Shown: positions 1 to 64,000 of the stretch, piece after piece | Numbering within the stretch: position 1 is the stretch's first letter | Layout of the letters: every line of letters begins with the position of its first letter | Source of the DNA: an uncultured Chryseobacterium sp. | GTDB taxonomy: Bacteria > Bacteroidota > Bacteroidia > UBA10329 | Direction: 5' to 3' | NCBI GenBank assembly: GCA_964488095.1 | Contig: CAZATP010000013.1 | Coordinates: 3,576 to 67,575 of the forward strand | DNA length: 64,000 nucleotides | Notes under the pieces: generated by a model | Databases searched by the model: none | Told to the model about the DNA's origin: nothing | The model's input: only the letters and a program-made list of their open reading frames with translations | Translations under genes and position numbers: made by a program

Positions 1-264
1 GTCCATCTGCCCGAAATCGGAACCGGGGCCGATGGTCGGAGTGCTTTTCCCACGTCCACGCAGGTCGGGCACGAAAACGTCATAACCCTGATCGGCCAGA
101 AAGGGTGCGAATCCTTTGCCGCTCTCCGAGTAGAAGATCCTTCCGTTCTCAATGGATCCGTGGATCAACAGCACTGCCGGACCGCTTTTCTCCTTGAACC
201 AACGCTTCACGTGCAGTCGGTCCGATGGGTTGAGTTGCAGGAAAATGCTTTCGCTCTGTGCCAT
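1..264 (-). CDS. alpha/beta-fold hydrolase, N-terminal 88 aa only (gene continues beyond window start)
   Basis: Reverse-strand translation from the ATG at 262-264 gives MAQSESIFLQLNPSDRLHVKRWFKEKSGPAVLLIHGSIENGRIFYSESGKGFAPFLADQGYDVFVPDLRGRGKST... The HG oxyanion-hole context is typical of alpha/beta hydrolases. The frame stays open to position 1. Confidence 0.55.
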   Translation of the reverse strand, partial: MAQSESIFLQLNPSDRLHVKRWFKEKSGPAVLLIHGSIENGRIFYSESGKGFAPFLADQGYDVFVPDLRGRGKSTPTIGPGSDFGQMD

Positions 265-285
265 GGCGCGAAATTAGCCCTCGGT

Positions 286-843
286 TCAGTCTTCCACTTC
301 GATGGAATGGCCGTGAACGCGTCTCAGCAGGTCGAGCTGGCGGCTGAATGACCGGTAGAAGTCCTCCTTGTTCAGCCGCAGTCGCTGGAACCTGTCCGGG
401 CTCTCCGAAGCTATGATCTCGAAGCCGAGGTTCTTGTTGTAGTAGAGGGCTATCGTATTGTCATTCATCACCTTGGCCTCAACGGATTGAAGTGGTGTCT
501 GGTTGAAGAAATACTCGAGTATCAGCACGGAGGCACAGACTGGCAGAGGCGTTCCCTGATAGTCCTTTGTCCGGATGAACAGGCCCGACTGGCCGTTTCT
601 TTCCGTCCAATCAATGGCGGAGAAATGGATGAGGCCATGAAATTCACCCTCTGTGCGGATGAGGAAGTAAAAGTCGCATTTCGCATCCAGCGATCTGAAC
701 CACCGCTCCTGAGCCTCTTGGGAGATGTGCTCCCTATAATCCATAAAACGGTTGATGCTCTCGTCATTGCGCCACTGGCGCAGCATCTCGATATGATGGG
801 CCTCCAGTCTCACCAACTCTATGCCGTATCCCCTGATGGTCAT
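286..843 (-). CDS. GNAT family N-acetyltransferase
   Basis: 185-aa ORF with acetyltransferase-like core (…NDNTIALYYNKNLGFEI…). Its start overlaps the stop of the upstream GT2 gene (ATGA), implying co-transcription. Confidence 0.6.
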   Translation of the reverse strand: MTIRGYGIELVRLEAHHIEMLRQWRNDESINRFMDYREHISQEAQERWFRSLDAKCDFYFLIRTEGEFHGLIHFSAIDWTERNGQSGLFIRTKDYQGTPLPVCASVLILEYFFNQTPLQSVEAKVMNDNTIALYYNKNLGFEIIASESPDRFQRLRLNKEDFYRSFSRQLDLLRRVHGHSIEVED

Positions 844-1763
844 TCCCTGATCTCGCCTATCAGATATTGTGGCCGGTTCCAGTCTTTCACATACATGCGG
901 CTCACATATTCACCGATGATGCCAAGGCAGAAGAGAATGAGACTGGTACTGAAGAAGATGGCCACAATGATGGAGGTGTAGCCCAACGCCACATCGGCAT
1001 AGAGTTTCTCATAAATGAAATAGAGACCTATGCACATGGTGATGAACGAGAACAGCAGTCCGGCATAGGTCATCATGCGGAGTGGTAGCACCGTGTAGTT
1101 CACCACATAGTTGAGCGTCATGATCACCAGCCTGAAACTGCTGTAGCCCGACCTTCCATCGCTCCGTTCGCCATGTTTCACATTGACCTGTGCCACCGAG
1201 CTGGCATGCCAGCTCAGCACTTCGTCCAGCAGCATGTGGCGGTGATAGTTCTGCATCAGGCCTTTGCATACAGAACCTTTGACGAGACGGAACGATGAGC
1301 CGTTGCCTGATGTGCTTCCGATGATGCCGAACCCCCAGTTGAATAGGCGGCTGCCCATGTTGCGCACAGCCGAGTGATGCTTCTTCGGGAAGATGCCATA
1401 GACCATGTCGGCCCCGGTCTCCGACTGGCGGGAGATGAGAGCGGGTATCTCCTCTGGCAGATGCTGCAGGTCATCATCCATGGTGATGATCCAGTCGCCC
1501 TGCGCATGATGAATGCCGCACAGCGTGGCCGATTGTTGTCCGCTGTTCCGTGCCAGACGTATGCCTTTCACCTTTCCTTTAAAGCGGTCGAGCAGCGGCA
1601 GAATGACCGGCCATGTGGCATTCGGTCCCGCGTCATCCACCAGAATCACCTGAGCTGTCCGGCCGTCACGTTCCAACACATTGAAAATGCGCCCGACCAG
1701 TTCAGTGAGCGCATCCTTGCCCCCGAAAACAGGTATCACCACCGAATAGTCGTAGATTCTCAC
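840..1763 (-). CDS. family-2 glycosyltransferase with two C-terminal TM helices (polyprenyl-phosphate sugar transferase, ArnC/GtrB/DPM1-like)
   Basis: N-terminus YSVVIPVFGGKDAL…VILVDDAGPNAT…DDDLQH is the GT-A/GT2 signature. The C-terminus carries hydrophobic helices typical of bactoprenol-P glycosyltransferases. Confidence 0.7.
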   Translation of the reverse strand: MRIYDYSVVIPVFGGKDALTELVGRIFNVLERDGRTAQVILVDDAGPNATWPVILPLLDRFKGKVKGIRLARNSGQQSATLCGIHHAQGDWIITMDDDLQHLPEEIPALISRQSETGADMVYGIFPKKHHSAVRNMGSRLFNWGFGIIGSTSGNGSSFRLVKGSVCKGLMQNYHRHMLLDEVLSWHASSVAQVNVKHGERSDGRSGYSSFRLVIMTLNYVVNYTVLPLRMMTYAGLLFSFITMCIGLYFIYEKLYADVALGYTSIIVAIFFSTSLILFCLGIIGEYVSRMYVKDWNRPQYLIGEIRE

Positions 1764-1806
1764 AGGGGGTGAAAATACAGAAGTTGCAGTGGCCGTAAGA
1801 ATGCCC

Positions 1807-2874
1807 TCAGTCCTCGTATTCGGCCCAGATCACGGACTTCATGGCGGGCAGGTCGGCTATCATGGTGGCCCATGAAAGTCCGACACCGAAACCTGACAGC
1901 AACATACGTTTGGGCGCTTGGCACAGCTCATCCCTTAGGCAATGGGCCAAGGTGACGGGAATGGAGGCGGTGCCCGAGTTACCGAGGTCCTTCAGGCTGG
2001 TTGCCGTCTGCGATTCGGTGAGTCCGGACCGCTTGCGCACCATTTCGTTGATGACGCGGTTGGCCTGATGGAACACGGCATGGTCAACAGAGTCGAGACT
2101 GAACCCGATGGAAGCCGCGAGTCTGGACACCTGCTGCGGCCAGCTCTGGGCCGCCTGCTGATAGACGTCAATGCCGTTGAGGATCAGATCGATCGGTCTG
2201 CGTACGATTCCTGCTCCATGGTCGGTGGCCTGTAGGCTCTGTTCGTTGAACGGGTTTCGATACCCACCCTCTGGGATCCAGATGGATTCTTTGGCCGCGC
2301 CATTGGTGCTGAGTGCAAAGTGCATCGGGCTGCGCTGAGCCAGGTCCTTCACTATGGCGGTGGCAGACCCCGCATCTGAAAAGAGGGGAACGGTGCTTCG
2401 GTCGTTGGGTGAGATGCAAGAAGTGGAAACATCGCCTGCCAGCAGCAGGGCCTTCGAACCATCGGGCAGTCCTTGCAGCAGAGATGCCAGCGTCCACAGG
2501 CCATAGATGTAGCCCGAACAGCCCAGGTTCACATCAAAGGCAGCACAGTCCGTGGAACATCCGAGTCTGTTCTGGATAATGGCCGCAGTGGAAGGGGTGA
2601 TGTGATCGGGGGTCTGGGTCACCAGCACAATGATGCGCAGGTCGGATGGATGCCACCCGAGTTGATCCATAAGCTGCTCTGCGGCATGCACGCAGAGGTC
2701 GGATGTGCAAGTGCCCTTTGCGGCCACACGCCTGCTCTCGATGCCCGTTGAACGGATGAACAGATCACGTTCTTTGAGCGGAATGAGTTCACAGTCAAGA
2801 TTGTGGGCCGTCCGTTTCGGAACGGATGATGCTATGCCATCGATCCGGATGTGTTGCAGCTCCGCATGATTCAT
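1807..2874 (-). CDS. 3-oxoacyl-ACP synthase III (FabH/KAS III family)
   Basis: 355 aa. Active-site cysteine context NLGCSGYIYGL, an HxxN motif…FHQAN, and GNSGTASIP are KAS III hallmarks. Its start overlaps the stop of the upstream ACP-like ORF. Confidence 0.75.
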   Translation of the reverse strand: MNHAELQHIRIDGIASSVPKRTAHNLDCELIPLKERDLFIRSTGIESRRVAAKGTCTSDLCVHAAEQLMDQLGWHPSDLRIIVLVTQTPDHITPSTAAIIQNRLGCSTDCAAFDVNLGCSGYIYGLWTLASLLQGLPDGSKALLLAGDVSTSCISPNDRSTVPLFSDAGSATAIVKDLAQRSPMHFALSTNGAAKESIWIPEGGYRNPFNEQSLQATDHGAGIVRRPIDLILNGIDVYQQAAQSWPQQVSRLAASIGFSLDSVDHAVFHQANRVINEMVRKRSGLTESQTATSLKDLGNSGTASIPVTLAHCLRDELCQAPKRMLLSGFGVGLSWATMIADLPAMKSVIWAEYED

Positions 2875-3107
2875 GCAGGAAGATGCTGCGAAACGTGGTG
2901 ATGGAGGTCGCCCAATGTTCGGATCCGCGCGAACTCGGATGCAGAGATTTGAACGCCATAGAGGTCATCCACACGGGCAATAATGAGCAGCGCCAGCATG
3001 GAACTCCAGTTCGGGAGATCCCGCAGAACAGTGTCGGCTGCGAAGGGACGTTCGTCCGCTTCACGCAGTTCCGGTTCGATGGCGAGGATGAATTCGGTAA
3101 CGTTCAT
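2871..3107 (-). CDS. acyl-carrier-protein-like small protein (phosphopantetheine-binding fold)
   Basis: 78-aa ORF starting at the internal ATG (MNVTEFILAIEPELREADER…DLPNWSSM…) inside the longer six-frame ORF 2871-3443. It is acidic and helical, with a Ser in a DL..S context, and sits immediately upstream of KAS III. Size and position fit an ACP. Confidence 0.45.
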   Translation of the reverse strand: MNVTEFILAIEPELREADERPFAADTVLRDLPNWSSMLALLIIARVDDLYGVQISASEFARIRTLGDLHHHVSQHLPA

Positions 3108-3212
3108 TGAAGAGGGGGAGGGCGGGCTCGGCCCGTTGGTGCAAACATAATGGAAATCGAGGGTCCATGGTGTGTGCTTCCATGGCGTGGAGCACGGTTC
3201 TACCTTTGACCT

Positions 3213-4121
3213 ATGTCCGTGCCACTCACTTTTGCCCACATCATCAATCCCTTTTGGGTGACAGAGAGCAGTGATGCCTGGCGCGTTCAGCAGATTACGC
3301 TGCGTTCCCTTGCCGATGCCGTTGGTTTTACGCGCAAGGCGGAAGTACGTCTGCTGACGGCCCAGTTCGAGGAGGACAGGGCCATCGTCCCGGAAGGGTT
3401 CACTGCCACTGAGAACCTGAAAAGGTCCGTGGCCGACCTGCAATCGTTCTCAAGGCCGAGGAAATTCCCTCTCATTGCGGATGTGCTCCAACGGGCTGAG
3501 CAGGAGTGTGATGCGGAGTTCGTCATCTATACGAACATGGACATCATTGTGCAGCCCTATTTCTACGATGCCGTTGCCACATTGCTGAAGGATGGAGCGG
3601 ATGCACTCATCATCAACCGCAGAAGGATCCGGGACAGCGGCCAAGTGGCCACCGACCTTCCTTTGATTCTGGCGGATGTGGGATGGTCGCATCCCGGATT
3701 TGACTGTTTTGTGTTGCATCGTTCGCTCATTCCCAAACTCCGATTGGACGGCCTTTGCATCGGTGTCCCGTTCGTGGAGGCCGGACTGATGTACAACCTG
3801 ATGGCCCATTCCGAGGACTGCCGAATTCTGGAACACCTTCATCTCACCACGCATCTCGGATTGGAAGTGATGCCAGAGCGCGACAGGGAATACCATCGTT
3901 ACAATCAGCAGTGCTTCAACGCTATCATGCCCGGGTTGAAGCCGCTGCTCGTGGGGAAGCATCTGCCCTATGGCCAGCTTGGTCTCTTGGAGCGGACGTT
4001 GAAGCGCGGGCTCAATCCAGCGGTGTTCACAGGGCTGCATCTGGAACTGGAGGGTAGAACCTTTCTGCAACGTTGGCGCACACGGTGGAATGAGTTCCGA
4101 TTCAGGCTGCTGCACCGCTGA
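3213..4121 (+). CDS. hypothetical protein (possible nucleotide-sugar transferase-like fold)
   Basis: 302-aa ORF divergent from the ACP/KAS genes. No motif I can name with confidence. G+C matches its neighbours. Confidence 0.45.
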   Translation: MSVPLTFAHIINPFWVTESSDAWRVQQITLRSLADAVGFTRKAEVRLLTAQFEEDRAIVPEGFTATENLKRSVADLQSFSRPRKFPLIADVLQRAEQECDAEFVIYTNMDIIVQPYFYDAVATLLKDGADALIINRRRIRDSGQVATDLPLILADVGWSHPGFDCFVLHRSLIPKLRLDGLCIGVPFVEAGLMYNLMAHSEDCRILEHLHLTTHLGLEVMPERDREYHRYNQQCFNAIMPGLKPLLVGKHLPYGQLGLLERTLKRGLNPAVFTGLHLELEGRTFLQRWRTRWNEFRFRLLHR

Positions 4122-4167
4122 GGCGCAGTGCCCCGTCTATCTTTGCCCGGTGGACCATCAGCATTTC

Positions 4168-5190
4168 ATGCAGCGGAGCATCGACCTCGCCCAGTTGGGG
4201 CTGGGCAGCGTGGCTCCCAATCCCATGGTCGGTTGCGTGATCGTGCTCGAGGGGAAAATCATTGGAGAGGGCTATCACCGTGTTTTCGGAGGCCCGCATG
4301 CGGAGGTGGAAGCGGTCGCTTCTGTAGAGGACAAGTCCCTACTGCGCTCGTCCGTGATGTATGTGAGCCTCGAGCCCTGTGCCCATTTCGGCAAGACTCC
4401 TCCTTGTGCCAACCTCATTGTGGAAATGGGCATTCCGGAGGTGCACATCGCCACGCTCGACCCATTCGCCAAAGTGTCGGGCAGGGGTGTGGCGCTGCTC
4501 AGGGAAGCGGGCGTCAACGTTCACGTTGGACTTCTGGAACATGCAGCCCGCGCGTTGAACAGGCGTTTCCTCACGTTCCATGAACGGAAAAGACCCTACG
4601 TCATCCTGAAATGGGCTGAGACTGCAGATGGCTTCGTGGACAGCCTGCGAACGGCCACTGAGCTGCCCGCATCCATCACCGGAAAGGCGGCCAACGTGCT
4701 TTCACACACATGGCGGGCGCAGGAGGCGGCTGTGATGGTGGGCACCGGCACTGCTTTGCTCGATGACCCCTCGCTCACCGTGAGGAATGCCGCAGGTCGC
4801 AACCCGCTGCGCATCGTGCTGGACCGGGAAGGCAGACTTTCCCCGAACGCCAAACTGCTCGATCAGCAGGCTGAAACCCTCATTCTGAATGAGAAGCAAG
4901 ACCTTACTGTTGGCCTGAACCGTTGGGTCAGGCTCCGTTCCCTTGATGATCTGAACGAGGTGACGACCACGCTGTGGAGGTGCGATGTCCAGTCCGTTCT
5001 GGTGGAAGGCGGCCCTTCGTTGCATGGGCGGTTCGTGGAGGCAGGTCTGTGGGATGAGGCCCGCAGATATGTGAGCACGGACCGTTTGAAGGCGGGCATC
5101 TCAGCAGTGCGGTTTCCGTTCAATCCAGATGAGATAAGGCAGGTGGGAGACGACCGGCTCTATATCTATTCCAATCGCTGGACCGCATGA
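4168..5190 (+). CDS. ribD: bifunctional riboflavin biosynthesis protein RibD (pyrimidine deaminase / reductase)
   Basis: Internal start MQRSIDLAQLGLGSVAPNPMVGCVIV…HAEVEA…SLEPCAHFGKTPPC is the CMP/dCMP-type zinc deaminase motif set (HAE…PCxxC). The C-terminal half is RibD reductase-like (VLVEGGPSL). Confidence 0.8.
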   Translation: MQRSIDLAQLGLGSVAPNPMVGCVIVLEGKIIGEGYHRVFGGPHAEVEAVASVEDKSLLRSSVMYVSLEPCAHFGKTPPCANLIVEMGIPEVHIATLDPFAKVSGRGVALLREAGVNVHVGLLEHAARALNRRFLTFHERKRPYVILKWAETADGFVDSLRTATELPASITGKAANVLSHTWRAQEAAVMVGTGTALLDDPSLTVRNAAGRNPLRIVLDREGRLSPNAKLLDQQAETLILNEKQDLTVGLNRWVRLRSLDDLNEVTTTLWRCDVQSVLVEGGPSLHGRFVEAGLWDEARRYVSTDRLKAGISAVRFPFNPDEIRQVGDDRLYIYSNRWTA

Positions 5191-6047
5191 TCGACCTCGC
5201 CCTTTGCATTGCGTCCACCACGCTGCTGTTCGTTATTTTCAAGTATTTCAGCCACTTCAAGGTTGAGAACCTGCAGGCCATCATTGTGAATTATGTGGTG
5301 GCCGGTTCGCTGGGCCTTCTGCTCTCTGACCACAGCGGCAGTCTTGCGACCGTGACCGGACGGCCGTGGTTCATCGGGGCTATGCTTCTGGGCATTTGTT
5401 TTATCGTCACGTTCAGTCTCATTGCGATGTCCGCGCAGCGGGTCGGGGTGGGCATCACTTCGGTGGCCAACAAGATGTCGCTGGTCATCCCGGTGCTCTC
5501 GGGCGTGTTCTTTCTGGGTGAGAGCCTGGGCGGGGTGAAGATGGCCGGTGTGGCGGTGGCCGTTGTTTCGGTGGTGCTCACCATCTGGCCGCAGAAGGAA
5601 CCTACGTTTGATACGAAAGACCTGTATCTGCCCGTGCTCATCTTCTTCGGCAGCGGGAGCATCGATGCTGTGCTCAACTACATGCGCGAAAGCAGGGTAG
5701 GAGAGGAGGACTTTGCAGTGTTCACCGCGCTGCTCTTCTTCGCGAGCGCGGTCACCGGGCTACTGGTGTTCTTCTACCGAAGGTTGAGCACCGCACTGGA
5801 ATTCAACCGCACTTCCGTAATTGCTGGGGTGGCCTTGGGCATACCCAACTATTTCTCCATCTATTTCCTGCTGAAGGCGTTGGACCATCCCACGTTGGAG
5901 AGCACCGTAGTGTTCCCAGTGGTCAACACGGGCATCGTCTTGCTGAGCACGTTGGTGGCGTTCTTCCTATTTCAGGAGCGGCCTTCGCGCATCAATATGG
6001 CCGGGATAGCGTTGGCCGTGCTTGCCATCGTTATGCTATCGGTCTGA
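5187..6047 (+). CDS. DMT/EamA family transporter
   Basis: 286 aa with about ten hydrophobic helices in two internally repeated halves. Start overlaps the ribD stop. Confidence 0.65.
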   Translation: MIDLALCIASTTLLFVIFKYFSHFKVENLQAIIVNYVVAGSLGLLLSDHSGSLATVTGRPWFIGAMLLGICFIVTFSLIAMSAQRVGVGITSVANKMSLVIPVLSGVFFLGESLGGVKMAGVAVAVVSVVLTIWPQKEPTFDTKDLYLPVLIFFGSGSIDAVLNYMRESRVGEEDFAVFTALLFFASAVTGLLVFFYRRLSTALEFNRTSVIAGVALGIPNYFSIYFLLKALDHPTLESTVVFPVVNTGIVLLSTLVAFFLFQERPSRINMAGIALAVLAIVMLSV

Positions 6048-6099
6048 GATGCAGCTTTACAGGCCGAGATGGTCTCATGACCGAGAGCAACATCCGAAA

Positions 6100-7305
6100 T
6101 CAGTAGGCGGAGGTGCGCTGAATGGAAAGTTTGCCGAACGTGACCTGCCCCTTGGCATCCACGAACTGAAGCATGTACATGCCACTGCTGAGGCCTACGC
6201 CATCCACACTTACCGTGCTTGATGCGATGCCTGACCATTCACTGACCATACGGCCACTGGCATCGAACATGCGCAACCGATGGCTTTCGCTGCCCCACGA
6301 TGGCAAGGCTATGGTGGCAGCATCGGTAGTGGGATTCGGATAGATGACCAACCCGTTCTCGGTCGTTGAATTATTCGGCAGATGCTTGGCATGATAGACC
6401 ACCCCGTTGATCCACGGGGCATTTTTGTCGAAGGGGACTTTTGCCAGTGTCTGGCCGGTGGTCAGGTCAAGCACCACGTGATAATTGCTGCCATCGTGTC
6501 CCATTCCCTTGAAGAGATAGCGGCCAGGCTCTGAAGGTGTTGTCCCACCTTGAATGCCATGGAATTCGGGCAGATGCACGATAAAGTCGGTGGTAGCGGA
6601 CATCGGGTCGACATGGACAAGTTGCGCTGCCGATGCTACCGTGTCGAAGAACATCATGCTATAAATGTCGCTGTCAGCGTCATATTCCGGTGCGCTCATG
6701 CGTGAGCTGATGGGGGCGGTGCTCACTGTAGCGCCAGTCTCCACATCGATCACATAGAAAAAGTGATCCATATTCCGGTTGCTGGCGCGAAGCACATACT
6801 GACCGTTGCGCACCAGCGGGGTGGCAGAATTCACCCACATCACACCGGGAATACTGTCGATAAGGGTAATCTCGGCCGTGAAGGGGTCGAACGATACGAA
6901 GTACTCGGTGGAGTCAGCAGTGTCCCACCATACCCCGAAATAGCGGTCGCCATCAGCATCATAGGCCATGCAGTTGATCTGATGGAGCTTGGGCGTCCGG
7001 CTCAGTAGCTCACCGGTCTGCGCATCCAGAACGAAGTAGTGGTCTACGCGCGTTGAGTCGCTCCCCGTGAAGATGTAGTAGCTCTTTTCCGTGTTCAGGA
7101 AAGATAGCCCACCGATGGTTCGCACATGAGGTATATGGCTGATGGGGGCCACGGAACCTGTGTAGGGGTCGAAGCGCACCAGGAATTCCTGCTCGGTCTG
7201 AGGTGCCCATTGCAGCCCGATATACGCGCCCTGCTGCGCCAAGGCCAAATGCGAGCAAGCGAACAGCATAACAGACACACTGGCATTCAGAAGTGCGTAT
7301 CTCAT
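6100..7305 (-). CDS. secreted hypothetical protein with T9SS C-terminal sorting domain
   Basis: Signal peptide MRYALLNASVSVMLFACSHLALAQQ at the internal start. C-terminus …GMYMLQFVDAKGQVTFGKLSIQ matches the Por/T9SS CTD pattern. Confidence 0.6.
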   Translation of the reverse strand: MRYALLNASVSVMLFACSHLALAQQGAYIGLQWAPQTEQEFLVRFDPYTGSVAPISHIPHVRTIGGLSFLNTEKSYYIFTGSDSTRVDHYFVLDAQTGELLSRTPKLHQINCMAYDADGDRYFGVWWDTADSTEYFVSFDPFTAEITLIDSIPGVMWVNSATPLVRNGQYVLRASNRNMDHFFYVIDVETGATVSTAPISSRMSAPEYDADSDIYSMMFFDTVASAAQLVHVDPMSATTDFIVHLPEFHGIQGGTTPSEPGRYLFKGMGHDGSNYHVVLDLTTGQTLAKVPFDKNAPWINGVVYHAKHLPNNSTTENGLVIYPNPTTDAATIALPSWGSESHRLRMFDASGRMVSEWSGIASSTVSVDGVGLSSGMYMLQFVDAKGQVTFGKLSIQRTSAY

Positions 7306-7421
7306 AGGGATTGTCTTTGATCCATGGTAAAAGTAGGTCATTTCAATTGTGAATGGACAATGCCTTACATGCCAGAATGCGCCATGTGACTGAACACCCT
7401 ATACTGCGAGTGGTCGACCGC

Positions 7422-8459
7422 CTACTCTTTCGAAAGGTTGGCCAGCTTGGGCCTGATCCTTCCTTTCTGATAGCGCGCATTGTTCTCGCGCTGCTTTTTG
7501 CGATAGGCGCGCTGCTCCTCCTCGCTCATGCTATTCACGGTCACACACTCCGAGCTGCAGCAGCCCTGCATCTTCTCCGCGCACTTGGTGCATTGGATGA
7601 AGAGCAGATTGCAGCCCTTGTTCTTGCAGTTGGTGTGGTCGTCACAGGGTTCGCCACACTGGTGGCAGTAGGCAATGATATCATCGCTGATGCGCTCGCC
7701 CAGCCGCTCATCGAAAACGAAATTCTTGCCCTTGAACCTGTTGTCCAGTCCCTGCTCGCGCACCTGACGGGCATACTCAATTATGCCCCCATTCAATTGG
7801 TGCACCTTGCTGAAACCTTTCGCCTTGAGGTAGGCACTGGCCTTCTCGCAGCGGATGCCGCCTGTGCAGTACATCATCACGGTCCGGTCCTTGGCATCAC
7901 CGAACTCGTTCTCCACCATCGGTAGCAGTTCGCGGAAGGTGTCGGCATCGGGAAGGATGGCCTTCTCGAAGCGTCCCACCTCGGTCTCGTAGTGGTTGCG
8001 CATGTCGATGATGATGGCATCGTCCTGCTCTGCTAGGGCGTTCCAGTCCTTGGCATCGAGGTGAACGCCACCGCCTGTGCCGTCAAACTCGAAATCGGTG
8101 AGGCCATCGGCCACGATCTTCTCGCGCACCTTCACCTTCAGTTTCAGAAAGCTCTTTCCATCATCCTCAATCGCCACGTTGAGACGGCAGCCTTCGAGGA
8201 ACACAATGGTGTTCAACGCATGGCGCAGCAACGAGAGGTTCTGGCTCGGCACGCTGATCTGCCCATTGATGCCCTCGTTGGCCACATAGATGCGGCCCAG
8301 CACGCCCAGCGTGTCCATCATAATGTAGAGATGGTCGCGGAAAACGGCCGGATTGCCGATGCGCGCATACTTGTAGAACGACAGCGTGACGCGCTGCTGG
8401 CCGCTCTCTTCGAGGCGTTTCATCAGCGTGTCGTGGTCGTAGATGTTGTGCAGTCTCAT
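7422..8459 (-). CDS. trhO: rhodanese-domain tRNA U34 hydroxylase TrhO (UPF0176/YceA family)
   Basis: Rhodanese active-site CTGGIRCEK plus a C-terminal Cys-rich extension, as in TrhO. Confidence 0.75.
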   Translation of the reverse strand: MRLHNIYDHDTLMKRLEESGQQRVTLSFYKYARIGNPAVFRDHLYIMMDTLGVLGRIYVANEGINGQISVPSQNLSLLRHALNTIVFLEGCRLNVAIEDDGKSFLKLKVKVREKIVADGLTDFEFDGTGGGVHLDAKDWNALAEQDDAIIIDMRNHYETEVGRFEKAILPDADTFRELLPMVENEFGDAKDRTVMMYCTGGIRCEKASAYLKAKGFSKVHQLNGGIIEYARQVREQGLDNRFKGKNFVFDERLGERISDDIIAYCHQCGEPCDDHTNCKNKGCNLLFIQCTKCAEKMQGCCSSECVTVNSMSEEEQRAYRKKQRENNARYQKGRIRPKLANLSKE

Positions 8460-8647
8460 GGGGCGCGAAGTTACTGTCCAGCAGACCGGGAGGGATGATT
8501 TCGGTCAGTGAAGAGCAGTCAGGTACGCCTCTCTTGACGCAAGTCCAAAGGCAACATGGTCAAATGCGGAGGAAGAATGCCCTGATTGGTGACCCTGAGG
8601 CCTGAGTACGGCTCCGCACCGGAAAGCGAACGGCACTAAGTGTCCGC

Positions 8648-9382
8648 TCAGTCCTTCACGCAACGCACCGACAGACCGCTTCTCCGGTTGCTGATATAGC
8701 GGCCCACTTGTCCGTTTCCGTAGTAAAGGTTGCGGTTGCGGGCGGTGGTGGTGGTGTTCTCATTAGCTGTCCACCAGTATCCGAAGAGCTTGAACGATTG
8801 GAATGTGCCATCGTTGGAACGGAAACCACCTCCCACGGCATTGAAGCCGCTCAGGTTCGTGGCATCGGTGTTCGGGCTGTTCCAGAATGCTGTTCCGCTG
8901 GCCTTCAGATGCCCTCCAGCACTCAGGCTTGAAGGATTGGTGTCTGCACGCGCGGAAGGGTCCAGATAGGCGGTGAGCACATCCCATTCGGCCTCTGTTG
9001 GAACATGCCAGCCCTCTGGACAGACATTGCGGGCATCGCTCACCGCGTGGAAATTGTAGAGCAGTCCGAACGCCTCTGCTCCTTCCGTGTTTCCGGTGTG
9101 AGCACAATAGGCCCCTGTGGAAAGCCCGGTCCAGGCGGTGCTGGCCACCTCGGGAATCGCTTCGCCATTGCGGTAGCTCGTGGTCCTCAGGTTCTCGGCC
9201 ATCCATTCCTGACCATTGCCCAGAACCACAGTGGCGTAGCTGTTGCCATCCGCATCGGTCACGCCATTGCCGGGCGAGGTGGAAATGTTGAGGTCCTGAG
9301 GTCCGTCCTCGCTTTCGCAACTGTTGAAAAGGATGGCGCATGCGCCAATGGCGATCAACTGGGAGATTCTGCTTCTGAACAT
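8648..9382 (-). CDS. FISUMP-domain lipoprotein (Fibrobacter succinogenes major paralogous domain)
   Basis: Lipobox LFNSC after the internal start MFRSR… The domain is …YNFHAVSDARNVCPEGWHVPTEAEW…, then GGGFRSNDGTFQSFKLFGYWWTANE… and RYISNRRSGLSVRCVKD, which is classic FISUMP. Confidence 0.65.
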   Translation of the reverse strand: MFRSRISQLIAIGACAILFNSCESEDGPQDLNISTSPGNGVTDADGNSYATVVLGNGQEWMAENLRTTSYRNGEAIPEVASTAWTGLSTGAYCAHTGNTEGAEAFGLLYNFHAVSDARNVCPEGWHVPTEAEWDVLTAYLDPSARADTNPSSLSAGGHLKASGTAFWNSPNTDATNLSGFNAVGGGFRSNDGTFQSFKLFGYWWTANENTTTTARNRNLYYGNGQVGRYISNRRSGLSVRCVKD

Positions 9383-9432
9383 GGGCCGTTGGGTTGTAGC
9401 GTGGCAAAGAAAGCCAAAACGCATCGCACCTG

Positions 9433-10809
9433 CTACTTCCCGATGCAGAACCGCGAGAAGATGTTGCCCAGCAGGTCGTCCGTGGTGATCTGCCCGGTGA
9501 TCTCGCCCAAGTGATAGAGGGCCTTGCGGATGTCGATGGCCACCAGATCGCTGGGGACACCGTTCGCGAATCCGTGCAGCACCTGCTGCAGCGATTGTGC
9601 GGCCGCACTCAGCGCCTCCACATGGCGTTGGTTGGTAACGATGGTCTGGTCCTGATCAAGGGCGGTTAGGTCCACATGTGCACGCAGGTGGCTCACCAAC
9701 GCGTCAATACCTGTGCGTTCCTTGGCAGATATGGGTAGCGCACCGAAGCTTTCGAAATCTTTCCGTCTGTTTTCGGGGGCGCGGTCGATCTTGTTGGCCA
9801 CTGTGATGAGCCGTCCGTCCAGGTCGGGTATGCGTTGTCGCAAAGCGTCCAGTTCTGTGGCCACCTGTTCGGGGGTGTAGGTCGATACATCGAATAGGAA
9901 CAGCACGATATCAGCCTCCTTGGATTTCTGGAGCGTGCGTTCGATGCCAAGATGCTCGATAACATCGGTGGTCTCCCTGATGCCGGCCGTGTCCACGAAT
10001 CGGAAGCGGATGCCGTCTATCACCATCTCGTCCTCAACGGTGTCGCGGGTGGTGCCGGCAATCTCCGAAACGATGGCACGCTCCTCGTTCAGCAGCGCAT
10101 TCAGCAGGGTCGATTTGCCCGCATTCGGCTCACCGATAATGGTCACCTGCACGCCTTCCTTGATTACATTGCCCAGTTCGAACGAGCCGATGAGTCTCGC
10201 GATCACCTGTAGGATGTCGTTCACCAGAGCGGTCATGGCCCTTCGGTCGGCAAACTCCACGTCCTCCTCCGCAAAGTCCAGTTCCAGCTCGATGAGCGAG
10301 GCGAAATCCATCAACTTCTGGCGCAGGTCCAGCAATTCCCGGCTGAATCCGCCTCGCATCTGATGCATCGCCACCTTGTGGGCCGCGGCCGTTGTGGAGG
10401 AGATCAGGTCACCGATGGCCTCGGCCTGAGAGAGGTCCATTTTCCTGTTCAGGAAGGCACGCATGGCATATTCACCGGGCCGCGCCATGCGGCATCCGGC
10501 CGACCCGAGCAGTCGCAGCACCTTCTGCTGAATGAACACCGAGCCATGGCAACTGATCTCCACGCTGTCCTCGCCCGTAAAGGACCGGGGGCCTTTGAAA
10601 ACGCTCACCAGCACCTCGTCCACGGCCTCACCACCGTCCATGATCTTTCCGAAAAGGATGGTGTGCCCTTTGGCATCGGCCAGTCGTTTGCCTGCTGGGT
10701 GGCGGAAAACGCTGTCCACCAGCGCAAAGGTGTCTTTGCCCGATACCCTTATCACTGCGATGGCACCTACGCCTGCCGCAGTGGCAAGCGCCATGATGGT
10801 ATCATCCAT
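9433..10809 (-). CDS. mnmE: tRNA modification GTPase MnmE
   Basis: N-terminal MDDTIMALATAAGVGAIAVIRVSG, G-domain GEPNAGKSTLLNALL…DTAGIRET, and C-terminal …FCIGK are MnmE hallmarks. I chose the start by analogy to MnmE N-termini; the upstream ATG at 10857 is an alternative. Confidence 0.85.
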   Translation of the reverse strand: MDDTIMALATAAGVGAIAVIRVSGKDTFALVDSVFRHPAGKRLADAKGHTILFGKIMDGGEAVDEVLVSVFKGPRSFTGEDSVEISCHGSVFIQQKVLRLLGSAGCRMARPGEYAMRAFLNRKMDLSQAEAIGDLISSTTAAAHKVAMHQMRGGFSRELLDLRQKLMDFASLIELELDFAEEDVEFADRRAMTALVNDILQVIARLIGSFELGNVIKEGVQVTIIGEPNAGKSTLLNALLNEERAIVSEIAGTTRDTVEDEMVIDGIRFRFVDTAGIRETTDVIEHLGIERTLQKSKEADIVLFLFDVSTYTPEQVATELDALRQRIPDLDGRLITVANKIDRAPENRRKDFESFGALPISAKERTGIDALVSHLRAHVDLTALDQDQTIVTNQRHVEALSAAAQSLQQVLHGFANGVPSDLVAIDIRKALYHLGEITGQITTDDLLGNIFSRFCIGK

Positions 10810-10958
10810 ATGCACAAGTGAGGAGTTCATTCCGAGTGATGGCGGTGATTCGTGCAAAGATGGGCCGAGCTGACCTCTTGGAAGGTCATGAAAACGAAAA
10901 GCCCTGTTCCGAACATCGGAACAGGGCCATTTCTATGGGATCAGAGGTAAGCCTTGGC

Positions 10959-11237
10959 TTACTTCACTGCGTCAGAAAGCTCGCTACCGGCCTTGAAACG
11001 AACCACGTTCTTGGCAGCGATCTTGATTTCTTTGCCAGTCTGTGGGTTGCGTCCAGTACGGGCTTCTCTCGTAGAAACAGAGAAAGAACCGAAGCCTACA
11101 AGAGACACACGGCCATCTTTCTTCTTCAGTTCAGCAGTAGTAACACTTACGAATGCGTCAAGTGCTTTCTTAGCATCAGCTTTAGAAAGACCAGCCTCGT
11201 TTGCAATTGCTTCAATGAGTTCTGCTTTGTTTGCCAT
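10959..11237 (-). CDS. hup: HU family nucleoid DNA-binding protein
   Basis: 92 aa, MANKAELIEAIA…GFGSF…RNPQTGKEI is the HU/IHF signature. Confidence 0.85.
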   Translation of the reverse strand: MANKAELIEAIANEAGLSKADAKKALDAFVSVTTAELKKKDGRVSLVGFGSFSVSTREARTGRNPQTGKEIKIAAKNVVRFKAGSELSDAVK

Positions 11238-11430
11238 TTTGTTTTGGTTTGTTTAATGGGTTTAACAATGATTTGCCCGACAAATATAGCCGCCTCTCCA
11301 TACGGGCTGCGGGATTGAGTATGGAACAGGGCTTTTTGTTGATAAAAGCGGGGCTTTGTTCATAACCGTGGTCTGCATGCCCCGTCAATACTGACATTCA
11401 TGCATTCTCGGCTACGAAAAACACGTAAAA

Positions 11431-12393
11431 TCACCCTGTGATGGCTGTGTCTGAGATGTCGAACCCGTTCAGGAATTCCCCGACCGTCATTCTCCTTTTT
11501 CCAGAAAGTTGCACTTCCAGCAGCGAAAGTTGCCCGTCTTTGCATTGCACATGGAGGAAAGTCCGTCCATCAGAACTCAACTGGCCCGGTGCCCCGGATG
11601 CGGAATCGGCCACCACCTGCGAGCGGAAGATTTTCAGGACGAAGACTTCGTCCCCCGTTCTAATCTCGGTGAATGCGGAAGGATAGGGCGAAAGGCCGCG
11701 GATGTGGTTGAATATATCGGCCGCGCTTCTACCCCAGTCAATGCGGCAGAAATCCTTGAAGATCTTTGGAGCACCGAAAAGCTCTTCCTGGAGAATTCCG
11801 GTCTGCGGGATGGCTGCCACATTTCCGGTTGCGATTCTTCGGACCGTTTCTACCACCAGCCGTGCCCCGATGGCCATCAAACGGTCGTGCAGTTCGCCTG
11901 CGGTTTCCTCGGGCCCGATAGGCGTTTTCTCCTGAAGGATGATGTTGCCTGTGTCAATCTCCTGCTCAAGGAAGAAGGTGGTGACCCCCGTCTCCTTGGC
12001 ACCCGAGATGATCGCGTGGTTGATAGGGGCGGCACCACGGAACTGTGGGAGCAGCGAAGCATGCAGATTGAACGTGCCTTTCGCAGGCATGGCCCAAACG
12101 GCCTGAGGCAGCATTCGGAAGGCGACCACCACTTGTAGCGTGGCTTTGTAAGACCATAACTCTTCAAGGAACGCTTCGGACCGGAGGTTCGTGGGCTGTA
12201 GCACCGGAAGACCGTGTTGCACGGCAAAGGCCTTCACAGCCGAGGGTTGCAGCTTCATTCCTCGGCCAGCGGGCCTGTCGGGCGCGGTGATCACGGCCAC
12301 CACGTTGCAGCTCGCAGCCACAAGCGCGGAAAGGGAGGCCACCGCGAACTCTGGTGTGCCCATGAATATGATACGCTCATCCGCCAATGCCAT
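11431..12393 (-). CDS. fmt: methionyl-tRNA formyltransferase
   Basis: IIFMGTPEFAV…; …NLHASLLPQFRGAAPI… formyltransferase motif. Confidence 0.85.
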   Translation of the reverse strand: MALADERIIFMGTPEFAVASLSALVAASCNVVAVITAPDRPAGRGMKLQPSAVKAFAVQHGLPVLQPTNLRSEAFLEELWSYKATLQVVVAFRMLPQAVWAMPAKGTFNLHASLLPQFRGAAPINHAIISGAKETGVTTFFLEQEIDTGNIILQEKTPIGPEETAGELHDRLMAIGARLVVETVRRIATGNVAAIPQTGILQEELFGAPKIFKDFCRIDWGRSAADIFNHIRGLSPYPSAFTEIRTGDEVFVLKIFRSQVVADSASGAPGQLSSDGRTFLHVQCKDGQLSLLEVQLSGKRRMTVGEFLNGFDISDTAITG

Positions 12394-12441
12394 GGTGTGC
12401 TATGCTATGAGTAAAAGCGAGGTCTATTGGCCTTTGGACCA

Positions 12442-13779
12442 TCATTCGGAAATCACCGGAAGATTCTTCCAACGGCCGCTCCAAAGGTAGAGGGTGGCCA
12501 AAATCCCGATGCTCGTGAAATAGACCATCTCGGCCGACCAGACCAGATACAGCGGCCAATGCCAGAGGTTCACAGTGGCCCAGGTGAACGAGAAGTAAAA
12601 CAGCAGGGTGGTCACCTCTATAAGTAGGGCCATGCGTGTGGCCCCCGTTCCTGAGACCGATGCCAGCAGATTCATGGCCACGGAGAAGAAAAGGATGCAG
12701 AGTGATAACATATAGACCACGGGGATGGCACCCTCCACCAATCCGCTGTCGTCTGTGAAGATGTTGAGCAGCAGAGTAGGGGCAAGGAGATTGATTAGCA
12801 GCACCGCAGTGGAGCACCCGAGGCTCAGCAGAACGATTCTGACGATGAGTTTGCGAAGCAGCTCCGGGCGGTGCTGTCCCAGCAGATTGCTCACCAGGGT
12901 CTGCGTGGCCTGCGAGATGCCTATGAGCGGTATCATCAGCACGGAATACACGCTGCGGGCCACATTGGAAATGGCCAGTTGCCGCTCTCCCATTCCCTCG
13001 ATCAATGTGAAGAACGCCAGCCACGAGCATAGCGCCACCACGTGCTGCAGCATCACCGGAAGGCCCATGTTGAGAATGGAGAGCGTCACGGTCCTGCCGG
13101 GCAGGGGGAATCTGAAACACCTGTAGTCGAGCCCCAGTTCCCTTGCCTTCACCCATACCATGATGAAGATGAGGCTGAGCAGTTCGGCCAGCACAGAGGC
13201 CAATGCCGCGCCCTCCAGTTCCATTCTGGGGAATCCCCATTTGCCGAATACCAACAGATAATTGAACAGCACATTGGCCAAGGCCATGGCCACACTGGCA
13301 TAGGAAATGGCCTTGGTGTTGCTCACACCTGTGAGGAACGCCCTGTATGCGAGAAAGAGGAATGCTGGCAGGAATCCCAGAACGCGGATGTCCAGATAGT
13401 CGAGCAGCCCTTGACGGATGGCATCACTGGTGATGACGTGTGCGAGCACGGTGGGTGTTACCAGGGCATGGATGCCCCAGAGCAGCAGCACCATGGCCAA
13501 CATCAGGTAAAGCAGATGGTCGAACACCTCTCCGATATCCTGCTGTCGGCCTTCGCCATCCAACCGCGCCATGATGATCTGCGCACCGATGCCCAGACCC
13601 ACTGCGGCCATCAGGAAAATGAGGTAATAGATGCCGCCCAGCCCTACGGCCCCGAGCGCCACATCGCTGACCCGCCCCAGAAAAGCGGCATCGGTCACGT
13701 TGATCACAGTGAATGCCACACCGCTCATGATAAGCGGATAGCTCACCTGCCAGATGTTACGGTAGGAAATGGATTCCAT
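12442..13779 (-). CDS. MATE family efflux transporter
   Basis: 445 aa, 12 TM segments. N-terminal …YRNIWQVSYPLIMSG… is typical of the MATE/NorM family. Confidence 0.75.
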   Translation of the reverse strand: MESISYRNIWQVSYPLIMSGVAFTVINVTDAAFLGRVSDVALGAVGLGGIYYLIFLMAAVGLGIGAQIIMARLDGEGRQQDIGEVFDHLLYLMLAMVLLLWGIHALVTPTVLAHVITSDAIRQGLLDYLDIRVLGFLPAFLFLAYRAFLTGVSNTKAISYASVAMALANVLFNYLLVFGKWGFPRMELEGAALASVLAELLSLIFIMVWVKARELGLDYRCFRFPLPGRTVTLSILNMGLPVMLQHVVALCSWLAFFTLIEGMGERQLAISNVARSVYSVLMIPLIGISQATQTLVSNLLGQHRPELLRKLIVRIVLLSLGCSTAVLLINLLAPTLLLNIFTDDSGLVEGAIPVVYMLSLCILFFSVAMNLLASVSGTGATRMALLIEVTTLLFYFSFTWATVNLWHWPLYLVWSAEMVYFTSIGILATLYLWSGRWKNLPVISE

Positions 13780-13887
13780 TTCTGATGAAATGGCTGAGTG
13801 TTAGACTTGGTCCCTTCCCCAATTCAGTGGAAGGAACGGTAATGCCCTATGCGTGGCGGCCATCCGCTCAATGGCCTCCGCGCGAGG

Positions 13888-15852
13888 TCATTTCTTCGGT
13901 TTGCCCTTGAACTTGGTGGAGAAGGGCTTGGCTGCAGCCGCAGGCTTCGGACTTGCTCCGAAACGCTTGGCGAACTTGTCGCGGTTGGTTCCGGAAGCGC
14001 TTGCCGGGCGGTCATCGCGGTCGCGGCTGAAGGAAGGCTTGTAGCCACCTTCCCCGCGCGGCTTCTCGTCCCTTGGGCGGTCTTCCCTGCTGCCATAGGT
14101 CTTGCGGGGTGCGAAACCTTCGTCCTTTCTCGGATTAGGGGCATACGGCTTCTTGAAGCCGCTGCTGCCCTCGTCCCTGCGACCGAAGGATGGTTTCTGG
14201 GAGAAATCCTTGTCCGGTGCATCCTCCAGCACAATCTCCCGACCTCCACGGTCGGCATTCCGAAGTGCGGCCCTGAGGGCATCGGCATACTCGGCATCAA
14301 TCTCGAATACGCTCACGGTGTTCAACACTTCTATCTTCCCGATCTCCACATCCCTGCGGTTCAGCTGGTCGTTGAGGAAACCGATGAGTGAAGAAGGATT
14401 GACATTGTCGCGTCTGCCCACGTTGATCTTGAACTTGGACATCGGTGCACCTGTTCCACGCGCGCTGCTCAGTTTGTTGAACTGTGGCTCGCTGTCCAAA
14501 CGCTCACGCTTCACTTTGCGGTCGCGCTCACCGGCATTGAGGTCGGGAGCATTCTTATAATAGTTGAGGAACGTGCTGAACTCGTGCGTCACCAGTTTTT
14601 TGATGATGGTCTCCCTGTCAAGTCCTTCCAGCTGTTCGAGCACGGCAGGCAGGTATTTCGCCACCTGTTTCTCATCCACTTCGAGGTTGCTGATCTTGTC
14701 CATGATGTGGAAAAGCTGCTTCTCGCAGATTTCCTTGCCGCTGGGCACGGGCTGTTGCTCGAATCTGCGACCGAGCTTTTTCTCAATGGCGCGCAGCTTG
14801 TTCACCTCGCGGCTGTGCACAATGGCGATGGAGATACCGGTCTTGCCAGCACGGCCTGTTCTTCCGCTGCGGTGTATGTAGGCCTCGGCCTCGTCCGGAA
14901 GACTGTAGTTGATCACGTGGGTCAGGTCGTTCACGTCCAGACCGCGTGCCGCCACGTCCGTGGCCACAAGCAGTTGCAGATGGCGCGTGCGGAAACGGCC
15001 CATGATGGTATCGCGCTGCGCCTGCGATAGGTCGCCATGCAGTGCGTCAGCATTGTAGCCGTCCGTCATCAGCTTGTTGGCGATCTCCTGCGTCTCTCTC
15101 CGTGTGCGGCAGAAGACGATGCCGTATACATCCGGGTTGAGGTCAGCAATCCGTTTCAGGGCATCATACTTGTCTCGGGCACTTACCAGGTAGAACACGT
15201 GTTCGATGGTGGCCGCACCGGTGCTGTCCGACTTCACCTTCACCTCCACGGGGTTGTGCATGTACTTATTGGAGATGCTGCGGATCTCGGGCGGCATAGT
15301 GGCCGAGAAGAGCAGGGTGCGCTTCTCCTTCGGGGTCTCTGCCAGGATCAGGTCCAGATCGTCTTTGAAGCCCATGTTGAGCATCTCATCGGCCTCGTCC
15401 AGCACAAGGAACTGTACATCACCGAGCTTCAGAGCTCCACGGTTGATGAGGTCTACAGTGCGACCGGGAGTGCCGATCACCACCTGTGCACCGCGCTTCA
15501 GCCCGCGGATCTGGGTGTCCATGCTGGCACCGCCATACACGGCCACTGTGCGCACCGGCATGTGGGCCGAGAAGGCCTCCATGTCCTTGGCGATCTGCAG
15601 GCAGAGTTCGCGGGTGGGGCAGAGCACGATGCACTGCACGCTCATCGAATCGGTGTCCAGCTGATGCAGCACCGGAAGGCTGAACGCAGCGGTCTTCCCT
15701 GTGCCGGTCTGCGCGAGGGCAATGAGGTCGCCCTCACCGTTCAGCACCTGTGGGATGCTCTGTTCCTGAATGGGGGTGGGGGTGACGAAACTTAATCCGT
15801 CAAGGGCCTGCACCAGCTCGGGGCGCAGTCCCAGTTCTTTAAAAGAAGGCAT
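13888..15852 (-). CDS. deaD: DEAD-box ATP-dependent RNA helicase (DeaD/CsdA-like) with long basic RG/K-rich C-terminal tail
   Basis: Q-motif, AQTGTGKT, DEAD (LVLDEAD), SAT and HRSGRTGRAG are all present. The C-terminal ~150 aa are Arg/Gly/Lys/Asp-rich and low-complexity. Confidence 0.8.
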   Translation of the reverse strand: MPSFKELGLRPELVQALDGLSFVTPTPIQEQSIPQVLNGEGDLIALAQTGTGKTAAFSLPVLHQLDTDSMSVQCIVLCPTRELCLQIAKDMEAFSAHMPVRTVAVYGGASMDTQIRGLKRGAQVVIGTPGRTVDLINRGALKLGDVQFLVLDEADEMLNMGFKDDLDLILAETPKEKRTLLFSATMPPEIRSISNKYMHNPVEVKVKSDSTGAATIEHVFYLVSARDKYDALKRIADLNPDVYGIVFCRTRRETQEIANKLMTDGYNADALHGDLSQAQRDTIMGRFRTRHLQLLVATDVAARGLDVNDLTHVINYSLPDEAEAYIHRSGRTGRAGKTGISIAIVHSREVNKLRAIEKKLGRRFEQQPVPSGKEICEKQLFHIMDKISNLEVDEKQVAKYLPAVLEQLEGLDRETIIKKLVTHEFSTFLNYYKNAPDLNAGERDRKVKRERLDSEPQFNKLSSARGTGAPMSKFKINVGRRDNVNPSSLIGFLNDQLNRRDVEIGKIEVLNTVSVFEIDAEYADALRAALRNADRGGREIVLEDAPDKDFSQKPSFGRRDEGSSGFKKPYAPNPRKDEGFAPRKTYGSREDRPRDEKPRGEGGYKPSFSRDRDDRPASASGTNRDKFAKRFGASPKPAAAAKPFSTKFKGKPKK

Positions 15853-16094
15853 GGGTATGATTTGAATGTGATGGCCACAGCAGATTGCTCTGAGCCTGAT
15901 GGGAGATGATTACGCTGAAAGGTTGACAACCGACCCTTCCGGACCATCAATCCCATCAATGAGGGTGCAAAAGTAGTTAAAATCCGATAGGTTCAGCATG
16001 GTGCTGATTGCAAGCATGTTAAGGAATGTAAAAACCATGGAAACTTTTTTCATACTGAAAGTTTCCGTTGTTTCCTGTGAAGTACTTTTGCCGC

Positions 16095-16727
16095 ATGGAT
16101 CAGAAGTGCGAACAGATGCTCAAGCAGGTCGCTGACCTGTTCATGCAGTTCGGAGTGCGCAGTCTCACCATGGATGACATTGCACGTCATCTCGGCATTT
16201 CCAAGAAAACCCTCTACCAGTGTTTCGCAGACAAGGCGGAGATGGTGGAGAAGACCATGGCCGCCCATATCGATCACGACACCGCCATGGTGGAGCAGAT
16301 CCATGCCGGTGCAGCCAATGCCATTGAAGAGATGTTTCTCATCGCCCAACAGGTGGGACAGCACCTGACCCAGATCCATCCCAGCATTCTCTTTGACCTG
16401 GAGAAATACTACCCCAACGCCTACAGGCGTTTCACAGATTACAAGCACAAGACCATCCGCAATGTGATTGAACGCAACATGACCGATGGGATGGCGCAGG
16501 GGCTTTATAGGGACAACCTGAATCCACACATCATATCGGGGCTTTATGTTGGCCGCATCGATGTGTTCTTTGACCGTGAACTGTTTCCGCCCAATGAGAC
16601 CAGCCCTGCACAGGTCTACGTGGAGACCATCCGCTATCACATCCGTGGCATTGCCAGCGAGCAAGGCATCGCCTATCTGCAGGAAAAGTTCCGCAACATG
16701 GACAATACCCAACTGAATATCTTCTGA
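16095..16727 (+). CDS. TetR/AcrR family transcriptional regulator
   Basis: HTH FGVRSLTMDDIARHLGISKKTLYQCF at the N-terminus. Sits directly upstream of the TolC/adaptor/RND genes. Confidence 0.75.
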   Translation: MDQKCEQMLKQVADLFMQFGVRSLTMDDIARHLGISKKTLYQCFADKAEMVEKTMAAHIDHDTAMVEQIHAGAANAIEEMFLIAQQVGQHLTQIHPSILFDLEKYYPNAYRRFTDYKHKTIRNVIERNMTDGMAQGLYRDNLNPHIISGLYVGRIDVFFDRELFPPNETSPAQVYVETIRYHIRGIASEQGIAYLQEKFRNMDNTQLNIF

Positions 16728-18067
16728 TGATGAGACAAAAGCTCATTACCATTGCCCTGTTACTTCCGCTATGCGCTGCCGCACAGCAGAAGGAAACAGT
16801 GAAACTGAGCCTTCAGCAGGCCAAGGACCACGCCCTGCAGCACAGCTTTGAGGCCAAGGGGGCGGCCCTCGACATCCAGCAGGCCGACAAGGACATCTGG
16901 ATGGCCACGGCACGCCTGCTGCCCAGAGTGGACGGAGAGGTGAGTTTCAACAACTATCTGGATTTGCCAACCTCGCTGCTGCCTTCCGAGTTTGCTGGCC
17001 AGCCTCCGGGCGGAGAGCCCATAGCGCTCCAATTCGGGCAGCCTTACACGATGAACGTGGGCGGTTCGGCCAGCATGCCGTTGTTCAACGGCACATATCT
17101 CATCGGCCTGAAGGGTGCGAAGGGGCTGAAACAGTTGCAGGCCACCAAGAGCAAGGTGATTGGGTATGAGATCGTGGCCAAGGCAGAAGAGAACTATTTC
17201 ACCGCATTGGTGGCAGCCGAGAATGCGCGCATTCTGAAGGATAATCTGGTGAACCTGAAGAAGACCTTCACCGAGACCTCTGCCCTGTTCGAGAGTGGAT
17301 TCGCAGAGCAGATGGATGTGGACCAGATGGAGCTGTTGGTGACCACCATGGAGAACCAGATCAGCATGGCCGAGCGTCAGGCCGAGGCTGCCAAGAACCT
17401 GCTGAAATACACCATTGGTATGCCTGTGGAGACGCCTGTTGAGCTCTCTGATGGGCTCGAACTGCTCTGGCAGTCTGCCAATCCCGAACAGCTGCTGTCC
17501 AAGGAATTCAAGGCATCCAGCAATATCAATTTCAATCTGGTGAATCAGGATGTGGTGATGCACAAGTATCTCACGCAGATAGAGCAGTCGAAGTATCTGC
17601 CCACGCTGAGCGCCTTTTTCAATTACCAGCAGCAGGCGTTCGGAGACAAGTTCAACTTTTTCAGCAGTGATGGCCGTTGGTTCCCGCTCTCCCTTTGGGG
17701 CGTTACGCTCAATGTGCCCATCTGGGACAACCTCGGCAATCTGGCCTCCATCAAGAAGGCCAAGTTGGAGGAGCAGCGCAAGCGCGATCAACGCTCCTAC
17801 GTGGAGGAAGGCTTGAAACTGCGCCACCTCACCGCCAAAGACAATTTCAGCAGCAGCGTAGAACAGTTGGCCAATGCCGAGAAAGGGTTGCGGTTGGCCC
17901 GCAGCGTGCGTTCGACCGTGCTGGTCAAATACACCGAGGGTCTGAGCACCAGCATGGACCTCACGCAGGCCGAGAACCAGCTCACGCAGGCGCAGGCCGA
18001 TTACATCAACCGCCTTTTCGCTGCACTCGATGCCAAGCTGGAGCTGAGCAGGGTGTTTGAGGAATAG
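16727..18067 (+). CDS. TolC family outer-membrane efflux protein
   Basis: Signal peptide followed by two repeated OEP halves. Start overlaps the tetR stop. Confidence 0.8.
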   Translation: MMRQKLITIALLLPLCAAAQQKETVKLSLQQAKDHALQHSFEAKGAALDIQQADKDIWMATARLLPRVDGEVSFNNYLDLPTSLLPSEFAGQPPGGEPIALQFGQPYTMNVGGSASMPLFNGTYLIGLKGAKGLKQLQATKSKVIGYEIVAKAEENYFTALVAAENARILKDNLVNLKKTFTETSALFESGFAEQMDVDQMELLVTTMENQISMAERQAEAAKNLLKYTIGMPVETPVELSDGLELLWQSANPEQLLSKEFKASSNINFNLVNQDVVMHKYLTQIEQSKYLPTLSAFFNYQQQAFGDKFNFFSSDGRWFPLSLWGVTLNVPIWDNLGNLASIKKAKLEEQRKRDQRSYVEEGLKLRHLTAKDNFSSSVEQLANAEKGLRLARSVRSTVLVKYTEGLSTSMDLTQAENQLTQAQADYINRLFAALDAKLELSRVFEE

Positions 18068-18130
18068 TCATAACCCGCTCACATTCAGATAATCACACGT
18101 TTGAACCAACACCTTCACAATTCAACAAGG

Positions 18131-19267
18131 ATGAAAAACCCGAACATTTATCTCCTCGCGGCCGTGCTGCTGCTATCAGCCTGCGGTGGAAACAGCGACA
18201 CGCCCGAGGCCAAGAAGAAGCTGCTGGAGGCCAAGCAGATGGAACTGGCCAAACTGGAGGCCGAGGTGCGCGGACTGCAGGCGGAACTTCGGATGACCGG
18301 TGATTCGACCGCTTCGGATGCAGATGGCATACTGGTGGCCGTGAAGGTGCTCGGGCCAGAGACCTTTGAGCATTATTTCGAGGTGAATGGCAGTGTGGAG
18401 GCCATCGAGCAGGCCAACCTGAGCCCCGAACAGGGCGGCCAGATCAAGCGTGTGAACGTGAAAGAGGGCGATGCGGTGAAGGCCGGGCAGGTATTGGCCA
18501 CGCTCAATACGAGCGTCATCAGCAGCAGCCTGCAGGAGTTGGAGAGCGGACTGGCCCTGGCCCGTACCACCTATGAGCGGCAGGCCAAGCTATGGGAGCA
18601 GAAGATCGGCTCTGAGATGCAGTATCTGCAGGCCAAGAACCAGGTGGAGAGCCTGGAGAAGAAGCGTAGCACCCTACAGGCGCAGATGGCCATGAGCACC
18701 ATCACCGCACCTTTCAACGGAGTGGTGGATGTGGTGCATCAGAAAGAGGGCGAACTTGCCGCTCCGGGCATGCCCATCATCACGCTGGTCAATGTCTCAC
18801 AACTTAAGGTGAAAGCCGATGTGAGCGAGAACTATGCGAAGGCGGTGCGCAGAGGACAGCAGGCCGAGGTGAGGCTTCCTTCGTTCGGAACGACATTGAC
18901 CGCTCCCATCACCAACGTGGGGAGCATCATCAACCCTGCCAACCGCTCTTTCAGCGTGGAGGTTCGTGTGAGCAATCCGGACGGCACCTTGAAGCCCAAT
19001 GCCGTGGGCATTCTGCGCATTCAGGATTTCATGGCGGAGAAGGCCATGGTGGTGCCCAGCATCTGCGTGGGCAAGGACGCCAAGGGCAGCTTCCTGTTCC
19101 TGGTGCGCAGCGAGGATGGCAAGGACAAGGCCGTGAAGACCTATGTGACCACCGACCGCAGCAGTGAGGGCAACACGCTGGTTACAGCAGGACTGAAGCC
19201 CGGTGACAGCGTGATCGTGGCGGGATACAACGAGGTGGCCAACGGGAATATCGTACGAGTTCAGTAA
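18131..19267 (+). CDS. efflux RND transporter periplasmic adaptor subunit (HlyD/MFP)
   Basis: Lipobox LLSACGG, a coiled-coil hairpin region, and biotinyl-lipoyl/beta-barrel segments. Confidence 0.8.
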   Translation: MKNPNIYLLAAVLLLSACGGNSDTPEAKKKLLEAKQMELAKLEAEVRGLQAELRMTGDSTASDADGILVAVKVLGPETFEHYFEVNGSVEAIEQANLSPEQGGQIKRVNVKEGDAVKAGQVLATLNTSVISSSLQELESGLALARTTYERQAKLWEQKIGSEMQYLQAKNQVESLEKKRSTLQAQMAMSTITAPFNGVVDVVHQKEGELAAPGMPIITLVNVSQLKVKADVSENYAKAVRRGQQAEVRLPSFGTTLTAPITNVGSIINPANRSFSVEVRVSNPDGTLKPNAVGILRIQDFMAEKAMVVPSICVGKDAKGSFLFLVRSEDGKDKAVKTYVTTDRSSEGNTLVTAGLKPGDSVIVAGYNEVANGNIVRVQ

Positions 19268-19391
19268 GGGTTTCAGGTTCAGGGTTTCAAGTTGGGAGCT
19301 ATTCAGTTGCGATGCGCCCGATCCGGTAGGTTCAACTGATAGCGCATTGAACCTGAAGCATTAGGCCTTAAACGTTAAACACATTGTTTTC

Positions 19392-22300
19392 ATGTCAGAA
19401 GAACAGAATAAACCGAGCAGTTCGGGTGTGGTGAAGGAGTTCGGAATCACCTCGTTCGCTGTGAAGAACGCCACCAGTGTCATCATCGTCACGCTGATTA
19501 TCCTTTTCGGGGGCATGTTGGCCTACAACACGATGCCCAAGGAGCTTTTCCCGGAGATCGTGCTGCCGCAGATATATGTGCGCACTGTTTATCCGGGAAA
19601 CTCACCGGTGGACATCGAGAACCTGATCACCCGTCCCATTGAGAAGGAGATTAAGCCCCTGAAGGGCCTCAGCAAATTCACGTCCACCTCGGTGCAGGAC
19701 AACAGTATCATCATGGTGGAGTTCAACACGAATGTGCCGGTGAAGCAGGCGCTTCAGGATGTGAAGGACGCGGTGGACCGTTCGAAAAGTCAATTACCGA
19801 GCGATCTGGACATCGAGCCCATCGTGATGGACGTGAACCTGAGCGAGATGCCCATCATGAACATCAATCTCTCGGGCGATTACAGCGTGGACGACCTCAA
19901 GAGCTATGCCGACAAGCTGAAGGACCGCCTGGAGCTCATCCCCGAGATATCGAAGGCCGATGTGCGCGGTGCGTTGGAACGGGAGATCAACATTGTGGTG
20001 GACCTCCATAAGATGGAGCGTGTGCAGGTGAGCTTTGATGATATTGAGCAGGCCATCGCCTATGAGAACATGAACATCAGCGGTGGCAGTCTGCTCACGG
20101 ACGGCAAGCGCAGGGCCATCAGGGTGGAGGGCGAGTTCCGTACCCCGCAGGAGATTAGCAACACGATCGTGAAGGCCGAGTTCGGCAACATCATCTACCT
20201 GAGAGACATTGCCGAAGTGGTGGACGGATATGCCGAGCGCAACAGCTATGCCCGTCTGGAGGGCAAGACGGTGGTGTCGGTCGATGTGGTGAAGAAATCG
20301 GGCGAGAACCTGCTCGCGGCCACGGACCAGATCATGCGCACCTTGGATGAGGCCAAGGAGGAGGTGTTCCCAAGCGACCTGAAAGTGACCATCACCAACG
20401 ATCAGAGCGATCAGGTGAAAGGACAGCTGCTCAATCTGGAGAACAGCATCTACTCTGGAGTGATCCTGGTGGTGGCGGTGCTCTATTTCTTCCTCGGGCT
20501 GCGCAACGCACTCTTTGTGGGCATCGCCATCCCGTTGTCCATGCTCATGAGCTTCATGATCTTGGCAGCGATGGGGGTCACCATCAACATGATCGTCCTG
20601 TTCGGCCTCATCCTGGCATTGGGCATGCTGGTGGATAATGGTATCGTGGTGGTGGAGAACGTGTACCGTCAGTTGCAGGAGGGCAAGTCGGTGATCCAGG
20701 CCACCAAAGAAGGCGTGGGCGAGATCGCCATCCCTATCATCACCAGCACACTGACCACCTTGGCCGCCTTTGCCCCGCTGCTCTTCTGGGAGGGTGTCAT
20801 GGGCGAATTCATGGGCTATCTGCCACTGACGCTCATCGCAGTGCTCGGCAGTTCGCTCTTCGTGGCGCTCATCATCAACCCTGTGGTGGCCATCTTCTTC
20901 ATGCAGGATGAGAAGACCGAGGTGAAGCCCACGCAAAAGCGGCTCTGGATCTGGACAGGGTTGTACGCCCTTCTGGGGGTGCTGTTCTTCTTCGGGGGCT
21001 TCAGCAGCGTGGCGATGCTCTCGTTCACCATGGCGGTGCTCATCCCACTGCACCATTATGCGCTCACTCCGGTGGCCGATTGGTTCCAGAACAGCGCCTT
21101 GGTGAAACTGGAGAACGTTTATCTCAGACTGCTTCAGGGTTCGTTGGTCAAATGGAGGCCCTATGCCCTGTTCCTCGGTTCCATTTTCCTGCTGGTGTTC
21201 TCCATTGTGATGGTGGGCATCGTTTCGCCACCGGTCGAGTTCTTTCCCGAGAACGACCCGAAATACATCAACGTGTTCATCGAGATGGAGCAGGGCACCG
21301 ACCTTGAGGCCACCAACGAACTGGTGCTCGATATTGAAGAGGAGGTCAACACCATTCTTCAGCCCTACCGTGTGGCCGTCAATTCGGTGGTCACCAACAT
21401 TGGAGAGGGCAGCAGCGACCCTATGGATGGGGCGCAGGCGGGCGAAACGCCCAACAAGGCCAAGATCACCATCTCGTTCGTGGAGTTCGAGTTCAGGGAA
21501 GGCATCAGCTCCAGCGAGGTGATGCGCAGGCTGAGCGAGGACATCACCAGGCGCGCAGGCGTTTCCGTCAATGTGCAGAAGAACAACGAGGGTCCCCCGG
21601 TGGGCAAGCCCATCAACATCGAGGTGAGTGGCGATGATTTCGACAAGCTCGTGGTGCTCTCAGAGCAGATCAAGAGCGATGTGGAAGAGGCCGACATACC
21701 CGGCATAGAGGGGCTGCGCCTTGACCTGGAGACCGGCAAGCCCGAACTGGTGGTGCAGGTGGACCGTGCCCGTGCCCGTGCGTTCGGCATCAGCACCGGG
21801 CAGATCGGAGGCGCATTGCGCACCGCCCTCTTCGGTAAGGAGGTGAGCAAGTTCAAGGAGGGTGAGGACGAGTATCCCATCATCATCAAGCTGCAGGACG
21901 ATTTCCGCTATGAGCTCACCACGCTGCTCAATCAGAAGGTCACCTTCCGCGATATGACCACCGGCCGCATCAAGCAGGTGCCCATTTCGGCCGTTGCCGA
22001 TGTGAGCTATACCTCGGGCCTCGGATCGGTGAAGAGGCGCGACCAGAACCGAACCATCACCGTGTGGTCCAACGTGATCGAGGGCTACAATGCCAACGAA
22101 ATCAATGCTCAGATCAAGGCCAGGTTCGCGGGCTATGCCGTGCCAGAGGGCTTCACCGTGCGTTTCACAGGTGAGAGCGAGGAGCAGGACAAGGCGGCCG
22201 CCTTCCTGGGCAAGGCCTTCCTCATTGCCGTAGCGCTCATCCTGCTCATCCTGGTGGCCCAGTTCGACTCGGTCATCAAGCCGCTCATCATCATCGGATC

Positions 22301-22832
22301 GGTCATCTTCAGCACCATCGGGGTCTTCATCGGCATCGCCACCTTCAACATGACCATCTCGGTGATGATGACCGGCATCGGCATCGTGTCGCTGGCAGGC
22401 ATCGTGGTCAACAACGCCATCGTGCTCATCGACTACATCGACCTGACCCGCGCCCGCAGACGCGAGGAGCTCGGCCTTGCCGAGGGCATGATCCTCCCGA
22501 TGTCCGAGACACTGGGCTGCATTGTGGAGGCCGGCCGAACCCGCCTGCGCCCTGTGCTGCTAACGGCCATCACCACCGTGCTCGGCCTCATCCCCTTGGC
22601 TACGGGCATGAACATCAACTTCTATACCCTTGCCAGCGAACTCGATCCCAACATCTACTTCGGGGGCGACAACGTGGCCTTCTGGGGGCCGATGGCATGG
22701 ACCGTGATCTTCGGTCTAAGTTTCGCCACCTTCCTCACTCTGGTCATCGTTCCGGTGATGTATCTGCTGGTAGAGCAGTTCAGGCTGTTGTTCATCAACA
22801 AGGAGCGTATCGCTTCTGTGGATGGACGTTGA
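19392..22832 (+). CDS. efflux RND transporter permease subunit (AcrB/HAE1 family)
   Basis: 1146 aa with 12 TM segments and two large periplasmic loops, completing the TetR-TolC-MFP-RND operon. Confidence 0.9.
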   Translation: MSEEQNKPSSSGVVKEFGITSFAVKNATSVIIVTLIILFGGMLAYNTMPKELFPEIVLPQIYVRTVYPGNSPVDIENLITRPIEKEIKPLKGLSKFTSTSVQDNSIIMVEFNTNVPVKQALQDVKDAVDRSKSQLPSDLDIEPIVMDVNLSEMPIMNINLSGDYSVDDLKSYADKLKDRLELIPEISKADVRGALEREINIVVDLHKMERVQVSFDDIEQAIAYENMNISGGSLLTDGKRRAIRVEGEFRTPQEISNTIVKAEFGNIIYLRDIAEVVDGYAERNSYARLEGKTVVSVDVVKKSGENLLAATDQIMRTLDEAKEEVFPSDLKVTITNDQSDQVKGQLLNLENSIYSGVILVVAVLYFFLGLRNALFVGIAIPLSMLMSFMILAAMGVTINMIVLFGLILALGMLVDNGIVVVENVYRQLQEGKSVIQATKEGVGEIAIPIITSTLTTLAAFAPLLFWEGVMGEFMGYLPLTLIAVLGSSLFVALIINPVVAIFFMQDEKTEVKPTQKRLWIWTGLYALLGVLFFFGGFSSVAMLSFTMAVLIPLHHYALTPVADWFQNSALVKLENVYLRLLQGSLVKWRPYALFLGSIFLLVFSIVMVGIVSPPVEFFPENDPKYINVFIEMEQGTDLEATNELVLDIEEEVNTILQPYRVAVNSVVTNIGEGSSDPMDGAQAGETPNKAKITISFVEFEFREGISSSEVMRRLSEDITRRAGVSVNVQKNNEGPPVGKPINIEVSGDDFDKLVVLSEQIKSDVEEADIPGIEGLRLDLETGKPELVVQVDRARARAFGISTGQIGGALRTALFGKEVSKFKEGEDEYPIIIKLQDDFRYELTTLLNQKVTFRDMTTGRIKQVPISAVADVSYTSGLGSVKRRDQNRTITVWSNVIEGYNANEINAQIKARFAGYAVPEGFTVRFTGESEEQDKAAAFLGKAFLIAVALILLILVAQFDSVIKPLIIIGSVIFSTIGVFIGIATFNMTISVMMTGIGIVSLAGIVVNNAIVLIDYIDLTRARRREELGLAEGMILPMSETLGCIVEAGRTRLRPVLLTAITTVLGLIPLATGMNINFYTLASELDPNIYFGGDNVAFWGPMAWTVIFGLSFATFLTLVIVPVMYLLVEQFRLLFINKERIASVDGR

Positions 22833-22920
22833 TCGGACGCATTGAACTTGCGGTTGAGGGCCTTCAGCTCCGGACACCACTGCCACGTTCAGGCACCACT
22901 GCCATCCGAGCACGTTACAT

Positions 22921-23499
22921 TTGCCCTGTATGAAGATGATCAACGGAATGAGCGCAAGGACGAGATGGGCCATTGGGGTGCTGCTTTTCATGGCCTATGG
23001 CTACATGGCCGCAGTCGTTATGAGCGGCCTGATGGCCGATCTGCAGGCCGCTGCCCCTGATGCCGCCTGTGCCAAGCCCCTCGACCTGCACATCTTCGGT
23101 TTCACCATGGTCGAGGCCGACCGCGCACTGCAATGCATGGGCGATGCCGGGCGGGCGGTCTATCGTGCGGGCGAGCAGCGGCAGGATGTGGCCTATCCCA
23201 TCGTTTATGGCCTGTTCCTGCTGTTCACCATCTGGGCCCTGTCGGGCATCATCACCAGGGCGGGGCTCCGTTCCGTACTGATGCTGCTGCCTGTGCTCAC
23301 TGTGCTGCTAGACTTCTGGGAGAATGCCCTTATCGTGGAGCTCATAGACCAGTTTCCCCAGCTGATGGGGCCTACCGTGGCCCGCTGCTCCATGGCCAAC
23401 AGTCTGAAGTGGGGCTTTGCCTTCGCCTCCATGATTAGTGTGCTGATGCTCGCAGGGGCCCATGCTCATCGCCAGTGGAAGTCACGCACCATTAGTTGA
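22921..23499 (+). CDS. hypothetical membrane protein
   Basis: 192-aa ORF with 4-5 hydrophobic helices. No motif recognised. Start uncertain (several in-frame Met within the first 10 codons). Confidence 0.4.
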   Translation: MPCMKMINGMSARTRWAIGVLLFMAYGYMAAVVMSGLMADLQAAAPDAACAKPLDLHIFGFTMVEADRALQCMGDAGRAVYRAGEQRQDVAYPIVYGLFLLFTIWALSGIITRAGLRSVLMLLPVLTVLLDFWENALIVELIDQFPQLMGPTVARCSMANSLKWGFAFASMISVLMLAGAHAHRQWKSRTIS

Positions 23500-23532
23500 G
23501 CATTCCCCCAACCGATAGACCCGAACCTGTTC

Positions 23533-23862
23533 ATGACCGCCTACGAACTCATCCACGCCCTGCCACAGCGTCTCCATGCTGATAAGGCCCTTAAAGGGGG
23601 CCACGAGGCACGTGTGCATTTCATCTTCACGGGCGATGGCGCCTGTGAGCTCACCGCAGTGCTCGGCAATGGGGTATGCACCGTGACCGATGGACTGGAG
23701 GGCAGCCCCGACTGCGTGGTCAAGGCCAAGGCCAAGGACTGGGCCGACCTCGAGTTTGGCCGCATCGATGCCAAGATGGCCCTGCTGTTCGGCAAGATCA
23801 AAGTGTCCAGACCTGCCAGGATGATGACCTTCATCGGCCTGTTCAAGGGCGCGCGCGAGTGA
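23533..23862 (+). CDS. SCP2 sterol-binding domain protein
   Basis: 109 aa, with …VTDGLEGSPDCVVKAKAKDWADLEFGRIDAKMALLFGKIKV…, the SCP2 C-terminal signature. Confidence 0.6.
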   Translation: MTAYELIHALPQRLHADKALKGGHEARVHFIFTGDGACELTAVLGNGVCTVTDGLEGSPDCVVKAKAKDWADLEFGRIDAKMALLFGKIKVSRPARMMTFIGLFKGARE

Positions 23863-23925
23863 TTGGGCCATCCTACCGCTCAGGCAGGTTTGTCGCTAAT
23901 TTGGCATCCCTCAGATCGATCATTC

Positions 23926-24162
23926 ATGTGGACGGAAAAGAACGGACAGCTGGTGGGCACCTTCGAGTTTGATGACTTCAATTCTGCCTTCGGTTTCATG
24001 ACCCGCGTGGCCCTGGTGGCCGAGCAGCGAAACCACCACCCCGACTGGACCAACCGCTACAACCGCGTGGAGATACGTCTCTGCACCCACGATGCGGGCA
24101 ACATCATCACCAACCGCGACCGCGAGATGGCCTCCATCATAGAGAGCATATACCACGCATGA
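23926..24162 (+). CDS. pterin-4a-carbinolamine dehydratase (PCD/DCoH)
   Basis: Internal start MWTEKNGQLVGTFEFDDFNSAFGFMTRVALVAEQRNHHPDWTNRYNRVEIRLCTHDAGNIIT has the conserved E…HHP…W core of PCD. Confidence 0.7.
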   Translation: MWTEKNGQLVGTFEFDDFNSAFGFMTRVALVAEQRNHHPDWTNRYNRVEIRLCTHDAGNIITNRDREMASIIESIYHA

Positions 24163-24581
24163 ACTTCGAATCCCTCTTCACCCTTGCCAATGCCGCGGTC
24201 ATGCCTGCATGGCTGCTGCTAGTGTTCAGTCCCGATGGCCAATGGACCCGAAGGGTGGCTCATTCATTCCTGTATCCTTACCTTCTGGGCGTTTGCTACC
24301 TGGTGCTCATCGTCACCACCTGGGGCGGTGATGGCGGCATGGGGTCGTTGGCCGAGGTGAGGCAGGGGTTTTCGCGCGATGGGGTGCTGCTGCTCGGTTG
24401 GGTGCACTATCTGGTGTTCGACCTTTTCATCGGTGCTTGGACCGTGCGCGATGCCCAGCGGCATGGCATTGTGCATTTCGCCATCATCCCCTCGCTCGTG
24501 CTCACCTTGATGCTCGGCCCCATCGGTCTCATGACCTATGGTGCTGTGCGATGGATGCACCTGCGCTCGTGGCGCCTGTGA
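24159..24581 (+). CDS. small integral membrane protein (DUF4281/ABA4-like)
   Basis: 140 aa, four TM helices. Overlaps the PCD stop. Confidence 0.5.
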   Translation: MNFESLFTLANAAVMPAWLLLVFSPDGQWTRRVAHSFLYPYLLGVCYLVLIVTTWGGDGGMGSLAEVRQGFSRDGVLLLGWVHYLVFDLFIGAWTVRDAQRHGIVHFAIIPSLVLTLMLGPIGLMTYGAVRWMHLRSWRL

Positions 24582-24633
24582 GGGCCTCCACTGCGATGCC
24601 TATTTTCGCACCTCCTTTGAAAAATCCGCAGGC

Positions 24634-26133
24634 ATGAGAAAGATACTGGTCGCCAACAGGGGCGAGATCGCATTGCGCATCATGCGCTCGGCCAAGGAGA
24701 TGGGCATTGCCACTGTGGCAGTTTACAGCGAGGCCGACCGCAATGCCCTGCATGTGCGCTATGCCGATGAGGCCGTGTGCATCGGTCCCGCGCCCTCGTC
24801 CCAGAGCTATCTCGTAGGGGCCAGGATCATCGAGGTGTGCAAGCAACTGGGGGTGGACGGCATTCACCCCGGCTATGGTTTCCTCTCCGAGAATGCGGCC
24901 TTTGCCGATGCCGTGGAGCAGGCCGGCATCACGTTCATCGGCCCATCGGCCAAGTCGATGGACATCATGGGCGATAAGCTTTCTGCCAAGGCCGCGGTGC
25001 GCCAGTACGGCATTCCCATGGTACCTGGCACCGAAGGGGCAGTGAGCGATGTGCAGGAGGCCATTGCCGTGGCCCGTCAGATCGGGTTCCCCATCCTCAT
25101 AAAGGCATCGGCAGGTGGTGGGGGCAAGGGCATGCGGGTGGTAGAGCGCGAGGAGGACGTTGCCGAGCAGATGGGCATGGCCATCAGCGAGGCCACATCG
25201 GCCTTCGGCAATGGGGCCGTTTTCATAGAGCGGTACGTAGGCTCTCCCCGCCATATTGAGATACAGGTGCTGGCAGACAAGCATGGCAACGTGGTGCATC
25301 TGTTCGAGCGCGAGTGTTCCATACAGCGCAGGCACCAGAAGGTGGTGGAAGAGGCCCCCTCGTCCATCCTCACCCCCGAACTGCGCCACCGCATGGGCGA
25401 ATGTGCCAAGGACGTGTGCCGTGCCTGCGATTATGTAGGGGCCGGTACGGTCGAGTTCCTCGTGGATGAGCACCTCAACTTCTACTTTCTGGAGATGAAC
25501 ACCCGCCTGCAGGTGGAGCACCCGGTCACCGAGCTTATCACAGGGGTTGACCTTGTGAAGATGCAGATAAGGGTGGCAAGAGGGGAGAAGCTGCCCTTTG
25601 CACAGGAGGACCTCAAGATCACCGGACATGCCATCGAGTCGCGGGTCTATGCCGAGGACCCCACGAACAACTTCCTGCCCGACATCGGAACACTGGTGCG
25701 CTATCAGCGGCCTCAGGGCCCGGGTATCCGCGTGGATGACGGTTTTGAGGAAGGCATGGACGTGCCCATCTACTATGATCCTATGATCGCCAAGCTGGCC
25801 GTGTATGCCAACACCCGCGAAGAAGCCTGCGACCGCATGATCCGCGCCATTGACGAGTATCGCATCAGTGGGGTGCAGACCACTTTGCCGTTCTGCAAAT
25901 TCGTGATGGGTCACGAGGCCTTCCGCACGGGCAGGTTCGACACCAACTTCGTGAAGCTGCATTTCAGGCCCGAACTGCTTCAGAGCGAGAACAGCGATGA
26001 GATGGAAATGGCGGCCATAGCCGCGGCCATGCTCCGGCCCAAGAGTGTTGCTGCACCGGTGGCCATAGGTTCCAATGGCCACGCGGCCGGCCATGAGATC
26101 TCGTCATGGAAATTGAACCGAACAAGGAACTGA
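24634..26133 (+). CDS. accC: biotin carboxylase (AccC-type) with ~50-aa C-terminal extension
   Basis: MRKILVANRGEIALRIMRSAKEMGI…, an ATP-grasp, and EMNTRLQVEHPVTE are present. The internal start is chosen because the upstream 32 codons overlap the previous gene and are Cys-rich junk. Confidence 0.85.
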   Translation: MRKILVANRGEIALRIMRSAKEMGIATVAVYSEADRNALHVRYADEAVCIGPAPSSQSYLVGARIIEVCKQLGVDGIHPGYGFLSENAAFADAVEQAGITFIGPSAKSMDIMGDKLSAKAAVRQYGIPMVPGTEGAVSDVQEAIAVARQIGFPILIKASAGGGGKGMRVVEREEDVAEQMGMAISEATSAFGNGAVFIERYVGSPRHIEIQVLADKHGNVVHLFERECSIQRRHQKVVEEAPSSILTPELRHRMGECAKDVCRACDYVGAGTVEFLVDEHLNFYFLEMNTRLQVEHPVTELITGVDLVKMQIRVARGEKLPFAQEDLKITGHAIESRVYAEDPTNNFLPDIGTLVRYQRPQGPGIRVDDGFEEGMDVPIYYDPMIAKLAVYANTREEACDRMIRAIDEYRISGVQTTLPFCKFVMGHEAFRTGRFDTNFVKLHFRPELLQSENSDEMEMAAIAAAMLRPKSVAAPVAIGSNGHAAGHEISSWKLNRTRN

Positions 26134-26195
26134 GTGCGCTCTGCAAGGCAGGCCCCCACCGTCCGATTGGCGCGGTAATTGACTGGAGGGGCACC

Positions 26196-26873
26196 ATGCT
26201 GCGTTCTGCATTCCACCTGACCTTCCTGCTGCTGCCCTCCCTGCTCGCTGCGCAGGAACAGGCAGGGGACGACAACATCATCGGCAAGAAGAAGCTCAAG
26301 GCCATTCTTGACACCCCGGCCGACTCGGTGCAGACCATCAGCCAGGGCCATGTGCTCATTCAGGGCAAGCTCTATGAGGCGCTCATCATCAATGGCGACA
26401 CCATTCCGCTGGTCTCGTTGCCGCCTGTGAATGCGGTGGCAAAACGCACTTTTCCCAGCAAGAAGGCGCAGCGGAAATACGAGAAGCTGGTGGTGCACGT
26501 GAAAAAGGTGCTGCCCTATGCCAAGCTGGCCGGCAAGCGGATGAAAGAGGTGGAGGCGGAGCTCGCCACCCTGAGCCCCAAAGACCGCAAAAAGCGCCTC
26601 AAGGAACTGGAGAAGGAGATCAAACGCGATTATGAGGGCGAGCTCAAAAGGCTCACCTTCACACAGGGACGCATCCTCATCAAACTGCTGGACCGCGAGA
26701 CCGGGCAGGTGAGCTACGATATCGTCAAGGAGTTCCGAGGCGGATTCACCGCGTGGTTCTTTCAGGGCATCGCCAAGATGTTCAACTATGACCTCAAGGA
26801 GGACTATGATCCCGAGAAGGACGACCGCCTCATAGAGAGCATCGTGCAGAAGATCGAGGCCGGGGAATTGTAG
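26196..26873 (+). CDS. secreted hypothetical protein (DUF4294-like)
   Basis: Signal peptide MLRSAFHLTFLLLPSLLAAQ, then a Lys-rich helical region. Confidence 0.5.
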   Translation: MLRSAFHLTFLLLPSLLAAQEQAGDDNIIGKKKLKAILDTPADSVQTISQGHVLIQGKLYEALIINGDTIPLVSLPPVNAVAKRTFPSKKAQRKYEKLVVHVKKVLPYAKLAGKRMKEVEAELATLSPKDRKKRLKELEKEIKRDYEGELKRLTFTQGRILIKLLDRETGQVSYDIVKEFRGGFTAWFFQGIAKMFNYDLKEDYDPEKDDRLIESIVQKIEAGEL

Positions 26874-27049
26874 GGAGGCGCTCAGGGTTACAGCAATTCA
26901 GCTCTTCAGGTGCTAAAGCCTGTCCCCTCAGATCGGGTGGACGCAGTCAGATGCACTTTTCAGAGCATTTGGAAGACCTGATGACCTGACCGCCTGACAA
27001 CCGGGTGTGCCAACCTTAATTTTCCGATGTTTGTCCAAAGCCGATTCCC

Positions 27050-28603
27050 ATGTCGAAAGGTGATGAACTGCATCGGTTGATCCACTCGCTGGAACTCAAC
27101 GAGAAACGTTATTTCAAGCTGCAGTCATCGCTGCAGAAGAAGAACAGCAACCTGACCCAGCTTTTCGATTTCCTCTGTACGGTCGAGGCGTATGACGAGG
27201 AGGCGGTGCGCTCCCAGTTCGCGGGAGAGAAGTTCCTCGACCAGCTGGCCGTCACGCAGAACCATCTCTATGAGTTCATCCTCAAGTCGATGCGGTCGTA
27301 CCACCTCAAGCGGTCCACTGAGTTCAAGCTGCAGGGCATGATGCAGGATACGCAGTTCCTGTTCGAGAAGGGACTCAAGGCCCAGGCAGAGACCGTGCTG
27401 CGCAGGCTGCGCAAGGTGGCCGAGAAGCACGACAACTTCCTTATCCTGCTGCAGGTGGTGGAGTATGAGACCAAGCTCATTGCCGAAGGTTTCTTCGTGG
27501 GCAAGGACGAATCTGACCTGGACGCACTCTCAGAGCAATACTATGAGCTGCTCGGGCTGTTGCAGAACGAGCGTGAGTATATGGACCTCCAGTTCAAGGT
27601 GTTCAACAACTACTACAAGATCGGTGTGGAGCGGAAGAACGAGGGCTATAAGACCAACGACCAGATCATCAACCAGTTCGCACTGCGGCACTACGACAAG
27701 GCGCTCACCTACCGGTCGAGGCTGGCCTTTCTCAACATCCACGCGCAGTATCAGAAAATCAACGGCAATTGGGAGGAGGCCTACCGCTATCGCAAGCAGC
27801 TGCTGGAGCTGGTGGGCGAACACTTTGGCACCTCGTTCGAGTCGGACACCACCAAGCGCTATTTCGTGGCCATCAACAATCTGGTGCCCATCTGCATGAA
27901 GTTGGGCAAGTATGACGAGGTGGCCAAGTTGCTCAATGAACTCGACACCATTGAGGAGCGCTCGCTGGCCACGCACTATTCCGTGGAGCTGGGACAGCGC
28001 ATCCGCATGCAGGGCATGATAGGCCGCCTGGCCCTTTACACCCGCCTCGGCATGCAACAGGAGGGTCTTGCCATGGCCGCAGACATCGTGGCCCGCAAGG
28101 ACGAGGTGGAGCATTATCCGCGCAGGTATGTGGTGATGCACCTCTATTTCAACCTGGCCTATTTCCTCTTCAGCGTGGGCAAATTCTCGGACGCCCTGCG
28201 CTATTGCAACAAGATCCTGAACGACAACGACATCCGCGACATCGAGGACCTCCACGCCTCCACGCGTCTGCTGGCCATGATGCTGCAGTATGAGCTGGGC
28301 CGCAGCGAACTGTTGGAATACCTCGTGCGCTCGGCACGCAGATATCTGGTGAAGCTGGAGGGGCTCTATCCGTTCGAATCCATCCTGCTGGCGTTCCTGC
28401 GCAGGTCGTCATCGCTCACCGCGGCCGAGACCAAACGCGAACTCACCAACCTGCGCAAGGAACTCGTGGCCGTGGGCTACGAGCCGGGCGACCGCAATGC
28501 CCTCTCCACGCTCGACCTGCTCTCGTGGGTCGATTCCAAGATCGAGGGCCGCCCCATGACCGATATTCTGAAAGCCAAGAATGAACTCAGACGAACCCCT
28601 TAG
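27050..28603 (+). CDS. hypothetical protein (alpha-helical; no recognised domain)
   Basis: 517-aa ORF with native G+C and codon periodicity. Its stop overlaps the hutH start by 23 nt. Confidence 0.5.
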   Translation: MSKGDELHRLIHSLELNEKRYFKLQSSLQKKNSNLTQLFDFLCTVEAYDEEAVRSQFAGEKFLDQLAVTQNHLYEFILKSMRSYHLKRSTEFKLQGMMQDTQFLFEKGLKAQAETVLRRLRKVAEKHDNFLILLQVVEYETKLIAEGFFVGKDESDLDALSEQYYELLGLLQNEREYMDLQFKVFNNYYKIGVERKNEGYKTNDQIINQFALRHYDKALTYRSRLAFLNIHAQYQKINGNWEEAYRYRKQLLELVGEHFGTSFESDTTKRYFVAINNLVPICMKLGKYDEVAKLLNELDTIEERSLATHYSVELGQRIRMQGMIGRLALYTRLGMQQEGLAMAADIVARKDEVEHYPRRYVVMHLYFNLAYFLFSVGKFSDALRYCNKILNDNDIRDIEDLHASTRLLAMMLQYELGRSELLEYLVRSARRYLVKLEGLYPFESILLAFLRRSSSLTAAETKRELTNLRKELVAVGYEPGDRNALSTLDLLSWVDSKIEGRPMTDILKAKNELRRTP

Positions 28604-30065
28604 CATCGAACAGTTGGAAGCGCTCCTCCAGGGCCGTTTCCGCATCTCCATCTCTGACCTTGATGCCCAGCGCATCGGGGCTGCCGTGGACTATCTGCAC
28701 GCCAAGGTGTCCGATGAGCATGCCGTCTATGGGGTGAACACCGGTTTCGGGTCGCTCCATAGCACACGCATCAAGGGCGATGACCTCGGTGCGCTGCAGG
28801 TCAATCTCATCCGGTCGCACGCCTGCGGCACCGGGCGCATGGTGCAGCCCGAGGTGATCCGGCTCATGCTCGCCCTCAAGGCCCAGAACATGCGCTATGG
28901 CAACAGCGGGGTGAGACTCACCACCGTGCAGCGCCTGCTCGACCATCTGGAGGCCGATGTGCTGCCGGTGATCTATGAGCAGGGTTCGCTCGGGGCCAGT
29001 GGCGACCTCGCCCCATTGGCCCACCTCAGCCTGCCGCTCCTCGGTGAGGGCATGGTGCATTACGGGGGGCAGATGAGGCCTGCGGCCGAGGTGATGGCCC
29101 AACTGGGCTGGCTGCCGCTCCAACTGGGCATGAAAGAGGGCCTGGCACTCCTCAACGGCACACAGTTCATGTCGGCCCACGGGGCCTATGCCCTCATCCA
29201 CGCCCAGCGCCTGGTGTGGCTGGCCGACCTCATCGGTTCCCTCTCGCTCGATGCGATAGGAGGGAGGATGGACCCCTTCGATGCCCTGGTGCAGCAGGTG
29301 CGGCCCCATCCCGGGCAGATCGCCTGTGCGGCCCGTGTGCGCCAGTTCCTTGATGGCAGCGAGCTCATGGCCCAGACCAAGCATCATGTGCAGGACCCCT
29401 ATTCCTTCCGGTGCATGCCACAGGTGCATGGCGCCTCGGCCGATGCCGTCACCTATGCCCGCAGCGTGGTCGAGCGCGAGATCAACTCCGTGTCCGACAA
29501 TCCCCTCATCTTCCCCGATGAGGACCGCATCATCTCCGCGGGCAATTTCCACGGCCAGCCCCTCGCCATCACCTTCGATTTCCTCGCCATCGCCCTGGCC
29601 GAACTGGCCAACATCTCCGAGCGCAGGACCTTCCAGCTCGTCTCGGGCCGCAACGGCCTGCCCGACTACCTCGTCAACAGCCCCGGCCTCAACTCCGGTT
29701 TCATGATCCCGCAATACACGGCCGCAGGCATCGTCAGTCAGAACAAACAGCTCTGCACCCCCGCCTCGGTCGACTCCATCGTCAGTTCCAACGGACAGGA
29801 GGACCACGTGAGCATGGGCGCCAATGCGGCCACCAAGCTGCTGCAGGTGGTGGACAATGTGTATCAGGTCCTCGCCATAGAGCTCTTCACAGCGGCACAG
29901 GCCCTCGAATTCCGTAGGCCCGCCAAAAGTTCACCCCTCATCGAGCAATGGATGCACAGCTATCGGCAGCTCGTTCCCTTCCTCACGGCCGATGTGCAGA
30001 TGCAGCCCCACATGCTCGCCTCCAAGCAGTTCCTGATGGAAGCGGAGGTGGAAGAGGGCATATAA
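28581..30065 (+). CDS. hutH: histidine ammonia-lyase (MIO-dependent aromatic amino-acid lyase family)
   Basis: GVNTGFGSL…, the MIO precursor triad in SLGASGDLAPLAHL, and a Ser-His (LIRSHACGTG) selectivity pair that favours HAL over TAL/PAL. Confidence 0.75.
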   Translation: MNSDEPLSIEQLEALLQGRFRISISDLDAQRIGAAVDYLHAKVSDEHAVYGVNTGFGSLHSTRIKGDDLGALQVNLIRSHACGTGRMVQPEVIRLMLALKAQNMRYGNSGVRLTTVQRLLDHLEADVLPVIYEQGSLGASGDLAPLAHLSLPLLGEGMVHYGGQMRPAAEVMAQLGWLPLQLGMKEGLALLNGTQFMSAHGAYALIHAQRLVWLADLIGSLSLDAIGGRMDPFDALVQQVRPHPGQIACAARVRQFLDGSELMAQTKHHVQDPYSFRCMPQVHGASADAVTYARSVVEREINSVSDNPLIFPDEDRIISAGNFHGQPLAITFDFLAIALAELANISERRTFQLVSGRNGLPDYLVNSPGLNSGFMIPQYTAAGIVSQNKQLCTPASVDSIVSSNGQEDHVSMGANAATKLLQVVDNVYQVLAIELFTAAQALEFRRPAKSSPLIEQWMHSYRQLVPFLTADVQMQPHMLASKQFLMEAEVEEGI

Positions 30066-30076
30066 ACACACAGGCG

Positions 30077-30144
30077 TGTAATACCCCCAAAAATTGAACA
30101 GTTAGCTTCTCTTAGCCAACTGTTCAATTTTTGGGGGTATTACA
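30077..30144. repeat. perfect 27-bp inverted repeat (arms 30077-30103 / 30118-30144, 14-nt loop)
   Basis: TGTAATACCCCCAAAAATTGAACAGTT …agcttctcttagcc… AACTGTTCAATTTTTGGGGGTATTACA, read directly. Lies 12 nt after the hutH stop, with no U-tract on either strand. Confidence 0.85.
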
Positions 30145-30345
30145 AACGGTGGGTGCTTATGCGCTGGGTTGCGCTGAATAGTACTGCAAGCCCATTTCCC
30201 AAAGAGCATTTCACGTTTAGAGGAGTGGGGTAGAGGCTGACAGAATGCCGATCGGCCCAACTGACAGCCCTGCTACGAGAACTGCCATGGAAGTCAACAT
30301 CTGCCACACTGGTGGGCCTCCGCTGCCCGAACGCAAATGTTTTAC

Positions 30346-30390
30346 CTGAAATGAAAAACCCGTTGTAAACACTTGGTTCACAACGGGTTT
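30346..30390 (-). terminator. rho-independent terminator downstream of tRNA-Arg
   Basis: On the minus strand, an 11-bp stem AAACCCGTTGT/ACAACGGGTTT with a 13-nt loop is followed by TTTTTCATTT. Confidence 0.6.
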
Positions 30391-30403
30391 ATTCACTCAT
30401 CTG

Positions 30404-30477
30404 TGACCCTGTAGGGATTCGAACCCCAAACCTCCTCATCCGTAGTGAGGTGCTCTATCCAGTTGAGCTACAGAGCC
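30404..30477 (-). tRNA. tRNA-Arg (anticodon ACG), 74 nt, CCA not encoded
   Basis: Manual fold on the minus strand: acceptor GGCTCTG/CAGGGTC (two G-U pairs), D-arm GCTC-AACTGGATA-GAGC, anticodon stem CCTCA/TGAGG with loop CTACGGA, T-arm TGGGG-TTCGAAT-CCCTA, discriminator A. Confidence 0.85.
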
Positions 30478-30500
30478 GTCCCAATGGGGGCGCAAATATA

Positions 30501-33500
30501 CTATTCGTCCTCTTTGTTCTCAAACGACCTCACAAAATTCCTTTTCTGGATTTCCGTGCTCAGCACGTAGGTGAAATTGGGGGCATCCTTCTCGCCTTTC
30601 TGGGTGCGCTTGTCGTCCTTGGTGTTCCGGATCTCGGTGTTGAAATCATCACTTCCGGCAATGGCCCCGAGGATGCCGCGCTGGTAGTTGAAGAAATACC
30701 AGATGTTGTCGCTAGGCTCGAGGTAGATGGTGAGAATATCCCCATTGCGCTTCTTCTTGAGTTCGATCAGTCCGAACATCATCTTGTTCACCTGATGGTC
30801 GCCAATAGAGGCCACGCCCACGAAGCCTTTGTAGCGGTATGAGCCGTTCTTCGCATCCCATGTCAGTTTCACATCCGTGAGCATGATGGTCTTGTTGAGC
30901 TCCTTGGGCACTTTCTTGAAGCTCCCATACAGGTTGAGTTCCTGAATGAGCTTGGTGGTCTGCTCCTTGCCCACAAGTTCGATGAGCGACTTCTCATACT
31001 CCGTTCCGAAGAAAATGCCCTCGAGCGGAGGGAAGTGGTTGGAGAGCTTCTCTGCCATCAATCGCTTGCACTCATCGTTGAAGAAGAAGTCCAGCCCCAT
31101 CATGATGTTGAACGAAGTGGAGTCGTTGTTCATGTTATGCCTCACGGTTCCCAAGGTGGTCAGTTCGATCTGGCCGAAGTCGAGGCCCATCTGCAGTTTG
31201 CCCTGTCCCTGAGCTATGCAGTTCTCGCTGAGGCTCACATAATTGCCGCCCACCACAGCGCCCTTCAGCTTTTCCTTGTTGGAGATGCGGTATTCCTTGC
31301 TCTCGTTGTCATAGTGCAGGTATCCACCGGCCGCAACGATGTCTATATCATTTGGCTTTAGCTTGTTTGAAAGGAAGGTCGGGTAGACCTTGGTGCTGTC
31401 CTTGGCGATGACCACACCGGATGAGATGGGCTTGCCATTGGCATCTTTCGGGTCTTCCGGAATGGGGATGTAGATGTTGGTGGGGTCTATCTCTTCCTTG
31501 AATGCCAGCCAGTCGCGGGAGATGCCCGGGCAGTCGTGGCGGATGCGGGTGCTTCCCTCGTAGCTCAGGTGCTGTCTGCTGGCAAAAAGCTTGGCCTTGC
31601 CCTTGTAGTCGAAGTTGGGGCTGAGGGTGAATCCCTTGTCCTCGGCAATGATGCCTTCGCCATAGGTCTGTTTCACAGAGTCCACGCGGATATCGTTGAA
31701 AACGATGTTCTGCTTGAGTCCGGTAACGTCCGTGTAGTCATACTTGGCAGAGGCGGTGTATTTCCATTTGCCCGCTATGTTCACGGTTGCATCATAGAAC
31801 GTATGGAACTTGGTGGTGCGGTTGGCCACGATGCGCGCTTCCAGCAGGGGGTCCATCACGGCCTCGGCCCTCACGGTCACGTTGCCCTCGTTGGGGTGCA
31901 CAATGGCGTCCGCCACATTGATGTAGCCCACCTCAGAGGCGGAGATGGTGTTGGTGGCCAGGTCGAAGATGGCCGAGCGCGAGCGGAACTCGAGCGAGTC
32001 CTGCTGTGGGTGTGTGCTCACATAGCGTGAACCCTCGCCCTCGGTGCTCACGATGTCGATGTTCTTCTGGTCGATGTTCCATTTGAACTCATCGATGTAG
32101 CAGATGTAGCGGTTCACGGGGAAGTCCACGAAATCGCCACCGGTGTTGCTCCTGAACTTGCCCTGACGTGTCTTGAGGTCGATGTCCATCTTCACGTTCT
32201 CCGTGCGGAAGGCGAAGGCGTCAGACCCCGGGCCGCGCAGCTTGAAGGCGGCCTTGTCAGCATGGAAGTCATCGTGCTTGAAGTTGAACACCTTGGAACG
32301 CATGTCAGAGTCTGCGAAATCGATCTGCCCGTCACCGTCAAGTCCCTTCGGTGAAAGGTCGAGCATGCCGTGCATGGCCACCTCGCCATTGTACATGTCG
32401 AACGCATTGGAGGTCTTGTGGGCATAGAAGTGGTCCTCCTTCGGCATCCAATGCACGCGGATGTCCTTTCCTTTCACTGGCGGATACTGCACCCCGGATG
32501 CCTGCGCTGCGATGGTGAAATCCTGAGCGATACCGTTCACAGAATCAGGATAGAACAGGAAATCGTTCGATTTGGACACCGAGGTGAGGTATTCCAACTG
32601 GCCATCGCCCCGCAGACCCTCGTGGCTGAGCTTGATGGTGGCCTTGTAGTTGCCCTTCCCTGCAAAAACCGGATATCCGCCTGCAGGGGTCTCCCGCACG
32701 AAACCGAGTGAGAAATCGGGCTGTAGGCGCAGTGTTTCATCGAAGTTCGGGAAAATGCCGCCCGATACGAACTCGCCCTCGAAGGCGAGGCCCTCCTTGG
32801 TGAAATTGTCGAGCGAGTCGATGCTGAAGGGCTTGAGGTGCATGTAGAACTCCTCTTTGCGGTAGGCCCCGTCCTGAATGGCGCGGCTGTCATAGTACAC
32901 GTAGGAGTCTTCCAGACTGTTGAAGATGGGATAGCGCGGATGGTCCTTCAGTCCCGACTTGTTGTCCGGGCGGTCCACCAGCAGTTCGCCTTTCAGGTCG
33001 CGCAGCAGTGTTTTGACCTTCTTGAGCTTCTGCCGGCCATTGTCATCCATCGGTCCATCGGGCACGGAGAGTCGGAGGGAGTCGATCTTGGTGAGGTCGA
33101 TCTTGAAATCGTCATAGTGGAAGTAGAATTCCTTTCCGTAGAAGTCAAGACGACCTGCCAGCACCTTGCCGTCAAAGGCGAAGTCGCGGTTCTTTTTCAC
33201 GGTCAGTTCCTGGTCGTAGGGATAGATGATCACGTTCTGCGAGTCGGAGAGGAACACGCGGCCCACCCCGTTGAGGCCGAGGTCCCAGTTCAATAGGTTC
33301 AGTTTCCCGTTAGGCAGACCTTTGATAACTGACTCGAACTGCAGCACATCATAGTCGGCCTTCTTGCTGCGCGATAGCACATAGTGGTGCAGCTTGGATT
33401 TGACATCCGCCTCGTCCTTGTCATAGTTGTAGTCCAGATAGCCTCCGTTGGCCAGGTTGATGAGGAACACCTTGGTGTCGCTCAGGTCGGCCTTCATCAG

Positions 33501-34934
33501 GCTGGCGGCCTCGTCCAGACGGATGTTCTGACGGCCGTTCTTCACGCAGTAGTCGCGTATCTTCCACAGCGGGTGGATGTCGGCCATGCCCTTGACGCGC
33601 TCATAGCGGAACTCATCGTAGTAGGTCTCCGATTCGAACATGGCCCCGCTCTGGTCGCCTCCGCTCTTGTTCTCAAACTCCAGCCAGTCCTCGCCCAGTT
33701 TCCAGGTGATGGCCTCCACCTGCAGTTCCAATTTGTGATAGGAGTCGTAGAACGGGCTTCTACCGGGGCCTTCCTTGTCCTTGGTGAACACCACGGCATG
33801 GTTCTCCACGTTGTAGTTCATCTGAATGCCCGGATGGAAGATGGAGTCGCCTTCGTAGTACATGGCCAGTTTCACGCGGTCGGAAAGCACCTTGTCCTTG
33901 CGGATGACGAAGGCCTTGGAGCGCGCCACGATGAAGGGCTCCACCTTCTTGGAGATGTGGTTCTTCTTCTTGAAGATGAACCGCGCCTCCTGATCGGCCG
34001 TTCCTGCACCCAGGAATTTCACCCCGTGCTGCGAGAATCCGCCCTCATAGTCGATGTCCTTGAAGATCTCCTTGATCACGATGCGCTTGTCATACGAGTC
34101 GAAACGGGGGTAGGAGGCCTTGTCGTCCTTCACATCGGCCAGTATCTTCTCGGTGATGGTGCCGATGTGGGGCTTGGAGAGGTATTTCGGATGGTGGAAA
34201 GTGACCGAGTCGATGCGGTAGCCCGGTTTGCTCACATCGATCACGTAGCCATTCAGGTCGGCATAGGTCTCGGTGGCGGGGAATCCTGCGCGGGTCCAGT
34301 CCACGCGGCCACCCTTGCCCTGCCATTGCTGGCGGGTGGGGTAGTACACGCCCGAGGTGCCGTAGATGATGGAGCTGTCGCCCTTGCTCAGGGCCTTGAG
34401 GTCCATTTTGCCGAAGATGACCTTGGGGATGCTGTCATACTCCAGCGTGAACTGGTCGCTGCCGGCCACCCATTTCACGCTGCGCGAGTCGAACAGCACC
34501 AGCTCGGTGAAGAGGCCCCGGCACATCTCCAGATAGTCGGTGAACTGCTTGCGCGAGAGCTGCGTCACCACCTTCTCCAGCCCGTCATGGAAGGCATCGA
34601 AGTCCGATGCCGGCCGCGAGCTCTGGGCAAAGGCGATTAGGGCATAGATGTAGTTCTCAAAATCGACCGCCTTCTTCTTCTTGGTCACCATCAGGTTGCT
34701 CACCTTATAGACCCTGTCCTTCTGCACCGGTGAGAAATGGCCGCTGTTCCAGATGGGGATCACGGTCTCCTCAAAGAACTTCTTGGCCTTCTTCTCATCG
34801 CCCTGGGCGAAGAGGGCCTGCAGCTCCACGATATAGGTTTCGCTGTTGGGGGTGAAGGGTTTCATCTGCTGGGCGTGGGCCATGGGGGCCACGAAGAGCA
34901 GAAGCAGAAGGAGGGCAGCAGCAGACCGGATCAT
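30501..34934 (-). CDS. very large secreted hypothetical protein (1477 aa)
   Basis: Uninterrupted ORF with native G+C and signal peptide MIRSAAALLLLLLFVAPMAHAQQ. No catalytic motif recognised, and no T9SS CTD at the C-terminus. Its 3' end lies 23 nt from tRNA-Arg. Confidence 0.7.
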   Translation of the reverse strand: MIRSAAALLLLLLFVAPMAHAQQMKPFTPNSETYIVELQALFAQGDEKKAKKFFEETVIPIWNSGHFSPVQKDRVYKVSNLMVTKKKKAVDFENYIYALIAFAQSSRPASDFDAFHDGLEKVVTQLSRKQFTDYLEMCRGLFTELVLFDSRSVKWVAGSDQFTLEYDSIPKVIFGKMDLKALSKGDSSIIYGTSGVYYPTRQQWQGKGGRVDWTRAGFPATETYADLNGYVIDVSKPGYRIDSVTFHHPKYLSKPHIGTITEKILADVKDDKASYPRFDSYDKRIVIKEIFKDIDYEGGFSQHGVKFLGAGTADQEARFIFKKKNHISKKVEPFIVARSKAFVIRKDKVLSDRVKLAMYYEGDSIFHPGIQMNYNVENHAVVFTKDKEGPGRSPFYDSYHKLELQVEAITWKLGEDWLEFENKSGGDQSGAMFESETYYDEFRYERVKGMADIHPLWKIRDYCVKNGRQNIRLDEAASLMKADLSDTKVFLINLANGGYLDYNYDKDEADVKSKLHHYVLSRSKKADYDVLQFESVIKGLPNGKLNLLNWDLGLNGVGRVFLSDSQNVIIYPYDQELTVKKNRDFAFDGKVLAGRLDFYGKEFYFHYDDFKIDLTKIDSLRLSVPDGPMDDNGRQKLKKVKTLLRDLKGELLVDRPDNKSGLKDHPRYPIFNSLEDSYVYYDSRAIQDGAYRKEEFYMHLKPFSIDSLDNFTKEGLAFEGEFVSGGIFPNFDETLRLQPDFSLGFVRETPAGGYPVFAGKGNYKATIKLSHEGLRGDGQLEYLTSVSKSNDFLFYPDSVNGIAQDFTIAAQASGVQYPPVKGKDIRVHWMPKEDHFYAHKTSNAFDMYNGEVAMHGMLDLSPKGLDGDGQIDFADSDMRSKVFNFKHDDFHADKAAFKLRGPGSDAFAFRTENVKMDIDLKTRQGKFRSNTGGDFVDFPVNRYICYIDEFKWNIDQKNIDIVSTEGEGSRYVSTHPQQDSLEFRSRSAIFDLATNTISASEVGYINVADAIVHPNEGNVTVRAEAVMDPLLEARIVANRTTKFHTFYDATVNIAGKWKYTASAKYDYTDVTGLKQNIVFNDIRVDSVKQTYGEGIIAEDKGFTLSPNFDYKGKAKLFASRQHLSYEGSTRIRHDCPGISRDWLAFKEEIDPTNIYIPIPEDPKDANGKPISSGVVIAKDSTKVYPTFLSNKLKPNDIDIVAAGGYLHYDNESKEYRISNKEKLKGAVVGGNYVSLSENCIAQGQGKLQMGLDFGQIELTTLGTVRHNMNNDSTSFNIMMGLDFFFNDECKRLMAEKLSNHFPPLEGIFFGTEYEKSLIELVGKEQTTKLIQELNLYGSFKKVPKELNKTIMLTDVKLTWDAKNGSYRYKGFVGVASIGDHQVNKMMFGLIELKKKRNGDILTIYLEPSDNIWYFFNYQRGILGAIAGSDDFNTEIRNTKDDKRTQKGEKDAPNFTYVLSTEIQKRNFVRSFENKEDE

Positions 34935-35110
34935 GCGATAAGGGGTTTTTGAAGGCTGACAAAGTTGGTGAAAACCCCGCAGCGGGGGAGGCGGCCAAGC
35001 CCCGTTGGGAGGCTTGCGCGGGCCTATTTATCAACAATTGGCGGGGTGGGGGGTGTGGATTGTACAAGCATTATGGCGAACTTTGACCGCTGAATCAAAT
35101 CAAAGCGAAT

Positions 35111-36337
35111 ATGATTACCAAGGTTAGAATCCGTAACTACAAGACGCTAGAGGATACCGAGCTGACGCTTGGAAGAATCAATGTCATTATCGGAGTGAAC
35201 GGAGCGGGGAAATCAAACTTGGCTGAAGCGATTGCCCTTGGGGTTGCAGGTGCCCAAGGTAAACTAGATTCGGAATATCTGACTGCAAGAGGCATTAGAC
35301 TCACTCACCCGAAGTTCATGCGTTCTGGATTTGGCCCCATCAACTCAGATCCTATCCGAATCGATTTGACCAACGACCAGAATACGTTGAAGCCTGTCAT
35401 TAACGTTGAATTGAACAATGACGGAAAACCGTATTCAAAATGGGTAAATCCCATATTGGATAGTGATAGAAAATTTCTTGAAAAGATGTTGGTGTCAATT
35501 TTCAAACCTGGGGAGCCCGATTTGTCTGAACACCCAGAAAATATTCATGAGGGCTTGTTGGATTTAAAGCGTACCGTTGTGGAGAAAAACAAGGATATGT
35601 TTGATGATCCAGAATTCGCTGATTTCATGAGATCAAGCCTTCCAGAATTCGTTAAAAATTTAGTGGAAAGAGGCAGTGAAATTGAGGATTTCGTGATTTA
35701 CAAACCAGAAGAAACGTTTTTGAGGAAATTCGATTCGCAAGGGCAGTTGGAGCCTCTTGGAATGCGAGGTGAAGGATTGCTAAAACTATTGACTGTTTTT
35801 AGCAGTGAGAAGCCAGAGATTTTGGGTGAGTTAAGGAAACATCTTAAGCTGTTTGACTGGTTTGAGGATATTAAACTAAAAGATCAGTTGATAGAAAAGG
35901 AAGTGTACTTCGATATTCAAGATAAATATCTCAATCCTGAATTGGGCTATTTTGACCAACGAAGTTCAAACGAGGGATTCCTCTATCTCGCGTTCTACAT
36001 AAGTCTGTTCCTGAGTGAAACTGCCCCGAAGAATTTTGCAATTGATAATGTTGATAATGCCCTTAACCCGAAACTCTGCACACGCTTAGTGAAGTTGCTG
36101 ACAACCTTGGCTAAGGAATATGGAAAGCAGGCCATTATTACCACTCACAATCCTGCAGTTCTAGATGGGCTTGATTTGAATGACCCAGAGCAAAAGTTGT
36201 TTGTCGTCAGTAGGAAGCGCAACGGTGCCACAAGAATATCAGAAGTGAAAGTGAAGCCTACATCTGATAAGTTGATGAAACTGTCTGAAATGTTCATGTC
36301 AGGAATGTTGGGCGGCCTTCCTAAGAATTTTGCGTGA
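35111..36337 (+). CDS. ABC/SMC/RecF/OLD-type P-loop ATPase (AAA_21/AAA_15-like), putative defence-system ATPase
   Basis: N-terminal IRNYKTL…INVIIGVNGAGKSNLAEAI is the Walker A. C-terminal …FAIDNVDNALNP… is Walker B-like with N in place of the catalytic E, followed by ITTHNP (H-loop). The gene is strongly AT-rich relative to its flanks. Confidence 0.75.
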   Translation: MITKVRIRNYKTLEDTELTLGRINVIIGVNGAGKSNLAEAIALGVAGAQGKLDSEYLTARGIRLTHPKFMRSGFGPINSDPIRIDLTNDQNTLKPVINVELNNDGKPYSKWVNPILDSDRKFLEKMLVSIFKPGEPDLSEHPENIHEGLLDLKRTVVEKNKDMFDDPEFADFMRSSLPEFVKNLVERGSEIEDFVIYKPEETFLRKFDSQGQLEPLGMRGEGLLKLLTVFSSEKPEILGELRKHLKLFDWFEDIKLKDQLIEKEVYFDIQDKYLNPELGYFDQRSSNEGFLYLAFYISLFLSETAPKNFAIDNVDNALNPKLCTRLVKLLTTLAKEYGKQAIITTHNPAVLDGLDLNDPEQKLFVVSRKRNGATRISEVKVKPTSDKLMKLSEMFMSGMLGGLPKNFA

Positions 36338-37011
36338 TGAATGTTGGCATTATCTCGGAAGGTTATACAGACCAGCTTGTTCTGGACAATATAATCATTG
36401 GGTATTTTGGCTCAGATGATTGTGTTGATGTGAAATATTTGCAGCCCCTTCGAGATGAAACTGACCTCTCAGCGCATGATGGCGGTGGTTGGGCGAACCT
36501 GATTGATTACTGTTCGGCTGAGGAGAGAATCAATTCTGCGTTGACTACAAGTGATTATATAGTGATTCATTTGGACACGGACATTCTCTCGAATCTGCAA
36601 ACTGATGTGACTGGGAATGAATCAGTGGAAGAGCTGGTCGAGAAGGCGAAGAATGTTTTGATAGAAAGAATAGCAGGCGACCTGTACAGCCAGAACGCGG
36701 AGAAGATTCTATTCGCTATTTCAGTTCACTCTATTGAGTGCTGGATATTGGTTTTGCTGGAGGACCAGCCGAAGAGGCGTAATCAAACTGTAAATTGTTT
36801 GGATAGAGTGAATAGAAAACTCAGTCCAAGGGGATATTCAATCGATCCGCGAAACAAAAACCATTTCAAGGACGAGTACCATGAACTTTCAGAGGAATTC
36901 TCTAACAAGAGAACACTGAAAAGAGTTAAGGCCAGCAATGATAGTTTGAGCATCTTCTTTGATGCCATGGACGAAAAGTGGTCGTCATTTGACTCTTGCG
37001 TAGATACCTAA
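36334..37011 (+). CDS. small partner protein of the ATPase; TOPRIM-like E…DxD pattern (DUF4276/RloB/AbiLii-like candidate)
   Basis: Start ATGATGAATG overlaps the ATPase stop. N-terminal VGIISEGYTDQ, then IVIHLDTDIL, resemble the TOPRIM Glu plus DxD arrangement. The gene shares the low G+C of the ATPase gene. Confidence 0.55.
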   Translation: MMNVGIISEGYTDQLVLDNIIIGYFGSDDCVDVKYLQPLRDETDLSAHDGGGWANLIDYCSAEERINSALTTSDYIVIHLDTDILSNLQTDVTGNESVEELVEKAKNVLIERIAGDLYSQNAEKILFAISVHSIECWILVLLEDQPKRRNQTVNCLDRVNRKLSPRGYSIDPRNKNHFKDEYHELSEEFSNKRTLKRVKASNDSLSIFFDAMDEKWSSFDSCVDT

Positions 37012-37078
37012 GCAATTCTTCGCCTTCTTCATCTACCATATCATCCGCGCCAGCCGCAAGTTCGCGAAGCACTGAACC

Positions 37079-37723
37079 TCACCCCCCCACGAACACCCCC
37101 CGTTTCACCTCGTCCTCGGCAAAGAGCACATCGGCAGCGAGCTGAATGCGCTGCACGAAGCTCCACATGTGAAGGAAGGCGCGTTTGCGCTGCGCGGTGA
37201 GGCGGGTGCGCACGCGCTTCTTGTATTCGTGCTGCACCTCGGCATCGGTGAGGGCGTTGGCGGTGTCGAGCAGGGCCTGTGTGTGGGCGGGGGTCATGCC
37301 CTTGGCGGAGAGCTCGGGGGCGTGGTCGAGGGCCAGGAGGTGCATGGTGCGCACGGCAACGGCATAGTGGGCCGGGGCATAGCGGAACTTGACGAGGCGC
37401 TCGAAGCCGAACACCCGGAGGTCGTCCTTGGCGGTGAAGGCGAGGCTGGCATAGTAGCGCAGGTCGCGCACGGCAGCCGCGCAGGCGGCCATCTGCTCGC
37501 CCGTGACGGCCGCGCTGATCTGCTGGTCGTCCACGGTGGTCTCGTCCGTGGGCATGGTGAGGGCATCCTCGATGGCCTGCAGCCAGGCATCGCGGAAGGC
37601 GGGGCCGAGGTCGGGGTCGTAGGCCTCGAACTCGGGCAGGAACTCCTCATAGACCTTGCACATGCGCGAGGCGATGGTGAGGGCGCGGGCATCGGTGTGG
37701 CTGTAGGGGCGGGTGTTGCTCAT
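37079..37723 (-). CDS. hypothetical protein, paralogous to the N-terminal domain of the 38540-39535 product
   Basis: 214 aa. Alignable by eye to the downstream paralogue (…DPDLGPAFRDAWLQAIEDAL… vs …DSDFASPDFETDWQAAIDASL…; …AKGMTPAHTQALLDTANALTD… vs …AKGFTPTMLAEINTLTDN…). Confidence 0.55.
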   Translation of the reverse strand: MSNTRPYSHTDARALTIASRMCKVYEEFLPEFEAYDPDLGPAFRDAWLQAIEDALTMPTDETTVDDQQISAAVTGEQMAACAAAVRDLRYYASLAFTAKDDLRVFGFERLVKFRYAPAHYAVAVRTMHLLALDHAPELSAKGMTPAHTQALLDTANALTDAEVQHEYKKRVRTRLTAQRKRAFLHMWSFVQRIQLAADVLFAEDEVKRGVFVGG

Positions 37724-37984
37724 GGCGATGGGGTGTTTGTTGCGCTACGCACGTTGGTCAGCGGGTTGCAGGTGTTCGGCACGGCTCATCCTGCCGCAGA
37801 TGGCAGCATGCATGCCACGGATGGTGCTGTTCGTGCATAGGGCGGATGATTGCAGGGCACGGAAACAATATTACAAGACAAATTTATGAAGCCCCACTGA
37901 TCCGACAATAAACAGCATCCTTTCGTCATAAGAGTGCATGCTTGGTCTGGCAGGTCGCACCGATCCGATGCCGTACATCAGTTG

Positions 37985-38236
37985 TGCAAAGTGTTTTCCT
38001 TGGCCTGCAATGTATCTCCCTTCTTGTGCAATGTATGTTCCCAGAGCTGCAATGTTCATCCTGTTGTTTGCTATGTATGTCCTTTGCTATGCTATGTATC
38101 ATCCCAACTATGCATGGTTTATTCCTTGGCCTGCAATGTAATTCCCATGGCATGCTATGTATGTCCTATTCACTGTAATGTCTGTCCTTTGGTCTGCAAG
38201 ACACTATCCTTTTGATGCAGCGTGATTCCCTGCCTG
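37985..38236. repeat. tandem array of about 11-12 head-to-tail 21-bp repeats, consensus TGCAATGTATnTCCyyTnnnn
   Basis: Units at 37985, 38006, 38027, 38048, 38069, 38090, 38111, 38132, 38153, 38174 and 38195, plus a degenerate unit at 38216. Each begins TGC(A/T)ATGT and has TCC at unit positions ~12-16. The array is AT-rich. All three forward frames stay open because of repeat composition. Confidence 0.85.
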
Positions 38237-38384
38237 TTGTTGCGGTCATCTGCCGCATGGGCCAAAAAAAAACCGGAACAGTAAAGAAGTTGGGTGAAGC
38301 GGGATTTCCAGATTATTGCTTGCGGCAATGAGAACGCTGCGCTAAGTTGCTTCGGTTCCCGAAACAAGTTCGGGACAGGCTGTT

Positions 38385-38428
38385 CCTCCCTCGCAATGAC
38401 GGCCATCGGAGCGTCATTGCGAGGGAGG
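38385..38428. other. perfect 17-bp inverted repeat (extendable to ~20 bp with one G-U), 10-nt loop
   Basis: CCTCCCTCGCAATGACG gccatcggag CGTCATTGCGAGGGAGG, about 110 bp downstream of the stop of the minus-strand gene 38540-39535. No adjacent U-tract. It produces mirror-image spurious ORFs on both strands (LPRND…AVIAREE). Confidence 0.75.
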
Positions 38429-38539
38429 AACGAGGAGTGAAGCAATCTCAAACATTGCCCCAACATCTTTATCAGTCCGAAAAAAAACCGCACCCCGCGC
38501 CAAGGCGGGATGAGGTGGGTGGCGCTGTGCGCTGACCGC

Positions 38540-39535
38540 TCAGGGCATGGGCGGCATGGGCGGCATCGGTGGTGGTGAGGATGGCGGCAGGGAGGCATTG
38601 ACCACGGTGGGCTGCTTGGTCTGCTCGCGGGTGAAGGGGATCTGAATCAGCGCAAACCCTGCTGCGCTCACCTTCAGGTTGTAATTGCCCGGGGCCACCT
38701 GTGCCAGACCGAAGTTGCCGTCCTGGTCGGTGGTGGTGGTCATGTTCAGCTCCACGTTCTGCACGGTGGCGCCTGCCACAGGCACGCCCATGCTGCTCAC
38801 ATTGCCCACCACGCTATAGACGCTCGGGTTCTCCGTTCTGCGCGGGAAGAGGAAGATGTTGTATAGCAGCGGATTCTCGGCATAGATCACCTCTGATGCT
38901 TCTCTCACCCGCTGGCTGAAGCCCCATGTGGTGTTGTGCGTCACCACCCGTGCGTTGGTGTCGATGGGCGAGAGGGTGTTGAAGCTGTCCTGCGTGGCAT
39001 CGAGGGCGATGAAGTTGTCGGTCAGCGTGTTGATCTCTGCCAGCATGGTCGGGGTGAACCCCTTTGCGGCCAGGGCAGCGGCATGCTGGTTGGCCGCTTT
39101 GAACATCGACTTCATGAAGACGCGCATGCCCTCCTGCGAACCGTAGACCTCCTGATAGTCATCGAACCCGAACTTGTCGAACACCCTGCGGTTCTGTTCC
39201 GAGGCCGATGGCGGGAACGCCTTGTTGGCGAAATACTTCACCTCTTTCACCTTGAGGGTGATGGCCTTCATGGCCGTGTTCACATGTGCGGTATGGATGC
39301 CCAACTGGTCGTCCCGCGTTTCGGCCGTTCCCACCATCAGACTGGCATCGATGGCCGCCTGCCAATCGGTCTCAAAGTCGGGGCTGGCGAAATCGGAGTC
39401 GAACGCGGTGAAATCGCCCTGATAGGTGATGAAAAGATGGCGATGCATGGATGCGAAAGTCAGCATTGCTGCATCAGATAGATTGTACTGGCGTTTTTCC
39501 ATAGCTTTTAGATTGAGTTTAGAATGAAAAGACAC
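38540..39535 (-). CDS. hypothetical protein: N-terminal domain paralogous to 37079-37723, then a CarboxypepD_reg-like beta-sandwich and a Pro-rich tail (PPSSPPPMPPMPPMP)
   Basis: …VVGNVSSMGVPVAGATVQNVELNMTTTTDQDGNFGLAQVAPGNYNLKVSAAGFA… is a carboxypeptidase-regulatory-like fold motif. The C-terminal PMP repeats are encoded by GGCATGGGC repeats. Confidence 0.6.
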   Translation of the reverse strand: MSFHSKLNLKAMEKRQYNLSDAAMLTFASMHRHLFITYQGDFTAFDSDFASPDFETDWQAAIDASLMVGTAETRDDQLGIHTAHVNTAMKAITLKVKEVKYFANKAFPPSASEQNRRVFDKFGFDDYQEVYGSQEGMRVFMKSMFKAANQHAAALAAKGFTPTMLAEINTLTDNFIALDATQDSFNTLSPIDTNARVVTHNTTWGFSQRVREASEVIYAENPLLYNIFLFPRRTENPSVYSVVGNVSSMGVPVAGATVQNVELNMTTTTDQDGNFGLAQVAPGNYNLKVSAAGFALIQIPFTREQTKQPTVVNASLPPSSPPPMPPMPPMP

Positions 39536-39699
39536 GCAATTTTATGAATAACGAACAAATGGATGAAAACATGCATAAATATCAGAAGTAAAATGGCGGC
39601 CCTCTTCCCGTGCATCTGCATAATGTGAACAAGCACGATCGCCCACACCCACAGAGGTGAAAACTGACTAAGTTTGTACAGAACTCAAACACAGACCCC

Positions 39700-40419
39700 A
39701 TGAAGAACAACGTCCTCTCTCTGATCGGAATTGCAGTGGTCATTTCATTCCTCCTTGCCTCCTGTGGCTCGGTAGAGATCACGAAGCGCAGGCACCTGCC
39801 GGGCTACCATGTGGACCTTGGCCACAAGCATCAGCAGCCCCGTGCAGCCACCGTTGCCGCGAGTGCGGAACGGAGTGCGGACATGGCCGCCATGGAGCCC
39901 ACCGGACACACGGCCGTGCTGCCGCAGGCTGCTGCCGAACCGGTGCTGACCGCTTTGCCCTACGAGGCGTCTGCGGCCCATCTGTCGGGAACGGCCGCCC
40001 CATCGCGGGTGGAAGCGCTCACCCGGACCCACATCGTGGAGCCCCTTGCCGATCTGCGAGGCGAGAAGATAGGCCGCGAGCTGCGCAGGTCGGTCTTTGC
40101 CGAGGAGGGCGATGAGAAGCATGGCTGGAGCGTGTCGGCCATTATGTCGTTCGGCTTCGGTGTGCTGGCGTTCATCCTGATGTTCGTGGCCATCGTGTCG
40201 ATGATCGGTCTGGGGACGCTGTGGTTCCTTCCGGCCATCCTCGGGTTCATGTTCGGGCTGGCCGCGCTGGTCACAGGGGCCATCGGCCTGCGGCAGACGC
40301 GTGCCGGAGGACGCAAGGGACGCGGCTTTGCCATAGCGGGGCTCATCTCGGGCATCATCGGCATGGTCATCAGTCTGGTGTCGCTGCTCATCGGTTTCGT
40401 GCGTTCCATCAACAATTGA
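39700..40419 (+). CDS. lipoprotein / membrane-anchored hypothetical protein
   Basis: Lipobox LLASCGS. Ala/Pro-rich linker, then two to three C-terminal TM helices rich in Gly. Confidence 0.5.
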   Translation: MKNNVLSLIGIAVVISFLLASCGSVEITKRRHLPGYHVDLGHKHQQPRAATVAASAERSADMAAMEPTGHTAVLPQAAAEPVLTALPYEASAAHLSGTAAPSRVEALTRTHIVEPLADLRGEKIGRELRRSVFAEEGDEKHGWSVSAIMSFGFGVLAFILMFVAIVSMIGLGTLWFLPAILGFMFGLAALVTGAIGLRQTRAGGRKGRGFAIAGLISGIIGMVISLVSLLIGFVRSINN

Positions 40420-40517
40420 ACGGTCCTTGCGGCAGGTGCAAAGTCCCGTCCGAATGAACTTCGGGCGGGACTTTGTGTTTCAGCCATGCGCTACCTTGCG
40501 CGTCCTTTCCACTGGGC

Positions 40518-41771
40518 ATGAACAATCGCAGTCTGCAGCTCGTCCGCGAGAACATCTTCGTGGCCCTCACCTCCATCCGGGGGCAGTGGCTGCGCACCAT
40601 TCTCACCATGCTCATCATCGCCATCGGCATCACGGCCCTGGTGGGCATCCTCACTTCGATTGACGGCATCCGCGGCTCCATCAACAATAATTTCACGAGC
40701 ATGGGGGCCAACACGTTCACCATCCGCAACAAGGGTTCGAATGTGCGGGTGGGCAATGCGGGGGTCACGCCCAAGGCATTTGAGCGGGTGCACTATAGGG
40801 AGGCGCTGCAGTTCAAGGAACAGTTCAGGTATCCGGCCCGGGTGTCGGTGTCGGCCATGGCCAGTTTCTCGGCCAAGCTGAAGCATGCCTCCAAGAGCAC
40901 CCAGCCCAACATCAATGTGATGGGGTGTGACGATGCCTATTTCGCGGTGAGCGGCTATGAGATAGCCCGGGGGCGCAACTTCTCGGAGCATGAGCAGCGG
41001 TTCGGCATCCCGGTCATCGTCATCGGGGCCGAGGTGGCCAAGGCCATATTCGACAAGAATGTGGACCCGCTGGGCAAACTCATTCTGGTGGGGGCCTACC
41101 GTTACAAGGTCATCGGGGTGCTGGCCGAGAAGGGAAGCAGCATGAGTTTCGGGGGCGACAAGACCTGCATGATACCGCTGGCCAACGCGCGGCAGAACTA
41201 CCTGAAGCCCAACACCTCGTTCACCGTCAGCGTCCTTGCGCCCGGTGCCGACCGGTTGGACGAGGCCATCAGCGAGGCGGTGGGCACCTTCCGCGTGGCC
41301 CGCGGACTCCCTGCCAAGGAACCCAACAACTTCGACATCATCCGCAGCGACAACCTCTCGCGCATCTTGGGCGACAACCTCTATCAGGTGCAGGTGGCAG
41401 GGCTGCTCATCGGCATCGTCACCCTTATGGGCGCGGCCATCGGTCTGATGAACATCATGCTGGTGAGCGTTACGGAGCGCACCCGCGAGATAGGCGTGCG
41501 CAAGGCCCTCGGGGCCACCAAGGCGTTCATCCGGTTGCAGTTCCTTGTGGAGGCGGTGGTCATCTCGGTGATCGGTGGTGCCGTGGGCATCGTGCTGGGC
41601 ATCGCCATCGGCAACGTGGTGTCCAGCTTCATCGGGGGCGGCTTCATCATCCCGTGGTTGTGGATCACCGTGGGCGTGGTGCTGTGTTTCGTCACCGGGG
41701 TGGTGAGCGGCATTTATCCTGCCATCAAGGCCTCGAACCTCGACCCGATCGAGAGTCTGAGGTTTGAGTGA
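40518..41771 (+). CDS. ABC transporter permease, FtsX/MacB-like (no cognate ATPase gene adjacent)
   Basis: N-terminal TM, a large periplasmic domain, and the C-terminal FtsX 3-TM bundle …ERTREIGVRKALGATK…. Confidence 0.75.
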   Translation: MNNRSLQLVRENIFVALTSIRGQWLRTILTMLIIAIGITALVGILTSIDGIRGSINNNFTSMGANTFTIRNKGSNVRVGNAGVTPKAFERVHYREALQFKEQFRYPARVSVSAMASFSAKLKHASKSTQPNINVMGCDDAYFAVSGYEIARGRNFSEHEQRFGIPVIVIGAEVAKAIFDKNVDPLGKLILVGAYRYKVIGVLAEKGSSMSFGGDKTCMIPLANARQNYLKPNTSFTVSVLAPGADRLDEAISEAVGTFRVARGLPAKEPNNFDIIRSDNLSRILGDNLYQVQVAGLLIGIVTLMGAAIGLMNIMLVSVTERTREIGVRKALGATKAFIRLQFLVEAVVISVIGGAVGIVLGIAIGNVVSSFIGGGFIIPWLWITVGVVLCFVTGVVSGIYPAIKASNLDPIESLRFE

Positions 41772-41808
41772 ATTGTTTTAAGAGTTCTACTCCAAAACCA
41801 TTTTCTCC

Positions 41809-42240
41809 ATGAAACCCATCGCCACACTCCTCATCGCCCTGCTGACATTCAACTTGTGCATGGCGCAGAACACATTTACTACTGTGACAAGCGAGAAGGT
41901 TCCTGTACAAGGTGATGAGCTGAAACCGGGTTTCTTTACGCTAGTGGAAAAAATGCCTGCCTATCCAAGTGGCGACAATGCGCTGATACAGTGGATCAGC
42001 AATGAAATGACCTACCCCAAGGAGGCAAAGAAAAAGAGGATAGAGGGAGTGGTTTATGTGAATTACGTGGTAGGCGTAGATGGATCCATTGATTCTGTAT
42101 CGGTGTTACGTAGTGTCCATCCGCTCTTGGATGAAGAAGCGGTACGTGTGATAAGTCTTATTAAAGGATACACGCCCGGCTATCAGCGCGGCAAGCCTGT
42201 GCGGGTACAGTTCACCATTCCGCTGCGGTTCAAACTGTAG
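41809..42240 (+). CDS. TonB C-terminal-domain protein (energy transducer TonB family), signal peptide
   Basis: …PAYPSGDNALIQWISNEMTYPKEAKKKRIEGVVYVNYVVGVDGSI…YTPGYQRGKPV…QFTIPLRFKL is the TonB_C fold. The gene is noticeably AT-richer than its neighbours. Confidence 0.6.
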   Translation: MKPIATLLIALLTFNLCMAQNTFTTVTSEKVPVQGDELKPGFFTLVEKMPAYPSGDNALIQWISNEMTYPKEAKKKRIEGVVYVNYVVGVDGSIDSVSVLRSVHPLLDEEAVRVISLIKGYTPGYQRGKPVRVQFTIPLRFKL

Positions 42241-42329
42241 GACTAATTCACATCCTGGCATACATCCTGTCGCTTATCGCGAACAGCGAATAGCCAACAG
42301 ATCAAAAACAGGTCACCTCCCGAACCAAC

Positions 42330-45300
42330 TCACTCCACCACAACGACCCTCGTCATGTCAACGCCACCCGCGGTGGTGAGCCGCACAGGATAGATGCCTG
42401 CCGCCATGCGCACATCGGTCGTGATCGTATGTGTGCCGCCTGCCATACGGCCATCGTGCAACACGTGTACCGACCTGCCTTGCGTATCGAACAGCTCCAG
42501 ACGCACCGGTCCTTCCTTTGGCAGAGAGATGCGGATACTGGCCTGCCCATTGCTTGGATTCGGAAATACGCTGAGGCCTGCGCCAGTTCCCAATTCGGAG
42601 ATGGACGTGTGGATGAATCCCTGCTCGGTCTGTGGCAGAACGACCTCATCAATCCAAGCGGCATCGGCACCTCCTGTGCAGCACTCCGCATCTTTGAAGT
42701 ATTCCCATAGGAAGGTGTGCTCACCTGCGGAGACCGGGTAACTCACCACGTCCCAAGCTACTTCGCCCGTCCATTCGCCCATCAGCGCACCGTCCATGTG
42801 GAAACGGAGGAAATCCCAGCCCTCCTCGCAGGAGACTTTTCTCGCGAAGCTGATGGTCTGACCTTCCAATATCGAGTCGATGGTGAGTTCGAGCATGGTG
42901 CTCATGCCGTCTCCAACGGCCCCCGACTGGCTGCAATACGATCCCTCGTAGGGCTGCTGGTCGGTGGTGAACCATTCGGCAGCGCCATAGGAGCTCCATT
43001 CGTGCTGGTCGAAGGCGTTCGATTCCCAGTCCTCGATAACAAGGTTGAATGCCTCATTGAAGGAACAATCGGTGGCATAGACCCCGGTCTGTGCCTCGAA
43101 CTCCAGCGACACGGTGCTGCCCGCAGGTATCTGATTCGCCACCGTCACCACCATCTGCACCACGAGCGATTGCCCTGCATTCAATTGGGAGAGCTGCACG
43201 GTCGGGTCCAGCATATTCAGATAGGCGCCCGCGTTGTTCAATTGTGCAAGTATGTCGTTGGCGGCAGCATGTCCCGTGTTGCTCAGCTCGAAGCGCAGGG
43301 TGGCCGTCTCACCGCTCTCCAGCCTTCCGTTGCCATTTCCTGCGCTGTCATCGATATCGAAACTGCCACAGCTGAGCACCGGTGCGTTCACAAGGAGGCT
43401 GAAGCTGGAGGTCCAGGTATTGCCGTCTGTGTCGGTGATGGTGAGGGTGAAGACCGCCACATGCTGGTCGGGCACATCATCGGCCACTTGCACCGCATAC
43501 GCCCCGGTCTGCAACAGCGAATTGCCGTCCGTGATGTCACCCCAAACGTGGTGGTCGTCCGTGATGGTGATATACGGACTGCTGGTGCTGAGCGTGGCCT
43601 CCACGCCATTGGCGGTGCTCAGGCCGAGGTTGGCCAGTGATACGTTGAGCAGGGCCGACTCATTGTAGTCCAGCATCTGATTGTTGTTGGCCAGCAGATC
43701 GTTCACCACATGCAGGTTGCTGCTGACGAACGGCCCTTCGGCAGGCACTACTGCAATGTCACCCAAATAGGAAGTGTGGTTGAAAGCCGTTCCTGTGACC
43801 ACGATAGGGTCGAGCGATGTTAGCGGGGCGATATCGATGGTCACAGAGCCGCCCACCATGTATCCCGTGCCGATGATCTCCCCATTCACCGTAAGGGCCA
43901 CAAAGGCATCGGGCGTGGGGGAGCTGAAGGCGATCTGCTGCGTAACGAGCGGTGTGCTCATCGCGTGGTTCACCATGAGCGTGGCCGGGTTGGCGGTGCG
44001 CATGTAGGCGGTAGGGTCGCCAAAGAGCACCCAGGTGTCCATGATGTCCACCCCGCCATCGCCATAATCGTCAAGCGTCTTCATGATGCCGTTCACCCCG
44101 ATACCACCAATGCTGCGCTGGATATTGTCCGCATAGGAGCGGGTAAGGATGTCGGTCATCTCCATCTGGCCCGACATGGGCGGTGCCCAGCTCTGGTTGA
44201 TGGTGGCCCCATAGAATCCGATGGAACCTGCGGGCTGGCCGTTGTGCTCTGCACGCGCCATGCTCTCGGCAATGCAGGTACCTCCGAAGAACACCCCGTT
44301 CTGGCAGGCCACCGCCACCCAGAAGGGGTATTTGCCCACGTTGACCAGGTTGTCAGCATCCGTATTGGAGAATCCAGAAGTGCCGCACTGGTTCATCGAG
44401 CCATGGCCTGTGTAGTTCACGAAACTCAGTCCTTGGTCCACGGCCTGCGCCACCATCTGATAGGTCGGGTGCTCTGGGGCATCGGTGCCGCCCTGCGAGC
44501 CTTCATACATCTCCGCATAACTGGTGTAGGTGAAGCTCATCAGTTTCTCACCGATAAGGCGCGAATGCTCGTAGTCGATCAATCCGTTGTGCCCATACCC
44601 ATCGCCCTCCTCAGAGGCAATGCCCATGGCCTGCGCATACCAGCCCGCACCCCCGTTGCCATTGTCCGTTTGGGCAAATTTCTCGTAGGCCAAGGTGCGG
44701 TTCACCATGGTGGTGACGTGCGCTGCCGTCTCCGCAGAGAACCGTCCCACGATAACCTCCGGATAGGCATCATCGCCAAGGATGTATCCGAATGCATTGT
44801 CAGAAAAGCCATAACTGGTCTCGAAAGCGGGGATGTGCTCAAAATCACCCACGATGAGCAGGAAGGTCAGGCCATTGGTGGCGTAGTAGTTGGCCACATA
44901 GTCTTTGAGCTGCTGGGCCGTGGTGCCGACCGAGGCGAAGGTCACCATCTCTGTGGCAATGCCCTTCTGCTTTTTCCACGCCACGAAAGGCGCCATCTGC
45001 TGCACATAGGCCGGATGGCACACGATGAGCAGCTTGCCCTCGTCCGACACCGGTGTGTAGCGCGAGCCATCGGCACCGTGATTCAGGAAATGACGGTCGT
45101 ACGTGTGCAGGAATTCTGAAGGGATACGCGTTGGGTCATCCGCCCGTTCGAGGGTATTGATGCCCCCGCTGCCCGTGGTGCGCACCTCCACCGTGATGTC
45201 CTGATAAACGCGCATCACACGGGTCACAGGGTTGTACTGCACCGGATGGAATACCACAGTGAGGCCACGATGGTCGCGCAGAATGAACGGGCTGCGCACA

Positions 45301-45755
45301 GCGGCCGGAGTAGCGGGGAAGAACGCGTCCTGCTGATAGGCCGGGCCATAGGTGTAGGGCACAGTCGCAGGGTCGGTGTTCCTGTACAGATTGCCCTTGG
45401 ACGGAGCCACGTTCACATCCTGATACTCCACATACCGCGCATCTACAACTTCCACTGCCGATGTCCCGTGGTCAGGTATGATGATGGATGAGGTCAACTT
45501 CGGCAGGTCGGGTAAACCGCGCTCCAGCATAGGTGTGCCCTTGCTCAGCACAGGGATGATGGCAGTGCCTTGTGGTGTGCTCACCTGCTGCTGGCGCAAT
45601 TCGCCTATGGTTGCCTTTAACACCACCACACCTTCTTGCTCACTGAGCACTTCGATATTGGTGATTCCTGAGTTCTCAAGTTCAACCGACTGCTGGGCAT
45701 TCATGCTGCCGAACGACAGCGAAACGGTGATGAGGGACAGCAGAAGTTTTTTCAT
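42330..45755 (-). CDS. peptidase C25 (gingipain-like cysteine protease) family protein with T9SS C-terminal sorting domain
   Basis: Signal peptide MKKLLLSLITVSLSFGSMNAQQ. A gingipain-like propeptide and catalytic region are followed by beta-sandwich modules. The C-terminal …LSVFPNPSNGQASIRISLPKEGPVRLELFDTQGRSV… matches the T9SS CTD. Confidence 0.8.
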   Translation of the reverse strand: MKKLLLSLITVSLSFGSMNAQQSVELENSGITNIEVLSEQEGVVVLKATIGELRQQQVSTPQGTAIIPVLSKGTPMLERGLPDLPKLTSSIIIPDHGTSAVEVVDARYVEYQDVNVAPSKGNLYRNTDPATVPYTYGPAYQQDAFFPATPAAVRSPFILRDHRGLTVVFHPVQYNPVTRVMRVYQDITVEVRTTGSGGINTLERADDPTRIPSEFLHTYDRHFLNHGADGSRYTPVSDEGKLLIVCHPAYVQQMAPFVAWKKQKGIATEMVTFASVGTTAQQLKDYVANYYATNGLTFLLIVGDFEHIPAFETSYGFSDNAFGYILGDDAYPEVIVGRFSAETAAHVTTMVNRTLAYEKFAQTDNGNGGAGWYAQAMGIASEEGDGYGHNGLIDYEHSRLIGEKLMSFTYTSYAEMYEGSQGGTDAPEHPTYQMVAQAVDQGLSFVNYTGHGSMNQCGTSGFSNTDADNLVNVGKYPFWVAVACQNGVFFGGTCIAESMARAEHNGQPAGSIGFYGATINQSWAPPMSGQMEMTDILTRSYADNIQRSIGGIGVNGIMKTLDDYGDGGVDIMDTWVLFGDPTAYMRTANPATLMVNHAMSTPLVTQQIAFSSPTPDAFVALTVNGEIIGTGYMVGGSVTIDIAPLTSLDPIVVTGTAFNHTSYLGDIAVVPAEGPFVSSNLHVVNDLLANNNQMLDYNESALLNVSLANLGLSTANGVEATLSTSSPYITITDDHHVWGDITDGNSLLQTGAYAVQVADDVPDQHVAVFTLTITDTDGNTWTSSFSLLVNAPVLSCGSFDIDDSAGNGNGRLESGETATLRFELSNTGHAAANDILAQLNNAGAYLNMLDPTVQLSQLNAGQSLVVQMVVTVANQIPAGSTVSLEFEAQTGVYATDCSFNEAFNLVIEDWESNAFDQHEWSSYGAAEWFTTDQQPYEGSYCSQSGAVGDGMSTMLELTIDSILEGQTISFARKVSCEEGWDFLRFHMDGALMGEWTGEVAWDVVSYPVSAGEHTFLWEYFKDAECCTGGADAAWIDEVVLPQTEQGFIHTSISELGTGAGLSVFPNPSNGQASIRISLPKEGPVRLELFDTQGRSVHVLHDGRMAGGTHTITTDVRMAAGIYPVRLTTAGGVDMTRVVVVE

Positions 45756-45841
45756 GGGGTATTGGTTTGTGGGCGGCAATCGGAAGCGTTTCGTCAAGGA
45801 CGGTGAAACTTCCAAGCAGTTGCGGGCTTCAGTGAATGGGG

Positions 45842-47149
45842 TCAATCAAAGACCGCAACGGTGATGCCTTCCGTCTCAGAGGGCCAGTTGCGCACGTTCA
45901 ACGTCCGGCCATTCATCGTCAGCGTGATGGACTCCGGTTCTGCCGTGGGGAAGAACATGTCCACCCCGGCCAGGAACGGGAAATTGGCGAAGAGGCCAAC
46001 GGCATTGCCATCCGTCTGGCCGTTGCCATTGTCATAGAGGAAGAACGCGATGGAGGTGTTCTCTTCTGAGGCGAATTCAGGAGTGCTCAGCTCAAGGCCG
46101 TTCACGTTCAGGTCGTCCCTTCCCGAAATGACCGCATTGCTGCTGGCAAAGGCGATGACCACCGCCTGCGCATCATTCTCGGGCAGACTGGCCAACAGCA
46201 GCCCCGCCAGCGATGACGGGGGCGGCATGGCCCGCAGATAGACCAGATTGTCGGAGGTGAGGAACGGCTCGCGGTAGTAGTGCAGCTTGCGGCCATTGGC
46301 CTCGGCAGGGGTCACCTCAAACTCATAGTGCTGTCCTTCCAATGCATTGAAACAGCCCCATTGGCCATATTCATTGGTGGTATAGGTGACCACAGGCTCC
46401 TCCGAGCTGCGGAATCCCGTGGCGGCCTCCACGGTGTACACCTTCACGATGGCGTTCACCAGCGGTTCGTTCTCGCCCAGCGTGAGCACCTTGCCACCCA
46501 CGGCCCGGATGCCATCGCTGACAACGGTGGTCGATGCGGGCGATGCGCCTTGGAAGAACTCGAACATGGCCGCGAACGTCTCTGCCGAGGTCGCCACCTC
46601 ATAGTGGTCCTTGGCGGCCAGTTGCAGATTCGAGGCCCCGGGAATGTCGGCCCCGGCCGCCACGGCATCATAGGGCGACCATATATTCAGGGTAGGTACT
46701 TCGCCATTCGGTCCCGCAGGCCCGGTCTGCGGGTTGGAGCCGATGTGCACGTAGTGCGCCACCTTCGCGGCCCGTGTGGCGTCAGAGAGGTAATCGTAGC
46801 CCAGACCGCCACCCGCGCTGTGACCCACGAGGTTCACCTGCGCGGCTCCGGTGCGCTCCAGCACACCTTCGATGAACGCGTCCAGCAGGGCAGGGGAGGA
46901 GCCTCCACCGCCCAGACTGTTCCAATCATACACGTAGACGGACTGCCCGCAGTAATCATTCTGCACGAACCGTTTCACCTGTCCGGCATACGTGTCGCCC
47001 GAGGCCAGGAAACCGTGGCACATCACGATGGGGGTGAGGGTGGTGTCGCAGGCAGCGGTCTGGTCGCCCGGGTTGAGAGGCGTCTCATCATCAGAACAGG
47101 CGGAGATGCCAAGTACAAAAAGAAACAGGAGGAGGTTCAGTTTTTTCAT
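45842..47149 (-). CDS. lipase/esterase lipoprotein (alpha/beta hydrolase, GHSAGG nucleophile elbow)
   Basis: Lipobox LGISACSD, with …VNLVGHSAGGG…. Stop/start abuts the C25 protease gene. Confidence 0.6.
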   Translation of the reverse strand: MKKLNLLLFLFVLGISACSDDETPLNPGDQTAACDTTLTPIVMCHGFLASGDTYAGQVKRFVQNDYCGQSVYVYDWNSLGGGGSSPALLDAFIEGVLERTGAAQVNLVGHSAGGGLGYDYLSDATRAAKVAHYVHIGSNPQTGPAGPNGEVPTLNIWSPYDAVAAGADIPGASNLQLAAKDHYEVATSAETFAAMFEFFQGASPASTTVVSDGIRAVGGKVLTLGENEPLVNAIVKVYTVEAATGFRSSEEPVVTYTTNEYGQWGCFNALEGQHYEFEVTPAEANGRKLHYYREPFLTSDNLVYLRAMPPPSSLAGLLLASLPENDAQAVVIAFASSNAVISGRDDLNVNGLELSTPEFASEENTSIAFFLYDNGNGQTDGNAVGLFANFPFLAGVDMFFPTAEPESITLTMNGRTLNVRNWPSETEGITVAVFD

Positions 47150-47190
47150 CGTCTTGATTTTCAGGTGGTCAATTTATACAAATACTGTTC

Positions 47191-47204
47191 GCGGACGCGT
47201 CCGC
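47191..47204. promoter_or_regulatory. perfect 14-bp palindrome GCGGACGCGTCCGC in divergent promoter region
   Basis: Read directly. Lies between the lipase gene (minus, start 47149) and the ABM/methyltransferase genes (plus, start 47243). A second short inverted repeat GCGCGCT…AGCGCGC follows. Confidence 0.5.
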
Positions 47205-47242
47205 CCAAAGTCCGTTAGCTTCGCGCGCTCAAAACAGCGCGC

Positions 47243-47533
47243 ATGATCGTCCGCATCGTAAGACTCACTTTCAGGCCCGAGCACGTGGAGGATTTCCTCC
47301 ACATTTTCGAGGAGAGCAAACGGCTGATCCGAGGTTCTGACGGCTGCCATGGCGTGCGGCTGATGCGCGATGTGCAGCAGCAGAATGTGTTCTTCACCAT
47401 CTCCGAATGGCAGTCGGAGGCCCATTTGGAGCGTTATCGGGAGTCGGAGCTTTTCCGCAGCACGTGGGCGCGCACCAAAGTGCTGTTCGCAGTGCCACCG
47501 TTGGCCCATTCCATCAGCGATACTGGCCGATGA
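47243..47533 (+). CDS. antibiotic-biosynthesis-monooxygenase (ABM) domain protein
   Basis: 96 aa. Ferredoxin-like beta-alpha-beta pattern MIVRIVRLTF…FFTISEWQSEAHLERYRES…. Confidence 0.55.
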   Translation: MIVRIVRLTFRPEHVEDFLHIFEESKRLIRGSDGCHGVRLMRDVQQQNVFFTISEWQSEAHLERYRESELFRSTWARTKVLFAVPPLAHSISDTGR

Positions 47534-48927
47534 TGCCTGCCGGACCATCACGTAAGGAGATTCTGGAGCGCGTCTCCGCTGGAACAGGTCTTCTGGACGA
47601 TGCCGCGCGGCAGGAGTTCATTTCCGCACACGACCTTCCGGTGCCCGTCAGCATCCGAATGAACCCGCTCAAATGGTTCGGCCGGCCAGCGTTGGAGCCA
47701 GTGCCCTGGTGCCCCGATGCCTATTATCTGGAACAGCGACCCACGTTCACCTTCGACCCGCGGTTCCACGCAGGGGCCTACTACGTGCAGGAAGCGGGCT
47801 CCATGTTCCTGGAGCAGGCCATCCGCGCCACCGGCCTGGCGGGCAGCGGGTGCGTGGTCCTCGATCTCTGCGCAGCCCCCGGGGGCAAATCGACCCATGT
47901 GCTTTCCCTCTTGGGCAGGGACGCCCTGTTGGTGAGCAACGAGGTGGTGCGGCCTCGGGCGCGCATTCTCTGCGACAACATCACCAAGTGGGGGCATGCG
48001 AATGTCTGCGTCACCGGGAGCGACCCTGCCCTGTTCGATGGGCTGCCCGAGTTCTTCGACCTCGTGGTGGTCGATGCACCCTGTTCAGGCGAGGGGCTTT
48101 TCCGCAAGGATGCCGATGCCATGCAGCATTGGTCCGAAGAGGCCGTGGCCCATTGCGCTGTGCGTCAGTTGGACATACTTGGGCATGCGTGGAACGCCCT
48201 GCGGCCGGGAGGATATCTGGTCTACAGCACCTGCACCTACAACCGCTTGGAGAACGAGGAGAATGTGGCCCGTGTACTGGAGTGGGGCGGAAGCTGCATC
48301 CCCATTCCCGTTGAGGAGCAGTGGGGCATCACCACGGTTCAGGAGCACGGGGTGGTGGCCTATCGGTTCATGCCACACCGCACCAAGGCCGAGGGTTTTT
48401 TCCTGTCGTTGATACGGAAGAACGGGGATGCAGGGGGCTTCCGGCCAGCGGCACCGCGCGGATTCTGGAAATCCCTTCCGCAGAAGGAAACGGAGGACTG
48501 GATGCCGAGAGGGCAGGAGGGCCTGCGACTCATCAAGATGGACGACCGCGTGGTGGCCATCCCGCCCCTGATGGAAGACCTGTTCCCGGCCATCTCGCGC
48601 AGCGTCTATCCGTTGCAGTTCGGCACAGAGGTGGCCCGGTCCGTGAAAGGACAGGTGGTGCCATCGCATGCATGGGCGGCATCCGGGCACTTGAACGATG
48701 ATGCATTCCCTTGTATGGAAGTGGGTCTTTCCGAGGCGGTGCAGTATCTGCGGGGAAATCCCATCCCCGCTCAGGGAGCGAAAGGTTTCGGACGGGTGAG
48801 CTACGATGGGCTGTCGCTCGGATTGGCCAAAGGCGCTGGCAACCGATGGAACAATCTCTACCCGGACCAGCTGCGCATCCGCGACATGCGCACCCCCCTC
48901 TCTGAGGTCATTCTTCCGCCTCTGTGA
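47530..48927 (+). CDS. rRNA cytosine-C5 methyltransferase (NOL1/NOP2/Sun family; RsmF/RsmB-like)
   Basis: SAM-binding DLCAAPGGKST, the catalytic DAPCSGEG, and …YSTCT… are present. Internal start MMPAGPS overlaps the ABM stop. Confidence 0.75.
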   Translation: MMPAGPSRKEILERVSAGTGLLDDAARQEFISAHDLPVPVSIRMNPLKWFGRPALEPVPWCPDAYYLEQRPTFTFDPRFHAGAYYVQEAGSMFLEQAIRATGLAGSGCVVLDLCAAPGGKSTHVLSLLGRDALLVSNEVVRPRARILCDNITKWGHANVCVTGSDPALFDGLPEFFDLVVVDAPCSGEGLFRKDADAMQHWSEEAVAHCAVRQLDILGHAWNALRPGGYLVYSTCTYNRLENEENVARVLEWGGSCIPIPVEEQWGITTVQEHGVVAYRFMPHRTKAEGFFLSLIRKNGDAGGFRPAAPRGFWKSLPQKETEDWMPRGQEGLRLIKMDDRVVAIPPLMEDLFPAISRSVYPLQFGTEVARSVKGQVVPSHAWAASGHLNDDAFPCMEVGLSEAVQYLRGNPIPAQGAKGFGRVSYDGLSLGLAKGAGNRWNNLYPDQLRIRDMRTPLSEVILPPL

Positions 48928-49921
48928 CCACCTGCTTACGCCCGAGCACTTCTTCCGCGAAATTCACGGAGGCTCGGAGCACGGCATCCACATTGCCACC
49001 GCGCATGTCATTGGTTATCACGTGGCCTGTGGCATCCGAGAACTCCACAAAGCGCTTGCGGTCGGGCGCGGTGCCGAGCTGCGGCATCATCTCGCGCATC
49101 GCCTGCACGGAAACGGTGCGGTCCTGCTCGGTCTCATTCTTATAGTAGCAGCCCACGAAAACGGGCTGCATGATTCTTTGGAATGTCCCGGAGTGCATCG
49201 TGGCATCGAGCACCGATTGCACGGTGACAATGGATTCCAATCGATAACTGGTCTGCCAGTAGCGCTGAATCTCCTCGCTCGCCTCAAACCCTCGGCTCCT
49301 GCCGCCCGAAAGGAGCCTTGCCAGTTGCAGTCCCCACGGTCCTGTGATGAGTTTGGCGTTCGGGTCGAAGATGGCGATGTTGGGCGAGTAGCACACCACC
49401 GCTGTAATCTCGGGGTCGTGGGCCGCCAGGTAGAGTGCCCAGGTGGCCCCGGTGCTGGAACCCATCACGATGACCTTCTTCCCGATGACCTTCCCGATGG
49501 CGATGGCCTCTTTCGCTGACTGCAGGTAGTTCTCGGGCGTCAGTCCGATCAGTGCATCCACGGTGTCCAGCCCGTGGCCGAAGAGCCTGGGTTCGAACAG
49601 GTTCATCCCGAAGGTCCGGGCGAATGCGGTGGTCACCGGGCGTCCTTCCACCTTGCTGGCAGAGAAACCGTGCAGGAACACCACAGCGAATTCCGTCCGC
49701 GCCACCGTGTCGTTGGCCCAGGTGATACTCGCCTCATTGTCGGGCTTCAGCGACACATGCTTCGATTCGCGCTCCCGCAGCATCGCATCAAGCTCATGCA
49801 GGTTTGTTCGGAGTTCCAGAGGCGTGGCGTCCAGTTCTGCTTCGCTGGCGCGCGGGCCGAGCAGATAGATGGCAACAACGGCCACCACCAGGGCCAGTAG
49901 GACTTTGACGGCCTTGCTCAT
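48908..49921 (-). CDS. alpha/beta hydrolase (esterase/lipase-like; GSSTG nucleophile elbow), N-terminal membrane anchor/signal
   Basis: 337 aa, with …VFLHGFSAS… and …VIVMGSSTGATWALYLA…. Confidence 0.65.
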   Translation of the reverse strand: MSKAVKVLLALVVAVVAIYLLGPRASEAELDATPLELRTNLHELDAMLRERESKHVSLKPDNEASITWANDTVARTEFAVVFLHGFSASKVEGRPVTTAFARTFGMNLFEPRLFGHGLDTVDALIGLTPENYLQSAKEAIAIGKVIGKKVIVMGSSTGATWALYLAAHDPEITAVVCYSPNIAIFDPNAKLITGPWGLQLARLLSGGRSRGFEASEEIQRYWQTSYRLESIVTVQSVLDATMHSGTFQRIMQPVFVGCYYKNETEQDRTVSVQAMREMMPQLGTAPDRKRFVEFSDATGHVITNDMRGGNVDAVLRASVNFAEEVLGRKQVVTEAEE

Positions 49922-49927
49922 GCGCTG

Positions 49928-51187
49928 TTATTCCGGTAGGCCAACGCGCAGGGTCACCTCCTCGATGCGCGTGCCTTCCATCTTGTCGATATGGAAATCG
50001 AAATGGTCGATATGGATTTCCTCGCCCTCTTGCGGGATGCTCTGGTGATGGGTGATGATGAAGCCTGCCAATGTGCCATAATCCTCCGATTCCTCTATCC
50101 CGAGGTCGAACTCCTCATTGAGGTAGGTCACATCGTGACGGCCTGAGAGCCTGAAGACGTTCGGGCTTACCTGTTCTTCCAGCAGGTCTTCCGTGTCATG
50201 CTCATCGTCAAAATCCCCGAAGATCTGCTCGATGATGTCCTCCAGGGTGATCATGCCGGCCGTTCCACCGAACTCATTCAGCACCACGGCCACGCTGCGG
50301 TGCTGCTGTGCGAACTGCTTGAGCAGGTCCTTGGCCTTTGTGCTCTCCGGCACCAGACTGATGGGCCGGATGATGCTGTGGATGTTCTTGGGGTTCTGGA
50401 AAAGTTCGAACGAGTGCACGTAACCGATGATGTTGTCAATCTCATCGCGGTAGATGAGCATCTTGGAATAACCTGTGTCGATGAGTTTCTGGCGCAGTTC
50501 CTCCACGGGGCTGTTGATGTCCATGGCCTCAATCTCCGTGCGCGGCACCATGCACTCGCGCACTTTCAGCTCTGAGAAGGCCAGTGCGTTCCGGAAAATG
50601 CGCACCTCGTTCTCCACATTGTCCTCCTCCGTTCCGCTGGTGCTGAACTCGTTGACGAACTGGTCCAGGTCGCCCCTTCCGAAACTGATCTTCTCCTCGT
50701 TCACCCGCATCTTGAAAACGGCCGAGACCAGCTTGTTCGAGAAGCGGTCGATCACCCAGACGATGGGGTAGAGGAGGGTGTAGATGACCTTGGCCGGAAT
50801 GGCGAACAGGGTCAGCATCCGGTTCGGGTTGATGCGGAAGAAGGCCTTGGGGATGAACTCAGCCGTGACCAGTACGATGAGCGTGGCCACGACCGTCTGC
50901 AGCAGCAGAATGGCCATGTTGCTGTTGATGTAGGGCTGCATCAGCGGTTCCAGCACAGAGGCCATGAGGATGCCGTAGACCACGAGCGCAATGTTGTTGC
51001 CCACCAGCATGGTGCTGATGAAACTGGACGGACGCTCAAGGAAACCCGAGATGATGTTGGCGGCCGTGCTCCCTTTCTTGCGTTCCACCTCCAGCTTGAA
51101 GCGGTTCGCAGAGATGAAGGCGATCTCCATGCCCGAGAAGAAGGCCGATAGCAGCAGGCAGACCAGTATGGCGATGGTCAGGCTCAT
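49928..51187 (-). CDS. CNNM(DUF21)-CBS pair-CorC_HlyC 'hemolysin family' membrane protein (GldE-like)
   Basis: N-terminal four TM helices with …FFSGMEIAFISAN…, two CBS domains, and a C-terminal CorC/HlyC transporter-associated domain. Confidence 0.8.
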   Translation of the reverse strand: MSLTIAILVCLLLSAFFSGMEIAFISANRFKLEVERKKGSTAANIISGFLERPSSFISTMLVGNNIALVVYGILMASVLEPLMQPYINSNMAILLLQTVVATLIVLVTAEFIPKAFFRINPNRMLTLFAIPAKVIYTLLYPIVWVIDRFSNKLVSAVFKMRVNEEKISFGRGDLDQFVNEFSTSGTEEDNVENEVRIFRNALAFSELKVRECMVPRTEIEAMDINSPVEELRQKLIDTGYSKMLIYRDEIDNIIGYVHSFELFQNPKNIHSIIRPISLVPESTKAKDLLKQFAQQHRSVAVVLNEFGGTAGMITLEDIIEQIFGDFDDEHDTEDLLEEQVSPNVFRLSGRHDVTYLNEEFDLGIEESEDYGTLAGFIITHHQSIPQEGEEIHIDHFDFHIDKMEGTRIEEVTLRVGLPE

Positions 51188-51402
51188 GCTTGTCGGTCAC
51201 TTTCTTTCGCCTCCTTCTCCATACGCAGGCGCATTCTTCTTCGGAAAGCATAGAACACGGCTGCCATGAACGCGCCCAGAAAGAACCACTGCGCGGTTTC
51301 CATACCGTAGGTGTTGAAGTGGTAGACACCCATCACCAGCGAGAAAAGGCCGATGGCCAGCCATGCGAACTCAAGGATTCTCAGTACTCTCAGCATCTTC
51401 AA
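51184..51402 (-). CDS. small two-helix membrane protein (72 aa), overlapping both neighbours
   Basis: ORF only. Hydrophobic helices plus a basic C-terminal tail. Overlaps the LptC-like gene by 32 nt and the CNNM gene by 4 nt. The start is uncertain. Confidence 0.35.
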   Translation of the reverse strand: MKMLRVLRILEFAWLAIGLFSLVMGVYHFNTYGMETAQWFFLGAFMAAVFYAFRRRMRLRMEKEAKESDRQA

Positions 51403-51976
51403 TGTTTATGGTGCCTTTGATGTTCTTGATGCGGTATTTCGTGAAATCCTGATTGGATTCCAATCCGTGGCCGAAGATAACCTCATCCTCGGTGGTGATC
51501 TTCACGAATTCCTCGGTGGTGATGCTCTCGGTCTCCTTGTTCCAGACCAGATGTTCGGTGTTCAGCGTCTCGTTGCGCTCGTTCACCACGATCACGTTCT
51601 CCCGCGCTTCCATCACCCCCGTCTGCTCAAAATTGACCGCCCGCTGGGCCCGAAGCTCAGAGCTCACGTTGTTCCGATTGTCGAAGAAGCGCATGTGAAC
51701 CCCTCCGGACATTTCAAGCCGGGGATTCATGCCTGCATACCTGTCCATCTGCTTCGCATCCAGGATCACACGCACAATGGCAGAGTCTGAATAGATGACG
51801 CGGGCATCATAGGCCGTCTCCACAGGCATTTCGGGCGCGTCATTCACAATGGCCGCTATCTGGTCCGGATCGTTGACGCATCCGGTCAGGAAAATGGCCA
51901 AAAACAGAAAAAGGCGAGGAGGCCAATGACCTCCTGCCTTTTTTCCGGAATCGTTATGAGCGGGTTCAGTTGGCAA
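51371..51976 (-). CDS. LptC-like periplasmic lipoprotein (LPS export system)
   Basis: Lipobox FLTGC. Beta-jellyroll-like segment …NVIVVNERNETLNTEHLVWNKETESITTEEFVKITTEDEVIFGHGLESNQDFTKYRIKN resembles the LptC/OstA-like fold. The N-terminal n-region is unusually long, so the true start may differ. Confidence 0.45.
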   Translation of the reverse strand: MPTEPAHNDSGKKAGGHWPPRLFLFLAIFLTGCVNDPDQIAAIVNDAPEMPVETAYDARVIYSDSAIVRVILDAKQMDRYAGMNPRLEMSGGVHMRFFDNRNNVSSELRAQRAVNFEQTGVMEARENVIVVNERNETLNTEHLVWNKETESITTEEFVKITTEDEVIFGHGLESNQDFTKYRIKNIKGTINIEDAESTENP

Positions 51977-53318
51977 AGCGCGCCTTTGTGTCCACAGCTA
52001 TCCAGCCGCCCACCGTCACGGTCTGACCTTCCTGAATGCCGAGGAAGAAACAGTCCTTCTGGCTTGGGAAATACCCGCGCACCTTTGAGATCTGCTTGTT
52101 GGCCTCCTCGGCCACGCTGGAGTCTATGCTCTTCGCCCGGATGAACATGTCCTCTGCGGCCCAGTACCCGTAGGCCTGTGAACAGGCATCGGAACCACAG
52201 GCACGCGATTGGCTGAAATACAGCCCACCTATGTAGACGAGCGGTTCGCCCCAGGATGGCTTCAGGGAGGCAGCCTCCTGAGCTTTCACCCGTGCTGAGG
52301 AGTAGGCCCCTTTAGAGCCCAGGATCTTCGCTTGGGTCAAAAGATATTCAGCCCTTGTCGCTGGGTCCTTCTCCAGCTTCGCGGCCTCTTCCAGATACTT
52401 CATGGCCTCCGTGCTCTTGTCCACCTTCATGTATCCTTCATACATGCTATAGGCCGCTGTGGCCGATGGGTTGATCTTGTACAGGCTTTCGGCCACCTCC
52501 AGATAGAAGGGGTTGGAGGTCCATTTGCGCTTGGACATCATGTTGGCCACTTTCTCCAGAAGAGCTGCGTCAGACGGTGAAGCGGCCACTTTCGGGCGCA
52601 TCAGTTGCACATATTGATCTTCTTGGGCAATGCGCTCAAAGTTCTGGTCCACAACTTCCTGTGCCTGCAGATAGAACTTATAGTTCTTGTCGGCCTCGCC
52701 TTTCGCCAGATTGAAACTGATGACTCCACTCACCTCGTCATAGAGTTCGAAGAGGGTCTCCATTTCCAGTTTCTTGTCGGTGAGCTGTTTCATGGCCGCC
52801 TGATAGAGGCGCAGCACGGCCGTGGATTCCGTCTCGTTCTTACCCAGTGTCAGGGCCTTGCGAAGCGTGGTGTAGGTGTCCGACATATCGTCACCTGCAT
52901 ATTGGTACTGGTCTATGCCTTTGCGGCCCAGTGCATAGGCCTCGTCATCCGGATAGAGCTGAATCCGCTTGTCGTAGACCATCATCAGCGTGTCCACATA
53001 GGCTTTCATCACAGGGGCATTGTCCTTGTTCTTGTCGATGAAGTGCCCAATGATGGTGGGGCCGTTGATGTAGGCATTCTTGATGCTCGGTGTGCTTGCC
53101 GGGCAGTTCAGGAAGGCATACCTCCAACCTACGATGGCATCGTCATAGTTCTTCTGCTTGAAATACTCACGATAGAGGGAGATGTTCTGCAGGCACTCGC
53201 TCTGGTCGCCCTGTGCGAATGCACTGCCACTTGCCAGCATCATGGCCGATACCGTGGCGATGTTCTTCAATCCTTTCACTTTCAGGTCACTCAATTTGTT
53301 GAACATGGTAAACTGCAT
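51966..53318 (-). CDS. TPR-like secreted hypothetical protein
   Basis: Signal peptide …ATVSAMMLASGSAFAQ. Helical repeat composition rich in A/K/E/Y/L. Confidence 0.5.
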   Translation of the reverse strand: MQFTMFNKLSDLKVKGLKNIATVSAMMLASGSAFAQGDQSECLQNISLYREYFKQKNYDDAIVGWRYAFLNCPASTPSIKNAYINGPTIIGHFIDKNKDNAPVMKAYVDTLMMVYDKRIQLYPDDEAYALGRKGIDQYQYAGDDMSDTYTTLRKALTLGKNETESTAVLRLYQAAMKQLTDKKLEMETLFELYDEVSGVISFNLAKGEADKNYKFYLQAQEVVDQNFERIAQEDQYVQLMRPKVAASPSDAALLEKVANMMSKRKWTSNPFYLEVAESLYKINPSATAAYSMYEGYMKVDKSTEAMKYLEEAAKLEKDPATRAEYLLTQAKILGSKGAYSSARVKAQEAASLKPSWGEPLVYIGGLYFSQSRACGSDACSQAYGYWAAEDMFIRAKSIDSSVAEEANKQISKVRGYFPSQKDCFFLGIQEGQTVTVGGWIAVDTKARFAN

Positions 53319-53328
53319 TTATGGTTTG

Positions 53329-54678
53329 TCAATCGTATTTGCGTTTGATGAACCAACGGTCGTTAAGTGTGAATCCGAGTCTGAACACCCAGTAATCCTC
53401 CAAAAGCAGATTGTTAGATATGGTACCACGCTGGCCCCATTCCACCGAAACGTTGATCATGCTCTGAACGAAGAGGTCATTCCCGGCCTTCCGTCTTGCC
53501 ATCGGCAGTCCGAAGCCAATAGTCATGCCATACTCGGAAAGCTGGTTGCCACGGATTGAATATTCACTGCCTCCATAGAATCCACCGACACGGTACTGAA
53601 TGCGTTTGAAGTAGCCGAGAAAGCCACGGTTGAGTGCATCCCCACCGGGTTTGAACTCAACTCCGCCCCTGACAATCCAAGAGTCGGAGAGGGAATCTGA
53701 ACCGCCCTGAGGATTCACATACTGACTCCAGAGCTGCTGATTGAATTCTGCACCGAACATCCAACGGTCACCAATCTTCCACGTCAGTCCCACTCCATAT
53801 TTCCATGGCATTTTGATGCTGCTGCCACTGTTCTCGGTGAAAAGAATTGTATCTCTGAAAATATCAGCGTCAAAGGTGGAAAGCAGATAGGTGCGTGAAA
53901 GCCTGCTGGTGGATGCTCCTACCTGCATGGGGTGTGCGAAGGTGACACCGGCCACAAGCGCATGGCGACCTGCGATCCGTGCAGAATACTGCAGCCCATA
54001 ATCAAGATAGATTCCCCCAACGTTGGTAATGTTGTCCGTGCGAACGTTGAACAGCCCACTGGAAGGGAATTCCACGCGCTGCAACTGGTTCAGTTTCCCG
54101 AAGAGGTAGGAGACGTTAATACCGACCGACAGGTTCTTAAATGGCCTCATTCCGATGCCGATGAACACCTGATTGAGACCGCCATCACCTTGGAACTTGT
54201 AGCGGATGTCCCCGTTGCTGGTGTCGGAATTAGCATACTGCTTCATGTCCGTCACCGAATACTTGCTGCTACTGTACTCTCGGATGCCGAACGCACCGCC
54301 CCACCATTTCGTGATCGGGAAGCCGAGGGTGAGATAGGACAGATTGAAGCGGTTCACCTGCTCCTGCTGTGATGCCGACCTCAAGGTGCCCACGCTGGCA
54401 TAGGCGCCCACATCGAACGAAGTGAATCTCAAAGAAGTATAGGATGCCGGATTCAGGAAATTGACCACGAAAGGAATGCTGTCCTCGCGGATGGCCACGC
54501 CCATGTTGCCCAGACCGGTGGAGCGCACGTTGGCACCGGCCACATTGTTGCCCACACCATAGCGCGCATAGGGTGAGTTGGTGACAGGCTGTGCGATGGA
54601 GGTGTATGCCTGACCAACGAGGAGCAAGGACACCGACAGCAGGGCAGGGTGCCTAAGAGTTATGGAGAAGAATCTCAT
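53329..54678 (-). CDS. putative outer-membrane beta-barrel protein
   Basis: Signal peptide MRFFSITLRHPALLSVSLLLVGQAYTSIAQ. Alternating hydrophobic beta-strand pattern, ending in an aromatic-rich C-terminus (…WFIKRKYD). Confidence 0.5.
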   Translation of the reverse strand: MRFFSITLRHPALLSVSLLLVGQAYTSIAQPVTNSPYARYGVGNNVAGANVRSTGLGNMGVAIREDSIPFVVNFLNPASYTSLRFTSFDVGAYASVGTLRSASQQEQVNRFNLSYLTLGFPITKWWGGAFGIREYSSSKYSVTDMKQYANSDTSNGDIRYKFQGDGGLNQVFIGIGMRPFKNLSVGINVSYLFGKLNQLQRVEFPSSGLFNVRTDNITNVGGIYLDYGLQYSARIAGRHALVAGVTFAHPMQVGASTSRLSRTYLLSTFDADIFRDTILFTENSGSSIKMPWKYGVGLTWKIGDRWMFGAEFNQQLWSQYVNPQGGSDSLSDSWIVRGGVEFKPGGDALNRGFLGYFKRIQYRVGGFYGGSEYSIRGNQLSEYGMTIGFGLPMARRKAGNDLFVQSMINVSVEWGQRGTISNNLLLEDYWVFRLGFTLNDRWFIKRKYD

Positions 54679-55369
54679 GTAATCCCCGAAGGACAAGAAT
54701 AGGGTCTGCAAAGATGGGTCTTTTGAATGCACTTTCAAAGAATGGGAAATCACCGCCCGTACCTACGGTTTTCAGGCCCGGGAACAGCTCGGAAAAGCGG
54801 TCTACCATACCATCGATCTCTGTGAGAATGCCAAGCTGAACCCCACTTCTGATGCATGAGGGAGTGTCGTTGCCGATGAGGTCGGGCGTGGGACCGGGTG
54901 GCAGGAGAGGCAGTTTGTCCGTGTGCTCGGACAAGGCCCGGAATCTCATGCGCATGCCCGGTGAAATACCACCGCCCAGATAAGCCCCTTCGCGCGATAC
55001 CAGCTCATAGGTGATGCATGTGCCCATGTCTATCGCCAGCACGGGGCTTTCCGGAAAATGGGTCCGGGCCCCTATCGCAGCGCATATACGGTCTATGCCA
55101 AGAGTTTCGGGCGTTCCGTAATTGTTGAGGATGGGAAACGGGGTTTTGGAATGAACGAGCAGCGCGTCCCTTTCCCGAATGATGCTCAGAAGTCGGTCAT
55201 CCAGCTTCACCACACTGGCTATGGCCAAGCGGTTGGCCAGTGGATCCATCAGCAACGAAAGGATGAATTCCGCCTCTGATGGTCCGGTCAGAAGCTCACC
55301 TGACGGACCATCCGTGGTGAACCACTGTGCTTTGGTAAGCGTGTTTCCTATATCGATGGTAAGATGCAT
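54653..55369 (-). CDS. coaX: type III pantothenate kinase
   Basis: MHLTIDIGNT…, …GIDRICAAIGA…, and …LAIDMGTCITYE… match the CoaX acetate/sugar-kinase-fold motifs. Confidence 0.8.
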   Translation of the reverse strand: MHLTIDIGNTLTKAQWFTTDGPSGELLTGPSEAEFILSLLMDPLANRLAIASVVKLDDRLLSIIRERDALLVHSKTPFPILNNYGTPETLGIDRICAAIGARTHFPESPVLAIDMGTCITYELVSREGAYLGGGISPGMRMRFRALSEHTDKLPLLPPGPTPDLIGNDTPSCIRSGVQLGILTEIDGMVDRFSELFPGLKTVGTGGDFPFFESAFKRPIFADPILVLRGLHEILLHNS

Positions 55370-55396
55370 GTTGAGCAATGAGAGCGGGGCCGGTCT

Positions 55397-56710
55397 TCAG
55401 TGAGCAACTGTGCCGTAGAGGTCGAAATACTCCGCTCCGGTGATGTGCACATTCACGAAGTCACCGATACGCAAATAGTTGCCTTCCGCTCGCACAAGGA
55501 CCTCATTGTCCACTTCCGGGGAGTCGAATTCACTGCGTCCCACAAAGTACTCGCCTTCCTTACGGTCGATGATCACGCGCAAGGTCTTTCCAATGCGGGC
55601 CTGGTTCAGTTCTTCAGAGATCTCCTGCTGTGCCTCCATGATGGCCTCAGCCCTGCGTTTCTTTTCTTTGGATGAGACATTGTCGTCCAGAAGATGCGCA
55701 TGGGTGTTCTCCTCGTGCGAATAGGTGAAGACGCCCAGCCGTTCGAAACGCATCTCCTTCACCCAGCTCAGCATCGTCTCAAAGTCCTTTTTGGTCTCGC
55801 CCGGATAGCCCACGATGAGCGAGGTGCGGATGGCGATACCAGGCACCTTGGAGCGTATCTCCCCGATAAGACGGTCGGTCTTCTCCTTGGTGGTGCCTCT
55901 TCGCATGGATTTGAGCACAGGGTCGGAGATGTGCTGCAAAGGCATGTCGAGATACTTGCAGATCTTCGGCTCGCGGGCCATCACTTCGAGCACATCCTCT
56001 GGGAATCCTGTCGGGAAGGCATAGTGCAGCCGTATCCATTCTATGCCCTCGACTTTGCAGAGCTCTTTGAGCAGGTCGGCCAGTTTCCGCTCGCCATAAA
56101 GGTCGATGCCATAATAGGTGCTGTCCTGAGCGATCAACATCAGTTCTTTCACGCCCTTCGCGGCCAACTGACGTGCATTTTCCACCAGTTGCTCAATCGG
56201 GGTGGAAACGTGCTTGCCGCGCATCAGCGGAATGGCACAGAAGGAGCAGGGACGGTCGCAGCCTTCAGAGATCTTGAAGTAAGCGTAGTGCGAGGGCGTG
56301 GTGAGCAGGCGTTCGCCCACTAGTTCGTGCTTGTAGTCCGCACCGAGCGCCTTGAGCAGCCGTGGCAGGTCGCGTGTGCCGAAATACTGGTCGATGTTCG
56401 GAATCTCTTTCTCGAGGTCGGGCTTGTAACGCTCAGACAGACAGCCGGTAACGAAAACCTTCTCCACCAGCCCGTCCTGCTTGGCCTGCGCATATCGCAG
56501 AATGGTGTCGATGCTCTCCTGCTTGGCATTGTCGATGAATCCACATGTGTTGATGACCACGATGTTGGCATCGTCCTCGGTTGATTCATGTGTGGCGTCC
56601 AGTCCGCTTCCTTTCAACTGACCGAGCAGCACCTCGCTGTCATAGATGTTCTTGGAGCAGCCCAGCGTGACAACGTTGATGCGGTTCTTCTTGAGAGTCT
56701 TTGTTTTCAA
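55397..56710 (-). CDS. rimO: ribosomal protein S12 methylthiotransferase RimO
   Basis: MTTase N-terminal Cys triad (…GCSKN…NTCGF…), the radical-SAM CDRPCSFC, and a C-terminal TRAM domain. Confidence 0.85.
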   Translation of the reverse strand: MKTKTLKKNRINVVTLGCSKNIYDSEVLLGQLKGSGLDATHESTEDDANIVVINTCGFIDNAKQESIDTILRYAQAKQDGLVEKVFVTGCLSERYKPDLEKEIPNIDQYFGTRDLPRLLKALGADYKHELVGERLLTTPSHYAYFKISEGCDRPCSFCAIPLMRGKHVSTPIEQLVENARQLAAKGVKELMLIAQDSTYYGIDLYGERKLADLLKELCKVEGIEWIRLHYAFPTGFPEDVLEVMAREPKICKYLDMPLQHISDPVLKSMRRGTTKEKTDRLIGEIRSKVPGIAIRTSLIVGYPGETKKDFETMLSWVKEMRFERLGVFTYSHEENTHAHLLDDNVSSKEKKRRAEAIMEAQQEISEELNQARIGKTLRVIIDRKEGEYFVGRSEFDSPEVDNEVLVRAEGNYLRIGDFVNVHITGAEYFDLYGTVAH

Positions 56711-56755
56711 GGAAAATGGGGAATTCGAAAATGGAAAATGTAAAGAAAGTATGGC

Positions 56756-57706
56756 TCACTTGAACAGACTGTCCACGAACTCCTTGCCGTTGAAGATCTG
56801 CAGGTCGTCCATCTTCTCGCCCACACCGATATACTTCACGGGAATCTTGAACGTGTCCGAGATGCCGATGACCACCCCTCCTTTGGCTGTGCCATCGAGC
56901 TTGGTGAGGGCCAGTGCGTTGACATCGGTGGCCAAGGTGAACTGCTTGGCCTGTTCAATGGCATTCTGACCCGTGGATGCATCCAGCACAAGGAGTATCT
57001 CGTGCGGTGCGCCCGGCACGATGCGGTCCATCACTTTACGGATCTTCGATAGCTCGTTCATCAGCCCCACCTTGTTATGCAAACGGCCAGCGGTGTCAAT
57101 GATGACTACGTCCGCGTTCTTCGCTACGGCACTCTGAAGCGTGTCATACGCCACAGAAGCGGGGTCCGCGTTCATCCCTTGATTGATAACGGGAACGCCC
57201 ACCCTTTCGCCCCAGAGGATGAGCTGCTGCACGGCTGCTGCGCGAAAGGTATCTGCAGCACCCAGCACCACGTTCAGCCCTGAAGATTTGAAACGGTGCG
57301 CCAACTTGCCGATGGTGGTGGTCTTGCCCACACCGTTCACGCCCACCACCATGATGACATAGGGTTTCCGTCCTTCGGGAATGACCACCGTTTTATCTGC
57401 CCCGCTTGCATTCTCCTGCAACAGTGAGGTGATCTCTTCCCGCAGGATACGGTTCAACTGGTCTGTACCGAGATATTTGTCGCGGGCCACCCGTTCCTCT
57501 ATGCGCTTGATGATCTTGAGAGTGGTCTCCACGCCCACATCGCTGGTCACGAGCACTTCTTCAAGGTTGTCGAGCACCTCATCGTCCACGGAACTTTTGC
57601 CGACAACCGCCTTCGCCAGTTTCGAGAACACGCTCTCGCGGGTCTTGTCCAGACCTTCGTCCAAACGTTCCTTTTTCTCCTTCGAGAAGAAATCGAACAG
57701 TCCCAT
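56756..57706 (-). CDS. ftsY: signal-recognition-particle receptor FtsY (short form lacking the acidic A-domain)
   Basis: Start at MGLFDFFSK. NG domain with GVNGVGKTTTIGKLA, DTFRAAA, DTAGR and TKLDG. Confidence 0.85.
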   Translation of the reverse strand: MGLFDFFSKEKKERLDEGLDKTRESVFSKLAKAVVGKSSVDDEVLDNLEEVLVTSDVGVETTLKIIKRIEERVARDKYLGTDQLNRILREEITSLLQENASGADKTVVIPEGRKPYVIMVVGVNGVGKTTTIGKLAHRFKSSGLNVVLGAADTFRAAAVQQLILWGERVGVPVINQGMNADPASVAYDTLQSAVAKNADVVIIDTAGRLHNKVGLMNELSKIRKVMDRIVPGAPHEILLVLDASTGQNAIEQAKQFTLATDVNALALTKLDGTAKGGVVIGISDTFKIPVKYIGVGEKMDDLQIFNGKEFVDSLFK

Positions 57707-57794
57707 GGGCTTCCGTTTTGAGGCCGCGAAGTTCGTCATTATCACGAGAGGACGTTCAGCACTGAACCAGGGGGCGATGCCCCATGCTGGGAAT

Positions 57795-58562
57795 TCAGTC
57801 CCTGTAGGGAGGCTGCCCCACGAGTTCATCCACTCTGACGATGTTCCTTCCACTTTCGCGCAGTGCACGGATCACCTTCCTTAAGGCTTCAGGGGTGTGT
57901 GGATTGGTGTCGTGAAAGAGCAGCAGGCTGGCATTTCCCAGACGGGGCATCACCCTGTCAAGGATCTGCTGCTCGGATCTTGCCACCCCGTCCCGTGAGC
58001 GCAGGTCCCAACCGATCACGGCATCGCCCTCGGCCTCAACGGCCTTCATGATCTTGGGATTCATCACCCCGAACGGAGGACGGAAGAAACGCGGTTGTTT
58101 TCCGATGATCCTTGCCAAGCTGTTGCGCCCCTTGATGATCTCATCGCTCACCTGCGAGAGGGAGAACATCCCGAACCGATGCGTATGGTGGTAGGTATGA
58201 TTCCCGACCAGATGCCCTTCCTCCAGCATCTGTTCCACCAGTTCCGGATGAGCCTCTGCATGCCGGCCGATGCAGAAGAATCCCGCATGCACATGCTCTT
58301 CTCTCAGTACCCTCAGAATCTGTTGAGTATGAACAGGGTGTGGCCCATCATCGAAAGTGATAGACACATTTTTTCCGTTTCCCTTCCAGTAGGTTCTGCC
58401 AAAGAACTGCGATCCTATGTCGAACACGCCCCATCCCAGAACGATCACGTAGCAGAACGCCAAGGGAAGGAATGCCCAAGATCCCACGATTCCCATGGTC
58501 ACGGCCGGAACCAGTGCGGCAAGCACAGCCAGTGTGATCATGTTCAGTGAGCGGTAATTCAT
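57795..58562 (-). CDS. polysaccharide deacetylase (NodB-homology) family protein with N-terminal TM anchor
   Basis: …ITFDDGPHP…, …HTYHH…, and …LLLFHD… are NodB motifs. Confidence 0.75.
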   Translation of the reverse strand: MNYRSLNMITLAVLAALVPAVTMGIVGSWAFLPLAFCYVIVLGWGVFDIGSQFFGRTYWKGNGKNVSITFDDGPHPVHTQQILRVLREEHVHAGFFCIGRHAEAHPELVEQMLEEGHLVGNHTYHHTHRFGMFSLSQVSDEIIKGRNSLARIIGKQPRFFRPPFGVMNPKIMKAVEAEGDAVIGWDLRSRDGVARSEQQILDRVMPRLGNASLLLFHDTNPHTPEALRKVIRALRESGRNIVRVDELVGQPPYRD

Positions 58563-58565
58563 GGC

Positions 58566-59522
58566 TCAGGGACGCTTCACTAAAATGATGGAAGCCTGCG
58601 GGCCGAAGGCATGATGCACGGCCACATGGTTCAATTCCGGTCTTGCATTGATGTATTCAATGGCCAACCACATTCCGAAGCCCTGAGCGGTGAAATACTC
58701 ACCGCACAGATCCGTGTAGCAGACGTTCGGGGCTACTCCCAACGCGTTGGATGAGTTGGTAAGAATGAGGTCCGCATCGATGAACAGTTCCTTCAGTCGG
58801 TCGTGCTGGCCATCGTGCACCATTTCTATCCTTCCGACCTGAGCCACGGTCTGGGCCTTCGGCTCTGTTGATACATGGAAGAACGCGCTCCCTTCTCCCA
58901 AAACTGGCAGAGTATGGTGGAACTTTTCGGCCAACGCGGTGATCATGGCCTTCTCATCAACAGTCATTTCGTCAATGGCACCCACAAGCACCTGCTGCGC
59001 ATCGTCCTCGGCCAAGAGCAGTCGGGCATCCAAGAGGGCATAGGCCAATGACAGGTTGCCCTGCGTGTGGGTCATGTTATAGTTGCGGTTGCCCAAAAGG
59101 AGCGCCAGCTGCCCTGCGATGCTGTTGTGTGTGCTCTGAATGAACGCGGTGGGCGATTGTGTGCCCTCCGAGCTCCCATACATCGCCCCCACGAATTTCA
59201 GGGTGTCCTGAATGCAGCCCAGCCCCGTGCCTACGATGATGGCATCTGCCTCTGCGTCACCGGCCCTTCTCAAAGCCTCTACGCCAGTAGCCACGCCCAT
59301 CTTCAGCACATTGCTCATCCTGCGGATCTGCGCAGGCGACACGAAAGCCTTGTAGTCGGGGTGATGCAATGCAGCATCATCACCGATGGGCCGTAGGCTT
59401 TCAGTGGAATTCTCCTTGAGAAACGAGTCTTGGAAGGAGATGCAGACGGAGGAGTTGATGAACACCTTGTTGTTATTCGTTTTCTGTGAGAACTGATGGC
59501 AAAGGTCTGTAATAGCTTTCAC
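58566..59522 (-). CDS. beta-ketoacyl-synthase N-terminal-like domain protein (KS-like, probably non-canonical)
   Basis: 318 aa. Thiolase-fold-like segments (…IIVGTGLGCIQDT…, …GEGSAFFHV…) without a clear full KS catalytic triad. Confidence 0.55.
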   Translation of the reverse strand: MKAITDLCHQFSQKTNNNKVFINSSVCISFQDSFLKENSTESLRPIGDDAALHHPDYKAFVSPAQIRRMSNVLKMGVATGVEALRRAGDAEADAIIVGTGLGCIQDTLKFVGAMYGSSEGTQSPTAFIQSTHNSIAGQLALLLGNRNYNMTHTQGNLSLAYALLDARLLLAEDDAQQVLVGAIDEMTVDEKAMITALAEKFHHTLPVLGEGSAFFHVSTEPKAQTVAQVGRIEMVHDGQHDRLKELFIDADLILTNSSNALGVAPNVCYTDLCGEYFTAQGFGMWLAIEYINARPELNHVAVHHAFGPQASIILVKRP

Positions 59523-59688
59523 TGCCGATCCATATAGATGTCAAGGCACATGGGACACGGCTGCGCTCGCGATGTTTCAATGGTTCGGCTTGAGACACTG
59601 CTCAAACGGCCAGAGTTCATAGAGTCTGATATCCTGTCCTTTAGCACACTAAAAGTGCAAGGACAGAGGGACACGCCTACTCGTCCAT

Positions 59689-59732
59689 TGAAGTACTCGC
59701 CAATAACTGTCCAACGATTGGGGAGTACTTCA
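59689..59732. promoter_or_regulatory. 16-bp near-perfect inverted repeat (TGAAGTACTCGCCAAT / ATTGGGGAGTACTTCA, one mismatch) with 12-bp spacer
   Basis: Read directly, in the 480-bp AT-rich divergent intergenic region between the KS-like gene and the radical SAM gene. Confidence 0.5.
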
Positions 59733-60002
59733 GTATTATGCAAGTCGTTGGTGTGCAAATACTTATTGAGGCATCGGTGATGAGAACCAGGGTGAAGTGA
59801 ACGACCTGCAGCGATATGCCCCGGACGGCAGGTGTACAACTCATCTGTGTAAACCGTTTTTCCACACTTGAGCGGATCTAAATTCGGGGGCTGGAAGGCA
59901 TTGAATAGTATGATGTTGTCCCAATATATGATTCTGTTGGTACAGGTCATCCATGATACATCTCATTGATTCTTGCAACACCTCCGTCATTCTGAACTCC
60001 GC

Positions 60003-62183
60003 ATGCAGACCGGTCTGAGCCAACGTGTGCTCCTCATCGCCCCACCGTTCACGCAGTTGAACACGCCCTATCCCGCCACGGCCTACCTGAAGGGATATCT
60101 GAACACACAGGGCGTGCAGAGCGAGCATATGGACCTCGGCATAGCCACCATCCTGAGGTTGTTCTCCGAAAAGGGGCTGGAACAGATGTTCGCGGTGGCA
60201 GCAAAGGGCATATCTGAGGCCTCGCCCAATGCGCAGCGTATCTACGGGCTGCGAGAGGAGTATCTGCGCACCATCGGTCCGGTGATACGTTTCTTGCAGG
60301 AGGATGGTGCCACGCTCTCTCATCGCATCTGCGGAAGAGGATTCCTGCCCGAGGCTGCGAGGTTCGCGCAGCTCGAAGACCTCGAATGGGCATTCGGCAC
60401 CATGGGCATCCGAGATCAGGCAAGACACATGGCCACGCTCTATCTGGAGGACCTGAGCGACCTCATCGTGGAGGTGGTCGACCCGCATTTCGGATTCAGC
60501 CGCTATGCCGAGCGGCTCGGCCTGTCCGCCCATTCGTTCGATGAATTGCATGCTGCTCTCCGAGCTCCCGATAGCCTGATCACTGAGATGATGCTCGGAC
60601 TTCTTGAGGAGCAGCTGCAATCATCCCAACCTTCATTGGTCTGCATATCCGTGCCGTTTCCCGGTAATCTGTTCGCAGCGTTCAAATGCGGGCAGTGGCT
60701 GAAAACGCATTGCCCCAAGGTGAAAGTGGCCATGGGAGGTGGCTATCCGAACACCGAATTGCGCTCGCTCAAGGATACGAGGGTCTTCGACTTCGTGGAC
60801 TTCATCACCTTGGATGATGGTGAAACCCCGCTCATGCAGCTGCTGGCGCATTTGGATGGGAAATTGCCGTTCGAACAGCTCAAGCGGACATTCGTATCGG
60901 TGGGCGGAAGAGTGGCCTACTTCAACGGCAGCACCGTGTCCGATGTGAGACAGGAGAAGGTGGGCACGCCCGACTACACAGGCCTTCCGCTGCGGCAATA
61001 TCTGTCTGTTCTGGAGGTCACCAACCCCATGCACCGCCTGTGGAGTGATGGCAGGTGGAACAAGCTCACCATGGCCCATGGCTGCTATTGGGGCAAGTGC
61101 ACCTTCTGCGATGTGAGTCTGGATTACATCCAACGCTATGAGACGGGCTCGGCCACGCGCATCGTGGACCGCATGGAGGAACTCATTGCTCAGACCGGTG
61201 AGCGCGGGTTCCATTTTGTGGACGAGGCCGCACCGCCTGCACTCATGCGGTCAGTGGCGATGGAGATTCTCCGCAGAGGCCTTGTCGTTTCGTGGTGGAC
61301 GAACATCCGCTTCGAGAAGAGTTTTCATGCTGACCTGTGCCGACTGCTGGCCGCATCGGGCTGCATAGCCGTGTCGGGCGGCCTGGAGGTGGCGTCAGAC
61401 CGATTGCTGAAGCTCATTGCTAAGGGAGTTACGGTGGAGCAGGTGACGCGAGTCAACGATCATTTCAACCGGGCAGGCATCATGGTGCATGCCTATCTGA
61501 TGTATGGATTTCCAACGCAGACCGCGCAGGAGACGGTCGATTCGCTGGAGGTGGTGCGTCAGATGTTCGCGGCAGGGGTGCTGCAATCGGCCTTCTGGCA
61601 TCGTTTCGCCATGACGGCCCATAGTCCCGTGGGACTGAACCCCGATGCTTTTCAAGTGAACAGCCTTACAACTGAACCAGGCACCTTCGCCAACAACGAA
61701 CGGCCACATGTTGACCCGACCGGAGCCGACCATGACCGCTTTGCCGAGGGACTCAGACGTTCACTTTTCAATTACATGCATGCCATCGGACTGGATGAAC
61801 CGTTGCACAAGTGGTTCGATCACAAAGTGCCCAAGACCTCGCTGTCGCCCCATCTCATTGAAGGTTTTCTTGCCGAACCGGAGTTCCGTGAAACGAAACC
61901 CAACCATGTGCTGCTATGGACGGGGGGCGCATTGCACTATGACGCAAAGGCCAAAGTGCTTGTCATCAATACGATGCAGGACACGTTGGAAATACCTTTC
62001 GCTCCTGCGGAGGGCCGTTGGCTGGCCGAGATGCTGCCAGCCTTGGCGCCCAGGCAGAGCATTTCCTTCACCTATGCACACCTGCAACAAGCCCACGCGA
62101 AGCAGGGGTTGCGCAACTTTCCGCAGCTATGGTTCGGCAATGCGATGGAGGCTCTGAGGGAGGCAGGGCTGTTGGTGGTCTGA
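60003..62183 (+). CDS. B12-binding-domain radical SAM protein (class B-like) with long C-terminal extension
   Basis: N-terminal Rossmann-like B12-binding region (RVLLIAPPF…), a radical-SAM Cys cluster HGCYWGKCTFCDV (Cx4Cx2C), and …GGLEVASDRLL…. Confidence 0.7.
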   Translation: MQTGLSQRVLLIAPPFTQLNTPYPATAYLKGYLNTQGVQSEHMDLGIATILRLFSEKGLEQMFAVAAKGISEASPNAQRIYGLREEYLRTIGPVIRFLQEDGATLSHRICGRGFLPEAARFAQLEDLEWAFGTMGIRDQARHMATLYLEDLSDLIVEVVDPHFGFSRYAERLGLSAHSFDELHAALRAPDSLITEMMLGLLEEQLQSSQPSLVCISVPFPGNLFAAFKCGQWLKTHCPKVKVAMGGGYPNTELRSLKDTRVFDFVDFITLDDGETPLMQLLAHLDGKLPFEQLKRTFVSVGGRVAYFNGSTVSDVRQEKVGTPDYTGLPLRQYLSVLEVTNPMHRLWSDGRWNKLTMAHGCYWGKCTFCDVSLDYIQRYETGSATRIVDRMEELIAQTGERGFHFVDEAAPPALMRSVAMEILRRGLVVSWWTNIRFEKSFHADLCRLLAASGCIAVSGGLEVASDRLLKLIAKGVTVEQVTRVNDHFNRAGIMVHAYLMYGFPTQTAQETVDSLEVVRQMFAAGVLQSAFWHRFAMTAHSPVGLNPDAFQVNSLTTEPGTFANNERPHVDPTGADHDRFAEGLRRSLFNYMHAIGLDEPLHKWFDHKVPKTSLSPHLIEGFLAEPEFRETKPNHVLLWTGGALHYDAKAKVLVINTMQDTLEIPFAPAEGRWLAEMLPALAPRQSISFTYAHLQQAHAKQGLRNFPQLWFGNAMEALREAGLLVV

Positions 62184-62186
62184 GAC

Positions 62187-62624
62187 CTACTTGGAACGGA
62201 CCTCTTCTTGATTGGTCCGTTGAGCATGCTCGCGCATCTGCATTCTGATCCAATGCTCTGCACTGATGGGCGACTCAAAAAAACGGACGGGGAAGGGGCG
62301 AGCCGGCCCTTGTTCCATATACATGTTGCCGAGGGTTCTGCCCAAGGTGGAATTGGAGACGATGCCCACACCTACCACGGTGCCCACCACATCTTCTCCC
62401 GAACTCAAGTAATCGCGGGCCGCATCCGTGATCTTGGATATCAAGGAGATGTCATAGATGCCCCCTCTATATGGATGGTCGAGGTCCAACAAGGCATTTG
62501 TGGCCTTGATCCAATCCTTGGCCTCTTCAAGGTCAATAAGCGCTCCCGGCTTCAAACTGACGAGGAAGATGTTGCCCGGAAGCATTTCAATCCTGGTCGT
62601 TCGTGTTTCGCTGCTCTTGTACAT
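62187..62624 (-). CDS. hypothetical protein (145 aa)
   Basis: ORF with native G+C. Convergent with the radical SAM gene (4-bp gap). No motif recognised. Confidence 0.4.
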   Translation of the reverse strand: MYKSSETRTTRIEMLPGNIFLVSLKPGALIDLEEAKDWIKATNALLDLDHPYRGGIYDISLISKITDAARDYLSSGEDVVGTVVGVGIVSNSTLGRTLGNMYMEQGPARPFPVRFFESPISAEHWIRMQMREHAQRTNQEEVRSK

Positions 62625-62857
62625 CCCGCCAAATCAACGAGGTCATTGAACGTACAATTATAGGTGTTGTCCATGAATGCGCCTGTGGTCACAGGTGAAT
62701 AGCGCTGTTGCATTTCTTAGGCAGCATAAGTAATGGACCGATCCTACTTCATGACACGTTGGGCCAAGGCGATCACTGGAATATCTCTGCTATCTTGCCC
62801 ACCGGTTGAATGAGACCTGATTTTTCCTGTGGTCCAGTGATACCTGTTCTATTTTGA

Positions 62858-64000
<1,143 letters not shown>

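What the first reader, a model, noticed from the sequence alone, without database searches (positions are those of the whole stretch)
37985..38236. Eleven to twelve contiguous 21-bp AT-rich tandem repeats (TGCAATGTATnTCC…) in a GC-rich genome, between two paralogous genes
The units are exactly in phase at 21 bp, equal to two helical turns, and each carries a conserved TGCAATGTA head and a TCC core. The array is far AT-richer than the surrounding DNA and sits about 260 bp upstream of the start of gene 37079-37723, downstream of its paralogue. The units are contiguous with no unique spacers, so this is not a CRISPR array. Periodicity at two helical turns with a conserved half is what iteron-like arrays or phased regulator-binding arrays look like. 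The alternative is a minisatellite that could drive phase or length variation. The three open forward frames would encode a Cys-rich heptad peptide (CNVxPxx)n, but the low G+C and codon usage argue against translation.
Basis: seen in the sequence. Interest (0 to 1): 0.7.

Follow-up and report, generated by a model that had tools for sequence, protein, structure and literature searches.

The report
Two-armed 21-bp repeat array upstream gene
The 21-bp repeats are real, non-coding, and are one arm of a roughly 510-bp two-armed array of phased sites that always sits just upstream of genes of one large uncharacterised Bacteroidota protein family, so it is most likely a dedicated control region whose reader is still unknown.

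Summary
Window 37985-38236 holds 12 contiguous 21-bp units (gene strand: nnnnnnGGGAnnnACATTGCA), GC about 0.43 against 0.65-0.70 in the flanks, lying between two paralogous genes. It is only half of the feature. The 261 bp between the array and the ATG at 37723 are also 21-bp periodic and carry the same core in inverted orientation (TGCAAT, four copies in phase). The same layout recurs at about 10 other loci that encode relatives of the 214-aa protein (22-99 % identity; profile search: 929 clusters). The layout is a forward arm of 5-12 units, then an inverted arm, then the gene. The period is always 21 bp, but the unit sequence is specific to each lineage. In about 200 kb of fetched DNA, such tracts occur almost only upstream of family genes. 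Translation is rejected. A conserved sense-RNA hairpin, strong intrinsic curvature, a replication iteron, CRISPR and known Rfam families are not supported. Copy number is identical in three strain pairs, and substitutions avoid the unit core (P=0.002). Best reading (about 0.35): a phased, two-orientation DNA binding platform that encloses the promoter and is read by a co-evolving factor, possibly the gene's own helical-bundle product. The mechanism is unproven. The element appears undescribed.

The parts
37985..38236 (-). Forward arm: 12 contiguous 21-bp units, gene-strand consensus nnnnnnGGGAnnnACATTGCA. It is A-rich on the gene strand (A 0.38, T 0.18).
   Evidence: Same unit count and register in L003.
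37724..37984 (-). Inverted arm and leader: a degenerate 21-bp periodic tract running to the ATG. It carries the unit core in reverse orientation (TGCAAT, up to 1 mismatch) at 37938-37933, 37875-37870, 37854-37849 and 37770-37765, all in one phase. There are no forward-orientation cores.
   Evidence: Lag 21 is the top lag of 56 (z=3.7; 0 of 500 shuffles reach it). The PWM of the forward units gives one inverted hit of 9.4 bits against a 95 % null of 5.9. The arm consensus retains TGCA.
37879..37908 (-). Candidate Bacteroidota-type sigma-A promoter: TTG (37908-37906), 19 nt, TAAATTTG (37886-37879). It lies between the arms, just upstream of the strongest inverted unit.
   Evidence: Motif scan. 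TAnnTTTG boxes occur at similar distances from the ATG in L003, L004 and L007 (163-198 nt). This is a consensus match only, and the consensus is taken from my own knowledge.
37802..37817 (-). Sigma-54-like GG-N10-GC element, TGGCATGCATGCTGCC, 94 nt upstream of the ATG. L004 has AGGCATGTCGCTTGCC at 93 nt.
   Evidence: The evidence is weak: matches of this or better quality (9/11 or more) occur about 15 times by chance in the window, and no GAFTGA activator is encoded in it.
37079..37723 (-). Downstream gene: the 214-aa member (short form) of the uncharacterised helical-bundle family that the array accompanies.
   Evidence: 929 clusters at E<=1e-3; pLDDT 96.6, all helical. No Pfam, PHROG or PADLOC hit.
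38540..39535 (-). Upstream paralogue (long form): the family domain plus a C-terminal CarboxypepD_reg beta-sandwich and a PPMPPMP tail. The likely true start is the ATG at 39502. Its own upstream region is not 21-bp periodic.
38491..38512 (-). Intrinsic terminator of the upstream paralogue. In the relatives L004, L007 and L012 the forward arm begins no more than about 40 nt after it.
38265..38479 (.). A MITE-like insertion of about 215 bp that separates the terminator from the array in this lineage only. It is not part of the element.
   Evidence: Perfect 20-nt inverted repeat at 38382-38401 / 38412-38431 and a duplicated CGGTTTTTTTT. The insertion is absent from L004, L007 and L012.

Best explanation
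The array is the upstream arm of a cis-acting DNA control region of about 510 bp that belongs to the 214-aa gene. The region is built from 21-bp units, so one recognition core (here ACATTGCA, plus GGA in the forward arm) recurs every two helical turns on one face of the helix. Twelve units point toward the gene. Roughly twelve degenerate units in the opposite orientation then fill the space down to the start codon, and the promoter lies between or inside the arms. I infer that a sequence-specific factor binds these cores cooperatively along both arms and so sets transcription of the gene. Occlusion of the promoter, or folding the two arms together over it, is the most likely mode. The unit sequence differs in every lineage while the period, the two-arm layout and the partner gene family stay constant. 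Shown: the anatomy, its conservation, the exclusive association with the gene family, the non-coding nature, and core-versus-spacer constraint. Inferred: action at the DNA level, protein binding, the identity of the binder, and the sign of regulation.
For: (1) The same layout (forward arm, inverted arm, family gene) occurs at the window, L003, L004, L007, L012, L013/L014, L019, L029 (a long-form gene) and L031. L017, L020, L021 and L027 carry degenerate or partial versions. The period is always 21 bp and the unit sequences are unrelated. (2) In about 201 kb of fetched DNA, lag-21 tracts lie almost only upstream of family genes. The one exception is a weak tract (score 0.52) at the 3' end of the family gene in L027/L028. 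(3) Conservation is limited to a core. Between the window and L003, 14 of 21 forward-arm substitutions fall in the 7 spacer positions (P=0.0018). Arm divergence is 8.3 % against 18-22 % at four-fold sites of neighbouring genes. (4) The two arms share only the unit consensus. Mirror-image unit pairs are no more alike than non-mirror pairs in 6 of 6 loci, as expected for one motif used in two orientations rather than a maintained hairpin register. (5) Hairpin potential is absent here (z +1.4 / +2.0). Where it exists, it is equal or better on the non-coding strand, which argues against selection on the sense RNA. (6) The upstream gene's terminator abuts the forward arm, which leaves no room for a separate promoter. 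A TTG-N19-TAAATTTG promoter match lies between the arms, with the best inverted unit at its predicted start site. (7) Copy number is stable in three strain pairs. (8) There are weak hints that the family could bind nucleic acid. K169, R172 and R179 are invariant and T176 nearly invariant, all on one face of a 56-residue helix. Many members carry Lys/Arg-rich N-terminal tails.
Confidence: 0.35

Rival explanations
1. Structured leader RNA. Both arms are transcribed as the 5' UTR and pair into a long imperfect hairpin whose base lies next to the start codon. This hairpin would control mRNA stability or translation.
For: The fold is far more stable than shuffles in L019 (z -13.3; -9.8), L013 (-6.5), L031 (-7.1) and L029 (-4.3). 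The arms are of similar length, and the inverted arm ends roughly 20-90 nt before the ATG. In L031, a by-eye reading gives TTTG-N21-TAATTTTTG at the start of the forward arm. This has one extra base compared with the TAnnTTTG consensus.
Against: There is no excess structure in the window, L003 or L004 (z +1.4, +0.6, +0.2) and only weak structure in L007 and L012. The opposite strand folds as well or better (L007 -6.2 against -2.3; L029 -7.3 against -4.3). There is no mirror-register similarity between the arms. Ten forward-arm changes between L007 and L010 are matched by only 4 leader changes. A terminator directly precedes the forward arm. No Rfam family matches.
Confidence: 0.2
2. By-product with no function. 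The array is a self-propagating palindromic minisatellite, created by slippage and template switching, that happens to persist upstream of these genes.
For: The unit sequence drifts freely between lineages. The inverted arm is strongly decayed here. Units are exchanged within arrays: the L007/L010 variants match neighbouring units. Some family genes lack a clear array (L016 has an IS fragment upstream; L018 has none; L021 is weak).
Against: The association with one protein family is almost exclusive across relatives down to 22 % identity. The period is a strict 21 bp in every case. Copy number is unchanged in three strain pairs. Substitutions avoid the core (P=0.002). Orientation relative to the gene is constant.
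Confidence: 0.12
3. Repeat RNA that titrates or neutralises a protein. This would resemble a type III antitoxin (ToxI) or a CsrB-like sponge, with each 21-nt unit as one binding site.
For: The forward arm is A-rich and predicted to be unstructured (z > 0). It has one GGA per unit. It lies upstream of a protein gene. The neighbourhood is rich in defence and toxin-antitoxin genes: PDC-M31 here, PIN/NYN in L004 and RES in L027.
Against: No promoter was found upstream of the arm, which follows a terminator. GGA is not conserved in other lineages. The inverted arm is unexplained by this model. The protein is not ToxN-like. No Rfam hit was found. It is my own knowledge, not tested here, that CsrA is generally absent from Bacteroidota.
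Confidence: 0.07
4. Recombination or DNA-structure element. The two arms would promote cruciform or slipped structures, or homologous exchange. This would be analogous to the repeat tracts upstream of antigen-variation cassettes (my own knowledge) and would move or homogenise the family gene.
For: The short gene plus the last 81 bp of leader are almost identical between the window and L003 (1.1-1.2 % divergence; four-fold sites 1.7 %), whereas neighbouring genes differ by 18-22 % at four-fold sites. This pattern fits recent exchange bounded by the array. Variable cargo lies next to the gene.
Against: Only two family genes are seen in this window, and the long paralogue has no array. There is no evidence of shared arrays between paralogues, and no recombinase was seen in the flanks examined.
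Confidence: 0.08
5. Iteron-type replication origin or plasmid-style centromere.
For: Direct repeats phased at two helical turns, with inverted copies next to the adjacent gene's promoter, resemble the P1, pSC101 and R6K replicons (my own knowledge).
Against: The locus is chromosomal on a 1.67-Mb contig with conserved synteny. There is no Rep, ParA or ParB neighbour. The family has no tblastn hit in the plasmid or phage collections and was not found in viral contigs. The adjacent protein is not winged-helix or RHH.
Confidence: 0.03
6. The array is translated into a heptad-repeat peptide.
For: One homologous gene-strand frame is open across the arrays of L004, L007, L012 and L013. Gene callers call ORFs there, or fuse the array to the gene as in P0038.
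Against: Every gene-strand frame has stops in the window, L003, L019, L029 and L027. Every window-versus-L003 change in that frame is non-synonymous, and L003 gains stops. The information profile shows no 3-nt periodicity. The peptide sequence is not conserved between lineages.
Confidence: 0.02

Closest known systems
Iteron arrays with Rep autoregulatory inverted repeats (P1, pSC101, R6K, F replicons; my own knowledge)
   Same: Both have contiguous 17-22-bp direct repeats phased at about two helical turns, inverted copies of the repeat at the promoter of the adjacent gene, and a repeat sequence that co-varies with the adjacent protein.
   Different: There is no Rep-like winged-helix protein, no plasmid or phage context, and no origin features. 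Here there are 12 + ~12 units that fill the whole intergenic region as two convergent arms. The partner is a helical-bundle protein of unknown function.
Centromere/operator repeat arrays bound cooperatively by small repressors (omega heptads of pSM19035; ParR-parC of R1; my own knowledge)
   Same: Both have many contiguous short repeats in direct and inverted orientation upstream of a promoter, and cooperative coating of one DNA face would explain the strict phasing.
   Different: Those units are 7-11 bp, are read by ribbon-helix-helix dimers and belong to partition operons. No RHH or ParA-type gene is present here, and the unit is 21 bp.
Operators with 21-bp site spacing (LytTR regulators: 9-bp repeats plus a 12-bp spacer; ArgR: 18-bp ARG boxes plus 3 bp; my own knowledge)
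   Same: The centre-to-centre spacing of sites is identical at 21 bp, which places successive sites on one helical face.
   Different: Those operators have 2-3 sites, not 12 + ~12. Their motifs are conserved across taxa because the regulator is global. No such regulator gene is linked here, and the motif is lineage-specific.
Type III toxin-antitoxin loci (ToxIN, AbiQ; my own knowledge)
   Same: Both have a tandem repeat array immediately upstream of a protein gene, with a repeat sequence specific to each protein lineage, and both are often found in defence neighbourhoods.
   Different: ToxI-type units are 34-45 nt in 2-6 copies. They are transcribed from their own promoter, are followed by a terminator, and are partnered with a ToxN-fold endoribonuclease. 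None of these features is found here, and type III loci have no inverted arm.

Membership tests
Iteron-type replication origin | Tandem 17-22-bp direct repeats phased at about two helical turns | tested here: met
   12 units of exactly 21 bp.
Iteron-type replication origin | Adjacent gene encodes a Rep initiator (winged-helix domains) | tested here: not met
Iteron-type replication origin | Resides on a plasmid, phage or other autonomous replicon | tested here: not met
   The syntenic locus lies on a 1.67-Mb contig. The family has no tblastn hit in the plasmid or phage collections and was not found in viral contigs.
CRISPR array | Repeats separated by unique spacers of similar length | tested here: not met
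   The units are contiguous, and each 21-bp unit is itself the repeat.
Protein-coding heptad repeat | An open reading frame maintained across the array, with purifying selection on it | tested here: not met
   Stops occur in every gene-strand frame here and in L003, L019, L029 and L027. All strain differences are non-synonymous.
Type III toxin-antitoxin (ToxIN-like) | ToxN/AbiQ-fold endoribonuclease encoded downstream of the repeats | tested here: not met
   The protein is an all-helical bundle. There is no PADLOC hit.
Type III toxin-antitoxin (ToxIN-like) | Repeats transcribed from their own promoter and followed by a terminator before the toxin gene | tested here: inconclusive
   No promoter match lies upstream of the arm, which follows the neighbouring gene's terminator. 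Only a weak hairpin plus T-rich stretch follows the arm (by eye). There are no transcript data.
CsrB/RsmZ-type sponge RNA or any Rfam family | Match to a curated covariance model | tested here: not met
   No Rfam hit at gathering score in the window or in 8 related loci. Nothing relevant appears at E<=1 over 37600-38600.
Structured RNA hairpin leader | Fold more stable than shuffles on the transcribed strand, maintained across relatives | tested here: not met
   Window z is +1.4. Among relatives z ranges from +0.6 to -13. The antisense strand folds as well or better. There is no mirror register.
Sigma-54 promoter with upstream activator sites | GG-N10-GC (-24/-12) element and a linked enhancer-binding protein | tested here: inconclusive
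   TGGCATGCATGCTGCC lies at -94, with a positional match in L004. Matches of this or better quality are common by chance, and no GAFTGA protein is encoded in the window.
Bacteroidota invertible promoter (inverton) | Promoter segment bracketed by inverted repeats and found in both orientations, with a linked recombinase | tested here: inconclusive
   A 17-nt, 82 % inverted repeat brackets the region (37792-37808 / 38241-38257). Orientation is the same in the window and in L003. No recombinase was seen among the flanking ORFs scanned. Only one strain pair was compared.
Intrinsically curved upstream DNA | Predicted curvature far above the genome background | tested here: not met
   The end-to-end/contour ratio is 0.88-0.91 with the Bolshoy-Trifonov set (window median 0.96, 1st percentile 0.815) and 0.96-0.99 with the De Santis set. 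Both parameter sets were recalled from memory.
Hypervariable minisatellite (VNTR) | Copy number differs between close strains | tested here: not met
   12 against 12 (window/L003), 11 against 11 (L007/L010), and the same count in L013/L014. Only three pairs were available.

The most novel reading that the evidence does not exclude
This would be a previously undescribed class of cis element: two convergent arms of 5-12 phased 21-bp units that fill the whole upstream region of genes of a large uncharacterised Bacteroidota family (helical bundle, with or without a CarboxypepD_reg domain). The family protein would have a new nucleic-acid-binding fold. It would recognise its own lineage-specific units and polymerise along both arms, zipping them together over the promoter. 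That would make a self-contained, co-evolving protein and array module, comparable in logic to Rep/iterons or ParR/parC but chromosomal and unrelated in sequence and fold.
Probability: 0.2. Interest if true: 0.8.

Novelty: new variant of a known kind. Interest (0 to 1): 0.6.

Why it matters
If the two-armed array is a dedicated control platform, it defines a widespread regulatory architecture (929 protein clusters at 50 % identity in the profile search) in Bacteroidota, a phylum whose transcriptional control is poorly charted. It also gives a handle on a large 'hypothetical protein' family. The strict two-turn phasing over about 500 bp, combined with free drift of the recognised sequence, makes it a natural system for studying co-evolution of a DNA (or RNA) code and its reader. 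In practical terms, these arrays break short-read assemblies: several contigs end at or close to them. They also generate spurious ORF calls and N-terminal extensions, so recognising them would improve annotation.

Tried and rejected
1. Translation of the repeats was rejected.

2. Intrinsic DNA curvature was tested with two wedge-model parameter sets. The array is not an outlier.

3. A single conserved RNA hairpin is not supported. The window clade has z >= 0, both strands fold equally well, and there is no mirror register.

4. The units as tandem sigma-54 promoters: two units score 9/11 against TGGCAC-N5-TTGCA. Relatives lack the GG/GC, about 15 equal matches occur by chance, and no activator is present.

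5. Known RNA families: none found.

6. Plasmid, phage or viral origin of the family or of the repeat: none found.

7. Functional annotation of the protein. Pfam, PHROGs, PADLOC and PDB sequence search are empty. NCBIfam gives only a weak match (E about 2e-4) of two distant members to the 'PQLLE family'. Sources name the proteins 'hypothetical' or 'carboxypeptidase regulatory-like domain-containing'.

8. Structure. The first AF2 run (7 sequences) was unusable (pLDDT 46). The second was confident, but its fold matches are generic.

9. Literature searches for PQLLE and for 21-bp repeats in Bacteroidetes or Flavobacterium found nothing relevant.

10. Wider locus sampling was limited. The genome and metagenome scans returned only 1 and 6 loci because the back-translated patterns were narrow. 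One alignment was too diverse to use. The afdb50 fold library was unavailable.

Full report
OBSERVATION. Window 37985-38236 consists of 12 head-to-tail 21-bp units. The repeat finder puts the copies at multiples of 21 bp. TRF sees the tract only as a 63-bp period (37996-38162, score 150), because the units are 60-70 % alike. On the strand of the flanking genes (-), the consensus is nnnnnnGGGAnnnACATTGCA. Information is concentrated in GGGA and AC.TTGCA, and there is a free 6-7-nt spacer. The head-plus-core pattern occurs 7 times in the array and once elsewhere in the window; 2.4 hits are expected and 0 of 100 shuffles reach 8. No other lag-21 tract exists in the 64 kb. GC is 0.43-0.46, against 0.65-0.70 in gene 37079-37723. 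The flanking genes, 37079-37723 (214 aa) and 38540-39535 (331 aa), both on the - strand, are paralogues (29 % identity, E=5e-18).

THE FEATURE IS LARGER THAN REPORTED. The 261 bp between the array and the ATG at 37723 are themselves 21-bp periodic. Lag 21 is the best of 56 lags (z=3.7), and 0 of 500 shuffles reach it. In this stretch the unit core appears only in inverted orientation. TGCAAT (up to 1 mismatch) lies at 37938, 37875, 37854 and 37770, all in one phase modulo 21. There is one out-of-phase hit and no forward-orientation core. The background is 1.2 hits per 261 nt. A PWM built from the forward units gives one significant inverted hit of 9.4 bits, against a 95 % null maximum of 5.9. 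The element is thus a forward arm (12 units) followed by a degenerate inverted arm (about 12 units) that ends at the start codon.

COMPARATIVE EVIDENCE. The 214-aa protein at first seemed rare: 6 word-indexed homologues. A profile search then found 929 clusters at E<=1e-3 and 593 at E<=1e-10. These fall into two architectures, about 215-240 aa and about 300-400 aa, the longer carrying C-terminal CarboxypepD_reg domains. Source names are 'hypothetical protein' or 'carboxypeptidase regulatory-like domain-containing protein [Flavobacteriales bacterium]'. One genomic locus is a Flavobacteriales MAG, and neighbours include T9SS-tailed and TonB proteins, so the taxon is Bacteroidota. Nearly every locus with enough intact upstream sequence shows the same anatomy with a different unit.
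- L003 (99 % protein identity): the same 12 units.
- L004 (85 %): GGGGAAnTAnnCTACACG x11.
- L007 and L010 (69 %): alternating AAGATGCTACGCTACACG / AAGATGCAACACAACACG x11, then about 10 in-phase inverted units TGTAGCAnnGCA.
- L012 (68 %): TTAGGAAAAGTTCATCAnGC x11.
- L013 and L014: AAAAGTTGATATACnACAT x6, then 5 in-phase inverted units.
- L019: 12 forward TGCGATGGTCTCCAAAnnnAA, then inverted copies.
- L029, a long-form gene: 7 forward CAATCTAATnnACTGACAnAA plus 8 inverted.
- L031: 5 forward units with core ATTAGACGAAG plus 6 inverted with core GTCTAAT.
- L017, L020, L021 and L027: degenerate or partial versions.
- L016 has a transposase fragment where the array would be, and L018 shows no 21-bp periodicity upstream of its match.

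All leaders are 21-bp periodic. Across 201 kb of fetched DNA, lag-21 tracts occur only upstream of family genes, apart from one weak tract at the 3' end of the gene in L027/L028. In the window's clade the upstream long paralogue has no such tract, so the array belongs to the downstream gene.

WHAT IT IS NOT.

Coding. A homologous frame is open in four lineages, and gene callers annotate it. Even so, every gene-strand frame has stops in the window, L003, L019, L029 and L027. All window-versus-L003 differences in that frame are non-synonymous, and L003 gains stops. The information profile has no codon periodicity.

Conserved sense-RNA hairpin. z-scores run from +1.4/+2.0 (window) and +0.6/+2.0 (L003) through 0.2, -2.3 and -1.7 to -4.3, -6.5, -7.1 and -9.8 (L019; -13.3 with the tool's own shuffles). 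The antisense strand folds as well or better. Mirror-image unit pairs are no more similar than non-mirror pairs in any of six loci, so the arms share a motif rather than a pairing register.

Known RNA. None.

Intrinsic curvature. The array is not an outlier with two wedge-model sets (the parameters were recalled from memory).

Mobile replicon. The locus is chromosomal (1.67-Mb contig) and syntenic. The family has no tblastn hit in the plasmid or phage collections and was not found in viral contigs, and the repeat pattern is absent from viral contigs.

VNTR. Copy number is identical in three strain pairs.

Sigma-54 array. Two units score 9/11, but relatives lack the GG/GC, such matches are common by chance, and no GAFTGA activator is present.

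CONSTRAINT. Between the window and L003 the forward arm differs at 21 of 252 positions (8.3 %). The distal leader differs at 18 of 180 (10 %) and the proximal 81 bp at 1 (1.2 %). Fourteen of the 21 arm substitutions fall in the 7 spacer positions (binomial P=0.0018). Four-fold-site divergence is 18.4 % and 22.3 % in two neighbouring genes, but only 6.4 % in the long paralogue and 1.7 % in the short gene. The array is therefore constrained relative to the genome, though not relative to its unusually conserved flanks. L007 and L010 differ at 10 of 231 arm positions against 4 of 232 leader positions. The variants are borrowed from neighbouring units, which points to intra-array conversion.

MECHANISM.

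What is shown. The element is non-coding and built from a short core repeated every two helical turns. The core is used in two orientations that converge upstream of one gene family. The core sequence is lineage-specific and is under purifying selection relative to the spacer.

What is inferred. Action is most likely at the DNA level, because the upstream terminator abuts the forward arm. In addition, a TTG-N19-TAAATTTG match to the Bacteroidota sigma-A consensus (from my own knowledge) lies between the arms at 37908-37879, and TAnnTTTG boxes lie at similar distances from the ATG in L003, L004 and L007. The best inverted unit sits at the predicted start site. The strand symmetry of the folding potential points the same way. 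A lineage-specific core implies a co-evolving reader, and the only constantly linked gene is the family gene itself.

What I commit to. Cooperative, face-specific binding along both arms that controls the enclosed promoter, probably autoregulatory (confidence 0.35). The main weakness is that no DNA-binding fold is recognisable in the protein. The rivals are a structured leader RNA (0.20), a functionless palindromic minisatellite (0.12), a recombination or structure element (0.08), a repeat RNA that titrates a protein (0.07), an iteron or centromere (0.03) and a coding repeat (0.02). The remainder is unassigned.

COMPARISON AND NOVELTY. In logic the element is closest to iterons with Rep-promoter inverted repeats and to omega/ParR-type operator-centromere arrays. 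It shares exact 21-bp site spacing with LytTR and ArgR operators (all from my own knowledge). It fails the defining membership tests for iteron origins (no Rep, no replicon), type III TA (wrong protein fold and unit size), CRISPR and Rfam families. I found no description of it in the literature searched. I rate it a new variant of a known kind (a phased repeat operator or iteron-like platform), with a 0.2 chance that it is a genuinely new protein and array recognition module.

Noticed in passing
window 38265-38479: A MITE-like insertion of about 215 bp lies between the long paralogue's terminator and the array. It has a perfect 20-nt inverted repeat (38382-38401 / 38412-38431) and is flanked by a duplicated CGGTTTTTTTT. 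It is present in L003 and absent from L004, L007 and L012. An inverted repeat with the same CGTCATTGCGAGG core occurs in the unrelated locus L029 (1894-1960).
   Followed up: partly
window 35111-37011 (+): An AT-rich (GC about 0.40) two-gene island matches the PADLOC candidate defence system PDC-M31 (AAA_21 ATPase, E=1e-66, plus an RloB-like protein, E=1e-12). Relatives carry different cargo in the same slot: an unknown 365-aa gene, PIN plus NYN, Kinase-PolyVal, or TPR plus AAA_22. This marks a variable defence/TA hotspot beside the family gene.
   Followed up: partly
window 37079-37804 versus L003: The 214-aa gene and the last 81 bp of its leader are almost identical between the two strains (four-fold sites 1.7 %; leader 1 of 81). 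The long paralogue is at 6.4 %, whereas neighbouring genes differ by 18-22 % at four-fold sites. This suggests recent exchange or unusually strong nucleotide-level constraint.
   Followed up: partly
family proteins P0055, P0056, P0063, P0099, P0130, P0134, P0136, P0141, P0143, P0159: Many family members carry a Lys/Arg-rich N-terminal tail of 20-35 residues (for example KRKRIVKRER and KKKKTRKK) that the window protein lacks. This may be a nucleic-acid- or membrane-binding arm.
   Followed up: no
L004 1479-1742; L007 5540-5779; L013 5459-5791; proteins P0038, P0180, P0181: Gene callers annotate the repeat arrays as small ORFs or fuse them to the family gene as N-terminal extensions. Several short-read contigs also end at or close to the arrays (L001, L002, L005, L006, L008, L009). 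Both are annotation and assembly artefacts caused by this element.
   Followed up: partly
window ~11200-11500 and ~39365-39650: These are the most strongly curved 231-bp segments of the window in both wedge models. The second lies over the 5' end and the AT-rich upstream region of the long paralogue. The model parameters were recalled from memory.
   Followed up: no
window 38544-38566: The 9-bp tandem repeat GGCATGGGC x2.6 encodes the C-terminal PPMPPMP tail of the long paralogue. The tail's length and sequence differ between relatives (P0007-P0013).
   Followed up: no
window 30403-30477 (-): tRNA-Arg (ACG) lies immediately downstream of the 1477-aa gene. It is the only Rfam or ARAGORN hit in the window.
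   Followed up: no
L031 461-800: There are several copies of a short REP-like hairpin (GCTCCGATGGAGC, GCTCCTACGGAGC, GCTCCGGAGGAGC) upstream of that locus's array.
   Followed up: no

What the first reader, a model, noticed from the sequence alone, without database searches (positions are those of the whole stretch)
57795..62183. KS-like protein + polysaccharide deacetylase divergent from a B12-binding radical SAM enzyme across an AT-rich 450-bp spacer holding a 16-bp inverted repeat
The B12-radical SAM enzyme has a long C-terminal extension and a Cx4Cx2C cluster and is not next to any obvious RiPP precursor, cofactor or antibiotic genes. Its divergent neighbours are a truncated KS-N-terminal-like protein and a membrane-anchored NodB deacetylase. 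The shared 5' region (59523-60002) is visibly AT-richer than the genes and contains TGAAGTACTCGCCAAT-N12-ATTGGGGAGTACTTCA, a plausible dimeric regulator operator or RNA hairpin. Class-B radical SAM methylases with unknown substrates are a frequent source of new chemistry.
Basis: partly seen in the sequence, partly recalled or inferred. Interest (0 to 1): 0.55.

Follow-up and report, generated by a model that had tools for sequence, protein, structure and literature searches.

The report
Chance neighbours plus an orphan radical-SAM gene
Three real but unrelated things sit side by side here: a two-gene fragment of a pigment (flexirubin/aryl-polyene) pathway, a 44-bp palindrome most likely left by a jumping gene, and a very conserved radical-SAM enzyme of unknown function found across Bacteroidota, so the locus is not a new gene cluster.

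Summary
The three ORFs, the roughly 10% AT-richer spacer and the 16-bp inverted repeat (15/16, loop 12) are all present.

The implied functional unit is not supported. The radical SAM (rSAM) gene belongs to a very conserved family, 57-66% identical across Bacteroidota orders and present in at least 593 species genomes. It has no conserved neighbours. None of 80 species loci has the KS-like or deacetylase gene within 10 kb. An 89%-identical relative has methylmalonyl-CoA mutase upstream instead.

The KS-like protein lacks the catalytic Cys and the C-terminal half, so it is a chain-length factor (ApeC-like). Together with the deacetylase it forms the canonical CLF-deacetylase(-LolA) module of flexirubin/aryl-polyene clusters. 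Here that module is detached from the rest of the cluster.

The spacer is strain-variable. A strain with a 98%-identical rSAM protein has a different 1-kb spacer carrying a 106-aa gene, of which the window keeps only 21 codons, starting 3 bp after the repeat.

The repeat arms align with the terminal repeats of IS3-family insertion sequences, and a second such palindrome lies at 30077-30144. No riboswitch was found.

The rSAM is structurally cobalamin-rSAM-like (TsrM, TokK, OxsB). Its CX4CX2C motif is also found in OxsB. It has a weakly RRE-like C-terminal domain. Its substrate is unknown.

The parts
57795..58562 (-). NodB-type polysaccharide deacetylase, the flexirubin/aryl-polyene cluster type, with an N-terminal membrane segment.
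   Evidence: PF01522, E 3e-31. It lies directly downstream of the CLF in Owenweeksia L086, L085 and L088, and is 36% identical to the Owenweeksia cluster deacetylase.
58566..59465 (-). Chain-length-factor-like ketosynthase (ApeC-like), catalytically inert. The ORF could extend to the GTG at 59522.
   Evidence: PF13723. [quoted passage not shown] The alignment with true KS proteins shows Asn in place of the catalytic Cys and the His-His half missing.
59466..60002 (.). Strain-variable, AT-richer intergenic spacer that is also a synteny breakpoint.
   Evidence: GC 0.46-0.50. Only 59466-59530 and 59735-59803 match the strain L084, whose rSAM protein is 98% identical. No Rfam family, no terminator, and one promoter-like site at chance level. 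The 143-aa ORF in the spacer has GC3 0.53 against 0.66-0.73 in genes, and the gene caller did not call it.
59689..59732 (.). 44-bp palindrome P1 made of two IS3-family right-end-type terminal repeats (TGAAGTACTC[G/C]CCAAT).
   Evidence: The same palindrome abuts an IS left end in metagenome contig L090. The arms align with the ends of an annotated IS3-family element, L155.
59735..59800 (+). Remnant (last 21 codons plus stop) of a 106-aa gene that is intact in strain L084.
   Evidence: IMQVVGVQILIEASVMRTRVK* here against IMQAGGVQMPIEASVMRSRAE* in L084. blastn gives 84% over 69 nt.
60003..62183 (+). Orphan rSAM conserved across Bacteroidota. Layout: a Rossmann-type (B12-binding-like) N-domain carrying a roughly 160-aa helical insert, a CX4CX2C radical SAM barrel, and a roughly 170-aa C-terminal domain.
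   Evidence: AF2 model with pLDDT 74.8. Foldseek top hits are TsrM, TokK, OxsB and AprD4. The C-terminal domain model has pLDDT 85.5 and weak RRE-like hits.
62187..62624 (-). DUF7793 gene convergent with the rSAM. It is present in L084 but absent in the 89% relative L081.
   Evidence: PF25056; contexts.
30077..30144 (.). Second IS3-end-derived palindrome P2. It has 31-nt arms that are 97% complementary, of the left-end type (TGTAATACCCCCAAAAATTGAAC).

Best explanation
The locus is an accidental, lineage-specific juxtaposition at a rearrangement-prone spot. It is not a functional unit.

(1) The KS-like gene is a catalytically dead chain-length factor. By homology it should pair with an elongating ketosynthase encoded elsewhere to set polyene length, as shown for ApeC with ApeO. 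With the translationally coupled NodB-type deacetylase it forms the conserved CLF-deacetylase module of flexirubin/aryl-polyene pigment clusters. Here the module is detached from the rest of the pathway and sits upstream of ftsY.

(2) The rSAM gene is a stand-alone, strongly conserved gene found across Bacteroidota. Inferred mechanism: the CX4CX2C [4Fe-4S] cluster cleaves SAM reductively, and a Rossmann domain of the cobalamin-rSAM type supports the chemistry on a substrate encoded elsewhere. That substrate may be a peptide or protein held by the RRE-like C-terminal domain. The substrate and the reaction are unknown.

(3) The 16-bp inverted repeat is a pair of IS3-family terminal repeats, a mini-MITE or IS relic. 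It marks an insertion/deletion event that destroyed a 106-aa gene still present in a sister strain. It is not a conserved operator or riboswitch.

Shown here: the gene identities, the lack of co-conservation, the strain variability of the spacer, and the homology of the repeat arms to IS ends. Inferred: the order of the insertion and deletion events, the cobalamin use of the rSAM, and its substrate class.
For: No co-conservation. tblastn with the KS-like and deacetylase proteins finds nothing within 10 kb of the rSAM in 80 species loci spanning Saprospiraceae, Chitinophagaceae, Flavobacteriales, Cytophagales, Sphingobacteriales and Bacteroidales. All-vs-all ORF clustering finds no neighbour family beyond genus-level synteny. 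No conserved small ORF flanks the gene. The relatives at 89%, 81% and 72% identity have other neighbours. The 89% one keeps the downstream synteny but has methylmalonyl-CoA mutase upstream.

CLF-deacetylase module. The order CLF, deacetylase, LolA occurs inside complete aryl-polyene-type clusters in Owenweeksia (L086) and two Flavobacteriales MAGs. The same order is listed for a Chryseobacterium flexirubin cluster (10.1101/2022.03.19.484977). ApeC acts as a chain length factor in a heterocomplex with ApeO (PMC8253772). The catalytic Cys and the His-His half are absent. Of the Owenweeksia cluster proteins, only the CLF, the deacetylase and a distant aromatic lyase find matches in the window.

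Spacer. It differs from strain L084, whose rSAM protein is 98% identical, except for 65 and 69 nt. The 106-aa gene remnant starts 3 bp after the repeat.

IS origin. The two-arm pattern has a single match in 241 million metagenome records (L090). There it sits 1 nt from an IS end and about 70 nt upstream of an orfA start. The orfA N-terminus matches transposases of annotated IS3-family elements on Flavobacterium plasmids. All arms align with those element ends. A second palindrome of the left-end type lies at 30077-30144.

No riboswitch. Rfam finds none in the spacer, the whole window or 16 homologous loci.

rSAM fold. The top PDB structural hits are the cobalamin rSAMs TsrM, TokK and OxsB, and AprD4. 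OxsB also has CX4CX2C (PMC9204698).
Against: Genome-level co-occurrence of the rSAM with aryl-polyene genes (as opposed to adjacency) was not tested.

In one Flavobacteriales MAG the rSAM and the aryl-polyene cluster lie about 34 kb apart on the same contig. Loose regional linkage in this clade therefore cannot be excluded.

The window contains no transposase, and I saw no target-site duplications around either palindrome, so mobility is unproven.

The IS link rests on one metagenome contig plus one decayed plasmid IS.

The RRE-like assignment is weak: Foldseek E 0.3-1, and no Pfam hit.
Confidence: 0.75

Rival explanations
1. The three genes form a functional unit. The B12-rSAM would tailor (for example C-methylate) a polyketide or lipid made with the KS-like protein and deacetylase, with divergent transcription controlled at the palindrome.
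For: The genes are physically adjacent and divergent in the window and in the strain with a 98%-identical rSAM protein. Class-B rSAMs often tailor natural products. The rSAM and an aryl-polyene cluster share a contig, 34 kb apart, in one MAG.
Against: None of 80 loci shows co-localisation, and the 89%, 81% and 72% relatives have other neighbours. The CLF-deacetylase pair sits in aryl-polyene clusters that contain no rSAM. The rSAM is also found in lineages such as Prolixibacteraceae, Marinilabiliaceae and Cloacimonadota-like relatives, in unrelated contexts. The palindrome is absent from the sister strain.
Confidence: 0.05
2. The inverted repeat is a regulatory element serving one of the divergent genes: either an operator for a dimeric transcription factor or a structured 5'-UTR hairpin.
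For: It is a near-perfect 16-bp palindrome in a divergent promoter region, and its predicted hairpin is stable (z = -5.4).
Against: It is not conserved in the closest strain, although that strain has the same flanking genes. It is absent upstream of rSAM or CLF orthologs in about 90 other loci. It has no Rfam match and no U-tract. The identical sequence occurs next to an IS in an unrelated AT-rich genome, and the arms align with IS3 ends. An IS-derived palindrome could still affect expression incidentally.
Confidence: 0.1
3. The rSAM is a RiPP maturase that acts on a precursor peptide encoded in the spacer or nearby.
For: The best, though sub-threshold, NCBIfam match is TIGR03975, a RiPP C-methyltransferase. 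The C-terminal domain's top structural hits are RRE domains: PbtF, ThcOx, TruD/LynD, PqqD and McbB.
Against: No conserved small ORF lies next to the gene in 80 loci. The spacer ORFs have non-coding composition and are strain-specific. The very high conservation and single-gene context are atypical for RiPP clusters.
Confidence: 0.05

Closest known systems
ApeC-type chain length factor plus polysaccharide deacetylase module of flexirubin/aryl-polyene (APE) clusters
   Same: It has the PF13723 KS-N-terminal-like fold, no catalytic Cys, and a size near 300 aa. The deacetylase follows immediately, as in the Owenweeksia, Chryseobacterium and Flavobacteriales clusters.
   Different: The partner KS, ACP, KR, DH, LolA, glycosyltransferase and MMPL genes are missing from the neighbourhood and from the whole 64-kb window. 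The pair is followed by ftsY.
Cobalamin-dependent (class B) radical SAM enzymes with solved structures: TsrM, TokK, OxsB; and the Cbl-independent AprD4
   Same: It shares the Rossmann N-domain plus rSAM barrel architecture and these are its top Foldseek hits. OxsB shares the CX4CX2C motif.
   Different: Sequence identity is only 12-18% and TM-scores are 0.32-0.51. The protein has a roughly 160-aa helical insert within the Rossmann domain and a distinct roughly 170-aa C-terminal domain. It meets no curated subfamily cutoff. It is a stand-alone conserved gene rather than part of a biosynthetic cluster.
IS3-family insertion sequence terminal inverted repeats, and MITE-like derivatives of them
   Same: The arms begin 5'-TG and align with both ends of an annotated IS3-family element (L155) and with the IS end in L090. 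The palindrome lies at an indel boundary in an intergenic region.
   Different: It is only 44 bp (P1) or 68 bp (P2), consisting of two repeats and a short loop. The window has no transposase, and no target-site duplication was recognised.

Membership tests
Class B (cobalamin-dependent) radical SAM | Three-Cys [4Fe-4S]/SAM motif in a radical SAM barrel. | tested here: met
   PF04055, E 5e-12. C-X4-C-X2-C is invariant in 46 homologs. The same variant occurs in OxsB.
Class B (cobalamin-dependent) radical SAM | N-terminal Rossmann-type cobalamin-binding domain. | tested here: inconclusive
   The fold-level matches to TsrM, TokK and OxsB span the N-domain. PF02310 is detected only in some homologs and not in the window protein. 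AprD4 shows that this fold does not guarantee cobalamin binding.
Class B (cobalamin-dependent) radical SAM | Actual cobalamin binding and dependence. | not testable with these tools
   Needs purified protein or a B12-dependent phenotype. No cobalamin riboswitch was found in the window, the spacer or 16 loci.
Curated B12-rSAM subfamilies (TIGR03975 RiPP C-methyltransferase, PhpK, HpnJ, BchE, BzaD, ladderane rSAM and others) | Score at or above the NCBIfam curated cutoff. | tested here: not met
   The best scores are 83 bits against a cutoff of 282 (TIGR03975) and 78 against 600 (PhpK). All 19 hits are far below their cutoffs.
APE/flexirubin chain length factor (ApeC-like) | KS N-terminal-like domain without a catalytic Cys. 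| tested here: met
   PF13723. Asn sits at the Cys column and the His-His region is absent.
APE/flexirubin chain length factor (ApeC-like) | Encoded within a cluster that has a partner KS, ACP, KR and DH. | tested here: not met
   tblastn with the Owenweeksia cluster proteins finds only the CLF, the deacetylase and a distant aromatic lyase in the window. The rest of the genome was not available.
IS3-family end-derived element (MITE or solo-IR pair) | Terminal repeats homologous to the ends of an IS3-family element, starting 5'-TG. | tested here: met
   Alignment A4. L155 is annotated as an IS3 family transposase. L090 shows the IS end and orfA start.
IS3-family end-derived element (MITE or solo-IR pair) | Flanking target-site duplication and multiple dispersed copies. 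| tested here: inconclusive
   No direct repeats are evident by eye around 59689-59732 or 30077-30144. There is one copy of each type in the 64 kb. The whole genome was not available.
Cobalamin riboswitch | Rfam RF00174-type match upstream of the gene. | tested here: not met
   No match even at E <= 10 in 59300-60200. None at gathering threshold in the window or in 16 homologous loci.
RRE (PqqD-like) peptide-recognition domain | Three-stranded sheet plus three-helix winged-helix fold with a significant match. | tested here: inconclusive
   At least seven distinct RRE-containing PDB entries are among the top 50 hits (ranks 1-5, 10, 19, 24, 30, 31, 39, 43, 48). However, E is 0.3-2.6 and TM is at most 0.57, and there is no Pfam hit.

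The most novel reading that the evidence does not exclude
The rSAM represents an uncharacterised, Bacteroidota-wide housekeeping family of cobalamin-type radical SAM enzymes. Its RRE-like C-terminal domain would recruit a conserved peptide or protein encoded elsewhere, and the enzyme would install a post-translational modification not yet described.
Probability: 0.2. Interest if true: 0.65.

Novelty: new member of a known kind. Interest (0 to 1): 0.25.

Why it matters
As a locus it does not matter much. The apparent cluster is a by-product of rearrangement, and the palindrome is mobile-DNA debris, so it should not be mined as a biosynthetic gene cluster.

What remains of value is the rSAM family itself. 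It is about 722 aa long and present in at least 593 species representatives. It is 57-66% identical across orders, always stands alone, and has no curated family, solved structure or informative name.

An enzyme that conserved and that widespread in a major phylum probably performs a core modification. Identifying its substrate would add a new function to the cobalamin-type rSAM class. This window offers no special handle on that question.

Tried and rejected
- **Rfam scans.** I scanned the spacer at E <= 10, and the whole window and 16 homologous loci at gathering threshold. Only tRNAs and sub-threshold noise appeared.
- **Promoter and terminator scan of the spacer.** It gave nothing above chance. 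A regex for the Bacteroidota -7 motif TAnnTTTG found no exact match.
- **The 143-aa ORF in the spacer.** It has no Pfam or NCBIfam hit, non-coding GC3, is absent from the sister strain and was not called by the gene caller. I rejected it as a gene.
- **PDB sequence searches with the rSAM and its profile.** The only result was a 29-residue local match (E 0.29) around the Cys motif of queuine lyase 6P78. I judged this uninformative.
- **Names for ten distant family representatives.** All were generic.
- **Contexts of distant homologs at 36% and 28% identity.** There was no shared operon partner.
- **ABC ATPase neighbours seen in 12 loci.** These are scattered paralogs at random distances, so I rejected them as a B12-transport link.
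- **Viral-contig scan with one repeat arm.** It gave 60 single matches, in line with my rough chance estimate, and the two I read are coding sequence. The two-arm pattern gave none.
- **Fuzzy matches of the arm in L017, L018 and L029.** They are single and non-palindromic, consistent with chance.
- **blastn of the L090 IS end against plasmids.** No match.
- **Search for transposase remnants in the window.** None found.
- **Literature searches for a characterised member of the rSAM family.** Nothing found.

Full report
**1. Observation**

All the described features are present.
- The deacetylase ORF (57795-58562, minus strand) matches PF01522 at E 3e-31. It carries the TFDDG and HTYHH motifs and a hydrophobic N-terminus.
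- The KS-like ORF (58566-59522, minus strand) matches only KS N-terminal models: PF13723 at 8e-12 and PF00109 at 1e-4.
- The rSAM ORF (59973-62183, plus strand) matches PF04055 and has the cluster motif C-YWGK-C-TF-C, i.e. CX4CX2C.

Two start codons need correcting.
- The rSAM most likely starts at the ATG at 60003, giving 726 aa. That is how it is called on the identical contig L089 and in the sister strain L084.
- The KS-like gene most likely starts at the GTG at 59465, giving 299 aa. Its homologs are 294-299 aa and the tblastn match begins there.

The spacer is therefore 480-537 bp. Its GC is 0.46-0.50, against 0.55-0.62 in the flanking genes.

The inverted repeat lies at 59689-59704 / 59717-59732, is 15/16 complementary and has a 12-nt loop. 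Only four loci in the 64-kb window reach 15/16 with a loop of 40 nt or less. My estimate of the chance expectation is about 0.03, so the repeat is not a random feature.

**2. The rSAM gene is a stand-alone, highly conserved Bacteroidota gene**

- A search of 5.8 billion proteins returned 8000 scored hits. The best 120 are 63-98% identical over 93-99% of the length, almost all about 722 aa, and carry only generic names.
Of the matches, 593 were confirmed relatives. The best 80 loci span Saprospiraceae, Chitinophagaceae, Flavobacteriales, Cytophagales (Dyadobacter, Spirosoma), Sphingobacteriales (Pedobacter), Prolixibacteraceae, Marinilabiliaceae and Bacteroidales, at 56-74% identity (best segment).
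- The 50%-clustered library holds 832 representatives at E <= 1e-30, down to about 28% identity. One of these is a Cloacimonadota MAG protein.
- tblastn with the window's KS-like and deacetylase proteins found neither within 10 kb of the rSAM in any of the 80 loci.
- Clustering all ORFs of at least 90 aa found no neighbour family beyond within-genus synteny. Clustering small ORFs of 20-95 aa within 700 bp found no conserved peptide gene.
- The 89%-identical relative keeps the downstream synteny (FMN oxidoreductase, DUF4920, lumazine synthase and so on) but has methylmalonyl-CoA mutase upstream. The 81% and 72% relatives differ on both sides.

The spacer is thus a synteny breakpoint. The adjacency to the KS-like and deacetylase genes is seen only in the window's own sequence and in the strain whose rSAM protein is 98% identical.

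**3. The KS-like and deacetylase genes are a detached module of a flexirubin/aryl-polyene cluster**

- In Owenweeksia hongkongensis the homolog lies in a full aryl-polyene-type cluster. Its order is aromatic lyase, KR, KS, ACP, LpxL-type acyltransferase, ApeP-like dehydratase, thioesterase, KS, ACP, KS, CLF, deacetylase, LolA, ApeI-like, glycosyltransferase, with an MMPL gene nearby.
- The same CLF-deacetylase-LolA order appears in two Flavobacteriales MAGs. It is also listed for a Chryseobacterium flexirubin cluster (10.1101/2022.03.19.484977).
- ApeC is described as a chain length factor that forms a heterocomplex with the elongating KS ApeO (PMC8253772).
- An alignment with three true KS proteins shows Asn at the catalytic Cys column and no His-His half.
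- The KS-like stop and the deacetylase start are 3 nt apart, which suggests co-translation.
- In the window, only the CLF, the deacetylase and a distant stand-alone aromatic lyase (28581-30065, 35% identical) match the Owenweeksia cluster proteins.

The rest of the pathway is therefore either elsewhere in the genome or lost.

**4. The spacer is strain-variable and the repeat is IS-derived**

The sister strain (L084) has nearly identical flanking genes (rSAM protein 98% identical). Even so, only 59466-59530 (95%) and 59735-59803 (84%) of the spacer match it. L084 has a 1020-bp spacer containing a 106-aa gene. The window retains only that gene's last 21 codons (IMQVVGVQILIEASVMRTRVK*), beginning 3 bp after the right arm of the repeat.

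A two-arm pattern scan of 241 million metagenome records found a single match, in contig L090, which is AT-rich and unrelated.
- There the palindrome lies 1 nt from the sequence GTGTAATACTCCCCAAAAATTGGACCATTGGTTAAGTT.
- That sequence lies 36 nt upstream of an ORF starting MKRTRRKFSSTFKATVAIE, which runs off the contig end.
- The palindrome also appears to truncate a secreted-protein ORF (the truncation is my reading of the sequence).

The 20-residue N-terminus matches annotated transposases on Flavobacterium plasmids at 80% identity. In NZ_CP092371.1 that gene is the orfA of an element whose orfB is annotated 'IS3 family transposase'. The plasmid element's left end (TATAATACCCTTAAAAATTTGGACCAAAAGTTAAGTT) and its right end both align with the L090 end and with the window arms.

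The window holds a second palindrome of the left-end type at 30077-30144, with 31-nt arms that are 97% complementary.

The window has no transposase remnant, and I saw no target-site duplication. I therefore call these IS3-end-derived palindromes, meaning relics or mini-MITEs, rather than proven mobile elements.

No Rfam family, terminator or above-chance promoter is found in the spacer. The 143-aa ORF that covers it has non-coding composition.

**5. What the rSAM looks like**

- Every NCBIfam hit is far below its cutoff. The best are the RiPP C-methyltransferase TIGR03975 (83 bits against 282) and PhpK (78 against 600).
- There is no PDB sequence relative.
- An AF2 model (pLDDT 74.8, pTM 0.73) shows four parts:
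  - a Rossmann domain whose strands are split by a helical insert at about residues 45-208;
  - a low-confidence but invariant linker, NPMHRLWSDGRWNKLTMAHGCYWGKCTFCD;
  - the rSAM barrel;
  - a C-terminal domain.
- The Foldseek top hits are TsrM, TokK, OxsB and AprD4 (E 5e-10 to 1.5e-5, 12-18% identity). OxsB also uses CX4CX2C (PMC9204698), so that motif is not novel within the class.
- The C-terminal domain modelled alone (pLDDT 85.5) gives only weak matches. These are nevertheless dominated by RiPP recognition elements: PbtF, ThcOx, TruD/LynD, PqqD and McbB (E 0.3-2.6). Pfam finds nothing.
- This hints at a peptide or protein substrate but does not show it. Cobalamin use is inferred from the fold only.

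**6. Verdict**

The functional-unit and operator interpretations are not supported.

The locus combines three things: a known-type pigment-pathway module, an IS-derived palindrome at an indel and synteny breakpoint, and an orphan member of the cobalamin-type rSAM architecture.

Interest in the locus is low. The rSAM family is a reasonable target for functional genomics in its own right, but nothing in this window points to its substrate.

Noticed in passing
window 30077-30144: A 68-bp near-perfect palindrome with 31-nt arms (TGTAATACCCCCAAAAATTGAACAGTTAGCT) lies 12 bp after the stop of the aromatic lyase gene. Its arms match the left end of the IS3-type element in L090 and L155. It is the sister element to the repeat in the finding.
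   Followed up: partly
window 38381-38430: A long GC-rich palindrome, GTTCCTCCCTCGCAATGACG...CGTCATTGCGAGGGAGGAAC, is followed by GAGGAGTGAAGCAATCTC. From memory it resembles a repeat element common in Bacteroidota intergenic regions. This was not checked.
   Followed up: no
window 35111-37011 (+): Adjacent AAA_21/AAA_15 ATPase (408 aa) and RloB-like (225 aa) genes form a pair typical of candidate anti-phage or abortive-infection systems.
   Followed up: no
window 28581-30065 (+): A stand-alone aromatic amino-acid ammonia-lyase (PF00221, E 3e-188) is 35% identical to the lyase of the Owenweeksia aryl-polyene cluster. The adjacent genes scanned are not hut genes: a TPR protein lies upstream and a tRNA downstream. 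It could be HutH or a pigment starter-unit enzyme.
   Followed up: partly
L084 9599-9919 (+), and window 59735-59800: The sister strain carries an intact 106-aa gene with no Pfam hit in the spacer. The window has only its last 21 codons. The DUF7793 gene at 62187-62624 is also an insertion relative to the 89% relative L081. Both flanks of the rSAM are therefore indel-prone.
   Followed up: partly
window 59445-59457 and 59976-59988: A 13-nt inverted repeat (12/13 complementary) brackets the whole spacer, 518 nt apart. It lies inside the 5' end of the KS-like gene and just upstream of the rSAM ATG. It is probably chance: my estimate is about 0.15 expected in this region.
   Followed up: no
window 61680-62180 (rSAM residues about 560-726): The C-terminal domain is predicted with high confidence as four strands followed by helices. 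Its best, but non-significant, PDB matches are RiPP recognition elements.
   Followed up: partly
L090 1-430: The IS3-type element appears to interrupt a signal-peptide-bearing ORF that looks PKD-like to my eye. The palindrome plus a third arm gives a nested three-arm arrangement: arm A 97-127, arm B 129-159 and arm C 152-170.
   Followed up: partly
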